Below are positions 1-64,000 of a stretch of 64,000 nt of DNA, one piece after another. The notes beneath the pieces were generated by a model. That model made no database searches. It had not been told where the DNA came from and saw nothing but the letters and a program-made list of their open reading frames with translations. The stretch lies in assembly GCA_028023455.1 (NCBI GenBank), contig JAQFVV010000005.1, forward strand, positions 10,726,001 to 10,790,000, in the 5' to 3' direction. The stretch is from Epiperipatus broadwayi. Its lineage: Eukaryota; Animalia; Onychophora. Position 1 is the stretch's first letter; the number at the start of each line of letters is the position of its first letter. Made by a program: the position numbers and the translations under genes.

Positions 1-989
1 ATTTATCTACTTTCCGTATTGTAACGGTAAAATAAATATTCAATACGGTATTTTGATTTATATTAGATGATAGGTTTAATTTCCTCAGTAGTTCGGATTT
101 GAACCCAGAACCAATGATACACAAAAGATATTAAATGAAATCGACATGCATGTATTATGTGATCTTCCTACATATACATTGTAAATCTTCCAGACGTATA
201 TATAAATATCATTTTGTCCCCCCACTCTATAAAAAAAAATTCTACCCCCTTCAAAACCACCCAAAACCCCCACCCCCCCTTAATTCCCCCCTTGGTTTTT
301 TAAAATAAATTTTTTTTATTTAAAAAACTCCCCAATGTATCTATTCCCCAAAACCATCGAGATAGTTTAAATTCTTAGCTATAAGTGCCTGATAGTTTAA
401 ATTCTTAAGTTCAAATAATTTAAACTAATTATTTTAATTAAACTAGTGTAATTATTCCAACTTTTTTAAAATGGTAAATATTTTTTTTATCTTTTACATT
501 TTAATAAATTTTAATGTAATTGTAATATAGTAGTATATACGTAAGATTTTCGAATAATAATTTACTTATAATTTTGAAAACTAGAGGGCGAACATGATTT
601 TTATGCTGTGGTCGCTAAAGTAAACCTTTACCAGAATTTCAATAATATCACAAAGTTTTTATAATAATATTAACCAGGATGATGATGATGATTGGGATTT
701 ATAATTATATGAACTCCTATCAGTATTTTATTTTTTTTAGGCGTCAATCAAAAAAGAAACTCCAGGTGCCAAACCTTAATAGAGAAAATTTACTGAGAAT
801 ACTAATGAAATAACGATCATCACTACCAATTATTACTGTGACATCCCAACATTCCCCAGCTGTCAGAGTTGTGATGATTTATAACTAGCATATGTGTGTT
901 ATGATGTTTAATAGTGTTATAAACAAACAACTGGATTGATAAAACAACAATTTAACAATTTATTAACATATATATGTAAGCTGGTTATA

Positions 990-1210
990 TCTATAGACTA
1001 GTGATTCCAAATGTAGATATAAAATCAAGCACAGCACAACAATTAATATATTTTCAGTTTTTAAATCTACACGTGATTCCAAAGGTAGAAATAAAATGAA
1101 AGTATCCCAACAGTTAATATATTTTCAATTTAAATCTACACTAGCAATTCCAACTGCAGATATAAAATATAACATATCACAACAACTAATATATTTTCAG
1201 TTTTATGTCT
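990..1210. repeat. Diverged ~70-76 bp minisatellite, 3 units (also at 28901-29122 in copy 2)
   Basis: Units start 'tcta' at 990, 1066 and 1135, each with 'gattccaa..g.aga.ataaaat...aca..taatatattttca'. Confidence 0.8.
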
Positions 1211-3199
1211 AAGGCCTTTTTAATGCTACAATACGAATATCTTACTGATCAAAATATCTAATGCCCTAAATTGTGGGTTTTATATATTTTTTTCTGTAAC
1301 TACAGTCGTCTTCATAAATTTACTTAATGAGTATATTTCTTCTCGCATGCTAGTCTTGAATTGAAGTTACAGCAAGATGATAACATATAGGATGTACAAT
1401 ATATAGATCTTCAGCAATTTAGTGGCACTACATTTTCTTTTCTTTATTGGAATCTTCCAGAGACTTCAACATTATTTACTGGATTGGATGCATATTTAGA
1501 ATTGTCAACAATCAAGTATCAAATGCAATTGATTATGATTTACAAGATAATAATTTAAAATCATTATATTGGATTTTAAACAAGATCTTAGTGGTTGATG
1601 ATGTTAAGCTACATCTGGAAATAATAAGCGGGAAATTTCTCGAGTGACTGAAATTGTTGAATGTTATAAGGAAAATGATATTTCATCGACAAACCAGATA
1701 GACAACTTAGAAATATGCATTATAAATAAAGATATTGAAATTCAAGGTAAACCACGTTGAGAAAATTCATCTTTATCAGATTTGATATCTATTTTCCTGA
1801 AAAAATTAGATTTACATGGTAAATTATTACATAATATTACATATCAGATAAGACTATGTGGTGATCAACCGGTTACTACAGATATAGGATTTAAGATGGA
1901 GGATGGCAAAAATTTTATTTTGAAAGTGATCAAGTAAATTATTTGCTGAAAATATAGTTAATTCAGGAGGTAAATTTTGAATATCCATTAATGATAATTG
2001 CAAGCTATTATGGATAGCTCAGAAAAAATTTAAACTCAGATAAGTTTGTTTGCTCCAAGTATGGTATATTGACAGACGAAATATATCCTGCTTACATTCA
2101 TCAGACTTAGAAAACTTACAATCTGTTTCTTTAAGAGGGATTTGATAATTTAAAATAGTACAGTCAGAATAACAATAACCGATTGAATGTATCATTCCAA
2201 ATAAAAATTTCTGAGGATGTCATTTCTTTCATTATATTTCTGTCTTGATTTCATATTGTTCACATTTTTATTAACCTTTTTTTATTTGAAGAATTGGAAA
2301 AAGGGTCTTTAACTTGATCCTGTTTCTATTATTATTCCTACTAATGATATGCCTTAATTTTGTTGAAATAAGATTATAACTTAGAAATCATCAACGTATT
2401 TATTTTTAAAATATCAAATCTATTGTTTTCCAACAAGTAGTTCTTTTTTGAAAAATTCTGTTTATCACTGTTCACTTTGTGTTTATGAAAAATATAAGAA
2501 AGCAGTACTTAAACAATATCAATAACAATCTCAATCTTTTGTCCAGGCATCTTTTAACAATAAAGATAGAAATCCACTTTTATCTATTATGTAATATGTT
2601 TATATAGACCTAATGATTGCAACTTGACTAAAGAGAATGAAATTAATTCAGAGAAATTAAATAAACCTCATTAAACAGGTAAATATGTATTTGTTTGATT
2701 ATAATTGAACAATTATCGAAATTTTAAATAATTTGACTATTCTTCAATAAATATATTAATTACATGTAATAAATTTCTAAATTTATTTGGGAGTTTTCAC
2801 TCATTTATTAAAATTTGCATAAATGTTATAATGAGGGAAGACAATATTTCTTGTGATTAGTTGTATATTGTGTAACAGCATGTCATTTGTACTGATTAAA
2901 ATTTGGGACTGATTAAATCACTGTAACCAAAATACGCTTGCATAAATAAATTATAATAGAAACTAATGGTAAATTATTGTATTAATTTTTGAATTCTGAG
3001 TTTTTATTTAAACATTTCTTGAAAATTCATGTAGATATTTTTCTGTAGACTTGTATTTTCTACATAGGAAAGCTGTAAAATTTTCTGTAACTTAAATAAA
3101 TATACCAGTGTTATATATATCTTAAAATAAAAAGATCTTTTATTTACACTAATATAGAATTAATGTTTTTGAAATTATATAAAAATGTGGTAAATAAGA

Positions 3200-3780
3200 A
3201 TGATATTGACTTGATTGTCACATGCTTCTTGTTTTGAACCATCAGTCTTTATAGATATATTATTTTGTTGCTATCTTCTTAGTTTTTAGACATTCTGTTT
3301 CCACTTTCACTTACTAATGGAGAAGATTATATTTATTTCCTTATGATTCTCTTGTAGTGTATCTTTCGTCCTTGTTATTTTTTCATATGGAATATTTGTA
3401 ATTGATATCAACTTTAGCTGCCTTGTTGTGTAGAATATTTTGAATAGCTTTTCACAAGATAGAAGGCTTTTAATAGTGATAATATAATGGGAATATATTT
3501 TATATTCTTCTATTTCTGTTATATATTTTGTAGATATCACAGTATTTTATCTTCTGGGTAATGCATTTTTGTATATAAATTAAGTTTAATTATTGAGCAA
3601 GTCGTATATAGTTGTTGAAATGTGAGCTTTTGTGTACAATTTCACTTGATGGATAAAACAAATGGTAGCTTCAGCTATTCTCAAAGATCTGTGAAGTATC
3701 AAATTGTCATGTCTTCAGTGTCTCTGGTGTTTGGCTATAAAGTTTGAAGTAAGTTGCATAAATCAGCGATTAAATGTTAA
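3200..3780 (-). mobile_element. Highly degenerate Penelope-like element remnant (RT thumb/linker region)
   Basis: Minus-strand translations 'YHLFYPSSEIVHKSSHFNNYIRLA' and 'ISITNIPYEKITRTKDTLQENHKEINIIF' resemble PLE motifs (YLxFxSxHPxxHKxSxxxxxxxRA; IxIPYxxxxSExIxxxLxxxNIxVxF). Contains stops and frameshifts. Confidence 0.4.
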
Positions 3781-3989
3781 TGCATTTAAGTGAGAATGAG
3801 AGATAATGAATAATAATTAATTTTAATAATAATAAGGAATTCAGCACTTTTAAGATATTTTTTTTACTCAATTATTTTTTCATCTCAATATACAATTGGA
3901 AACATTGGAAGAATTATATAATTGACTCCTAATGTACATGTTTATTGTTATATTTTAATATAATTAAATAATATAATAAAGTCTGTCAA

Positions 3990-4090
3990 GCATTGGTGGT
4001 GGAGAGGTCTGCACAGCTGCCTTACAAACAGTTGTCCTGAGTTAGCAGGTTCGCTTCCTGGCCGATGCTATGACACATGAAAAAAAAAAT
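3990..4090 (+). mobile_element. tRNA-derived SINE-like head with A-rich tail
   Basis: A-box-like tggtggagagg (3997-4007), B-box-like ggttcgcttcc (4048-4058), A run at ~4080-4089. No complete tRNA cloverleaf. Confidence 0.5.
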
Positions 4091-4232
4091 AATAATATTT
4101 TAAAGTCAAAATAAAATCCTTGTTTTTTTACTTCACCTTTGAAATTGCACTTTACGCAAAAAAGTGAAGCTTATTATTAGAAAAGAATTCATAATATAAA
4201 TGCATACTTACTTTTTTGTAAAGTTAGTGTAA

Positions 4233-4316
4233 GTATAGAGTTATGCATTTCCACAGAGGCAAAATTCTGCATACAGTAGTGCCACTCAATGCAAGCCAGA
4301 GTAATCAATGGATGCA
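4233..4316 (-). mobile_element. Fragment of hammerhead-carrying element, subfamily B
   Basis: 'aggcaaaattctgcatacagtagtgcc...agagtaatcaatggatgc' matches 28631-28690. Flanked by gtaaagttagtgtaa (4218-4232) and gtaaagtttgtgtaa (4317-4331), 15 bp with 1 mismatch. Confidence 0.65.
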
Positions 4317-4439
4317 GTAAAGTTTGTGTAAAAAAATCCTTATAAACTTGAATAATTTGCAATAAAAAAAAATTATCAAAATTATAATCATTTTTTAATA
4401 ACTTTATAAAAATGGAAAAATATGAGTGATTTATTTTGT

Positions 4440-4790
4440 AATTTATGTAAGGAATAGAAAATATTAGGCATATGTTAATTGAATGTAAATGCTTGGAAAT
4501 AAAAAGTGTACAAATAATGAAGTTATAAAAGAATAAATATGAAAGAAGTGATTATACAGAAAGTGAATTATTAACATTTATGCTGGGTTCGGGAAAAGAT
4601 AAGGGGGATTTAGATATAAAGGCCATAGAGTTATCAAAGAATATGTTGTGGAAATGGTATGGAGCAGAATATGGGAAAACTTAGAGTGGTGAATGGAAAA
4701 TAAAGTGGCTAACAGGTTTATCTGGGCATAATTGCTGAGATATTTTTGACTTCGTTTAAGGAGAAGCCACAGTACATCACATCACATTGG
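4440..4790 (+). mobile_element. 3' fragment of APE-type LINE (same family as 34706-38604)
   Basis: Aligns to 38250-38604, including the KEGIENIRHLLIECK-coding region and the 'aaagtggctaacagg...cagtacatcacatc' tail. Confidence 0.9.
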
Positions 4791-7700
4791 AAATTTTTTT
4801 TATACAGTTATGTTGTAGCCTGCATAATGAAATACATACTAGGGAAATGGAATTATAGTTTTTGCTAATCCAAAATGAAATTTTATCATGTAAATATATT
4901 TTAAATCAATTAAATTTCATTTGGACAACATATTTAATTTCTTACTTGCAAGTAGAGTATGAAGAAAATGCCATGATGTTAAAATTTCATGGCCATTTTA
5001 AAAATTAGTTTGTGTGAAATATATTTAAACTGAAATCCTAAAAGTTGATCACATTCAGTAGTAGAATCATAGTTTTTGATTTCATAAATATATTTTAGAT
5101 TAATTAAATTTCATTTGTACCATGTATTTAATTTTCCCTTGCAATAATGTTATTAAAATTTCATAGCCATTTTAAGAATTGTTTTATTATAAGAGTAATA
5201 TATTTAAACTGATATTTTAAAAATCAAGCAAATTCAGTAGTAAAACTGATCATAACAGTTTATAATTTTTGGAATACTGCAGTTTATAACTCACGTATTA
5301 TTATTTTCTTTTATTCTACAAACATGAGCAAAGCCCCAAGAACAGCTAGTTTAATAAAAAAAATAATCTGAATACATAATTAAAATTCTTGTATTGGCTT
5401 CATTTATTATTTAATTACAATTTATTCAATTTACAAAAAAAAATTAAATATCTTTGTGAATATTGTGTTATGTAACATGACAGGTGTCTTTTGATAACCA
5501 TTGTAATCACGGACAATTATTTTTAGTTATTTTATGCCATTTTGATCTGCATATATCTACACAGAACAACAATGATTATGAATAGCATGATTTTTGGAAA
5601 AATTGTTATTTGGAATGTATAGTTTAAATAATAATTGAAAAACATATCACAAAATGACGATCTGACTTATGACCAAATATTTTGAAACATTCGTTACTTA
5701 AGTAATAAATATCAATTTCAGAAAAAATTTAGCATGACTTTGTATTACAAAATAATTTAAGCCATGAATTCCAAAATATGAAATTTTTTTGAGTATAATA
5801 CAAAGATAAAATGCACTTTAGCCATGAATTAAAAAAAATATTATAATTAGTAGAAATCTAAAACTTGATGGCACTCATAATGTAATGATTTAGAAGAATG
5901 ACATTCATCTTTTTGTAAAACTTTTTACTTGAATTTTTTAATCATGCATTTAATATATAATGTATTTTATGCAGTATAGATTATTTTATTTTTATTAGCA
6001 TGTAAGGTTCTTTGCTTTATTTTTTAAGACTCAAAATTAATTTGGGAGTGTGAAATAGAATAAAATATATATTATCTTTTAGAAGATACTTATAATAAAA
6101 AATAAACTTAAGTTTTTTGCAGCCGATTTTATGTTGTTAATGCCAAGATATCTATTTGTTATGTAATTATATATTAAACTAAATCATATTGACATAAAGC
6201 ATGAATTACAAGATTTGATATATTTTTTATATTGGTTCTGTAACAGATATAAAGTACAAGTTTGCCTGTAGATATAATAGTGTTTATATTGTGCCATTAC
6301 AATTTAGTCATTAGCTAAATTTATAGTAATGTGCATGTAGGAAAATGTAAAACAAAATCATCATCACATTTTTATATAACAATAAAGGAAGCTGTAGGGC
6401 ATCCAAGTTTAAACCCTACAAGGTCCAGTTCTAAAAGCTTTAGATAGAAAGAGAGTGGGTCAGCAATTATATGCTTTACTTGTTTGTGTGTTAATAAATC
6501 TCAAAAAGAGCAGCACACACATTTAATATTTAAATTTTTTGTTAAAAAGCAAAGTTATAATGCATACGTATAGGCAGTGTATGTGTAAGCTATTTAATTG
6601 TTTTATATTTCAAATATTCAACATTTTAACTTTCTTTAAAACTAACCTATGCTTGATCAATTCTAATATCTTATTCTATGCTTCTATTTTGCTTTTCTAT
6701 AATTGTAATTGGGATTTAAAAGTTACAGATTTAATTAAATAATAGGGTTATAATTACTAAGCTAGCAATTATATTATTTAATGTTAGTTTATGAATGATT
6801 TGAAATAATGAAGTATGTGTGTACATTACATACAGAAATTTACATTTATTAAATATTGAAAGAAAAGGAAGGGTTAAATCTGTCAAAATATTTTTTTTGT
6901 ACAATTTATGTTAAAAGAGGAAATCTGTTGAATCAGATATCTATTTTTGTAGCAATTTTGTTTTTGTAAATGATTGTTTGTCACTTTGGGAGCTTAATCT
7001 GGGTGGGAACTCTAATTTTGAAATTGTCTTATCTTAAGATCTAAAGAAGGAAGCTCAAAAATTTGAAATGTTACCTAGGTGTAAGAAAAAAAAAAGGATT
7101 AAGTCTATTTTTTTTTAAAACAAAAGTGTCTGGAAAAAGGATTAAACTTTTCAGTTGAAAAATAATTTAGTTGAAAATAAATTAGAGATCTAATTAAAAC
7201 GAATTTGTCCAAAAATAGCAAGTGATGCTATCTCTGATTGGTTAAGTTAGCTCAAAAATTGAATATACAAAGTGTCTGGAAAAATCATTTGAATTATTAT
7301 TATTGTGATTATGATTCAGATTATTAGACTATTAAATTGAATGTTGAAAATATAAGAAATGACTGGCTAGAAAAATTATATGTCCCATCTTTGCTCGACC
7401 ATCTGGGGAAGCTGCACATCATATAGGAAAGAAAATATGTTTTGTCTAAAATAATATTCTACATCTTTCAACTGACCAGATAAATAAGATGTTCTTAATA
7501 GAAGGAAGAAAGCATTCACCTGCATTCGATGAAAGATGAATTAATCTACCGATAAATATTAATCATCAAGTCCAATTAATTGTTCCAACAACTGAGTTTA
7601 AATCCGGGAAATTTATAACGTGAAAACAACTGCTGTATTTCATTCACTAAAAGAATAATGCTTGACAGGAAGAGAAGAAAAATTGATGTAATGATTTCCA

Positions 7701-10700
7701 AATTATCCACTAAAGCAAATAACCTCAATAGGATCCTCATCATCAAATAATTATATACTTCAAGAAAGTGATTGTTCCAAAGAACACGGAAATTGTTGCT
7801 GCCAAGTATAGACAGTATACAAGACAAGTGAACCCTTGGATCGGTAATATGACTTTTATATCTATTTTCTTTATGAAATTAGAGTATTAATAAAAATTTA
7901 GTAATAAAGTGACATATTTTATTTAAAGAACTTTTAAAGACAATTCAGATCGATGGAAACCAAGAATGTCTTAATAATAATAGCTTTGAACTACATAAAT
8001 GATTGTGAATGTATCAAAATTTATTTGTTTATTAATTTTACAGTTATGAAATATTAATGTGTAAAACAATTTATTTTTATTTTTATGGTATTATGATTTT
8101 AGTTTTAACTAATATATTATTATTATTTTGGGATAAAACACGCACCTACATAGTAATATTTTATATGTGTATAATTGCGAGTGAATGTGAAATAATAGGT
8201 GGTGTTAAAATATTAAATTATTTTGTCTTGAGAAAGTATAGATTTCAGCGCTTGGAAGGAAGTGGGAGATAATGATTTAAAACTCTTTTTTAAGAACTTG
8301 ATTTTTCTAATTTCTATTAACATTTTTTTTTTTTAACATTCTACTTACATGTTAAATTTATAAAGTATGTGTGCTAATGAGCGGATAATTTTGTTTTTTT
8401 TCTTGAAATACTTTTCTCATGGAGTGAAAATCATGGTCAATGTGACATCCAACTTAATACAAAATACATTTGAAGGGAAAGGGGGAAGAATGAAATTAAT
8501 CTGAGGATTGCTATATATAATCAATTATTCTTATTATTCTTATTCATATCAATTTTCATGTTTATCTAGAAATTTTTATGTATATGTTAGAAATGCAGTA
8601 ATAAATATTAGTTTGTTTTATTAAACGAGGCGTATATATTTCATTAAGTGTAGTCTTTGTTAAGTGTGATCATTCATCATCATCAGTGGTTGAATATTAG
8701 TTATTTAAGATATAAGTAAATATGCTAAAATTAAGCAATAATTATGAATTTCTTTATAAAATTAGTTTTATGTTTAGGCTTAGTCCTAAAGCTGTGGTTG
8801 AAACCATTGTCATTATCGTTATCATTATCATCATTGTCATCATCAACGTTTTTATTAATGAGCTGGTTAAATGTTTAAAGGCCATAAATAAATATTGATT
8901 CCATAATATTTAGTGATTTCTTAGTATTATTATAACCACCATTCCATCATCTATTTCATGCTAGGATGAGTGAATTGCCATCCTAAATTAATAGTAATCT
9001 GAGCTAGTAAAACTTATAAAAATATTGAACACATTTGTTATGCTAAGATCTAAAAAAAAAAGATTTATGTCTAAGGAATTCCACTTTAGTTTAAAGATGT
9101 TTTACTTTTACCTAAATATTAGTGCGTATAGTGATATGGCTCAAAAAGCAAAACCTCCCAGTTTTATTACAAATAAAGTACCAAAAGGGGATTCAAACCC
9201 GGTACATGTGAAAGGTTATTAGATATAACTGTGTCTAGATTCAAATAATCTAATGGCGCCCTGCTAGACCATATTCACTGGGTATTTGTTTAAATATGCA
9301 CTTAACATCAAACCAAGAAATGAAAGTGGATAAAATCTACTGTCTGTATACCTGAGTGATTTCCATATACCTGAGTTATAATAGTTGTTATTAATAATTT
9401 GTTTATAATTATTGATATTGTGATATCTTGAGAAATCTAATTACAGAAATATGTTTCATTTTATCCAATGACACTTAATATAATTGATAACTCAGTCTGA
9501 CCTCTTTGGTTTAATAGCCACTACTCATGTTAAATAATTCTTTTCTTTTGATATAAAATCTACAATGCATTTTTCGTTTATTAAGCTAGAGATTTATATT
9601 GGAATCTTTTCATAATTATTAAATACATTTGGATCGTTTGATCATCTTTATTAAGTTACATTTTTTTAACAATACTGGAATATTTGAGATTTTTACAATA
9701 CTTGAATTTTTTGATTCTTTAATAGACCAGATCTCATTTTATTACACTGGATCTGTGATCGAATCTTTAATTAGGTTACAATATATATAAATTTTCTATG
9801 TACATAACATTAAACATAAAATTGGACTTTGAAAGAAAATGCCTATCTGCTTATATGTTTAGCTCTATAGTTCGTATTAGTTACATTTCTATACGTAATT
9901 TCCTATGCCTAATTTAAATGAAATATTTTTACATGATTTGCTGCTATTTATGGTGTTTTCTGGCAACTATAGTAACTAAGGATTGTTAAAATATTTTTTT
10001 ATTGCTTCTTGCTTTTTCAATATAATTTCATTAAGTTCATTTATTTTCTTTCTCTACATGTTATTATAGTCTAAAGGTCTTAATCGACATTTTCTATCAT
10101 TAATGGCAAATTGAGAGTTCTGTGATTGAAACAACTTTTTTATCAATAAAGATTTTTGACATCAGCAATAGCTGACAAAGTTGTTCTATTAATTTTATTT
10201 TAATCACTTATTATAAATTTTTTTATTATTTCCACTAGTTTTTTTGATGATCAATTGTATATATTATCTATTCATTTCTACATGTGCCATTTTTTCATTT
10301 TTAATGAATACACAATCATTGATGTCCATAATTTCAATCTACTCTCATGGTTCATATCAAGATGTTATTGTATGTGTTAATTATATTACTAAGAAATTAA
10401 CTATTTTATTTAATCTTTGCCCTTCTCAAAAATTCAAGAATGTATTGTTATTATAATCTACACATCGACTCTTTGGCTTTATCAATTACCCTGCATATCA
10501 TGCTCTTCTTTATTTTAGATTATCTATTTGTCAATTAAATCGTCAGATTATTTCTGAAGTTTTCCAGATAAGTTAAGATATTTGAAGCCTATTGCTTGCA
10601 AATTACTTAAATGAAAACATTTTTACCCATTAAATATATATAAAAAATAGTAAATCATACACAAAAAATATATTAAATGCAATATTTTTAAATTATAATG

Positions 10701-12725
10701 GTAAAAAAAACAAACAATAATATAAAACTTATACAGAAATACTTTTGATTACTCAAAAATACGTCTATATTATTGTTTACTTTTTATATTTATTATAATT
10801 TAAAACTAATACATATATAGCCAAAATATATTACATTTTATCATTTATGAAAGTTAAAATTAGGTTACTTTAATTGTCATTATTTTTATTTAGGTTGACT
10901 GAAAATGACCAATTCTGAAATATCTCAAGTTATGTATGATTATTGTGACCACTTCATTCTGGAAGTTGCATTATAAATAAGTCTTTCATAAAGATGTACG
11001 TTGATATATATTCAGTGAATCATTATAAGCTGTTGTGGCAAGTTTTACCAGCCTTATGAAATTATGTTTCCAACGTTCTCAATCATCCCAAGTAAAATAC
11101 TCAAATAAGTTTATAACTTCGATAGATTGTTAGAAGTTTAAGCACTGAAATAACAGGATTTGGTGTATTCTGAAGGTACTATGCTCTAGTTTGCCATCTT
11201 CCAAAACACACAGAGTATCATTATGTAATGGTATATAATGAAATCTTGTTTGGGCACAATATGTGAATTAAATTAATCCTTGAAATTAATACTACCAATC
11301 ACATCAGTGATTTGTTGTTCAGAATATTCTGAAGTATATTGTGGGTCATTATTATATCAAGATATATAAAAACTAATTCACTACAAGATAATTGATCAGT
11401 AATTTATTTTATTTTGAGAAATGTCTTTCTGAACTTGGTAATTTTGATTGATAATTTTATGATTTTCAATCTCACAAATGAAATATAAATACGATGAAAT
11501 GAATTGCTTTTATATATATATGTAATAATTTTATACAAAAATATTTTCAATAGCTATATATATTGATTTCTGATAACAGTTTGATTGCATTGGTAAAATT
11601 AATAAATTTTAACAATAATAAAATAATCAATTTGAATTGATATCAATCAATCATTCACAGAACTGTAACAAAGGAGCCACTAAAAAATAATAATGAAATA
11701 TTAGTTATTATGTAAGATTTTATAAAAATGATAGAGAAGAACTGTATTTGTTGTGGAAAATAGATAATTATGAATACTGTTGATAATTTCATTGTTTACA
11801 AAATAAGATTATATTTACAACTGTAGGACTTGTATATTTGTTACAATATAAAATTAATTTTACAGTTGTGCAGAAGCATTTAAATAAATAAAAAAATTAA
11901 TCATAAGAGATCACTACCTACATAATGGACTTCTATTATTATTTTCAAAAATTATATTTAATGAGATATATAATGTTTAACTTTTTTTGTATGTGAATTT
12001 TAAGCTTCAATCATCATTATTAATGAAAAGTAAATAAATAATTTGTTGACTTTATAGTAAAATCCACTGTTCAGAAATCAAGTTACAACATGATTTTTTT
12101 AAAAATAAAATCTGATTATCATTATCCATACATTTACAACTCTCAAGCCAGATATGTTTATGATTTTAACTCTTTCATTTTTACCTCATAATTTTTAATC
12201 AACATTTATTTTTCATAATTGTATCATATGCATGCATCACGTGTTTGTTCAGTTGATAATTGCCTATTTAATAATCTATTTCAAGCTAATTTAACTCTTC
12301 TTAATTATTGATCTGATTTTTATAATGTATTTTCAAATCTATATTATAAAATTTTCAGGCCATTTTTCTTATGTGATAAAATATTAAAAGAGATTGATGA
12401 AAGAAAAATTGCTACAAAGTGGTTTTTTATTTTGCAAATAATTATAAAAGCAAAATATTTTTTGAGTATTGCTTATTTTAATGTAATTTAAAATATTTGA
12501 AAATGAATAAGTGATAAGAAAGTAAAATATATCTGAAATCCAATGTCAAAGTAATACATAAATTAAAATTATATAAAACAATTCATTGCAATTTTTACGA
12601 TTACTATATTGCATAAGAAATGATTTTAAAGTGCTTACTGGAGAAAATCTTTTGCAGCTCCTACGATTATAAGATTGCAGTAAAACAAGTTAAAAATGTA
12701 CATAAGAACAGAAAGTGAATAAAAA

Positions 12726-14021
12726 ATGTTCCAATGCAGTTTTTCTAATTACACTGCTGCTGCTAAAATAAATATAATAAAACATGAAATAACTCACACA
12801 GGGAAAAAATCTTTCCATTGCTGCTTATGTGATTATGAGACTACAGTAAAGAGAAGCTTAACATTCCATGAAAGAACACATACAGGAGAAAAACTTTTCC
12901 TTTGCCGCGTTTGTAATTATAATACTCCTCACAACAGTCGATTGATAGAACATGAAAGAACCCATACAGGGGAAAAACCGTTCCACTGTAAATTATGTGA
13001 GTACAAGACTGCTGTAAAAAGAAACTTGACAATCCATGAAAGAATACATACAGGGGAAAAGCCTTTCAACTGCAACTTATGCAATTATAAGACAACTACT
13101 AAAAAGTGTTTAAAAATACATGAAGCAGCACATACAGGATTAAAAGCATGTGAAAGAATACATACAGGGGAACAGCATTTCAACTGCAACTTATGCAATT
13201 ATAAGACAACTACTAAAAAGTGTTTAAAAATACATGAAGCAGCACATACAGGATTAAAACCATATCAATGCAGCTTATGTGAATACAAGACTGCTGCAAA
13301 ACGAAACTTGAAAATCCATGAAAGAGCACATACAGGCGAAAAGTCTTTCAACTGTAACTTTTGTAATTATAAAACAACTTGGAAAAGTCATTTCGAAGAG
13401 CATGAAAGAATACATACCGGAGAAAAACCGTTTCATTGTAAATGGTGTGCTTATAAAACTGGTGTAAAAAGAAATCTAATTAAACATGAAAAAACACATA
13501 CAAAAGAAAAATCTTTCCACTGCCAATTGTGTCGTTTCAAAACTGGTAGAAAATACAGTTTAAAAATTCATGAAATAACACATACAGGAGAAAAGCCTTT
13601 CCATTGCAGTTTTTGCAATTTTAAAACTGGTGTCATGGGGCATTTAAGAGTGCATCTAAGAATCCATACTGGAGAAAAACCTTTTCATTGCCAATTGTGT
13701 AATTACAAGACTGCTGTAAAAAATAGTTTAAGACAACATGAAAAAGTACATAGAGAAAATAAACTTCCCAGAAGACCATATGTCAACAGACTAGTTTCCC
13801 AAAGTTCTTTGATAAATTGTAAAAAATATACTCTTGAAAAACATTTTCTGAAGCTTAATCAAACTAAATATGAAGATGACATGCAAGTTTGTCATAGTAT
13901 TAAAGTGTTCAATTGTTGTTTGTGTGATTATAAAGGCAATGACAGATGTACCATAGATAAGCATGAAGCTAGCCATTTTACTGACCATGATACTATTGTG
14001 ATCCTTATACAATTCATATGA
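12726..14021 (+). CDS. Multi-C2H2 (Kruppel-type) zinc-finger protein, 431 aa; 12 tandem fingers (first degenerate) plus one isolated C-terminal finger
   Basis: Uninterrupted ORF with repeated F-x-C-x2-C-x12-H-x3-H fingers and TGEKP-type linkers. The true 5' end or upstream exons are not determined. Confidence 0.9.
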   Translation: MFQCSFSNYTAAAKINIIKHEITHTGKKSFHCCLCDYETTVKRSLTFHERTHTGEKLFLCRVCNYNTPHNSRLIEHERTHTGEKPFHCKLCEYKTAVKRNLTIHERIHTGEKPFNCNLCNYKTTTKKCLKIHEAAHTGLKACERIHTGEQHFNCNLCNYKTTTKKCLKIHEAAHTGLKPYQCSLCEYKTAAKRNLKIHERAHTGEKSFNCNFCNYKTTWKSHFEEHERIHTGEKPFHCKWCAYKTGVKRNLIKHEKTHTKEKSFHCQLCRFKTGRKYSLKIHEITHTGEKPFHCSFCNFKTGVMGHLRVHLRIHTGEKPFHCQLCNYKTAVKNSLRQHEKVHRENKLPRRPYVNRLVSQSSLINCKKYTLEKHFLKLNQTKYEDDMQVCHSIKVFNCCLCDYKGNDRCTIDKHEASHFTDHDTIVILIQFI

Positions 14022-17000
14022 CAATTTAAAATATATTTTAATAAATGTGACTGATTGAAATATGCTCATAAAATAGTAAATTCAATAAATGAATTGTGAA
14101 AATGTTAGAAAAGTTATTATGAGTATTCATAGAACTGGACGCTTTACATGATGAAAAATTGCTGGTAAAATAATTTTAGAAATTAGATTCTTCTCATTCA
14201 ATGAAACAACATAGAATACAAATGTACAAACAATGTTTTTAGCTGTAGCCACAGCTGCATCATTGGCTATTGCAGAATAATATAGCAAAAGAATATATTA
14301 CATTAAGAAAGTTGAAGAATGATATCATAAGTTTTAATTCATCTCATTGTATTAAATTTTTTTATGTGACTAATATTAAAATTATTCTCTTGAATATTTT
14401 GTCTGATACCTGGACAGTGTTAGTTTTTGTGTCCCATAGAAACCTTGTTACTACTAATCAACTCTTATTTATTTTCTTTCTTTTGTATAAATAAATGAAA
14501 CTCATTTTGATGATAGTTTCTATAATATATTTTTAATTTATATATGCATCACATAAATTTAATCTCTTACCAATAAATTATAGTTTATGTATAGAATGTT
14601 TAGCATAAAGAATGTATGAAGTTACTTTGAGTATAGAAAAGTAACCCTGTATTCATTTATGTTGAATTAATCTTTTTTTGATTATTAATAAAAATTAGAT
14701 ATTTACCATTAAAAATTATATTGCGGGCAACAACTTGAAATTTAGTTACTGTGTTTTCTTACTTTCTTTATTTTATAACATAATCCATTTAAAGTCCAAT
14801 AAATTTTGATTACATTTTCATGAGCTTGTTATATATAGTTAAAGATTTTAACTATACATCCATCCACAGAAAAATTTTCAACAAACTCAGATGTATTAGT
14901 AAATATGTTCTACAAAACAATTCATTAAATGTATTGTTTTGAAAATATATATAATACTTAAAATATTTTAACAGTGATAATTGAAATCATTGATTGTGTC
15001 AACATTTGTAGTTTAATTTAAAAAGGTAATTCTAGGCTGTGAGCCATAGTTGTCTATCTGATTTTTTTATCATTATCGGCACTTCTCTTATCAATCCAGT
15101 TAAATCTGTTTTCCTTACTCTCTAACTAAGAATATCTGGAAATTACTTGCTGGCTAATTAACCATTGACCATTTATCTAAGAAAAAAAAATTATTTAATT
15201 GAAAATTTTCAAGGTTCACTTGATTTAATCTCAAACTGCAGATATTGGATATGGCAGGCAAATACTCTAACTACTATCTACTTACTTATATTTAATTTTA
15301 AATTATTGTTTCAAAGCTTTCTGCCTATTAAAACTTTCAAATTATTAAAATTGCACTGAGCAAAGTAAGAATTCAATGAGTTTTATAGATAATAAGCATT
15401 ATATTTTAGAAAACAAATGCATTATTTCAAAGAAGCCACAAAAACTTGGTGATAATAATTATTAAAATTATAATTTCGAATTACTATTTTTTATCGAAAT
15501 TCAATTATTATTTGTTTTTATAATTCAAAAATGTTTAAATCTTCTAATGGTATTAGTCAAATGTATTAGTTTTGATGTACTTTATTACATTGGAAGTATT
15601 AATTTATTTTTATATTCTATTCCAAAAATAATAGGCTCTAGATCCTAATACTTTATCCAGATGCTATCAGTTTACTTTCTTGCTATTGGATTTACACACA
15701 CACAGCAGCAATTTTTATTTTTTATACTCTCCAACCAAATAATCTGAGATTAAAAAACATCTTAAATTTTTGAATTCTCTCTAATTAGTTTGTAGATATA
15801 CAAATTTATATTTGACCTCAAACTATTTTAGTTAGTTAATTTAGGCAACTTTTGTTTTTCGTCAAAGATATAAAAATTTTAATGTTTTGGGTTTCTGCCC
15901 CTAGAAGGATGAAATGTCAAAATAATTTTCCTTGAATCCTCACAATTAGAACACTTAAGTGGTTTCATTATTAAAATGTAAGTGAATAAACACGCCTTAT
16001 CATTTCACAGACTTTTGATCTTCAATATTAAAATAACTATAATAATCACACACTTTTCATCTCTCAATTGATTGAACACTTGGAAAAATTTAGTTATGCT
16101 ACTAGACGTTTGGCAGCATACAATTTTTATTACTTAACTAATTTTTAGTTGTAATGTCCTAATAAATAGCTTAATGATAGAATCGTTTTTAATAACAGAT
16201 AACCACATTTTATTAATAGAACTAATAATCTATTAATATTTTTAATGCATAAGTATTTAAAGCATGTAAATAATATGTAATTATTACTATTACAATGAAG
16301 TTTAAACATGCTTTTCTTTATTGTCACAAAGTTTATTTGTCACTAATAATATACTGGATAACTTCACATTATTTCAAGCTATTCTTTCTTAATTGACTTT
16401 GGATGAAATACAATATTTTATTATTGAATTTATTATTACTTTATAACAATATAAAATAACTCAACCTCATGAGCTATTTTGAAAAAATAAATCATATTAC
16501 TAATTACATCCCCCCTCCCCTTTGTCCAGGGTGGAATTAAAACAAATAATGCTTGTAAGATTGTGTTGGATTGGCATTCACTATACATTTTTTAAATAAA
16601 AAGCAAAATAAAAAATACTAGCATTATAAATTTTTACCACACTTATACATATAATAGCGTGAGTTGGATGATTCAAATTACAAATGATTAAGAAGGATTA
16701 TAGAGAATTGACACAGACAGGTTACATAATTATAGATAAACGATTGTCGAATGCCAGAAAATTAAAGTAGACAAAATGAATAAATGAAACAAAACAGTAT
16801 TATACGATTAGTTGAGTTATATCTTAATGGAAGGTGACTTTCAAGTGGCTTGGGTATATTATCATGATTCTCTGGAATGCCAATGCAGACAGATCCTATC
16901 TTGTGGTGGCATTTTTGGATTTCAGAGCAGGCATATTATAAGTAGATGACAAACATGCCTTCTCAGTCTTTGCATTTTGATAGGCAGTCTTGGATGGGAG

Positions 17001-20000
17001 GAGCTAAATTGCGGCATGGTGAGAAGACGGTCTCCGACAGATGTGGAAAGGTGACTTGATTCCCCCTACTCAAACAGTATTTCAAGATTCCAAATAACAT
17101 GGAGTAAGTTAGCAATGCAGTAGAATAATATTTCCTTTTTTTTTTTCAGAAATAAATTCATCCCCATTTATACTCTGTCTAAAATATTTCAGGAATGCTT
17201 TTTGCTAGTTACTTGAGTCAATGTCCAAAAGACTTTCTTAGCACAATTGTTCTTAAGAAAGCTATACATTGATATTGCATTTTAATAAGATATATGTATT
17301 AATAAGGTCTGGAAATCTATTTTTAGAAATTTCTGTTAAAATATTTTAGATCAAAAGAATATAAAATCTCCATTAGCAGTTATTAATGGAAATTTTAAGT
17401 AATATTAGTGAATGTAAAATATTTATAATACAATGAGGTGGCTTCTGCAATTTTGAGCTATTTCCAGAATCTTCTCAATAACTGAATCTTCCTTTCTGCC
17501 ATTATGTAAAAAAATACATATATAAATTGAAATAGATATTATATATAAGTTTATACTTTTATTAACTATAAAATAATCACAAAATACTATAACAACTAAC
17601 CAATGTGAAATATGATAAACACAACAATTAATTAATTCCAAATGTGGTTTTATTAACATTACGCAATAACTCATAGAAATATACATCAGCTTACAGCAAA
17701 ATAATATACCTTCATAAATAAATTATTCGTATGTTTTAAAAAGACTCATACTATTTCAAAATATATTCATATGATAATATTCTGAGAACTTTAATATTTT
17801 AAAACATAGCACATAACATGACCAATAATATATACACATTATAACATAGTATAAAATGATAATACAAATAAATTTAACCTTTTTTTTTTATCATAAAATC
17901 AATTATATTAAGTAATAATGTCTTTCTGTTTCATTCTTGACAAATTCTCCATTACTTGAATATAAAGAAGGCTGTTGGCAATAGTATCTAGTGAACAGCA
18001 CATATCCATTATATACTATAATTCATAATATACTTAAAAGATATATAACACGTTTCTTCAGATATCCTGGGAAAATTCAATTCATTCTATTATTAAGTAC
18101 ATGATAAGTTAATGGCCATTCATTCAATGTATTCATAGATTTAGTCTCACAAACATTCATAGTATTGTATTATATATCAAATCATTAAATTTAGGTTTCT
18201 TAAATTAAATTAATCCATTTAGCAGGGTATTCTAAATTGGTATTAGCAATATATAGTACAATAAAACTTCAATTATTATTCTTCATTAATATTGTTGAAC
18301 ATTTGCAGGAGACAATGGTTTGACTTAACTGTTATCTTCAAGACCTATGGTTTCCATAACAATGCACGGAGAGAAGAAATCATTTACGAGTTTTAAACAT
18401 TTATGTAGGCAGTATAAATAAAGAAAAGTAGAAAATTATTTAAATTCTTTAATATCAAGTTACTACTGCAGGTAAAATTGATATTATCATTTTATTCAAT
18501 AAAACAATTTTAAATTCACATATTTTATCAATTAAACAGTTTGTAGTAAGTTAAATTTTATCACCCCACCTGAAGAGAAAATCAAATAAGTCATTATAAT
18601 ACTAAAAAAACTTTGTGCTGTTTTTTTTTTTTAAATAATAAATAGGATCTTTTAAAGAAATGATGCAGCACAAGTAAATTATGATATTAGTAAGTAATCG
18701 ATTTTAGTCAATTCTTTTTCTTTTGCAGAATTAATTATTATTGAATATCTAAAAATATTTGCCATGTCAATTTATAGTTCCTATTTAAATTACAGTTTTT
18801 ATTCCATGTAAATTAATTCCTAATAATATTGACTGGAGAAGCTATTAAAAAATTATTAGTGTTTTTGATAATGTTCTTTTCAATAATAGAATTAGATATT
18901 CCTTGACAATTTTAATAATATAAACATTCGGTTTATTTCTAAAATTGATAATTGTTCTCCAGTGATAGCAATAAACAATAATTTTCAGTTTTTCATCATA
19001 GAAAATTTTAAAATTAGTATTCTAAATACTGTAATAACAAATTATATTACTATTCCATTGGCAGTTATAGACTTCAATTCACTTGGTGTTTCTGTTCAGA
19101 CCATTGTGTCAAGATATGTTTAGCCTAACATACTGAATTTAATAAAAACAAGTTTTAAAGAAAATTACACTTTTTTAAAAATTTAGTAGAGTTTAAAATT
19201 CAACTGTTACAAAATTAAATTGATTGAGAACCTTGAAAAAGTAAAGAGAGTGGTGTCAGGTATTCTTACCCTATTTATAGCCTTGGTCATATAACCATTT
19301 TACTAGATGTTTTATTTATCTTTGAACTTACAACTACTATTCTCATTAGTTTGAATCCTTGATCTATCTATCACCAAGGAAAGTTGTTAATCAAAAATTT
19401 AATTAAAATTTTAATTTTGCAATACATGAATATGTTTCTCTATATACTTGAATTAATTAAAAATACTTAGTTGAATAAAAATAATTAAAAACTACAAACT
19501 AACTAGGATAAAAATAAAATATTACATGATATAAAATGTATACCATGTCCTTAACCAATTATATATTAATGCAATATTTAATATTTATTTATTACAATTT
19601 TAAATCTAAACAAATGTCAGAATAAACTAAATAATATTAAATATATTTATTCATTCATTCAGCAATTATTCAACTATTAAAAATCCTAATTTAATAATTA
19701 ACTTTATTAAATTTTTTATCTTTAAATTAGTTTTAAAATATTTTACTGCAATATTCTGTTTTATATTCAAAGTTAATTAAATATTGTAGTGCAAACCAAA
19801 ATATAGGGTTCGAACTTGGTTTTTTAACTTTAATATTAATATAAGCTTTTTATCATTGACATTACTAACTTTTAAGATTTAAAGATGTTTAACATCTGTA
19901 AACATTTATTTAAATTAAAACTCATTATTATTTAAGCTATGTCAAAATTATTTTATAGCTAGAGAATTGATAAATACTGATACAGCACTTCTAACATGTA

Positions 20001-20631
20001 ACAGTTATGGCTTTATAAAATATTCACAATAGTTTACTTAAAGCAACATTAAACTATATAAAAAAACTTTTTTTAGATATCTTAGCACAGAAATTCAACT
20101 GAACATTTAGTTTTTGCCAAAGATATAGGTTATAATATATATATATTATAACAGTATACATATGCCGTTACATCATTTTAAGATGAAAATTAAAAAGGGA
20201 AAGATCTGTAAATAAAGCTGATTAATATTCAAATAATAGTTATAAAATTGCACAGATGGAAAACTTAAATAATTACTTAAAAAATACGTTAAAGTAAAAA
20301 AAAAAATCTAAAGATAAAAGATTATTATTTTTTAAAGTAATGTAAAAAAAAATAATAATGTTAATTTGACTTCATATTTGAAAATATTTATTTTTAATTA
20401 AATTGTTAATAGCAATGTGCGTTACAATAGTATAACTTTTCTGAAAGGGCCACTCTATTGGAAAAATACTACTTTTGGTTTTTCTTAATATATTTCGAGG
20501 AAATCGTCAAAAGACTAAGTAAAAAAAAATAAACATTATATTTAAATCAAAAATATAATCAGAACGTGTTTCCAACAATAAAGTGATTAAAAAATCTAAA
20601 TTTCATTTACATATAAATTTTATTGATGTAT

Positions 20632-21225
20632 GTGATGTACTGTGGCTTCTCCTTAAACGGAGTCAGGAATCTCTCAGCAATTATACCCAGACAAACCTGT
20701 TAGCCACTTTATTTTCCAATCCCCACTCTTAAGTTTTCGCATATTCTGCTCCATCCCACTTCCACAACATAATCTGTCAACTCCATGGCCTTTATATCTA
20801 AATCCCCCTTATCTTTGTCCAAATCCAGCATAAAAACCAATAATCCACTTTCTGTATAATCATTTTTTTCATATTTATTCTTCCATACCTTCATTATTTG
20901 TACCCTTTCTGTTCAATTAACAGATGCCTAATATTTTCTATTCCTTCCTTACACAATTTACAGACTAAATTACCCATATTTTTCCATTTACATGTATATT
21001 CTCTTGTTGCTAAACATCCTGTTCGAGCCTTAAACAATAAACTGCGTTCCTTACTATTATATATTAACTCATACCTAATATTTTGTTTACTTCTATATAT
21101 ATTTAAACTCTTTTTACTCTCCATACTAGTTCTCCATCTTTCTAACTCCCTATTCTTTATTAATAAATCTATTCTTTTATCCCATTCCTTACCACTATAA
21201 CACTCAACAATCCTCCTAATACTTT
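20632..21225 (-). mobile_element. 5'-truncated 3' fragment of the same APE-type LINE family
   Basis: Minus ORFs 20894-21124 and 20709-20894 (MESKKSLNIYRSK...CKLCKEGIENIRHLL...YTESGLLVFMLDL) are near-identical to ORF 37661-38062. Confidence 0.92.
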
Positions 21226-23564
21226 ATTTCCTGGTGTCATCTAGTGGTCCAATATAGTATGTTATTACCAAGAATTGCAATAAAAATACATTAATGCAAA
21301 TAATAACATTTGGAACAAGTGTTCTGTGATATGATTATACAATTACATATACTCATAACATTTTAGATTTCTGGATTTATGATATTATGTCTGTATAATA
21401 TACTATAGAATGTTTGGATGAACAAAAAAAAAATTAAATTACGGAGCAAATTTTTAATAGGCTTTCTAGAAAGGCAAATATGAAATGTATTCTGTATTAA
21501 AATTTTGATAATGTTGCAGCAAAAAATTGCACTGATGAATTACAAAAAAAAAAACTTATAAGCAAGTGATATATTATTAATAAAATGCTATGTGTAGTTT
21601 GGTGTAATGATAAAGTGAGAAGTTCAAAAGTTAAAGCCCACAGCAGCTTAATTTTGTCATTTCTAACGTTCAAATGTCATATGACAAGTAATAAATCACT
21701 CAATTATTTTGTTTATTAATATAATAATCATTTTCTTGAAATTAGACTAATTTAATATACTCTATAAAAGATCATGGAGGGAACGCTTATATTACATCAG
21801 CAGTAATATTAGCAATTGAACCTCTTTTTTTTTTTTTTTTTAAAAAAAAAAAAGTTATAAAAATAAGAAATAATTATGTCTGAAAGTACATCCCTTCAAG
21901 AGCACCGAAAAATTGTGCCAGATAAAAAATAAAATTAGCTTCAATTTTTTTTAAAGCTCTTCCATTCATCAACATTGCATAATTATTTGCACATCATTTT
22001 TGTCTTCAATATAAATCATAATACAGAAAGGAAAAAATCACTTTAATTTTTTTTAAACCTTTTATAAGTGTAATTTTACAAGGGAAGTCTTTAAACAAAT
22101 TGTCGAGTCTTCTAATACACTGGAAAGTAAAAAAAATAATTATTCTTTAACAAATAAATATAATGTATTGTAATATCCTTAAGTTAAACAACCGATTTTG
22201 CATTTGCAAGAACTATTTTCAATTTAACATGCTAACGAGGGAGAGATAATCAAGATGTTAGTAATCACATGTAAATTGTTACTTCTTTTATTATGAAAAA
22301 TACTAAAAGATAAACTTATAATACACAACACATCAGTTCAAAATACAATATAATATATATTGTATTGTATTAAGTGTACAATCTGAAGTCAAATTCAACT
22401 TTTGGAATTCCAGCTACAACTTAACTAGAAACCAGTGGCAAGCCACAACAGATCAGCCAGTAAATACATAAATCACACTTTCCTTTAAAAGATTTAATAG
22501 AAAAGGATATTTTGTAAGTTGGTCACTAATCCCAGTACTCATGTTCTTGGAAATAGTGTGTGATGGTGATAAGCTATCAATCAACTGAATCTTTTCAAGG
22601 ATCCATTTTTTGCTTAAGTATTCATCACACCAATTGATAGTATAAGCCTTAAATATATTTAAGATTTCAAAATTTTAATTGCTTATGTTCTTTAATGTTC
22701 ACAAACTCCTAAATACAAAAAAAATATATGACTGATTTTCAATAAGGCATTCCAAAATTGATTTTCGTATTTTTAAACAAATAAATTACTATTAATGAAA
22801 CATATATTGCATATATATTTGGATAATATAAATGCATGAAAACGGCCAAGGTAAGTGTAAATATTGATTCAATAGCATTTTCATACTTGTAAATACAAAT
22901 AAAAGAGTCTGGTACATTGAAAAATTAATTCTGTGAAGTCTATTATATCAATGGTTATTATTTAAAAGTGTGCAGCAGTCAAAAAACATTTTCACACATA
23001 AAAAAATTAAAATAAATATCTTTTCAAGTTCTTATCCTGACCTATTAATTAGTATTTAATTTGTTATATAGAAAGCAGTTTTGTTATTATAATAAATGAT
23101 TTCCTATGCTTTACATAGATTTTATTTCACTATATATTTCTTTGATATAAGCAGAAATAAAACAATAAATTGTTTTCCATAGATTAAGACACTTTTTCCT
23201 TTTTGATTTCTAAGTTATTTAAAAGGCAGGCAGCAAACATTTTGGATGTTGTTAATTATTTTATAATTATTATTCATAGTATGCCACAATGTTCAATCCA
23301 ATTTTGTTTTAATTTATGTAAATATATTTTCACTACATTTAGAATCAAGGATTTATATTCTTGCAGATGATATTGCTTTATCCTATGCTGCAATTTCATA
23401 CAGTTCATCATTTATTTTTAATTAACAAATGGCTGGTTTGTTTGAATAAAACAAATGAAATACATTTTTCTTATAAATTTGTTTTATATTCTCTTGACAT
23501 TACTATTGGTAATAAATATTTTTTACATTGTAATAATACTTGTATATGTTGTAATATATCATTT

Positions 23565-23655
23565 AAACCACTAAACATCACATGATCCATTGATTGCTCT
23601 TGTTAGCACAAGATGGCACTACTATATGGAGAGTTTTGCTTTGTTTTGAATTGTT
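23565..23655. mobile_element. Short subfamily-B insertion with internal inversion
   Basis: Has 'acatcacatgatc' then an inverted arm 'cattgattgctc...tatggagagttttgc'. Exact 13-bp TSD taatatatcattt at 23552-23564 and 23656-23668. Confidence 0.8.
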
Positions 23656-24289
23656 TAATATATCATTTGTTAATTATTGTTATCTGAGCATATATTGCCT
23701 TTCTTTTTTTCATTTATCTAAATTTTTATTTAAATCAGTTTTAATTATTATTTATATTTCTTGATATGAAGGCTTATTATGTTACAATATCTCTGGAGAA
23801 CTGTTCTACTTTTGCAATGTCTAATCTATCTGTTTTACAGAATTATACAATATGTATTATTTTGATAGATTTGCTACTATTAAAACACTTACAGAACTCA
23901 TACTGTATTAGATCTTGTTTCGTTAGTATAAATTTTGTTATAAATACATGATTCTAAACTAAATTTCAATTGACTGTATGGAATTTTCTCAAGACTTCTA
24001 GTTGGAAGCAGCTTAGTTATAATGATTCCAAATTGTTTAATACATTTATGAATGAATGTTTTTTTGAATTTAACTAACAATAGTTATTTGATTTTTAAAA
24101 AATGTTTACATCATTGATTGTATTATAATACTCTTATGTGTTTTTAATCTATTTTATTATTTTTATATTATGCACTGTATGTTATTTTATACTCCTCACC
24201 CATGATTTTTCTTGCATCAAGTTTATATTACTGTATTATTTACATGTTGTTTTCAAATAAATAAAAAATAATAACCACATTCAAATGTT

Positions 24290-24497
24290 AACATCACATG
24301 ATCACTATCTTCCATGCTTGCTCATAACTGTTGTTATTATAGGCAAAACTCCCTCCATAAGCCAGAAACTAGTTTGGGGATATTGGATGAGTAGGCACTA
24401 GATAGGGATTTTATGCACAAGCCTTCTGGCATCCATTGATTATTCTGTCTTGCTTAGAGTAGCACTACTGTATGGAGAGAGTTTTGCCTATTATAAT
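24290..24497. mobile_element. Subfamily-B insertion with inversion, containing the 3' half of a hammerhead
   Basis: Forward arm 'acatcacatgatcac...aggcaaaactccctccata' then inverted arm 'agccagaaactagtttgggg...tatggagagagttttgccta'. Exact 13-bp TSD acattcaaatgtt at 24277-24289 and 24498-24510. Confidence 0.88.
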
Positions 24498-24837
24498 ACA
24501 TTCAAATGTTGCAGTAAAATTTAAAAAAAAAAAAAATTCTTCAATATTTTCTGATAAAATTAAATATATTTGATCAATAATGAATATAAAAAAACAAACT
24601 CAACATTTATCAGATTGATAATTCTATATAAAATATTTCTGATAAGTTAATTCAGATATTTTATTTAAACATCTAAAATACAAGGAATAAATCCTTTATG
24701 TTGCTTTTGCAAATTAAAAACAAATCCTAGATATGATATAGAACAAAACATCTATCCAACAACAAAACAATACATGACTACAGCTGCAATACAATCATAA
24801 CATACAAAAGCTCCCCTCAGCAATTTTTAAAAAAGAA

Positions 24838-25035
24838 AAGGCTAAAGAATATAATAATGCTAATAATAGGAGAGATGACAGATCTGCATTATCTGTTCAT
24901 TACTTAAAATATGGACATAGAATAGATTGTGTTAAGAATATAAGACCATTAAATTATATTAAAGAAATTAATAGAAGGAAGATATATGAAACTAATTACA
25001 TTAATTATAACAGAAATAATTGTATGAACATTTAT
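24838..25035 (+). mobile_element. Penelope-like GIY-YIG endonuclease C-terminal fragment
   Basis: Open frame translates KAKEYNNANNRRDDRSALSVHYLKYGHRIDCVKNIRPLNYIKEINRRKIYETNYINYNRNNCMN. This matches the PLE pattern R/K-x-KEH...SAL-x2-H-x4-GH-x2-D...RR-x3-E-x2-YI...MN. The N-terminal GIY/YIG part is not intact. Confidence 0.7.
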
Positions 25036-25545
25036 AAAATGTCAATTAATTTAACTAATAATTGGATAATGAAAAATGGATGGAGGGTTACATATTATGT
25101 TATTATCAAGATATTAAAGCATAAATTATAGGCTTGTGTTAATTTTATACAGAGCCAGTAGATGTTACTATGTATGCAATATAGGTTATTTTTGCAGTTA
25201 ACCAAGACATATTGAAAAGGACAAAAAATTAAAAATTGCCAAAAAGAGCCCCCATATGCCACAATTACATGACTATATGACAGCTATTGTCATACACTAC
25301 CCTGCTGCTAGATAGATATCCCAATCCATATCATATCTAGGATCTATTTTTAGATAACTTATTGTAGAATATTTACTGAATGAATCTAAAACTTCATTTA
25401 AATGTTCCTTCTGCTTACTGTTAAGGAATTAGACACTTAAATAGTGTAAAAAACAGTGAGGATTGCCAATTCCTCTACAAGCTTTATGATAAATGCTTAG
25501 CCAGAGCCAGCACTTAAAATATCTCTGTCAGAAACCCCTCCCCAA

Positions 25546-25588
25546 ACCCCTGACCATGGTTTCGTGCTTTGGCACTCCTCAGAGAGGT
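25546..25588 (-). ncRNA. Type I hammerhead ribozyme, unit 1
   Basis: Minus strand reads ACCUCU-CUGAGGA-GUGC-CAAA-GCAC-GAAA-C-CAUG-G-UC/AGGGGU. It has a full CUGANGA/GAAA core, 4-bp stem II, short stem III, GUC cleavage triplet (cut between 25552 and 25551) and 6-bp stem I. Confidence 0.92.
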
Positions 25589-25980
25589 GTCAGGGTAGGT
25601 TCAGACACTAGATCTAAAAATACCAACCCAAAGCTAAGCACTTAGCTAAAAGTTATCTATTGAGAGGAAAATCTGAAATTTTCAGACATGTACATGTCTT
25701 CAAACCCAGCTATCCAACTCAAATAGCTATATGGGGCTGATAGATCTTCAGCCATGCCATATAGTAGTAGTCATAGCAATATAAAATTGCATAAGACTTT
25801 TTGGCAGAGACTATAAATAGTCAAAATAAAAGTCATAGATCAATTCATAGATCACATGACCCTATCTCTTAAGCTTGTAAGTTATAAACAGTGAGGATTG
25901 CCAATTCCTCTACAAGCTTTATGATAAATGCTTAGCCAGAGCCAGCACTTAAAATATCTCTGTCAGGAACCCCTCCCCAA

Positions 25981-26023
25981 ACCCCTGACCATGGTTTCGT
26001 GCTTTGGCACTCCTCAGAGAGGT
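25981..26023 (-). ncRNA. Type I hammerhead ribozyme, unit 2
   Basis: Identical motif to 25546-25588, offset 435 bp. Confidence 0.92.
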
Positions 26024-26417
26024 GTCAGGGTAGGTTCAGACACTAGATCTAAAAATACCAACCCAAAGCTAAGCACTTAGCTAAAAGTTATCTATTGAGA
26101 GGAAAATCTGAAATTTTCAGACATGTACATGTCTTCAAACCCAGCTATCGATCTCAAATAGCTATATGGGGCTGATAGATCTTCAGCCATGCCATATAGT
26201 AGTAGTCATAGCAATATAAAATTGCATAAGACTTTTTGGCAGAGACTATAAATAGTCAAAATAAAAGTCATAGATCAATTCATAGATCACATGACCCTAT
26301 CTCTTAAGCTTGTAAGTTATAAACAGTGAGGATTGCCAATTCCTCTACAAGCTTTATGATAAATGCTTAGCCAGAGCCAGCACTTAAAATATCTCTGTCA
26401 GGAAACCCCTCCCCCAA

Positions 26418-26460
26418 ACCCCTGACCATGGTTTCGTGCTTTGGCACTCCTCAGAGAGGT
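26418..26460 (-). ncRNA. Type I hammerhead ribozyme, unit 3
   Basis: Identical motif, offset a further 437 bp. Confidence 0.92.
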
Positions 26461-28583
26461 GTCAGGGTAGGTTCAGACACTAGATCTAAAAATACCAACC
26501 CAAAGCTAAGCACTTAGCTAAAAGTTATCTATTGAGAGGAAAATCTGAAATTTTCAGACATGTACATGTCTTCAAACCCAGCTATCCAACTCAAATAGCT
26601 ATATGGGGCTGATAGATCTTCAGCCATGCCATATAGTAGTAGTCATAGCAATATAAAATTGCATAAGACTTTTTGGCAGAGACTATAAATAGTCAAAATA
26701 AAAGTCATAGATCAATTCATAGATCACATGACCCTATCTCTTAAGCTTGTAAGTTATAAACAGTGAGGATTGCCAATTCCTCTACAAGCTTTATGATAAA
26801 TGCTTAGCCAGAGCCAGCACTTAAAATATCTGTTTATAACTTACAAGCTTAAGAGATAGGGTCATGTGATCTATGAATTGATCTATGACTTTTATTTTGA
26901 CTTAAATAGTGTGTTTAGATATAAGTAAATCACTTTGATTACTTCTGGTAAAAACATAATTTTATTATCTATCTTTCAAAAATATATTCCATGCAATCTA
27001 AAGTTTTTTTTACATAATTTATATTCATTTTATATTATTTCTGTATTTAATTATTATTAATTTTAATTGCAAAAGTTGAATTTATCATGTTGAATCAATG
27101 AGCAGTTTTTCTTTCTATTTTTTTAGTCATTGGACTATTTTATTTATTGAAATAAAGTATATTACCCACAAAACTTCATAAAGAGGATTTGAGAAAACTA
27201 TTATTATTATTGGACAATGTGTTAATATGAAAAACCTTAAAAAAATTATAAATAATATCATAAACATTAGAATATGCAATTATGTATAAATACAAATCAA
27301 GTTATTTAACAAAAATGTTAACTTTTTTCATTTGCTTTTTATCAAAGGCATGCAGTAGAAACTATTCAAATATTACAACATAACAAACAAAAAATTCACT
27401 TATATATGCAAATTACTGCAAGGGGCATTTAAAGAAATTTAAAGTTGTAACTTCCTATTTACATTTCAATGTAAATAAAAAAGAGGATTGTCTTATCACA
27501 AAGTAATAAAAACTTACAAAATAGCAATTAGGTTACTAATTTACTGAAACGGAACCAAAATTGACTTCGCGATTTAGGCTATAGAGGCCGCCACAAAGCC
27601 TATTGCGTCTGCGTATTTTGCAATATAATTTTTTTTTATTCAATTATAGTCAATACCTTTTGGACTTAGATAAGTTAAAAATTAAGATAGTGTTTTACTG
27701 AAAGTCTGCTTAATTTAAACCAATTTTTAAGATTAACTAAATGTAATATTTATTCATAATGCATTATCTTATGTCAATATTTAAAATAAAAATAATTTAT
27801 CAATGGGTTTCGCAACTTTAGATATATTGTGTTTCATTATTTTATAATTCCAAATTTTAAATCTTAGAATAAATTGTTAAATGAATGCCAAACATTGATA
27901 ACGCCGCCAACAATGACCAAGTTCTCTGTTGATTAGGTATTCTGGCTACATTTAAGCCGAGCTTAATGAAGTAAATATGATTCTGATCTAAACTATTTTT
28001 TTGAATTTATTGCTTTAGCTTAGACGATTGTTTTCTGTTGTGTAGTTATGAAACATTGAATAACTTATTTTTTTACTTTCAAAAAATTCCCCAGTATTTA
28101 TCTACTTTCCGTATTGTAACGATAAAATAAATATTCAATACGATATTTTGATTTATATTAGGTGATAGGTTTAATTTCCTCAGTAGTTCGGGTTTGAACC
28201 CAGAACTAATAATACACAAAATATTAAATGAAATCGACATGCATGTATTATGTGATCTTCCTACATATACATTGTAAATCTTCCAGATGTGTATACTGTA
28301 TAAATATCAGTAACAATAAGTTGGTTATAGAATTCCACTGATATCAAAAAGTTTTTATAATAATACTAACCAATGTGATGATGATTGGGATTTATATTTA
28401 TAAGTATTCCTAACAGTATTTTATGTTATTTTCAATCAAAAAAGAAACTCCAGGTGCCAAACCTCAACAGAGAAAGTTTACTCAAAATACTAATGAAATA
28501 ATGATCATCATCACTGCCAGTTATTACTATGATATCCCAACATATTCCCCAGTGGTTTGCATGTTCTCAGAGTTGTGGATGAT

Positions 28584-28790
28584 ATCACATGATCACCATC
28601 TCTATACCAGTGCATAATTGTTGTAAACAAAGGCAAAAACTCTCCATACAGTCGTGCTATCCTGTGCCAAATAGAGTAATCAATGGATGCCAAAAGGCTT
28701 GTGCATAAAATCCCTATCTAGTGCATACTCATCCAATATCCCCAGACTAGTTTCTGGCTTGTGGTCATCATCAGTGAGGAGCCTTGGATC
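28584..28790 (-). mobile_element. Subfamily-B insertion (207 bp, 5'-truncated) with near-intact hammerhead
   Basis: 10-bp TSD tgtggatgat at 28574-28583 and 28791-28800. The paralogous site in copy 1 (~868-885, 'gttgtgatgatttataactag') is empty. Confidence 0.9.
28731..28789 (-). ncRNA. Type I hammerhead ribozyme, subfamily B
   Basis: Minus strand reads AUCCAA-ggc-UCCUCA-CUGAUGA-UGAC-cacaa-GCCA-GAAA-C-UA-G-UC/UGGGGA-ua-UUGGAU. Core intact; stem II has one mismatch and a U-A closing pair; stem III is the palindrome ACUAGU; stem I is extended across an internal loop. Confidence 0.8.
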
Positions 28791-30613
28791 TGTGGATGAT
28801 GTATAACTAGCATATGTGTGTTTTAATGGAGTTATAAACACACAACTGGATTGATAAAACAATAATTTAACAATTTATTAACAGATGTAAGCTGGTTATA
28901 TCTATATACTAGTGATTCCAAATGTAGATATAAAATCAAGCACATCACAACAATTAATATATTTTCAGTTTTTAAGTCTAATAATAATTCCAAAGATAGA
29001 AATAAAATGAAAGTATCACAACAGATAATATATTTTCAATTTTAAATCTATACTAGCAATTCCAACTGCAGTTATAAAATATAACATATTGCAACAACTA
29101 ATATATTTTCAATTTTATGTCTAAAGCCTTTTTAATGCTACAATACGAATATCTTACTGATCAAAATATCTAATGCCCTAAATCATGGGTTTTATATGTG
29201 GTTTTTCTTTTTTCTGTAACTACATTCATCTTCATAAATTTACTTAATGAATATATTTCTTCTTGCATGCTAGACTTGAATTGGAATTACAACAAGATGA
29301 TGACATATAGCATGTACAATATATAGGTTTTTGGCAATTTAGGGTCACTACATTTTTTTTCTTTATTGGAATCTTCCACAGACTTTGACATTATTTATTG
29401 GATTGGATGCATATTCAGAGTCTTATTGTTTAGTCTTTCATGGTAAATAATCCATTACTGTAGGAAAATATTATCATAGCTTCTGGTATAGGTGTTTCAA
29501 TAATTAGCTGAAAAATCTTTTCCTGCACTGGTTATTTCAATACGGATAGCTTGCAATCTGGAATCAAAATATTGTTCTACTGGAAATCAGCAATGAAACA
29601 AACTCTACATCAAAAATGAATGTCTGCATCCTGTATGAATTTCGAATGACTCCTTTTTATACCTCTCTGCTATCTTTCTATCCCCTCTCTATGACATTTG
29701 CCATCAATCAAACCATAATTTAGACCATTCACATATGTTTTTGTCACCTGTCACTTGAACCATAATGTAGATTATTCTAAAATCTAGGACCCTAGAGTAC
29801 AAATATTCCAATGTTCGTTTCTAAAACGTGGAAAACAAACTTGTATACCGTATTATAATGTGTTATAATAAAAGAAAAAAGAAATAGCTGTTTGTTGTCT
29901 TTTCTTTATGTATCCCCATTCCAGTGCAGGAAGATATAAAAATTTTCTCAGACTTTTATTATTTCTAATTTTTCAAATATATTTAAATTTTGATCTTAGA
30001 TTTGAATTCACCATTCTATGTACTATAGGAATAAATATGGTTTTATTTGTAAATTGATTTAGAACAGGTAAAATCAAAAAGATCTCAAAAATGCCTTAAA
30101 ATTTTTTGATTCACAATCACAAGTATTTTTTTCCCTTCTTTTGAAATCTCATTCATTATTTTTTCTACTCTTATATTACAGAATAAATGATCGATAATGT
30201 TATGCATAAATTGCCTTTATAAATATACAATACGATTAAAACATACATTAATATTTTTTTCCATTTTTTAGTCTCCTGGGAAATTTCTTTACAATGCTGT
30301 ATATGCGTACATACACACATTGTTGTTCAAATCTTTACTACTTAATTCATGCAGAATTTCACCCTAACTAATATGGGTGGCACTTAGGTTGATATTGTTA
30401 TAATATATTATCATGAGCAAACATTGAAGTTTTATTTCACAAATATTTTATAAAATATTAATCTAATTCCACAGACATGCAGAAGTGCCTTTTATAGAAT
30501 CGTATTTTTCGCAAACTACTCATTTACGTTATAAAAAGTATATTAGTAATTTTTTAATTTAATTCTGCATACATTGGATACAATGAAATTCAAATATAAT
30601 AATAAAAAGAATT

Positions 30614-31793
30614 GGTAGTGTTTGGTTAGCTGTACCCCGGCCGCTAGAGGCACTGTTTCTGTGTAAACATACAGAAGTATCCACTTTTGCCACACTTATA
30701 AAACCTATTATTTTGAAATTTCCTTGTAAGTATATGGCATTTTTAGTTATTAAAATGATCCTAAAGTTTTAAATACAACTTCAATTAATATTTATGCCTT
30801 GAATATTTTTAGTCAATTTTTACACTGAAGAGAGCTCATGGATAAATTACCACACACTACGCAAACTGCAATTCTCTGACATCTTATTCACAGCAAATTG
30901 GAACTGATAGTAAGAGTCTTGATCATACTCTTCAATTTTATGAATCCTATATTTATATATCATTTATGCACACAACCAAGTTCAGACAGCATCTTCATTA
31001 ATAAAAAAAAAAAAAACCTTTTTAAAATAACACGTTTGCTAATTGAAAGATCTATAAACAGAAGACTGCCATAAAGATTACTTTTTTAAAAAAAAAAACC
31101 ATTTTTAGAGAAAATAATCTTTAAATAAAGATTGATTTTAAAAAAGAAATTAATTCAAAAATACATCGATTTATCAGGTGAAATTAGAATGTAACAGTAT
31201 TATTATTTGTCGAAGCAGACTTAAATAGTTGTGGTCATGTTTTTTTTTTTTTTAAAAAAAAAATCATTTTTAGAGAAAATAATTTTAAAAAAAGATCGAT
31301 TTTTAAAAAAAACGAATGTGAAAATACTTCGATTTATCTGACAGTGAAAGAGAATGTAACAATATTACACATGTATGCAGATGGAAATAGTTGTGGCTTC
31401 CAGATTATTCACAGCTTTAAATTATATGCTATCTATCTTTTAAGTAATATGTGCATAGACGGTAACTATGCAATAATATTTGTGGTTGGAGTGCGCAGTT
31501 TTTCCGTGCGTAGCATGGAGGAACAGCACCATGTAGTGGGCTAGAATCTTGGTAGTTGCTGGTAGCAGACAATGTAAGCTAAATGGGCTTACGCATGGCT
31601 ACCAGTGCCACTAAGTGGGCAACTTTGCTGTCAGCTAGTTGGGGGGAATGTTCCTGTGTTTATGCATGGTCAACAGTGCCACCTAGTGGCTGCAACAAGC
31701 ATTGCAGCTTTTGGCTCCTACTGTGGATACTTCTGTGTGTTTACACAGAAACAGCGCTTCTAGTGGCTGGGGTGCAGCTAACCAAACACTACC
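30614..31793. mobile_element. Non-autonomous TIR DNA transposon (1180 bp, ~71-bp TIRs, 8-bp TSD); superfamily not assigned
   Basis: 30614-30684 'ggtagtgtttggttagctg...cagaagtatccac' is the reverse complement of 31723-31793 with 6 mismatches. TSD aaagaatt at 30606-30613 and 31794-31801. No transposase ORF. Confidence 0.88.
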
Positions 31794-33250
31794 AAAGAAT
31801 TAAAGTAACTCATTAAGAATAAATTATTGTATCTAAAAATTCTGAAAGTAAACAAAAAGGTTGTTGCTGTATAATCATTTATTGATGCTTTCTACATTTA
31901 ACCTGGATAATATAACTAAGAACATAATGATAGGTTATTTGATGACAATCAACATGCTGTTTGTAGGAATTGTGATTTCATATTGCTTGTTCTTCTATGC
32001 CATTCTAAGTTATAAATGTATTTTGATTAAGAGATCTGGTGATGTAATATATGTAAAGCATAATTGTTAACAATCAAGTATCAGATGCAGTTGATTATGT
32101 TTTACAAATAATAATTTAAAATTATATTGGGTTTTAAACAAGATCATAATGGTTGAAGATGTTAAGCTACATCTGGAAATAATAAGCGGGAAATTTCTCG
32201 AGTGACTGAAATTGTTGAATGTTATAAGGAAAAGGATATTTCATCGACAAACCAGATAGACGACTTAGAATTTATAAATAATGATATTGAAATTGAAGGT
32301 ATCCTACACCGAGAACATTCATCTTTATCAGATTTGATATCTATTTTTTTTTAAAAAATTAGAGTTACATGTAAATTATTACATATCAATGTTATATATT
32401 AGATGAGACTATGTGGTGATCAACTGGTTACTATAGATATAGGATTTAAGATGGAGGATGGCAAATTTTTATTTTAAAAATGAACAAGTAAATTAAGTGC
32501 TGAAAATATAGTTAATTCAGAAGATAAATTTTGAATATCCATTAATGATAATTACAAGCTATTATGGATAGCTCAGAAAAAATTCAAACTCAGATAAGTT
32601 CATTTGCTTCATGTATGGTATATTGTCAGATGAAATATATTCTGCTTATATTCATCAGACTTAGAGAACTTACAATCTCTGTGACTTTAAGAAGAATTTG
32701 ATAATATAAAGTATTACTGTCAGAATAACAGATTGAATGTATTTATTCCAAATAAAAATTTCTGAGGACTGTCATTTCTTTCATTACATTTCTGTCTTGA
32801 TTTCATATTGTTCACTTTTTTACTAACCTTTTTTTAATTGAAGAATTGGAACAAGGGTCTTTAACTTGATCCTGTTTCTATTATTATTCCTTCTAATGAT
32901 ATGCCTTAATTTTGTTGAAATAAGATTATAACTTAGAAATTATCAACTTATTTTTTTTTAAAATATCAAATCTATTGTTTTCCAACAAGTAGTTTTCTTT
33001 TTTGAAAAATTCTGATTATCACTGTTCACTTTGTGTTTATGAAAAATATAAGAAAACAGTATTTAAACAATATCAATAACAATCTCAATCTTTTGTCCAG
33101 GTACCTTTTAACAATAAAGATAGAAAGCCATTTTTATCTATTATCTGATATGTTTATATAGACCTAAAGATTGCGACTTGACTATAGAGAATGAAATTAA
33201 TTCAGAGAAATTAAATATACCTCATTAAACAGGTAAATATGTATTTGTTT

Positions 33251-34409
33251 ATACAATCAGTTTATTATGACAAAAATCACTTACTATCTGCTAATAATAA
33301 ATTTCACAAAAGCATTTATTTCAGCAATTAACTCATTGTACAACAAATTGCTATGGAAAAGAAAAGTAGTAGCAATCTCAATGAAGCAACTAAACCAACC
33401 AACAAAATGGAATGGCCTTGGACTGCATGCAATAGAAACTTTCTACACACAAAAAAACAGTAAATCTACTGATTGCCATATTTAAACGGTTTCCAAACAT
33501 AGAGCAAAAACTAGAAATCACACCCACTGACCGACTCCCTCCCACATATATATATAAATACACTATTGGTAAGTATTGGAAGCATTAAGAATAAAATAAC
33601 ACTTAAGAACCCTATTAAATATACTTATTGGCAAATACATGATTTTCTATCTCAAAACCAAGAAGATAATAATAAGTTAACAGTATTGGGAATAGATAAT
33701 AGCCAGCTACTAAAAAAAATACAAAAGATGGTATCTAGAACCAAAATTATTTGACCTTATCCTCAAGTTGAATCTTAATGCTTTACCTATAGCACATTTC
33801 ATTCACTTTGGGAGATTCTACCTAAATGTTGATCCAATATGTTCTTTGTGTCACAGAGAAGAAGAAACACAAGAAGATTTGATACACTACTGCAGAGGCC
33901 TAGAAAAAGTTAGACAATTGATGTTGAACAATTATAGGAAAGATAAAACCACAATAGAAAAAATGCTGAAAACATTCAAGGAAAACAAAATACTAACAAT
34001 TTGTGCAGCCACTTTCAGCTTATATGCCTTATGGCGTACCAGATGTACATTTACCTTAGGAAACAATACAAGAGGACATCCTAACATATATCATAACAAG
34101 CTAGAAAAACTTAAAGAAAGACAATCTTCTTCCACCACCAGACATTTTTGCACCATCTGGTCTCTCTTTAAAATAAAAGCATTATAATGGAAACACAAAA
34201 CATAATCTCAGAAAAAATGGAAACCCAAAACAGACTAATAGTTTAGAACTGAACTATGAATACCATAACAATTACTAAAGATAAAGACTATTAGAAAAAA
34301 AGTTTTTCTTTCTGTAATTAATGATGAATTCTAGTTTATTAATATATTATACAATGTACAACCTGATATGATGTAACCAATTTTTGCCTAATAAAGTTTG
34401 CTTTGAAAC
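33251..34409 (+). mobile_element. 5'-truncated L1/Tx1-like LINE (ORF2 C-terminus + 3' UTR), decayed
   Basis: 'PTKWNGLGL' motif and zinc-binding 'CSLCHREEETQEDLIHYC...LYALWRTRC'; aataaa near the end. TSD atatgtatttgttt (33237-33250) and atatgtatttattt (34410-34423). Empty site at 2683-2696. Confidence 0.8.
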
Positions 34410-34705
34410 ATATGTATTTATTTAATTATAATTGAACAATTACCAAAATTTTAAATAATTGACCATTCATCAATAATTATATTAATTACATTTGGGAGTT
34501 TTCATTCATTAAAATTTGCATAAATGTTATAATGAGTGAAGTCTGAATATTTCTTGTCATTATTTGTATATTGTGTAACTGCATGTGATTTGGGACTGAT
34601 TAAATCACTGTAACTAAAAGACTCAAATAAATAAATTATAATAGAAACTAATGGTAAATTATTGTATTAATTTTTGATATTATTAATTCTGAGTTTTTTT
34701 TAAAC

Positions 34706-37700
34706 TTTAATTCGGGAAACTTTTAAAGGAGGGTGGGCTTTTAAATTGTAGTATTATCAAAAAGAAGAATGGATGGGATGTAAGAAATAAGCAAAAGATA
34801 GTTGATTCAGATATAAGTGTACATGTGGAGAGGGAATGGATCTGTAAGATTAATGGTAAAGTTTTTTGTAAACACAATGGAGAAGAAAGAATAGTTGGGA
34901 AAGAAGGAATTGTTAAAATTGGATATTTGAATATGCAATGTGGTAAAAGACCAGAAAAATGACTGGAATTAAACAAAGCAATTGAAAATGAGGAGCTTGA
35001 GGTATTAGCAGTAGTGGAAACACATCTAAGAGAAGAACCTATTTTGGAAAATTTGGTATGGCAGGGTATAAATAGAAAAAATATTTAAATATTGTTAAAT
35101 GTCAAGAACATTTGTGGTTTGAAATAAAGAAGGGTAGACAATGGAGGGGAACAGTTAATATATATGAATGCCTAGTTAAGGATATACAGAGTTTTAAAGA
35201 AAAGGGGAAGAGAATAATGGTTCTAGGAGATATGAATGGGATATTGAAGAAATTGATGATGTAGATAATAAGAATGGTCAGTTTTTGAAGGAATTTTGTC
35301 AAAGAGTGAATTGAGCATTGGGAATTTAACAAATATTTATGAGGGACAATACACATGGTCTAGGAATAATATATTCCCTACAATAGATTATGTATTGGTA
35401 GAGAAAGAAGGAATGGATAAAATATGTAAAATGGTGTTTGATAATGAGGAGAGAGTATGAAATAGGGATCATAACTTCATTGTAATAGAAATGGGTAGTA
35501 ATGTGATGGAGAATAGAAATAAAAGTAGAAACAATAGTGAAAGATGTGGATGGAGAGTGAATGATAAGAATAAGTTGGAAGATTATAAAATACAAGTTGA
35601 AGAAGCCATCGAAAAGTTGGTTGGGGATGAGTATAAGGACTGGTGTGGGAAATGGAAAATGTGGCAAATAGGGTTTTAGTTGAGAATATGCAGAAGAATA
35701 AAAGTAATAAAAAATGAGAGCTTAGTAAAAGTGTAAAAGATAGGAAAGAAGCATGCAGAGAATATAAGTGTGCTATTAAGAACAAAGACAGTGAAAAAGA
35801 TGTTAATGCTAAATGGGAAAAATACTTAGAAAAGAAGTTGGCTAAAATGGATAACTATAGAGAGAGGATGAAGTTGAGTAGTAAATTGTTGGAGGATATT
35901 AATAAAAGTGGAAGAGATGGGAGTAAAAAATTTTCGAATTACATTGAAAGGAGAAATGTAGGGGAGAGAGATAGTATTAATAGATGATGATGGAATAGAT
36001 TGTGGCTCTAGAGAAGAATTGGAGAAAATCTTAAATAGATATGTAATAGATATAGAAAAGATGTTAGATGTGAAGGACTTAGTGATAGAAAACATGAAAG
36101 CATTTAATAATGGGAATATTAGGTTTACAAAAAATGCACTGAGTGATTCAGGGAAGAGGTTGAAAAGTGGAATGGCAAGAGGTTTAGTTCGATGGGCAGC
36201 AGAGATGGTAATGCATTTAGGGCATAGAGCAAAAGTAAAGCTATTATTATGTTTTAATAAGATGGCACAGAAGAGTTTTTCCTGATAGTTGGAGTAATAC
36301 AAGAGTAAGATTATTATTTAAAGGAAAGGGTAAGGATCATAGAAAGTTAAATAATTATAGACCGATAGCGGTAACATCAGTTTTATATAAAATTTTCTCA
36401 TATGTGGTGGCTGGAAGAGTTGTAAATGGATGGAAGAGAATAATGTAGTGGGGGAAATGCAAGGATGTTTTAGGTCAGATAGGCATATAGGAAATAGTTT
36501 CTTTGTAGTTACATAACTTATGGATATGAGTAAGAATTCAGGTAGATCGTTATATATGTTTTATAGCTATTGAGAAGGCATATGATAGAGTAAATAGAAA
36601 TAGACTATGGGTAAGTTTAGCAAATTTTTGAATAGATGAAGCCTTTAGTAAATATATTTAAGAAATTATATGAAAATAATTACTAATCAATTAGGTGATA
36701 TAGAATCAGATAATGTTCAAAATGGGGTGGGACTAAGGCAAGGATGCCCTATGTCATCTATTTTGTTTTTGTTGTATTTGAATGAGATGGAGAAAGTAAT
36801 AGAAAGACTGGGATGAGGGATAGAGATACCGTTAATAGGTGGCAAGGGAGTATATACTTTGTTGGGTCTTTTTGTTGCAGATGATATCTTTTTGTGTTCA
36901 GAAAGAAGAGAGGATAGGGAAACTATGCTGAGGACATGTACAAGGGTAAGTAAAGAGATGGGGATTAAATTTAGTGAAGAAAAATCAAATATAATGATGC
37001 TTAATACTGGGGAAAGAGAAGATATAGAATTTTTATTGGGGATATAAAGTTAAGGGTGGTGGATAGATATAGTTATTTGGTAATCATCTTAAGTAATCAG
37101 GAAAATTGCTTGGATGAATGGGAGAAAAAATTGGTAAATGATGCAAAGAAAAGAGAGGCTTTGGTAAAGAAATTAACAGTGTTTTCATATAATAAATATG
37201 ATGTAGCTAGAATTGTATGGTAGTTGCAGGATCAGGGTTAACTTATGGTAATGATGTGTTATGTGTTAGTAAAGTGGTATTAGAATACTTAGAGAAAGTA
37301 CAAAGGGAAGTAGGAAGACATGCATTAGATGCAGAAGTGTGGACAGCAAAGGAGGCAATTCAAGGAGAAATGAGACAGTCAAGTTTTTATGTGAGAGATG
37401 TAAAAAATAAAATGAAAATGTTTGCTAGGTTGCAGTTTATGGATAATAAAATAGCCAAAATAGTATTTAATTGGCTTCTGAGCAAAGGGCAGGCAACAAG
37501 ATGGGTGAGAAAAGTAATGTGGAATACAAAATATTTGGATAAAGAATTTATATCAGTATACTTGTATAAAAGGTGGGATGATTGTGTTAGGAGGATTGTT
37601 GAATGATATAGTGGTAAGGAATGGGATGAAAGAATAGAGGCATTAATAAAGAATAGGGAGTTGGAGAGATGGAGAACTAGTATGGAGAGTAAAAACAGTT

Positions 37701-38604
37701 TAAATTTATATAGAAGTAAATGGAACATTGAGTGTGAGTTAATTTATGATAATAGTGAGGAAAGTAGTTTATTTCGAATGGGATCTTTAGCAACAAGAGA
37801 ATATACATGTAAATGGAAAAATATGGGTTATTTAGTCTGTAAATTCTGTAAGGAAGGCATAGAAAATATTAGGCATCTGTTAATTGAATGTAAATGTTTG
37901 AAAGCAGAAAGGGTACAAATAATGATGTTATGGAAGAATAAATATGAACAAAGTGATTATACAGAAAGTGGGTTATTGATTTTTATGCTGGATTTGGGAA
38001 ACGATAAGGGGGATTTAGATATAAAGGCCATAGAATTTACAAAGATTATGTTATGGAAATAGGATCGAGCAGATTATGTGAAAGCTTAGAGTGGGGAATG
38101 GAAGGGGAAGATAAAGTGGCTAACAGGTTTCTTTTGGCATAGTTGCTGAGAGATTTCTGACTCTGTTTAAAAAGAAGTCGCTGTATATCATATCACTGCA
38201 ACAAGACAATACACATGTAAATGGAAAATATGGGTGATTTAGTCTGTAAATTGTGTAAGGAAGGCATAGAAAATATTAGGCATCTGTTAATTGAATGTAA
38301 ATGCTTGAAAGCAGAAAGGGCACAAATAATGATGTTATGGAAGAATAAATATGAACAAAATGATTATATAGAAAGTGGGTTATTGATTTTTATGCTGGAT
38401 TTGGGAAAAGATAAGGGGGATTTAGATATAAAGACCATAGAATTGACAAAGATTATGTTATGTAAATAGGATCAAGCAGATTATGGGAAAACTTAGGATG
38501 GGTAATAGAAAGGGAAGGTAAAGTGGCTAACAGGTTTCTCTGGGCATAGTTGCTGAGAGATTCCTGACTCCGTTAAAGGAGAAGTCACAGTGCATCACAT
38601 CTCA
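34706..38604 (+). mobile_element. Degenerate APE-type non-LTR retrotransposon ORF2 (endonuclease + RT + C-terminal Cys/His motif); clade uncertain (RTE/RTEX-like)
   Basis: APE motifs 'IGYLNMQ', 'VLAVVETHLREE', 'VLGDMNG', 'IDYVLV'. RT motifs 'NYRPIAVTS', 'EKAYDRV', 'GLRQGCPMSSILF', 'FVADDI'. C-terminal CKFC...HLLIEC. Many stops and frameshifts; last ~408 bp tandemly duplicated (37790-38197, 38198-38604). Confidence 0.92.
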
Positions 38605-41600
38605 TTGGAAATTTATTTTATACAGATATGTTGTGGTGTGCATATTGAAATACATACTAGAGAAATGGAATTATAGTTTTTGCTAAATCCAAAATGAAAT
38701 TTTATCATGTAAATATATTTTAAATCAATTAAATTTTATTTGGACGACATATTTAATTTCTTACTTGCAAGAAAAGTGTGAATAAAATACCATGATGTTA
38801 AATTTCATGGCCATTTTAAAAATTAGTTTATCTTGTGTGAAATATATTTAACCTAAAATCCTAAATGTTGATCACATTCAGTAGTAGGATCATAATTTTT
38901 GGTAAGGTAAGGTAAAATTTGATTTCATAAATATATTTTAAATTAATTTTCATTTATTATAAGAAAAATGTATTTAAACTGAAATTTTAAAAGTCAAGGA
39001 AATTCAGTAGTAAAACTGATCATAACAGTTTATAATTTTTGGGATACTGCGGTTTATATTATAACTTGTGTATTATTATTTTCTTTTCTTCTACAAACAC
39101 GAGAAAAACCACAAGAAGAGCTAATTTAATAAAAAAATAATCCTAGTACACAACTAAAATTTTTCTATTGGCTTCATTTATTATTTAATTACAATTTATT
39201 CAGTCTACAAAAAAAATTAAATACCTCTGTTTGTGAATATTTAGTTATGTAACATGAAGACAGGTATCTTTTGATAACCATTGTAATCATGGACTATTAT
39301 TCTTAGTTATTTTATACCATCTTGATCTGAATATATCTACACATAGAGCAGAAATAAGTATGATTTTTAGCAAAATTATTATTTAGAATATATAGTTTAA
39401 ATAATAATTGAAAAACAGATATCACAATATGAATTATCTAACTTATGACCAAATATTTTGAAACATTAGTTACTCAAGTAATAAATATCAATTTCAGAAA
39501 GGATTTAGCATGACCTTGTATTACAAAACAATTTAAGCTATGAATTCCAAAATAATAAAAGTCTAAAGCTTGATGGCACTTATAGTATAATGGTTTAGAA
39601 GAATAACATTCACCTTTTTGTAAGACTTTTACTTTAAATTTTTAATCATGCATTTAATATATAATGTATTTTATGTGGTATAGATTATTTTATTTTTATT
39701 AGCATGTCATGTTTGTTTTTGCTTAGTTTTTTAAAACTCAAAATTAATTTGGGATTGAGAAGTAAAATAAAATCTATATCATTATCTTTTGGAAGATACT
39801 TAAAATAAAAATTAAGCATAAGATTTTTACAGTCGATTTTATTTTGTTAATGCAAAGTTATCTAATTGTTATGTAATTATATATTAAATTAGATCATATT
39901 AATATAAAGCATGAATTAACAAGACCTGATATATTTTTTATATAGGTTCTGTAACAGATATAGAGTACAGATTTGCCTTTATTTATAGTAGTGTTTATAT
40001 ATATAAATTTTCTATGTGCATAACATTCAACATAAAATTGGACTGTGAAAGAAATTGTCTATGTACTTATATGTTTAGCTCTATAGATCTTATTAGTTAC
40101 AATTCTACAAGTAATATGCTATGCCTAATTTGAATGAAATATTTTTACATGATTTGCTGCTATTTATGGCATTTTGTGGCAACCATAATAACTAAGGATT
40201 TCTTAAAATATTTTTTTAGAGCTGGTTTTTTCAATATAATTTCATCAGGTTCATTTATCTTGTTTTATCTATGTGTTATTATAGTCTAAAGATTTTAGTC
40301 AACATTTTCTAAACATTTTTTTGTATATTTGACGTTATCATTAATAGCATGTTGAGAGGTTTGTGATTGAAACAACTTATTTTTTTATCACTAAAGATTT
40401 CTCACATCAGCAATAGCTGACAATATTATCTATTAATTTTATTTTAATCACTTATTATAAAAAGTGTTATTATTGTCAATTATTGTCACTAGTTTTCTTG
40501 ATGATTAATTGTATATTTTATCCACTCATTTCTACACATGTCATTTTTTTATTTTTAATGAATACACAAACATTGATATCTATAATTTCAATTCACTGTC
40601 ATGGTTTATATCAAGATTTTATTGTATGTGTTAATTACATTACTAAGAAATTAAGTATTTTATTTAATTTTTGCCCTTCTCAAAAATTCAAGAATTTATT
40701 GTTATTATAATCCACATATTGACTTCGAATATTCTCTTTGGCTTTATCAATTACACTGCACAAATTGGTATTTTTATCTTCTTTTTTCTATCATGTTCTT
40801 TTGTATTCTAGATTGTCTATTTGTCAATTAAATCTTCAGATTATTTCTGAAGTTTTCCAGATAAGTTAAAATATATAAAGATTATTGCTTGCAAATTACT
40901 TGAATGAAATAATTTTTACCCATTAAATATATATATAAAATAGTAAATCACACACAAAAAATATACTAAATGCAATATTTTTAAATTACAATGGTAAAAA
41001 ATAAACAATAATATAATACTTTTACAGAAATAAATACTTTTGATTACTCAAAAATATTTCTGTATAAGTTTTGTATTATTGTTTACTTTTTATTTTTATT
41101 GTAATTTAAAATGAATACACATATAATTAAAATATATGATATCTTATCATTTATGAAAGTTAAAATTATGTTACTTTAATTGTCATTATTTTTATTTAGG
41201 GTGACTGAAAATGACCAATTCTGAAATATCTCAAGTTATCTATGATCATTGTGACCACTTCATTCTGGAAGTTGCATTATAAATAAGTCTTTCATAAAGA
41301 TGTACGTTGATATATATTCAGTGAATCATTATAAGCTGTTGTGGAAAGTTTTACCAGCCTTATGAAATTATGTTGCCAACATTCTCAATCATCCCAAGTA
41401 AAATACTCAAATAAGTTTATAACTTCAATAGATTGTTAGAAGTTTAAGCACTAAAATAACAGAATTTGGTGCATTCTGAAGGTACTATGCTCTAGTTTGC
41501 CATCTTCCAAACCACACAGAGTATCATCTTATGTAATGGTATATAATGAAATCTTGTTTGGGCACAATATCCAAATTAAATTAATCCTTGAAATTAATAC

Positions 41601-42990
41601 TACCAATCACATCAATGTTTTGTTGTTCTTTCAGAATATTCTGAAGTATATTATGGGTTATTATTATATCAAGATATATAAAAAATTAATTCACCAGAAG
41701 ATAATTGATAAGCAATTATTTTATTTTCAGAAATGTCTTTCTGAACTTAGTAATTTTAATTGACAAATTTATGATTTTCAATTTCATAAATGAAATATAA
41801 ATAGGATGAAATGAATTGCTTTTATTTATATATATATATATAATAATTTTATACAAAAATATTTTCAATAGCTATATATATTAATGATTTCTGATAACAG
41901 TTTGATTGCATTGATAAAATTAATACATTTTAACAATAATAAAATAATCAATTCGAATTGATATCAGTCAATCATTTACAGAATGGTAACAAAGGTACTA
42001 CTAAAAAATAATAATGAAATATTAATTATTATGTAAGATTTTATAAAAATGATAATTGTTGTGGAAAATATTGATAATTATGAATACTATTGATAATTTC
42101 ATTGTTTCCAAAATAAGATTATATTTACAACTGTATGTACTTGTATATTTGTTTCAATATAAAATTAGTTTTACAGTTACGCAGAAGCATTTAAATAAAA
42201 AAAAAATTAGACACAAGAGATCACTGTCTCCATAATGGACTTCTGTTATTATTTTCTAAAAATTACATTTGGTGAGATATATAATGTTTAACTTTTTTTG
42301 TATGTGAATTTTAAGCTTCAATCATCATTATTAATGAAAGGTATATAAATACTTTGTAGAATTTAAAGTGATATTCACTGTTCAGAAGTCAAGTTACAAC
42401 ATGATTTTCCATAAAATAAAATCTGATTATCATTATCCATACATTTACCAATCTCAAGCCAGATATGTTTATGATTTTAACTCTTTCATTTTTACCTCAT
42501 AATTTTTAATCAACATTTATTTTTCATAATTGTATCATATGCATGTGTCACATGTGTTTGTTCAGCTGATAATTGTCTATTTAATAATATATTTCAAGCT
42601 AATTAAACTCTTCTTAATTATTAATCTGATTCTTATGTGATAAAATGTTAAAAGACATCTTGATGAAAAAAAAATTGCTATAAAGTGGTTTTTTATTTTG
42701 CAAATAATTATAGAAGCAAAATATTTTTTGAGTATAGATTATTTTAATGTAATTTAAAATATTTAAAAATGAATAAGTGATAACAAAATAAAATATATCT
42801 GAAGTCCAATGCCAAAGTAGCACATGAATTAAAATTATATAAAACAATTCATTGCAATTTTTATAATTACTATATTGCATAAGAAATGATTTTAGAATGC
42901 TTACTGGAGAAAATCTTTTGCAGCTCCTGTGATTATAAGATTGCAGTAAAACAAATTAAAAATGCACATAAGAACAGAAAGTGAATAAAA

Positions 42991-44179
42991 ATGTTCCAAT
43001 GCAATTTTTGTAATTACACTGCTGCCATTAAAATAAATATAATAAAACATGAAATAACCCATACAGGGAAAAAATCTTTCCATTGCAGCTCATGTGATTA
43101 TGAGACTACAACAAAAAGAAGTTTAACAATCCATGAAAGAACACATACTGGAGAAAACCTTTTCGATTGCAGCTTTTGTAATTATAATACACCTCACAGA
43201 AGTCGTTTAATAGAACATGAAAGAACCCATACACGTAAAACCTTTCCATTGTAGCTTATGTGAGTATAAGACTGCTGTAAAAAGAAACTTGAAAATCCAT
43301 GAAAGAATACATACGGGGGAAAAGCCTTTTAACTGTAACTTATGCAATTATAAGAAGTATGAGTTTAATATTTAAGTTAATTATAAGAAGTAATACTAAA
43401 AAGTCTTTAAAAATACATGAAGCATCACATACAAGATTAAAACCATATCAATGTCGTTATGTGAATACAAGACTGCTGTAAAACAAAACTTGAAAATCCA
43501 TGAAAGAGTACATACAGGTGAAAATCCTTTCAACTGTAACTTTTGTAATTATAAAACAACTCAGAAAAGTCATTTAAAAGAGCATGAAAGAACACCTACA
43601 GGAGAAAACCCATTTCATTGTGAATTGTGTGCTTATGAAACTGCTGTAAAAAGAAATCTAAATTTCCATGAAAAAACACATACAAGAGAAAAATCTTTCC
43701 ACTGCCAGTTGTGTCAATTCAAAACTTGTAGAAAATATAATTTAAAAATTCATGACATAACACATACAGGAGAAAAGCCTTTCCATTGCAGTTTTTGCAA
43801 TTTTAAAACTGGTGTTATAGGTCATTTACGAGTGCATATAAGAACGCATACTGGAGAAAAACCTTTTCACTGTCAAATGTGTAATTACAAGACTGCTGTA
43901 AAAAATAGTTTAAGAACACATGAAAAATTACATAGAGAAAAGAAACTTCCCAGAAGACCATATGTCAACAAACTACATTCCCAAAGTCCTTTGATAAATT
44001 GTCAAAAATATACTCTTGAAAAATATTTTCTGAAGCTTAATCAAACTAAATATGAAGAGGAGGACATGCTCAATTGTTTGTGTGATTATAAAGGCAATGA
44101 CAGATGTACCGTAGATAAGCATGAAGCTAGCCATTTTATTGACCATGATACTATTGAGATCCTTATACAATTCATATGA
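42991..44179 (+). pseudogene. Frameshifted paralog of the C2H2 zinc-finger gene
   Basis: Collinear with 12726-14021 but split into ORFs 42991-43254 and 43451-44179. Lesions: a 2-nt deletion (~43230), a 33-nt insertion with an in-frame stop (~43360) and a 1-nt deletion (~43453). Confidence 0.88.
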
Positions 44180-47100
44180 CAATTTAAAATTTGTTTTAAT
44201 AAATGTGACTGATTGAAATATGCTCATAAAATAGTAAATTTAATAAATGAATTGTGAAAATGTTAGAAAACATATTATGAGTATTCATAGAATTGGAGCT
44301 TTAGATAATAAAAAATTGCTGGTAAAATAGATTTCAGAAATTTGATTCTTCTCAATCAATGAAACAACATAGAATACAAATGTACAAACAATATTTTTAG
44401 TTGTAACAACATCTGCATTGGTTATTGCCAAAAAAATAGCAAAAGAATATATTATTATATTAAGAAAGTTGAAGAATGATATCCTAAGTTTTAATTCATC
44501 TCACTGTATTAAATTTTTTTATGTGACTAATATTAAAATTATTCTCTTGAATATTTTCTCTGATACCTGGACAATGTTAGTTTTTGTATCACATAGAAAC
44601 CTTGTTACTACTAATCTACTTTTATTTATTTTCTTTTTTTGTGTGTAAATAAATGAAACTCTATTTGATGATAGTTTCTATAATATATTTTTAATTTATA
44701 TATGCATCACATAAATTTAATCTCTTACCAATAAATTATATAGTTTATGTATAGAATGTTTAACATAAAGAATGTATGAAGTTACTGTGAGTATATAGAA
44801 AAGTAACTCGGTATTCAATTACATTAAATTAATTTTTTTTCTTTGATTATTAATAAAAATTAGATATTTGCCATTAAAAATTATATTGTGGGAAACAACT
44901 TGAAACTGGTTTACTGTGTTTTCTTACTTTCTTTATTTTATAACATAATCAATTTAAAGTCCAATAGATTTTGATTACATTTTCATGAGCTTGTTATATA
45001 TAGTTAATGATTTTAACTATACATCCATCCACATAAAAATTTTCAACAAACCCAGATGTATTAGTAAATATGTTCTACAAAACAATTCATTAAATGTATT
45101 GTTTTGAAAATATATATAATACTTAAAATATTTTAACAGTGATAATTGAAATCATTGATTGTGTCAACATTTGTAGTTTAATTTAAAAAGGTAATTCTAG
45201 GCTGTAACCATAGTTGCTATCTTATTTTTTATCATTATCGACACTTCTCTTATCAATTCAGTTAAATCTGTTTTCCTTACGCTCTAACTAAGAATATTTG
45301 GGAATTACTTGCTGGTTAATTAACCATTGACCATTTATCTGAGAAAAAAAAATGTTGTTTAACTGAAAAATTTTAATTATTGTTCCAAAGCTTACTGCCT
45401 ACTAAGACTTTCAAATTATTAAAATTGCACTGAGCAAAGCAAGAATTCAATGTGTTTTATAAACATTAAGCAATATATTTTAGAAAACAAATGCATTATT
45501 TCAAAGAAGCAACAGAAACTTGGTGACAATAATTATTAAAATTATAATTTCGAATTACTATTTTTTATCAAAATTCAATTATTATTTGTTTTTAATTAAA
45601 AAATGTTTATATCTTCTAATGGTATTAATCAAATATTATATTAGTTTTGATGTATTTTATTACATTGGAAGCACTAATTTATTCTTATATTCTACTTGAA
45701 AAATAACAATAGGTTGTAGATCCTAATACTATATTCAAATGCTATCAGTTTACTTTCTTGCTCTTACTCTTATTTAGTGACACAATTGGATTTACACACA
45801 CACAGCAGCAGCAATTTTTATGTTTTATACTCTCCAGCCAAATAATCTGAGATTCAAAAACATATTAAATTTCTGAATTCTCACTAATTCGTTTGTAGAT
45901 AAATTTATATTTGATCTCAAATTATTTTAGTTACTCAATGTAGGTAATTTTTATTTTTTGTCAAAGATATAAAAAATTTAATGTTTTGGGTTTCTACCAT
46001 TAGAAGGATGAAATGTCAAAATAATTTTCCTTGAACCCTCACAATTAGAACACTTAAGTGGTTTCATTATTAAAATGTAAATGAATAAACATGCCTTATC
46101 ATTTCCCAGGCTTTTAATCTTCTCCTATATTTAAATAACTATAATAATCAAACACTTTTTCATCTCTCAATTGGTTGAAAACATAGACAAAGTTAATTAT
46201 GCTATTAGACCTTTGGCAGGCATATAATTTTTATTACTTAACTAACTTTTATGGTTATAATGTCTTAATAAATAGCTTAATGATAGAATCGTTTTTAATA
46301 AGAGATATCCAAATTTTCTTAATAGAACTAATAATCTTAATATTTCTAATGCATAAGTATTTAAAGGGTGTAAATAATATGTAATTATTACTATTATAAA
46401 TAAGTTTATTTCTTTATTGTCACAAAGCTTATTTGTCACTAATAATATACTGTATAACTTACACATTATTTCAAGCTATTCTTTCTTAATTGACTTTGGA
46501 TGAAATACAATATTTTATTATTGCATTTATTATTACTTTATAAGAATATTATATATTTTCTTGGGGTAAGCAAACTTTTATTTAGATATATAAATTCTGT
46601 CAAGATATCAATTGAACTATTACAGTGAATTACTTAACATCATAAAGTATAATATATGTGAATGTGTGTTTATATAGATGTGCAAGTCGAATTAATGCAA
46701 CAACTTATTTAATTCACATGGGTTCATTATCAGGCACTTTTTAAATTTCAGAACATTCAATAGAAATAAAGCAATGTATAAGTAAATTTGAATCAATTAA
46801 AATACTTCACTATGAATAAATAATTGTATAACTCATTAAAATAAAAGAATGCTCATGAATGGCATAAGAAATAGATATCTATCTTATGTAAACAATTGTA
46901 GATTTAAAAAAATATTTAATCCAGTTATTATCCATAGATTAAAGTTAATTTACTAAAGTAAATAATCTTCCATAACTTATAGTGATTGCTTGGTTTTTAA
47001 TGTGTAAATATATATATATTGCAAGTGCCCAAATCAGAGCTGTATGGTACAGTATAAAAACAAAGAGTAAAGAAGTTTATTGATCTTATTTAATTTCATT

Positions 47101-50100
47101 TGACGTGATTTGTAGATAATGGAGGTGTTGAATTATAAATGTTAACTTGTAACTATGGCAACCATAATATTAAAATAACATTCTTATTTATTATTTTTAT
47201 TATCCTCAAATTGTAAATTGATTGTCATCAGTTTTAAGGGAAAATATAACAAAGTGAATAAATAAATAAATATTGGAAAATAATTAAGTGAATTCTAAAA
47301 TGAATCACTTGAATAATATCATTATTATTAATTATTACTGTCCAATTTTTTTACTACTTTCACTATAACAACTTATTTATTACAAAATCAAATATTTCAT
47401 ATATGTTTGTTTATGTATTTTGTTTATTGGAATATATTATTAAAGATATAGAAAATTTCATGTAAATTCTTTATTTTAGTTTTTTAAAAAAAAGTGTACT
47501 GAAATTGTGAAACAAAAATGTTTTTACTGTATCCAATATTTTTAAAGTCTTTATTTTATTTATTAAACTGAATTTTGTTAATGGAAGAATGTCTCATTAC
47601 ATATCATTGCAAATAAAAATAGAATACCAGCAGTGTATAGGTTGTCTAGATTGGCCATGTATCTGAATGAATGGGAAGGATGTCTGAATAAAATATTTTT
47701 GATTATTATTATTCATGCTTGTCTTCTCTACTTCAATGAAAATTGTTTCTATGCATTAGAATCACAAACAGGCAAATCAACAGTTACAATGGACCAGTAG
47801 GTAAAAAGGAAAAATGAGACTGTTCACATAGGTAGTAAGATATTTCTGTGCAGATTTTTTTTGTTAAAAAAAATGTATATGTCTGTTTTAAAATATAGGA
47901 TCAAATAATATGTGTGTGTAATCATATGATAATGGTTATTATTTTTATTCACACAATAAAAGGTCAGAGAAATTCTTTTTTATTTAAAGTCTTCTTATCT
48001 GATGATATAGATTAATTTATGTCTCAATGTTTTTCAAATCTTCATTTTTTTAATTTATAATTTCACTTGGGAATATTCATATAGGGGGAGTTGAATGCAA
48101 TCAATTTTCTTGTTTGTTTAATTATTTAGAAATTATATTCATGAATAAATAAAAATCAATTTTAGTTGATCACATTTTTTTTTATCATTATATATATTGT
48201 AACGGCACTGCATTAATGCCATTTTACCATCATTTGATAATTTATTAGTTTAGGGTAATATGAGTAATGGAGCGAGCATTTATGACAGATTGAGCATGTG
48301 TATAGACAAACAAAAATAATTTAATCGTCAAATACTATATGCAATGGGATAATATAAATTATTTCATCAATATAATTAGAAAATTATTACTTTAAAACAG
48401 TAGGAAATTCATTTTATTTGCCTATTTCATGTACTCTCTAATCTGCTCTTGTTATTCCACAGAATTCGAACTTAGGAAGAATATACATGAATTTTAGTTC
48501 AGGTGAATGCTTATATCCTGCTTACATACCAATTATATGTTTGTATGGTGTCTTGTAATATGATGAATTATGAAATAGATAAATAACCACAAATATAATT
48601 ATAATAACCAATGTTTAATGAAATCATAGAAATTACAAACTGTATTCATAATTCAATTTAACATAATATAAGTTATAAAAAAGAAAATTGTAAAATGAAA
48701 TAAATATGTTCATCTTTTGTTCTCACATCACTATTATATAGTAAACTTATTAATATGTTATTACAATGAATGATCATTTATTATCTGAATAAAATAATTC
48801 AATATTATAATAAATTAAATTTGTCTCTTCATTCAAATAGTGATTTATATTTTATAGTGGACTTTCCTATTTCCAGGATATCCTATCACATGGATTTAAG
48901 TTATAAATATTATCCTTTATTTTGAAGTCTATGCTTGGTTGTTAACATATGATAGAATAGATCATCTATACCAGAATGTTAATCATTCATTCCGAATAAC
49001 AAAAAAATGTAACTAATCTATTGTAACAGTCTGCCAGAGGAGGGGAACACATCTCACTATAGCCAGACCAAAGGTCTTCAGGTAGGATGCTGTGAATGAC
49101 ATGATGAAGTATCTAACCTATGATCATATCTACCTACAAAGGGCGATCTCTCAGGTTACACATTAAATTTTTAAATGCAATTTGGCTAATTTATCTATAC
49201 TTCACCCCTATTTTGGTTATCATTATGCCTCAGTATTCAAACTTTGGGGGAAATGTGCCTTGATTCTTTCTTCAGGGGTGAATTTCCATTAGACAGCAAC
49301 TACTGCACCGCTATACAGGTTACAATTGATTTAAAGATCCATCCAATCATATTACTGAATTATTATATAAAAATGAAATGTTTGTGTGGATATATATGTC
49401 CGATTATAAGATGATAAATGAATGTATAAATAATTTTAATAAAATAGAGTGCAATGTAGTTTAAATCAAATTAACAATGTCTATTCAACAACAGAACAAA
49501 GATTCAAAACTTTTAAACAGTAAAATAATATAATTGTGATTGTCAAGAATGTATTTATACCATATCAATGATTAAATGAGTTCACTAGTCCAACCCTCAC
49601 CCATAATAGAAGTACATAGCAAGGCACTAATTGTTTACACAGCAAAGTAAAAAAATCTTATTAAATTTACCATGAAGTTGATTAACTAATTTATAATATT
49701 GTACAAGTATATCCATAATAGCCTCTGTACAATTCCAGTTATTGCTGTTTTATCTTCTTTGGGGACCCCCCCTCTATGTACAATTTTCCTAAAGTTGATA
49801 GGAAAGAACATCCACACAAGATTAGTCATTTATACCTAAAAATAAAGGTAAACAATTGTTAGTTACAGTAAAAAAATAACAAACTCTGTCCTGTAGTAGT
49901 GTATGTGTATAACATGGAATAGTATCAAAATTATCATTCCATATCAGCAATGATGATCAAATGTCAAGTCACTATGGAGGTAAAGTTGGCCTAAACTTTA
50001 ACATAAAAAAAATATTTTTGTCTAATAATTTTTCTTCCTTCACTTTGTTTTTTTCAGTCATAGTGGATGTTTCCATGTTATAGGCACATTTAAAATAATA

Positions 50101-51106
50101 AGTATGGAGATAATATAAAACTAGAATTTTTACAAACATATATATTAATAAATCAAAACATTCATTATTTCATCTTGGTTAATGTACATGAGTTTAGCAA
50201 TAATGTCTTTTATGGATACAGTTTATCTTTGGAACATTTTTCTTTGATAAATCATTCATCATCCACTAAAATTCCTTGGCAATGTAAATGATGTTTCCAT
50301 TTTCTGCAATTGCTTTCCTTCTGGATCCATTTAGACTCTTAGTGCAGGTCATTTGATATTTTTAGGCATTATATAGGTAAGTAGTTCAAAACATGCTTCT
50401 ATGGTAGGACTGTAGCAATCCAGCCCTATGGCAATATTAATTTATTTGGAATATGTTGCACAGCAGTTCATAATAGATTTACTTTTTCTTAATTTACTAT
50501 TTGACATTTAATGGCTTATATAGAGAAAAAAGTTACTTCATCATTTATGTATATGCTAGTGATATTTTACTTTTTTCTTCATGTTTGAATAGTAATGCAG
50601 TTTTTATTTTTAAGTTTCAATTTAAAATCTGTACAGTTCTTTTGTCAAACTACGAATTTATCAAACTTTTCTGTTTAAATGTTGATTGTAATTTCTTTAA
50701 TTTTGCACTATGAGGATTATGCAGATAATCTGGAATATTCAAACAAGTCATCCATCTTCTTTGGATTTGAACATTCAATCTTTAAATGTTGGCTTTATGC
50801 AGTTATTGTATCATTTGAAAAACAATAAAAGATGATGGAAATGAACTGGGTTTGCTGTTATACCTCACTTAATTTCCATTGTTTAGTATACTAGGATGTC
50901 CATTCTTTTATTGCTGTAACTGTATATTGTTGTGCATTATATTGATTGCAGTTAGAAAATAAAATTACATAATAGAATTCTTTTACTTTCCATACTTGGT
51001 TGCTTAGTGACTGGCTTGACATTAGGTCATCACTATATTAAATGTAAGTCTTTATTTGTGACATTCAACACATTACAAAATAATTTATTGTTAGTATATA
51101 TATATA

Positions 51107-52400
51107 CACCTGGGTCTCATTTTATGCGGTAGGTAGGTTCCTCACAAAATGCACACAAAAGAAATCACACAAAAATAGACATAACTTAGCTTGAAAAATG
51201 GGGGATACGTACTGTAATTTTCCAAAAATCACATAAAAGCAAAACAACAACGTAAAATTATGTTAAAATTCGCATAAAAAAAATAAAATAAAATATTACT
51301 AATAAAAAATTTCAAATTTGAAAAACATTGATACAAGACAAACTTTTTACTTTTTTTTATTAACTACAGTATTTAATTTTATTCAAAACAATACATTTTT
51401 ATGTGTAATTTAAATTTTTTCATACATGTATGGTATTTTAATCATTATCGTTATTTGAGACATCAGATTCATCATGATGTGAAGTACTGTAGTGTCTCCT
51501 TAAACGAAGTCAATTGGAAATACAGCTAAAATGTTTTCCAATCATTGTTGATCCTTCCCATTTTACTAAGTGATCTAAAATTGAAATTTTTGTTTCCAAA
51601 GAAATCATTTTCTTGGGTATTTTTTTCTCTCCATTAGAGTAAACTAAAAGTTTACAATAAAAATAAGAACTTAGACTTACGATAATAAAAAGACACTGAC
51701 TCACCACTGTTGGGCAAAATTTAATTAAAACTAAATTAAAAATTAAATTCTTATTTTTGTCTTTAATTTTCAGTCCCATTTAAAAATCAAATTTCATCTT
51801 TCTGATCACCTTAATTTCAGATCACGTTACATAATTTTTAAATTGTTAATTACAATTAAAAATCAGATTTTAATTGTCAAATTTAATTGTGCCGACCGCT
51901 GTTACTCACCTTTTAAAAATAAACTTGTGGACAGTAAATGATTAATTGATTACATACTCTTTTTATAAAAAGCAAAAATAGAACATGATTTAAATGCAAA
52001 AACAACAACATATGTAATATAGGCATCTATAACCTTTAAACAGATTTACACTATAGTTTTATAAAATTTAATGTGTGTATATAAAATGGGGAAATCCTGA
52101 TTTTAAGTGAATTATGAACTTCTTTATTGCATAAATCTATTACAGTACTATTATAAAGCGCTGAAAATATTGAAATTATTAGATGGAAGTCGAACTCTGA
52201 TAATCTGCTAATACTTTAAATATGACATGAGTGCGCAAAATTTATAATATTTAAAGTAATAGCACCTTATCAGAGCTTGACTTCTGATCTAATAATTTTT
52301 ATCACAACAAAAAACTGCAAACAAAGATATTAAGAAGAAACATGAATTGTATAACTTCAAAATTGCATTAAATAAATCTGCATAAAATGAGACCCGGGTG
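51107..52400 (-). mobile_element. pogo/Tigger-type (Tc1/mariner superfamily) internally deleted DNA transposon
   Basis: 23-bp TIRs cacctgggtctcattttatgcgg / ctgcataaaatgagacccgggtg (2 mismatches), TA on both sides. Minus-strand 'KKMISLETKISILDHLVKWEGSTMIGKHF' resembles the N-terminal psq/CENP-B-type HTH of pogo transposases. Confidence 0.85.
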
Positions 52401-52899
52401 TACAGGAAGGATTTCTTCAACTGGTTTTTATTTCTCATTAAACAGGAAATTAGTTCATTGTGACATTAGTGTAATTTAGTACTTAATAAAGCAAATATTA
52501 ATTGTGTATATACATATATTTGTGTGTTTATAAAAAATGATACTGCATATTCAACTATCTGTTAATTAAGCTTACATTTTGACTGGGTTTGATCTGGTGG
52601 TGTGGATAAATAAAGGTAGATTTCAATAGGATTGTAAGCTACCCTTACAACTCCCTCATCTTTACAGGGTTAAAATTTTATGATATAATTAAAATTTTAA
52701 CTCGTAAGTAATGTGTGTATTGATTTAGCATTGGATTTTTTTTAAAGAAAGGTTATGAAGCCTACTCATTTTATCTTCTGATATTTTCTTGACTATATCT
52801 AAGTTCCTTCATAAATTCCTACTTCATTAACTATATTACAGTAAAGTGAGATTTATATATGTCTTTTTTCTTATGATGGTTATAAGGTTGGAATTTCAC

Positions 52900-55530
52900 T
52901 AGTAATGTGTCTATTGTAGATGGCACCTAGTTAAACTCATTAGCTCTTCATTCTACTTTCTTTTGAGATTTATTGGATTTTTTTAAGGAGTAAATGAAAT
53001 ATTAGAATATCCATCATTCTGCATGGATCAACTCCTATGTCTCGGTTGGCTCTAAAGTATCCCAGTAATTGTTTTTGCACTTACTTGGTTATACCTCATT
53101 GTAAATTACTGACACTATTTTTGATGACATCTTCATTTTCTTCTTGCTTCAACTCAAGCTCATGCCTATTTTTTAACTAGCATGTAAGTCAAGTAGGTTA
53201 GTTATATGTTCATTCTAACTGACCAAGATATGGCTTCAAAATGTGGGTGTTGTATGTTACCTTAATTTCCACTTCTATTCAAAATGCATTTGGATCTGAT
53301 TGCTTCACAATAGTGCATGATTTTTCATATTGGTAATAAAATTTTTGATATTTTCCAGTGCTTTACTCAGATGGGGTGTCTTGATAAGGAGTTTATCTCT
53401 TATCTTGGGTACTCATCCCCTAGTTTAGCCTTATCCATTAGTTGTCTATATGCTTTTTGTATATTACTCTATGTCACTTTGAGTATGCCTGAATAAATAA
53501 TAGTATAGGTTGGTTGAAGTATAGTCTAATTGGTATGAATCCATTAGATTCATTTATGCTCCAATTGATGTAATTGACTATAAGTTGTTTGTTTTATCCA
53601 CCCTTTATGCTCATCTAGATAAGTCCTAAAACATCCTAGCTCCCACATTACTCATTCCCAAGGGTTTGACTGGATTCCTAATGGATGTAAGCAAATGTCT
53701 TATTTGAGATTTCTCCACCTATCTTTTCCATTCTTTGGATAGGAAAGGTATTTCATGATCTGTTAAGATAGTCAGGCTTTCCTATCATAAATTGGAGGTT
53801 TTGATGGTATGTCTCTTATTAGCTTGGAATATGGGTAATCAGAAACATACTTAGAAAAGAAATCATAAGTGACCAATAGGTATTTTTGTTTATTAAATGG
53901 GGGCAGTGGCCCATCATATTTGATTGCTAGGATCTCATTTTGTCTTTTAGGTATAATGGATTTTAGCATGTTACTGTAATTTTGAGTTACTTCTTTGGCT
54001 TGTAAGCCCACCAGACAATCTCAAGATGTCTATATTCTTGGTGACCAATTTTTCAAGGTATGTTTTGTTTTATGGCACCGTAGTATCCATACAAATGTGG
54101 GATATACTTTATGAGTGGGATACACAAGGTTTTAGTTACTACTACCTCCACTCATCTGTATTTGTATTTAATCTATATAGTAAGACTTTTTCTCTAGCTT
54201 ATAAGAATTAAGATCCTTTGGCACATTCAAAACATTCCTTTTAAAACTTATCATGATTATGTTTAAATCAGGGTCCTTAAACTGAAATGGATAGGTTCTC
54301 CAAAATTGTTCTCTACATTACTCTCAGCCATTATATTGACATTGGTAATGTAGACATCATCTACCAACAAGTAGTTCTGTTCTGACCTACATGGATTTCA
54401 AGTAAGCATGTCAGCCATATTCTAAGATCTCTTACAGAATTTCACTGTATAATTGAATTCCTGTAAAAGCAGACTCCATTTGACTAGATGACTATTGGTC
54501 AAGTAGCTGTGATTCAGGAATATGAAGCTTTTGTGGTCTGTGATCACTATCACCTCTGATCCGATAAGCATCTATCAAAATTTTTGGAATGCCCACACTA
54601 TTGCTAGTGCTTCCTTCTCAATAACCATGTAATTTATTTCTGGACTCTTCAGGAGCCAGCTGATAAAATACAGGATTCCAGGCTGACTATCCTCCTGGAT
54701 CTAGGATAATGTTATCCCTAATCTGTAACCACTACTGTCTCTTTGACAATGAATGGTTTATTAAAATCAGGGACGCTAACATGGTTTGCTCTAAGAACTC
54801 AGTTTTCATATTTGCAATTGCCTTGTCCTGTTCCTCAGTCCAGTTCCACTATTCATCTTTCCTAATAAGTTTCAGCAATGGTTTCATGTGGTCAGAGAAA
54901 TTTCTCGTAGAAATGATTGTAAAAATCGCATTGGCCTAAAAATGATCTAATTTGCTTTTTGTTACTGGGCATAAAAAAGTTTTGAATGACATTGATCTTC
55001 TCTGGATGAGGTTTTATCCCATTGCAAAAAGACTGCTTGGTTGCAAACTAATATACTTTTCTTGAAGTTGATCTCTTTTTTGTAGCACTCTTCAAAAAAT
55101 AGAATGTGTTGAAGTTGTTTTTCAATTGTGATGGATGCAATTATTACATCATCCATGTAAATAGTTGTGATCTTTTTAATGTCAGGAAATAGGGTTTTGT
55201 CTAAACATCTTATCAGACCAGCACCATTATTGATCAATCCAAAAGGCATCCTATTAAACTGATATGTAAAATCTTCATATCAGAAGCTAGGGTATTGGTA
55301 ATCTTCTGGATGGAGTTCAATCTGCCAATAGCTGGAGGTTAGATCAAAAGTGGAAAACATCTTGTTTCCAAATTTCATGAATAATTTGTATATGGGTGGT
55401 GAAATATTCCTGTTGGGAACAATAAATTTGTTTAGTTGCCTAGAATCCAAACAAAATCTCATCAACCCATCTTTCTTTCTCACAAATTCTCTTTATTTTC
55501 ACACCCACTTTAATCTCAATTTTTTTTTAA
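52900..55530 (-). mobile_element. Degenerate Ty3/gypsy pol (RT-RNaseH-integrase)
   Basis: RT 'KKDGLMRFCLDSRQLN', 'FDLTSSYWQI', 'MPFGL', 'IYMDDVII'; RNase H 'NYMVIEKEALAIVWAFQKF...ITDHK'; integrase 'GPLP...YLLVTYDFFSKY'. Domain order is RT-RH-IN. Confidence 0.92.
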
Positions 55531-57463
55531 TTTTCATCCATACTAAACAAAATTCTATTAAATCTTAATTTTTTTCATTTTTTATATTTTGCATCTCATT
55601 TTCAAAATAAATATTTTTATACTGGTATAAAAGTGTTGTATGTCTCTTTTTTGTTTAAATATCTGCTATTATTCACTATGTGGAGGTACTGAAGCCATAT
55701 TGTTAAAACTAATCAATAAATTAAGATTTTATTAAATTTGATTATTGTAAATACAAATTTATTATACATTGCTTATTTTTAGTATTGTCAGGGAAACATT
55801 GTTATTATTTGCTCATTTAAAAATTTGCCTGCACTTGTTTATCATGTCCGTTTTAAAAAATGAAAATGCAGACAATACTTTAAGGAACTTCTGCTCTGAT
55901 TTATTCAGTACTTTGTCTTCTATAACCATGCAATATTCCATCTTTATAAAGAATAATTGGATTCATAAGTTTGGAGAGTTATTTTCATTTTATTTAAATG
56001 AAAGGACTCATAAACTCACAAACTTTATTTAAATGGGGTAATATCAGTGTGTTTTAAGAAATTTATATTTTTATTAATTTGTTATACATATTGCTAATGT
56101 ATTATTGATTTACTGCTATGCTTTGCATTGTATTGAGTACATTAATGATAATGTACATTTTGAAATGGAAATTGGTATGAGTAACTTTCCAAGGGGAAAA
56201 AGTTCTAATTTCAAATTTTTTAAGAGTTCTCAGAATTTATATTACAATATTTTTAAAGTGTTTAATGAGCAGAGTAAAACAGTTTGCTATGCTTAGTATG
56301 TGATTCAGTGTATTATTTGAAATCATTTTGTGAATGAATGTAGTTTTTTAATTTTTATTTTATGATATTGTCTTGCAATTATCTTTCTTTTTGTTTGCAT
56401 ATTTCTTTTACACATAGTATGTATGTTTATGACTATTTGTGAGTAAGTGTGGGTTAAATTTCCATGTATTATTTATATTCCATATCTTATTTATTCATTT
56501 ATTGGTATTCTTCTCATTTTCAGGTATCAGTTGTGGTAGTTATGTTGAGAGTTTCCATTGCCTTGAATTTTATTAAGCCCCTCCAAAGTAGAGATTGTGG
56601 CTTTTTTAGCACTTCCAGGTTATGTAACCAGACATCTATTTAAAAATCATCTATTTGCCCTTTTGCTTTATTAGTGTGTATTTATTATTTAAGCACATTT
56701 AAGGCATGCACATGTATGAAATTATTTAGCTCTACTTCAAGTTATTTTCTGTTACAGTAATTCATTGATAGTATTGAGCTGTTAATATTTTACCTGTATA
56801 TGCATAAACAGGTAGAACATATATAAAGTATTTTTGGCTTGTATTCAACTATGTTCACAGTACTATAGGAAATAGTTATGCACTGATTTAAATATAGCTA
56901 GTTTTATAATTTTAATTTTCATCATTTAGTGGCCTGTATAAAGGCATATGTTTGATATTCTGTGTGCAAAAGTCCTGGTTGGTATATTTTTCTTATAAAG
57001 TGAGAGAACTTAAATGCAATGTGAATTTAATTATTTTAAGGATTTACTGGAGTGATGTATTTTATTTTAAGTTATGTAAATGCTTATGTCAGCATGAATT
57101 ACTACTGCTTATTGTTTTCACTTATGATATTGTATTATTAAATGTATGTCATATTGTAAATAAATATTTTTTATTCATTAAATATGTATATCTTTTCATT
57201 GTCATTATCACACCAATTTATTCAGAAAATCTAATTAATAAAGTTATGTTAAGCATTGCTGAACTTAAGAATACATTCCATAAGTCACATTAAAACTATT
57301 CAAATTTTTTTTTAAATATATACTTGCATTATTTAAAATAATAAATATTATGTTGTTTTGTCTTTTGTCACAAGTGTATTTAATAATGTAATGCATGGCA
57401 TAAACGTACCCTTTCTGCCTACTGCATTATTTTACTTGGCTTGGTATAAGATTATACATTAAA

Positions 57464-57590
57464 ATATTTTAGTAAGATTTACCCAAGAGTTTCATGAAGA
57501 TTAATTTATAAGAGAAGACCCTTAAAGATATTTTAGTAAGATTTACCCAAGAGTTTCATGAAGATTAATTTATAAGAGAAGACCCTTAAA
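57464..57590. repeat. Exact 64-bp tandem duplication
   Basis: 'atattttagtaagatttacccaagagtttcatgaagattaatttataagagaagacccttaaa' occurs at 57464 and 57528. Confidence 0.92.
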
Positions 57591-59105
57591 TATTTTGAGA
57601 ATATATTTCTATTGCTAGCCAAAGATTATTTGAAGTATTTAGATACTTGAATATTTTTTAATTTCATCTTCTCATTTATTTTAAAAGTGAAATATTTATA
57701 AAATATAAGAATATTTTGTATATAAAAACCTAAATTGTTATCTCATTTTATTGTATTTAAGTGTTCAGCAAAGTAATTATTGTACTAAATAAGAATGAGA
57801 CCCTGAGATGTGTAAAAGAAAAACCCTGAAATTTGAATAAGAATCCGATATTTAGGTTAAACAAGAACCTGAGATGTTTATTGTTTATATTTCTGTTATT
57901 GAAGCTGCGCATATATACATATTAAATATATATATGCTTGCCTCACCATCACTATGGTTTAAACTAAATGCCCTTAGTCCAACCACAGTGAATGTAGGTT
58001 AAATTAAATAGAAACTTGAAAATATTTAGTAAAAAAATAATACATTTCATAAATTTTATGAAATAAAATTAAAAGAGTTTAGTTTTAAATAAAGTGAAAT
58101 TCCTGAATCGCAGAACTCATTAGAGAACAGATAGTCAATTAGATAGCAATAATTAATTAAAAAATTCATTTAAATCATAAGATAGCTAAACAATGGCATT
58201 GAAATGCAAGATGGCCAACAAGTGAGTATAAAGCGAGAATTTGTCTTTTGGTTCTCTCTCACTTATACCCACCGAAGCTCTACTGTTGAGAAGTAGGAAA
58301 GAAAACTTATTGAATCGGAAAGAAGTGAAAGCTTGAAGATTGGCTTTTTTGAAAAAAGCTCTCTCTGCAACCAGGATTATACTAACTCCCTGCTATAGAT
58401 TTTTGAACCACCAACATTCAAAGAAAACTTAAAAGAATTTTTAGGTGCTATAATTGAAATGGTCGAATAGACTTTTTCTCTCTCTTTCTCAGCGTTTCCT
58501 GGGGCCCGGAATGCTGTAGTGAAGAATGTAGAGTGCCAGAAAAATCTTGCCTGACAAATATTTGCTGCTATAATGGATATCCAGGATGTAAAGTCAATAA
58601 AAATAAAAAGATGAACGAATCCTAATAAGCCGTCAATACTAGCTGTGGACTAGAATATTTTTATGGTTATCTAACTAAAGACATACGCATTTCAAAAATT
58701 ATCGGTAATATAAATTTTGTATTAGTGTTCGATTCACTTTATAATATTATAATCAATGAAAAACGTATACGTACATTTAGTTTTTTATATATGTGGGTGA
58801 TTTAAATGCTTTTAAAAATATATTATTAAATGTTACTATTAAAAATTTTGATTTCTGTTTTCGTATAATGGCGACTCATCTAGATCCCTAGATAAGATAA
58901 TCTGACACAAGAGTTTGGTCTACGAATCTCAAAGAAGAATGATAAAATGTTCTATCATTTATATTATTATTTTACCTCAGCAGAAGCTTAAGAGTCATTC
59001 TAAATTAGATTAATGTTTTTTTAATTTGTTATAAACAAATCAATAGATCGTTCTCATTTCAGCTTGCTTAAAGAAAAACCTAAAATAATTGAAACTAAAC
59101 TCAGC

Positions 59106-59835
59106 CAATAAACATCACATGATCACCATTTCTTGCACTTGCTTATAACTGTTATTAAACAGGCAAAACTCGCTATACGTATTGCCACTCACAGCAAGCT
59201 AGAGTAATCAGTGGATGCCAGAAGGCTTGTGCATCAAATCCCCATCTAGTGCCTACTCATCCAATATCCCCAGACAAGTTTTTGGCCATTGTTAGTGAGG
59301 AGCCTTGGATCTGAGAGTACTGCACCTAGATCTTAGGATCTAATGCAACCCTCCAGTAGCCACCTTTTATCTTCACTTAACTATAAAACTATGAAAACAC
59401 CCTAATATTTTCAATTCAAGCCCATCAGCTTATATATTCATATAGGTCTGAACTCAGTTCAGTATCTATACATTTTGGTGTCTTTGGTTCTTTGATAACC
59501 ATCACCATCCTATTAGGCAGGATTGGTTTTAAGCCAATAAAATCACATGATCACCATTTGAAAATATTAAGGTGTTTTTAATTTAAGACTCATAGTTTTG
59601 TAGTTAAATTGAAATTAAAGATGACTACTGGAGAGTTGCATTAGATCCTAAGATCTAGGTATAGTGCTCTCAGATCCAAGTCTCATCACTGACAAAGGCC
59701 ACAAGCCAGAAAATAGTCTGGTGATATTGGATGACCAGGTACTAGATGGGGATTTGATGCATAAGCCTTCTGGCATCCATTGATTATTCTAGCTTGCTAT
59801 GAGTAGCAATAAGTATAGTGATTTTTGCCTTTTTT
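59106..59835. mobile_element. Subfamily-B composite insertion: one full ~429-bp unit + ~27-bp wrap-around + ~275-bp inverted arm, with two degenerate hammerheads
   Basis: Exact 14-bp TSD aaactaaactcagc at 59092-59105 and 59836-59849. 'ccaataaa.atcacatgatcaccattt' occurs at ~59105 and ~59534. 59560-59830 is the reverse complement of ~59160-59415. Confidence 0.88.
59683..59724 (+). ncRNA. Degenerate type I hammerhead (probably inactive)
   Basis: UCAUCA-CUGACAA-aggc-cacaa-gcca-GAAA-auag-UC-UGGUGA. Core G8 to A and stem III C to A changes relative to the 28.7-kb copy. Confidence 0.7.
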
Positions 59836-61222
59836 AAACTAAACTCAGCTTAAATTTTTTTAAATTTCTCATTTTGCTTTTTCAATCTGAATTTTAATTA
59901 CCTATGGGTATATATGTAGTCATTCAATTAACGTGAAATGATCTGAAATAAACGTATGTATATTTTAAGTGGGAGAGGATTTATATAATCAAGAAACGCT
60001 AAAGAAGTTTCATTAACAAGGTAGGTAGAGTTGGTTAAATAGAGTTCTTGTATCCTTTTATTAAGCCCTTATTATTTATATATAAACGATTATATAAAGA
60101 CCGATAACATAAGGGGATTTCTTTTTAATTTACTAAGTTTTACATCAGTCTTGTAAGAGTTTTTGAAGCATTAGAATTTAGATATCAGTATTTAATTTCA
60201 GGCTTGATTTTTTTTAAATGGATTATTATTCCATCTTAATCTTTCGTGTATTACTTGGGGAGTCAGAAATACCTTTTGAGTTGTATCTTACTTCTATCTC
60301 CATATTGGTGGGCTTATCTTATGGACGTCTCAGGATAAGACTCTGGAAATCTTTATACATTAAACATGTTGATTGGGCATAAGCATGATGCTCAGTTTCT
60401 GAACTCGGAACACGGTTTGCGAATGAGTTCCTTCTTCCCCTACCATGTTTTAGGGTCAGAGCACTATCCAGCCTCATTTCATACTACACTCTCTATATAG
60501 AGAAATATCTTTGGAAAATTACTTGCCAAAAAGGAAAAAAATTAATCGCTGAGTTTATTGTTTTATTAAGCTTGACTATCTTCTATGCTCAAAGCACTAT
60601 GCAGAAAACCTGATGATGTTGGTGATGTAAAAAGGAAGAAAGGGGGTTTAAATTTCAGTTACAGGCTGTTTTTATAATAGCTCAAAGAACATCTATTTAA
60701 CTACAATTTCTGTAATTTGTTTCTTTGTTTTTTTCTTCTCTGCCATCTCTGAGTGATTCCTTTGCTCTCTCTTTTTTCCAAAAATCATTCATTCTATACC
60801 AAGTAAATGTAATATAATTTGTGAACTAAAACTGATCTTTACTGCCTGTCTGTAGATAGTGTCAGTCCATTGTTGCTCTCAGATAGACTGAGAGGTTATT
60901 GACAGCCTCTTTAGATAGTAATTTTGTGATTTCTTTTGTAGATAATAAATTTCATTTCTTTTTTTTTTGAACAATAAATCTTTTTTGTATTATTAATACA
61001 TCCACATACCACTTATTATCATTTGTAAATTTTTTCTTAGAGTCTTGTCTCCTTTTGAACATTGGGCATACATTAAGAATAAATTCTAGTGAGGTTTGGG
61101 GTGTAAATCGTTTAGTAGCAATCTGGAAGAGTAGCTGAGATTCGAACCCCCTCTACCAGCATCTCTAAGTTAGGTTAAAGCAGCTCTACTTTTCATACCA
61201 TTACAGTTTTTTTTGTATAATC

Positions 61223-61240
61223 TGGCATCCAAAGTGTGGC
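61223..61240 (+). promoter_or_regulatory. Degenerate primer-binding site (tRNA-Lys type)
   Basis: tggcatccaaagtgtggc matches the known tRNA-Lys1,2 PBS TGGCGCCCAACGTGGGGC at 14/18 positions and lies upstream of gag. Confidence 0.55.
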
Positions 61241-62237
61241 TTTACTTCAGAGATAGACCCTGAGAGGGGAGTAGAGAAAATTGATGATGATGAAAAATTT
61301 TGTTTTTTTTCTTCCCATTCTTTTTTGTGATACAAGTAAGTGTATATATATTTTTCTTCATTGTGCTTTCTGCTTTCTGGAAATTTTTTTTATTTGTTCC
61401 GATATATATATGTACATGTATTGAAACCAACCAAACACTGGTTGGAACAATTAACTTGGATATATATATACTAATATGTTTTTTTTTGTTTTTTTGTGGT
61501 ATAGAGGGACAGTGACCGTTTGTGGAGCAAAACAAAAAGGGTTTGTGTTGAAAAAAAAAATTTCTGTGGATTTTAAAATTTATTACAATATAGACAGAGA
61601 TAATGGAGCACTAAGTACATATGACAGTTGTACATGCTAACAGCAAGAAAAAACAAACTGGTCAGGCAAACACACTTCAAGAAAACCAGCATGCCGGATT
61701 CAACAACAATAAGGAGACGATTGGGAGAGAATGATATTAAACCAAAAACACACAAGAAAACTCAATTTTTTTCTATTTTTTTTTTTCAAAATATGAATAA
61801 TACACAAAAAGAAATCGGTGATGTCACACTAGATAACATAAATCAGCTATCAGAGAGTATGGTGCAAGACCAAACTCCAAGTACTAGAGATAGAGATATA
61901 GACAAATGAACCACAATGGATGGTGCAGCTGTTCCTAATGATAAAAGACTTGTGAATAAGAATAAAAAAATGGAAAAACAAATGAAACAACAGGAAGCAG
62001 AAAGGACAGACACACAAGATAAAAAAACATCTGAAACAAGAAATGAGAAATTCCAAGAGGCTAATGTGGAAACAAACAGTAAAAAGAATCTAACAGACTC
62101 ACACAAAATAGACAGCCCTCTTGTCTTAAAGTTTATACAAAGATTTTTAGAGTAGACATTGGAGAGAACCCTATTGATTACATAAAGAGTTTGCAGGAAT
62201 TTATATTTCATGAGGCAAGAAAGTAGAGAAGATAACT

Positions 62238-62717
62238 GTGGCTGCAAATCACTTGCATGGGTCTGCACGGCACTGGTGGGACTGTATTGAGGTTCATCCC
62301 ACAACTTTTAATGACTACTGCCTCACATTGTGTAAGACATTCTGGAGCACACAATTTTTCCTCTGCCAGGTAGCACTCATAAAGTCTTTGATAGCATTCA
62401 ACTTGTCAGATAGTCACATCATTAGGACTATAAAATATAACATGCCTCTTCACATCCAACACTTAATGTTAAGTTATAGAAATGCAGGGGTAGAAGAAAT
62501 GGAGATATTAATTGCAATAGACTTTGGAAACATAAGTAAAGATAGCACCGACCTGGGAAGAAGAATAGAAACTTCAAAACTACAAACAGCTGCCATCCAA
62601 GATGAATATCAACTAAAAGACCAAGGTGAACATTCTATCCAGGATGAAACCAGGGGAAAGGATATTGACAAGGTCTGGGAAGATAAGAGAGTGACATCTG
62701 CGATCACATTGGAATAA
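62238..62717 (+). pseudogene. Retrotransposon gag remnant
   Basis: 'AANHLHGSARHWWD...TFNDY...LCKTFW' is a typical Ty3/gypsy capsid segment. Surrounding frames are interrupted. Confidence 0.7.
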
Positions 62718-62735
62718 CATGAACTAAATCTACCA

Positions 62736-63056
62736 TTGCACCAGGATTGTCCAACTATCGTAAAAATTGAAAACATCCCAGTTAGTGCATTAATAGACAC
62801 AGCAACCCAAGTGTCTTTGATTTTTGATGAATGGTGGAACACCATGCACAGCTCATACATACAACGAAGCACACCAAAACTGGCTAGTCAAGTAGTTCTT
62901 GCCAATGGTGAAGATGCCATTGTGGGATCACACCAGATGGAGTTGAATTTAAAGATTGGCACCAAATATGTATGCCATACATTTCAGACTATGCCAGGTT
63001 TAATCCAGGATGCACTGTTAGGATCAGACTTTCTTGAGAAGCATGACTCCAAATAA
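62736..63056 (+). pseudogene. Retroviral-type aspartic protease remnant
   Basis: 'IENIPVSALIDTATQVSLI' (catalytic D-T-A) and C-terminal 'ALLGSDFL' retropepsin motifs, directly downstream of gag. Confidence 0.85.
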
Positions 63057-64000
63057 ATTATCAGGATTGAACCTTTGAGTTTTATAATGAAAAAATGTCA
63101 TTTTGGCATCAACAATCCACAGAGTACAACAAATGTAAACTGTGTTCAAAAAACATACCATCAGCAGAGCAACAAATAACAAACCAAAGTACATGGATTG
63201 CTAAAAAGCAACATACACTATACCATGTTTTTAAAAATTTCACAAACCTGTTTTATAAGGAAAAAATGGATTTTGGCAGATCCCAGAGAGAAAGATCCAC
63301 CCATAAAAGGGTCACATAAACAAAGTGAATAAATAAAATAATAGGAATGATAGACCTTATGGAACAAATTCATGGATGGTAAAACAAGAAAAGAGACAAA
63401 TACTTTAATAAGATAACTAATATTAACATCATATAATATTTATTCCCTCATAAATATACATAAGACAACAGAAAGACTGCCCTATATCACTCTGCTCCAC
63501 TTCACACCAAAGGTAACTAGGATCTTTTTTTTTGTTTGTTTTAATGGGTTCTGGGAATATGAAGCTACGCATATATACATAGTAAATATATATATGCTTG
63601 CTTCTCCATTCACTGTGGCTTAAGCTAAAGATCCTGAGTCCAACCACAGTAAATGTAGGTTATATTAAATAAAAACTTGAAAATATTTAGTAAAAAAATA
63701 ATACATTCCATAAATTTTATGAAATAAAATTAAAAGATTTTAGTTTTAGATAAAGTAAAATTCCTGAATCGCAGAACTCATTAGAGACAAGATCGTCAAT
63801 TAGATAGCAATAATTAATTAAAAATTTCATTTAAAACATAAGATAGTGAAACAATGGCATTGGAATGCAAGATGGCCAACAAGTGGGTATAAAACTGAAA
63901 ACGTGTCCTTTGGTTTTCTCTTGCTTATACCCACAGAAGCTCTACTGTTCATAACAGCAAAGTGAAAGCAATAAGATTGGCTTTTTTGGACAAAAGTCTC

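Follow-up and report, generated by a model that had tools for sequence, protein, structure and literature searches.

In the window, the whole 64,000-nt stretch of DNA that was analysed, there is one insertion bounded on both sides by an exact 13-bp direct repeat, ACTTAAATAGTGT, at 25435–25447 (left target-site duplication) and 26900–26912 (right target-site duplication), and surrounded by continuous, unique flanks. Between the duplications, the insertion is composed of 3.2 direct units and one inverted piece. TRF applied to the window places the tandem array at 25451–26831, with a period of 435, 3.2 copies and 99% matches, and a repeat search within the window gives unit spacings of 435, 435 and 437. 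Specifically, unit 1 (435 bp, 25451–25885, minus strand) is the 3′-most unit on the ribozyme-sense strand and is identical to the family consensus, with its outer end at unit coordinate q435, which belongs to the second of two recurrent end sites (site 2). Unit 2 (435 bp, 25886–26320, minus strand) shows three changes relative to the consensus, one being the shared variant q354C, and unit 3 (437 bp, 26321–26757, minus strand) shows five, among them q354C and altered G-run lengths. A partial fourth unit (q362–435, 26758–26831, minus strand) forms the 5′ end of this long arm. The inverted piece, hereafter the short arm (26830–26899, plus strand), comprises q430–435 and q1–67 and corresponds to a 'tail' between both recurrent end sites; inverted repeats were found in three matches, and 26830–26902 is inverted and 100% complementary to 26691–26763 (73 nt). 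The short arm overlaps the long arm by 2 nt (CT) at its inner end and the duplication by 3 nt (ACT) at its outer end. The three nucleotides between the left duplication and unit 1 (AAA, 25448–25450) are untemplated, or else they continue the unit imperfectly (q1–5, 2 mismatches). The unit has 38.6% GC, and the largest ORF of a unit trimer measures 50 aa. The locus had been predicted to hold three near-identical non-coding units of 435, 435 and 437 bp within an exact 13-bp duplication, and all of this is borne out, as is the arrival of the array as one insertion, given that the exact duplications enclose the whole of it. The proposed layout of three direct units was likewise correct, except that it overlooked the short inverted arm.

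Each unit contains one type I hammerhead on the minus strand, in which the conserved core (CUGANGA ... GAAA ... UH cut site) and helices I, II and III are present and helix I is open. A 31-nt hammerhead core occurs in three exact copies on that strand (25552–25582, 25987–26017 and 26424–26454), with none expected by chance. The Rfam model Hammerhead_1 (RF00163) matches at 25546–25588, 25981–26023 and 26418–26460 with 34.3 bits (E = 2.3e-6), barely reaching its gathering score of 34. The match appears only for a short stretch; Rfam run over the whole window returned no hammerhead at either the gathering or the E-value threshold, because the speed filters drop so short a match. All three ribozymes, located on the minus strand at 25542–25592, 25977–26027 and 26414–26464, are also recognised by a custom model (R1, 62.6 bits for the first ribozyme), and their predicted cuts lie at 25552/25551, 25987/25986 and 26424/26423, respectively, which corresponds to q334/335 in unit coordinates, after C. 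These positions, together with the monomer lengths of 435 and 437 nt, a CAAA loop on helix II and a complete minus-strand type I hammerhead in every unit, are those given in the original prediction.

In the predicted fold, the 6 bp of helix I are extended by a long rod, helix II pairs GUGC with GCAC beneath the CAAA loop, and helix III has only 2 bp, closed by CAUG, within the 8-nt palindrome ACCAUGGU. All 12 ribozyme pairs are standard. Across three related families, 93% of cells conserve the fold and 4 pairs have changed on both sides. Values as high as these arise in 0–2 of 500 shuffles, and pairing in slid controls is 27–48%. The core is retained in 88 of 96 sampled units. Because helix III is weak, cleavage should depend on pairing between the palindromes of two ribozymes, as in multimeric transcripts, and the ribozyme would be expected to work best as a dimer. 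When two ribozyme copies are cofolded, they pair through an intermolecular helix III of 8 bp, with a predicted energy of −55.8 kcal/mol, versus 2 × −24.1 kcal/mol. Unlike in canonical dimer-acting type I hammerheads (newt satellite 2, Schistosoma and axolotl HHR_Amex2; PMC4209133, PMC7229834), helix I has no closing loop and extends as a long rod, so the usual loop 1–loop 2 contacts are not assignable. The monomer as a whole is also predicted to be compact, with a minimum free energy of −148.7 kcal/mol versus −111.1 ± 5.2 kcal/mol for dinucleotide shuffles (z = −7.3). Folded as a circle, it has 69% of its bases paired, and the predicted loops hold both recurrent end sites. The ribozyme is predicted to be active, and RNA circles may form.

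The 31-nt core has 5,678 exact copies in the 5.6-Gb genome and 0 in the reversed control. The first 100 core matches represent ~64 loci, most of which have a single core, and we estimate that the family occupies a few thousand dispersed loci. Sampled units diverge from the consensus by 0.49% per site. Independent insertions with duplications of 10–15 bp were identified at five loci, namely the window and loci on C12532, C50, C12446 and C6323, and the five duplications (13, 12, 14, 10 and ~15 bp) all differ in sequence. The arrays adjoin their flanks directly, without LTRs, and the 14 arrays examined have no ORF, either within or adjacent. The dispersal of the core, the 10–15 bp duplications and the ORF-free arrays together indicate an independent non-LTR retrozyme, rather than a Penelope pseudo-LTR or a plain satellite. 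The element is thus a young, dispersed, non-coding animal non-LTR retrozyme, and its predicted nature as a mobile, retrozyme-type hammerhead element is supported by thousands of cores and by the five insertions with duplications. No empty-site allele or paralogue of the window insertion is present in the assembly. Some arrays of the family contain more than 20 units; post-insertion unequal exchange could have remodelled the longer arrays. The four sequencing runs richest in the repeat are small contig sets of unrecorded library type, in which the repeat is very abundant in two organisms and the unique flanks are uncovered; no run recorded as RNA contains the repeat.

The window element is a clear example of a known element class, not an undescribed kind. 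Its size had been read as a hint of an undescribed family, but 435 bp falls within the published ranges of 150–450 bp for metazoan non-LTR retrozyme repeats (Cervera and de la Pena 2020, PMC7229834) and 51–972 bp for retrozyme repeats (Li, Clavereau and Pollet 2026 preprint, 10.64898/2026.07.22.740005). The unit and ribozyme sequences have no printed match in the literature searched. As in metazoan non-LTR retrozymes, the repeats are short, AT-rich (GC <50%), non-coding and tandem, they lack LTRs, and each unit has a single type I hammerhead; the duplications exceed 4 bp, loci range from monomers to tens of units, copies number in the thousands, the predicted RNA is highly self-paired, and Penelope-like elements (PLEs) reside in the same genome. 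Plant LTR retrozymes (PMC4918200) are likewise non-autonomous hammerhead-bearing elements thought to yield circular RNAs, but as a group they do not resemble the element here: their type III hammerheads lie in LTRs, they have PBS and PPT motifs and 4-bp duplications, and they are 600–1000 nt long and Gypsy-mobilised. Animal retrozymes were described in 2020, and their mode of movement is still a matter of inference.

The outer ends of the insertions cluster at two recurrent sites ~67 nt apart, site 1 at ~q65–72 and site 2 at ~q435–5, which share the motif ACT(G/A)TTTATA. Ten of 13 outer ends lie at q65–76 or q435–5, intervals that together make up ~20 of the unit's 435 nt (binomial p ~1e-11), and a few insertions end elsewhere, such as the one on C50, at q324 and q353. 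The prediction that the ends bear no relation to the cut at q334/335 is upheld, but they are not arbitrary points: two fixed sites with a shared motif recur. Close opposite-strand pairs always run antisense then sense (9/9 and 18/18 in two genome-wide core and pattern listings), and the head-to-head layout is found at loci L002, L006, L009, L013, L018, L024 and L026. Three insertions have sequence for both ends, and each of them has one arm terminating at site 1 and one terminating at site 2. When the pattern lists are cross-read, 10 of the 12 two-arm loci on contig C1 have one end of each kind, as do 8 of 8 on C2–C8; this tally draws on exact-match lists and suffers blurring from sister families. 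The genome-wide end statistics cover 30 loci and the coordinate lists. Counts of 28-mers lying upstream of an end versus spanning it (5,445 versus 5,756 for site 1; 13,490 versus 13,579 for site 2) failed as a measure of ends because sister families share parts of the unit, and after this failure the lists were read locus by locus. The two arms stop at different positions in the unit, and a snap-back (hairpin) origin for the inverted arm was rejected on this ground.

Judged from sequence, three traits match PLEs: the head-to-head arrays, the two fixed end sites, and the tail on one arm only. PLE insertions comprise tandem and inverted 5′-truncated copies with a tail at one end only (Craig et al. 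2021, PMC8557442), and a PLE protein cleaves and extends both strands, with reverse transcription beginning at two neighbouring internal RNA sites that enclose the tail (Frangieh et al. 2024, PMC11167929). The retrozyme insertions resemble them in having partial tandems, an inverted, 5′-truncated head-to-head copy and a one-end tail (PMC8557442, PMC11167929), and also in having two adjacent internal start sites, involvement of both target strands, AT-rich targets and a hammerhead that lies ~100 nt upstream of where reverse transcription starts. They differ in having no RT/GIY-YIG ORF, in a tail of ~67–72 nt rather than the 30–40 bp of PLEs, and in start sites that are U/A-rich loops rather than an AC-rich stem-loop.

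We therefore consider it highly probable that the window array is one recent insertion of a non-autonomous retrozyme, made most likely by a Penelope-like reverse transcriptase-endonuclease from two fixed start sites, on a template that was probably multimeric. In the order of events that we infer, the Penelope-like enzyme, the most likely maker of the DNA copy, would cut both target strands 13 bp apart, and each target 3′ end would serve as primer at one or the other of two fixed positions inside the RNA, site 1 (~q65–72) or site 2 (~q435–5), each of which presents ACU(G/A)UUUAUA in a loop of the predicted fold. From site 1, one cDNA would extend back to site 2 only, yielding the 70-nt arm or 'tail', while the other would extend from site 2 through 3.2 units, yielding the long arm, and the cDNA 3′ ends would then be joined head-to-head. 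The template would probably be a multimeric transcript of differing monomer variants, not a single monomer circle. The family is very young, with ~5,700 intact cores alongside young, intact PLEs, and the insertions still show clean duplications, arms joined head-to-head, a pair of fixed start sites and a tail on one side. The genomic evidence accords with the sole in vitro work on a Penelope enzyme (PMC11167929) and carries it over to a non-autonomous element.

The nature of the template bears on the strongest alternative, in which an excised 435-nt monomer is circularised and reverse-transcribed repeatedly around the circle, giving a tandem array with arbitrary ends. This rolling-circle model was proposed in PMC4209133 and repeated in 10.64898/2026.07.22.740005, and PMC7229834 and 10.64898/2026.07.22.740005 favour it; it would account for an array of more than one unit whose ends are unrelated to the cut at q334/335, and the predicted monomer fold, compact and rich in self-pairing, resembles that of known retrozyme circles. 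The window element departs from the model in two respects. First, the shared variants q221A, q354C and q432A form mosaics within arrays, the window array included: the window units differ at q354, a position that is polymorphic across the family, and most arrays are mosaic. Such mosaics argue against rolling-circle copying of one monomer circle and for multimeric RNA templates. Second, the ends recur at two fixed sites. We consider copying from one monomer circle unlikely, and the claim that its ends are arbitrary points left by reverse transcription around a circle is not supported. It is possible that multi-unit circles served as template, or that the enzyme switched template between circles; array C6240 shows a period-4 variant pattern. 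The family offers a concrete test of circles versus multimeric linear RNAs as the template.

Within the unit, the 50-nt start-site module q400–14 is conserved, ~2.4 times commoner than the rest of the unit and common to sister families. A more far-reaching proposal, which we put forward tentatively and at somewhat below an even chance, is that the templates of the arrays are multimeric, uncleaved transcripts of mixed variants and not monomer circles, with both strands primed at two RNA loops and the tail at one end; that the ribozyme and any circles are not intermediates and serve another purpose; and that the Penelope enzyme recognises the q400–14 module and not the ribozyme.

A hammerhead-bearing satellite DNA of the newt satellite 2 type, spread by unequal exchange or segmental duplication and not by retrotransposition, is very improbable as the source of the array. 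The arrays of more than 20 units and the very high word depth over the repeat in small sequencing runs would suit a satellite, and the period-4 pattern of C6240 could be a higher-order repeat. However, satellites of that type have long arrays at few loci, without duplications or fixed termini, and the family does not fit this description: its dispersed loci are estimated at a few thousand, the majority with no more than one ribozyme, the duplications at five loci differ in sequence, and neither the fixed end sites nor the constant head-to-head join is predicted by unequal exchange.

The genome also contains abundant PLEs. A profile search with PF01541 returned 10,241 GIY-YIG candidates, among which young, intact RT/GIY-YIG ORFs of 780–900 aa carry YIDD and GIY...YIG motifs, and PLE copies are 95–99% alike. 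A Pfam hmmscan of six PLE ORFs gave no match, although the PF01541 genome search had matched those ORFs; their PLE identity is based on the PF01541 match and the visible YIDD and GIY...YIG motifs. No unit-like sequence or hammerhead was found in eight PLE loci, representing three families, sampled from the ~10,000 candidates. Rfam applied to 50 kb of PLE loci returned no hammerhead, a weak result because the Rfam speed filters drop short hammerheads, and the search of the PLE loci was therefore repeated with the custom model and filters off. The sampled PLE families thus contain no hammerhead and have no similarity to the unit, and the ACT(G/A)TTTATA motif has only scattered matches in the PLE loci. 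One candidate link to a PLE, at L047, with 73% identity across a 136-nt piece upstream of an ORF, was rejected as a separate 314-nt insertion from an older, ~91%-identical retrozyme family with a degenerate core.

These data leave the reading of the array as an ordinary pseudo-LTR, part of an autonomous PLE, close to refuted and extremely improbable. The hammerhead, the tandem and inverted layout and the tail are all as in pseudo-LTRs, and the genome is full of PLEs. Yet the duplications directly flank pure arrays at five loci, the unit has no ORF of more than 50 aa, no ORF adjoins the 14 arrays examined, the eight sampled PLE loci have no similarity to the unit, and the L047 link is a separate, older insertion; the predicted independence from any Penelope ORF accordingly holds. 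An assembly artefact, either of the array or of its inverted arm, is just as remote, for although complex tandem and inverted structures of the PLE type are known to trouble assemblies (PMC8557442), the flanks of the window insertion are unique and continuous and the same architecture recurs on many contigs with other flanks and other duplications.

Tandem repeat finding places an array of period 435 at window positions 25451–26831 (3.2 copies, 99% matches), and repeat comparison within the window gives spacings of 435, 435, and 437 between its units. The insertion is flanked by an exact 13-bp direct repeat, ACTTAAATAGTGT, at 25435–25447 and 26900–26912. The original prediction described the insertion as tandem units, which is borne out, but overlooked a 73-nt inverted piece at 26830–26902, the reverse complement of unit segment 26691–26763 with 100% identity; the insertion is therefore composed of a long arm of 3.2 units and a short inverted arm, joined at 26830/26831 with a 2-nt overlap. 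A search of the assembly found no empty-site allele of the insertion. The unit, numbered q1–q435 on the ribozyme-sense (minus) strand with q1 being the complement of window position 26320, is non-coding (longest ORF in the trimer examined, 50 aa) and has a GC content of 38.6%. Two changes separated by 2 nt at 26151–26155 (q169 and q171; CGATC versus CCAAC in the other units) are private to unit 2 and absent from the other 95 sampled units.

The 31-nt ribozyme core has three exact minus-strand matches in the window, where none is expected by chance, and Rfam Hammerhead_1 is detected at 25546–25588, 25981–26023, and 26418–26460 with 34.3 bits (gathering score 34). Rfam reported no hammerhead when run over the whole window, because of its speed filters. 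Judged by its sequence, the putative ribozyme is laid out as a canonical metazoan type I hammerhead whose helix III is weak and palindromic. Specifically, helix I (ACCUCU/AGGGGU, 6 bp) is extended beyond a bulge as a long rod, the catalytic core reads CUGAGGA ... GAAA, helix II (GUGC/GCAC) carries loop CAAA, and helix III, an A-U and a C-G pair closed by CAUG, lies wholly within the 8-nt palindrome ACCAUGGU. The predicted cut falls after GUC at q334/335 in each unit, in agreement with the positions originally proposed. Type I hammerheads with a weak palindromic helix III require a second copy for activity (PMC4209133, PMC7229834). Consistent with this requirement, two ribozyme copies are predicted to cofold at −55.8 kcal/mol, versus 2 × −24.1, into a dimer with an 8-bp intermolecular helix III and with helices I and II retained. 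Furthermore, compensatory changes preserve the fold in related families of the same genome, in which helix II becomes GAGC/GCUC and the helix III palindromes are ACCAAUUGGU and ACUAGU. In this cross-family comparison, pairing holds in 93% of cells and both bases have changed in four pairs; 0–2 of 500 shuffles match the observed values, and slid controls are 27–48% paired.

In the 5.6-Gb genome, at least 230 matches to the unit were scored at 96–100% identity, and the exact core occurs 5,678 times (reversed control, 0). The first 100 core places represent ~64 loci, the majority with a single core, from which we estimate a family of a few thousand insertions, each of <1 to >20 units. Among 96 sampled units, divergence from the consensus is 0.49% of sites, and the exact core is intact in 88.

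The monomer has a minimum free energy of −148.7 kcal/mol, a stability reached by none of 100 dinucleotide shuffles (−111.1 ± 5.2; z = −7.3). When folded as a circle, it is predicted to reach −143.3 kcal/mol and to pair 69% of its bases, which matches the strong self-pairing described for retrozyme RNAs (PMC7229834). Rolling copying of one monomer circle predicts identical units in a fresh array; however, units within fresh arrays are non-identical. The variants q221A, q354C, and q432A are shared across contigs, and most arrays are mosaics of them. The 3′-most unit of the window array has q354T, with q354C in the remaining two, and the array on contig C6240 has a variant pattern of period 4. 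The mosaics thus favour, as the source of template, multimeric RNA transcribed from donor arrays that were themselves heterogeneous, circles of more than one unit, or switching between templates, and circles may still exist.

Five independent insertions with both ends have TSDs of 13, 12, 14, 10, and ~15 bp, all different in sequence, and no ORF lies inside or abuts the arrays examined. Each of these five insertions having its own TSD, and none of the examined arrays an ORF, the family is not an ordinary Penelope pseudo-LTR. Dispersal and differing TSDs exclude a non-mobile satellite. The family shows all in silico testable defining features of metazoan non-LTR retrozymes. The unit size, originally taken as a hint of an undescribed family, loses that meaning, since 435 bp lies within both published ranges of retrozyme repeats, 150–450 bp (PMC7229834) and 51–972 bp (10.64898/2026.07.22.740005).

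Two-arm arrays are always head-to-head, antisense arm then sense arm, in 9 of 9 and 18 of 18 close pairs of two coordinate lists and in seven sequenced loci. The outer ends of arrays are not arbitrary: 10 of 13 fall at q65–76 (site 1) or q435–5 (site 2), which together cover ~20 of 435 positions (binomial p ~1e-11). Both sites contain ACT(G/A)TTTATA; in the predicted fold, site 1 occupies the loop of hairpin GACUA-UUUA-UAGUC, and site 2 forms a bulge of 13 unpaired nucleotides in a stem-loop. All three insertions sequenced at both ends have one arm extending to site 1 and the other to site 2, and cross-reading of the coordinate lists gives one end of each kind for contig C1 at 10 of its 12 two-arm loci and for contigs C2–C8 at all eight such loci. 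In the window, the long arm has its outer end at q435, followed by AAA, while the short arm comprises q430–435 and q1–67, exactly the segment separating site 1 from site 2. Inner joins are tentatively enriched around the ribozyme (9 of 18 at q301–362, p ~3e-4), and stalling at RNA structure may be the cause.

Insertions of Penelope-like elements (PLEs) are marked by partial tandems, a 5′-truncated copy lying inverted at the 5′ end, and a one-sided tail extension (PMC8557442); the retrozyme insertions bear the same hallmarks, including the inverted arm and the one-sided tail. In vitro, PLE protein cuts and extends both strands, reverse transcription begins at two adjacent internal RNA sites that lack homology with the target, and what lies between these start sites constitutes the tail (PMC11167929). 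The retrozyme end pattern, two start sites with the tail in between, agrees with this one in vitro PLE study. New relative to the literature examined are the PLE-type signature in a retrozyme (two-site starts, one-sided tail) and the mosaic arrays.

A genome-wide profile search with PF01541 (GIY-YIG) gave 10,241 candidates. Eight fetched loci represent three families, 44–50% identical to each other, with copies 95–99% alike within families and with ORFs of 780–900 aa in which both YIDD and GIY...YIG are recognisable. The loci include inverted copies and one tandem with a period of 3,135. Comparison of these eight loci with the unit revealed no common sequence, start-site motif, or hammerhead. 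The tandem PLE at L043:4300–9999, which contains ORFs of 901 and 855 aa and repeats every 3,135 bp, has an inverted truncated copy upstream (L043:2608–3564) and a 432-bp spacer, in which Rfam, regex, and our own hammerhead model R1 found no hammerhead. Pfam hmmscan assigned no family to six intact RT/GIY-YIG ORFs (L043–L048), though PF01541 matched the same places genome-wide; biased composition of the proteins, which are K/N-rich, is a possible cause. The 28-mers just upstream of and spanning site 2 occur ~13,500 times each, ~2.4 times as often as the ribozyme core or q36–81 words, and some arrays containing them have a spacing of 420–423 bp, which together point to a module common to sister families. 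We infer that this module is a candidate recognition element.

Further hammerheads occur in the window and genome. One of a different family, at window 28735–28784 (−; R1, 57.1 bits), has an intact core CUGAUGA...GAAAC, one helix II mismatch, and helix III palindrome ACUAGU; Rfam on 28000–29400 did not report it. Degenerate hammerhead-like matches ~400 bp apart at 59263–59305 (−, 29.2 bits) and 59679–59728 (+, 38.4 bits) form a head-to-head, antisense-then-sense pair of an older, different family. Near, but not within, PLEs are variants at L044:964–1013 (−), with an overlapping + match at 992–1052, and L045:1864–1913 (+); in one, the core reads CUGACGA and the palindrome ACCGCGGU, and the other resembles the window 28.7-kb copy. 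An older retrozyme family (L047:8513–8826 (−) and L052–L060; ~1,552 candidates, ~91% identical) matches the unit at 73% identity across q204–339. Its core has A9 changed to U in all copies seen and G12 to A in about half, despite which it has high copy number and head-to-head arrays with ~419-bp spacing.

Close to the left edge of the insertion, at 24656–25352, is another dispersed repeat comprising a ~520 bp piece (3,015 candidates, 87–90% identical) preceded head-to-head by ~176 nt of the same element in inverted orientation; a search for hammerhead motifs in this repeat was negative. Window 3990–4069 (+) has an Rfam tRNA match of 30.8 bits (threshold 29) with a long variable region, ARAGORN found no tRNA there, and the segment may be a tRNA-derived repeat. 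A two-copy 407-bp tandem lies at 37790–38586, and a strong G-over-C skew (0.44–0.60) extends across ~4 kb at 34000–38000. Local paralogues of segment 27334–27700, 81–86% identical, lie on contig C5 at C5:10674581 and C5:10725237. The window is set in a zinc-finger gene cluster, with long single-exon C2H2 ORFs at 12726–14021 (+, 431 aa) and 43451–44179 (+, 242 aa).
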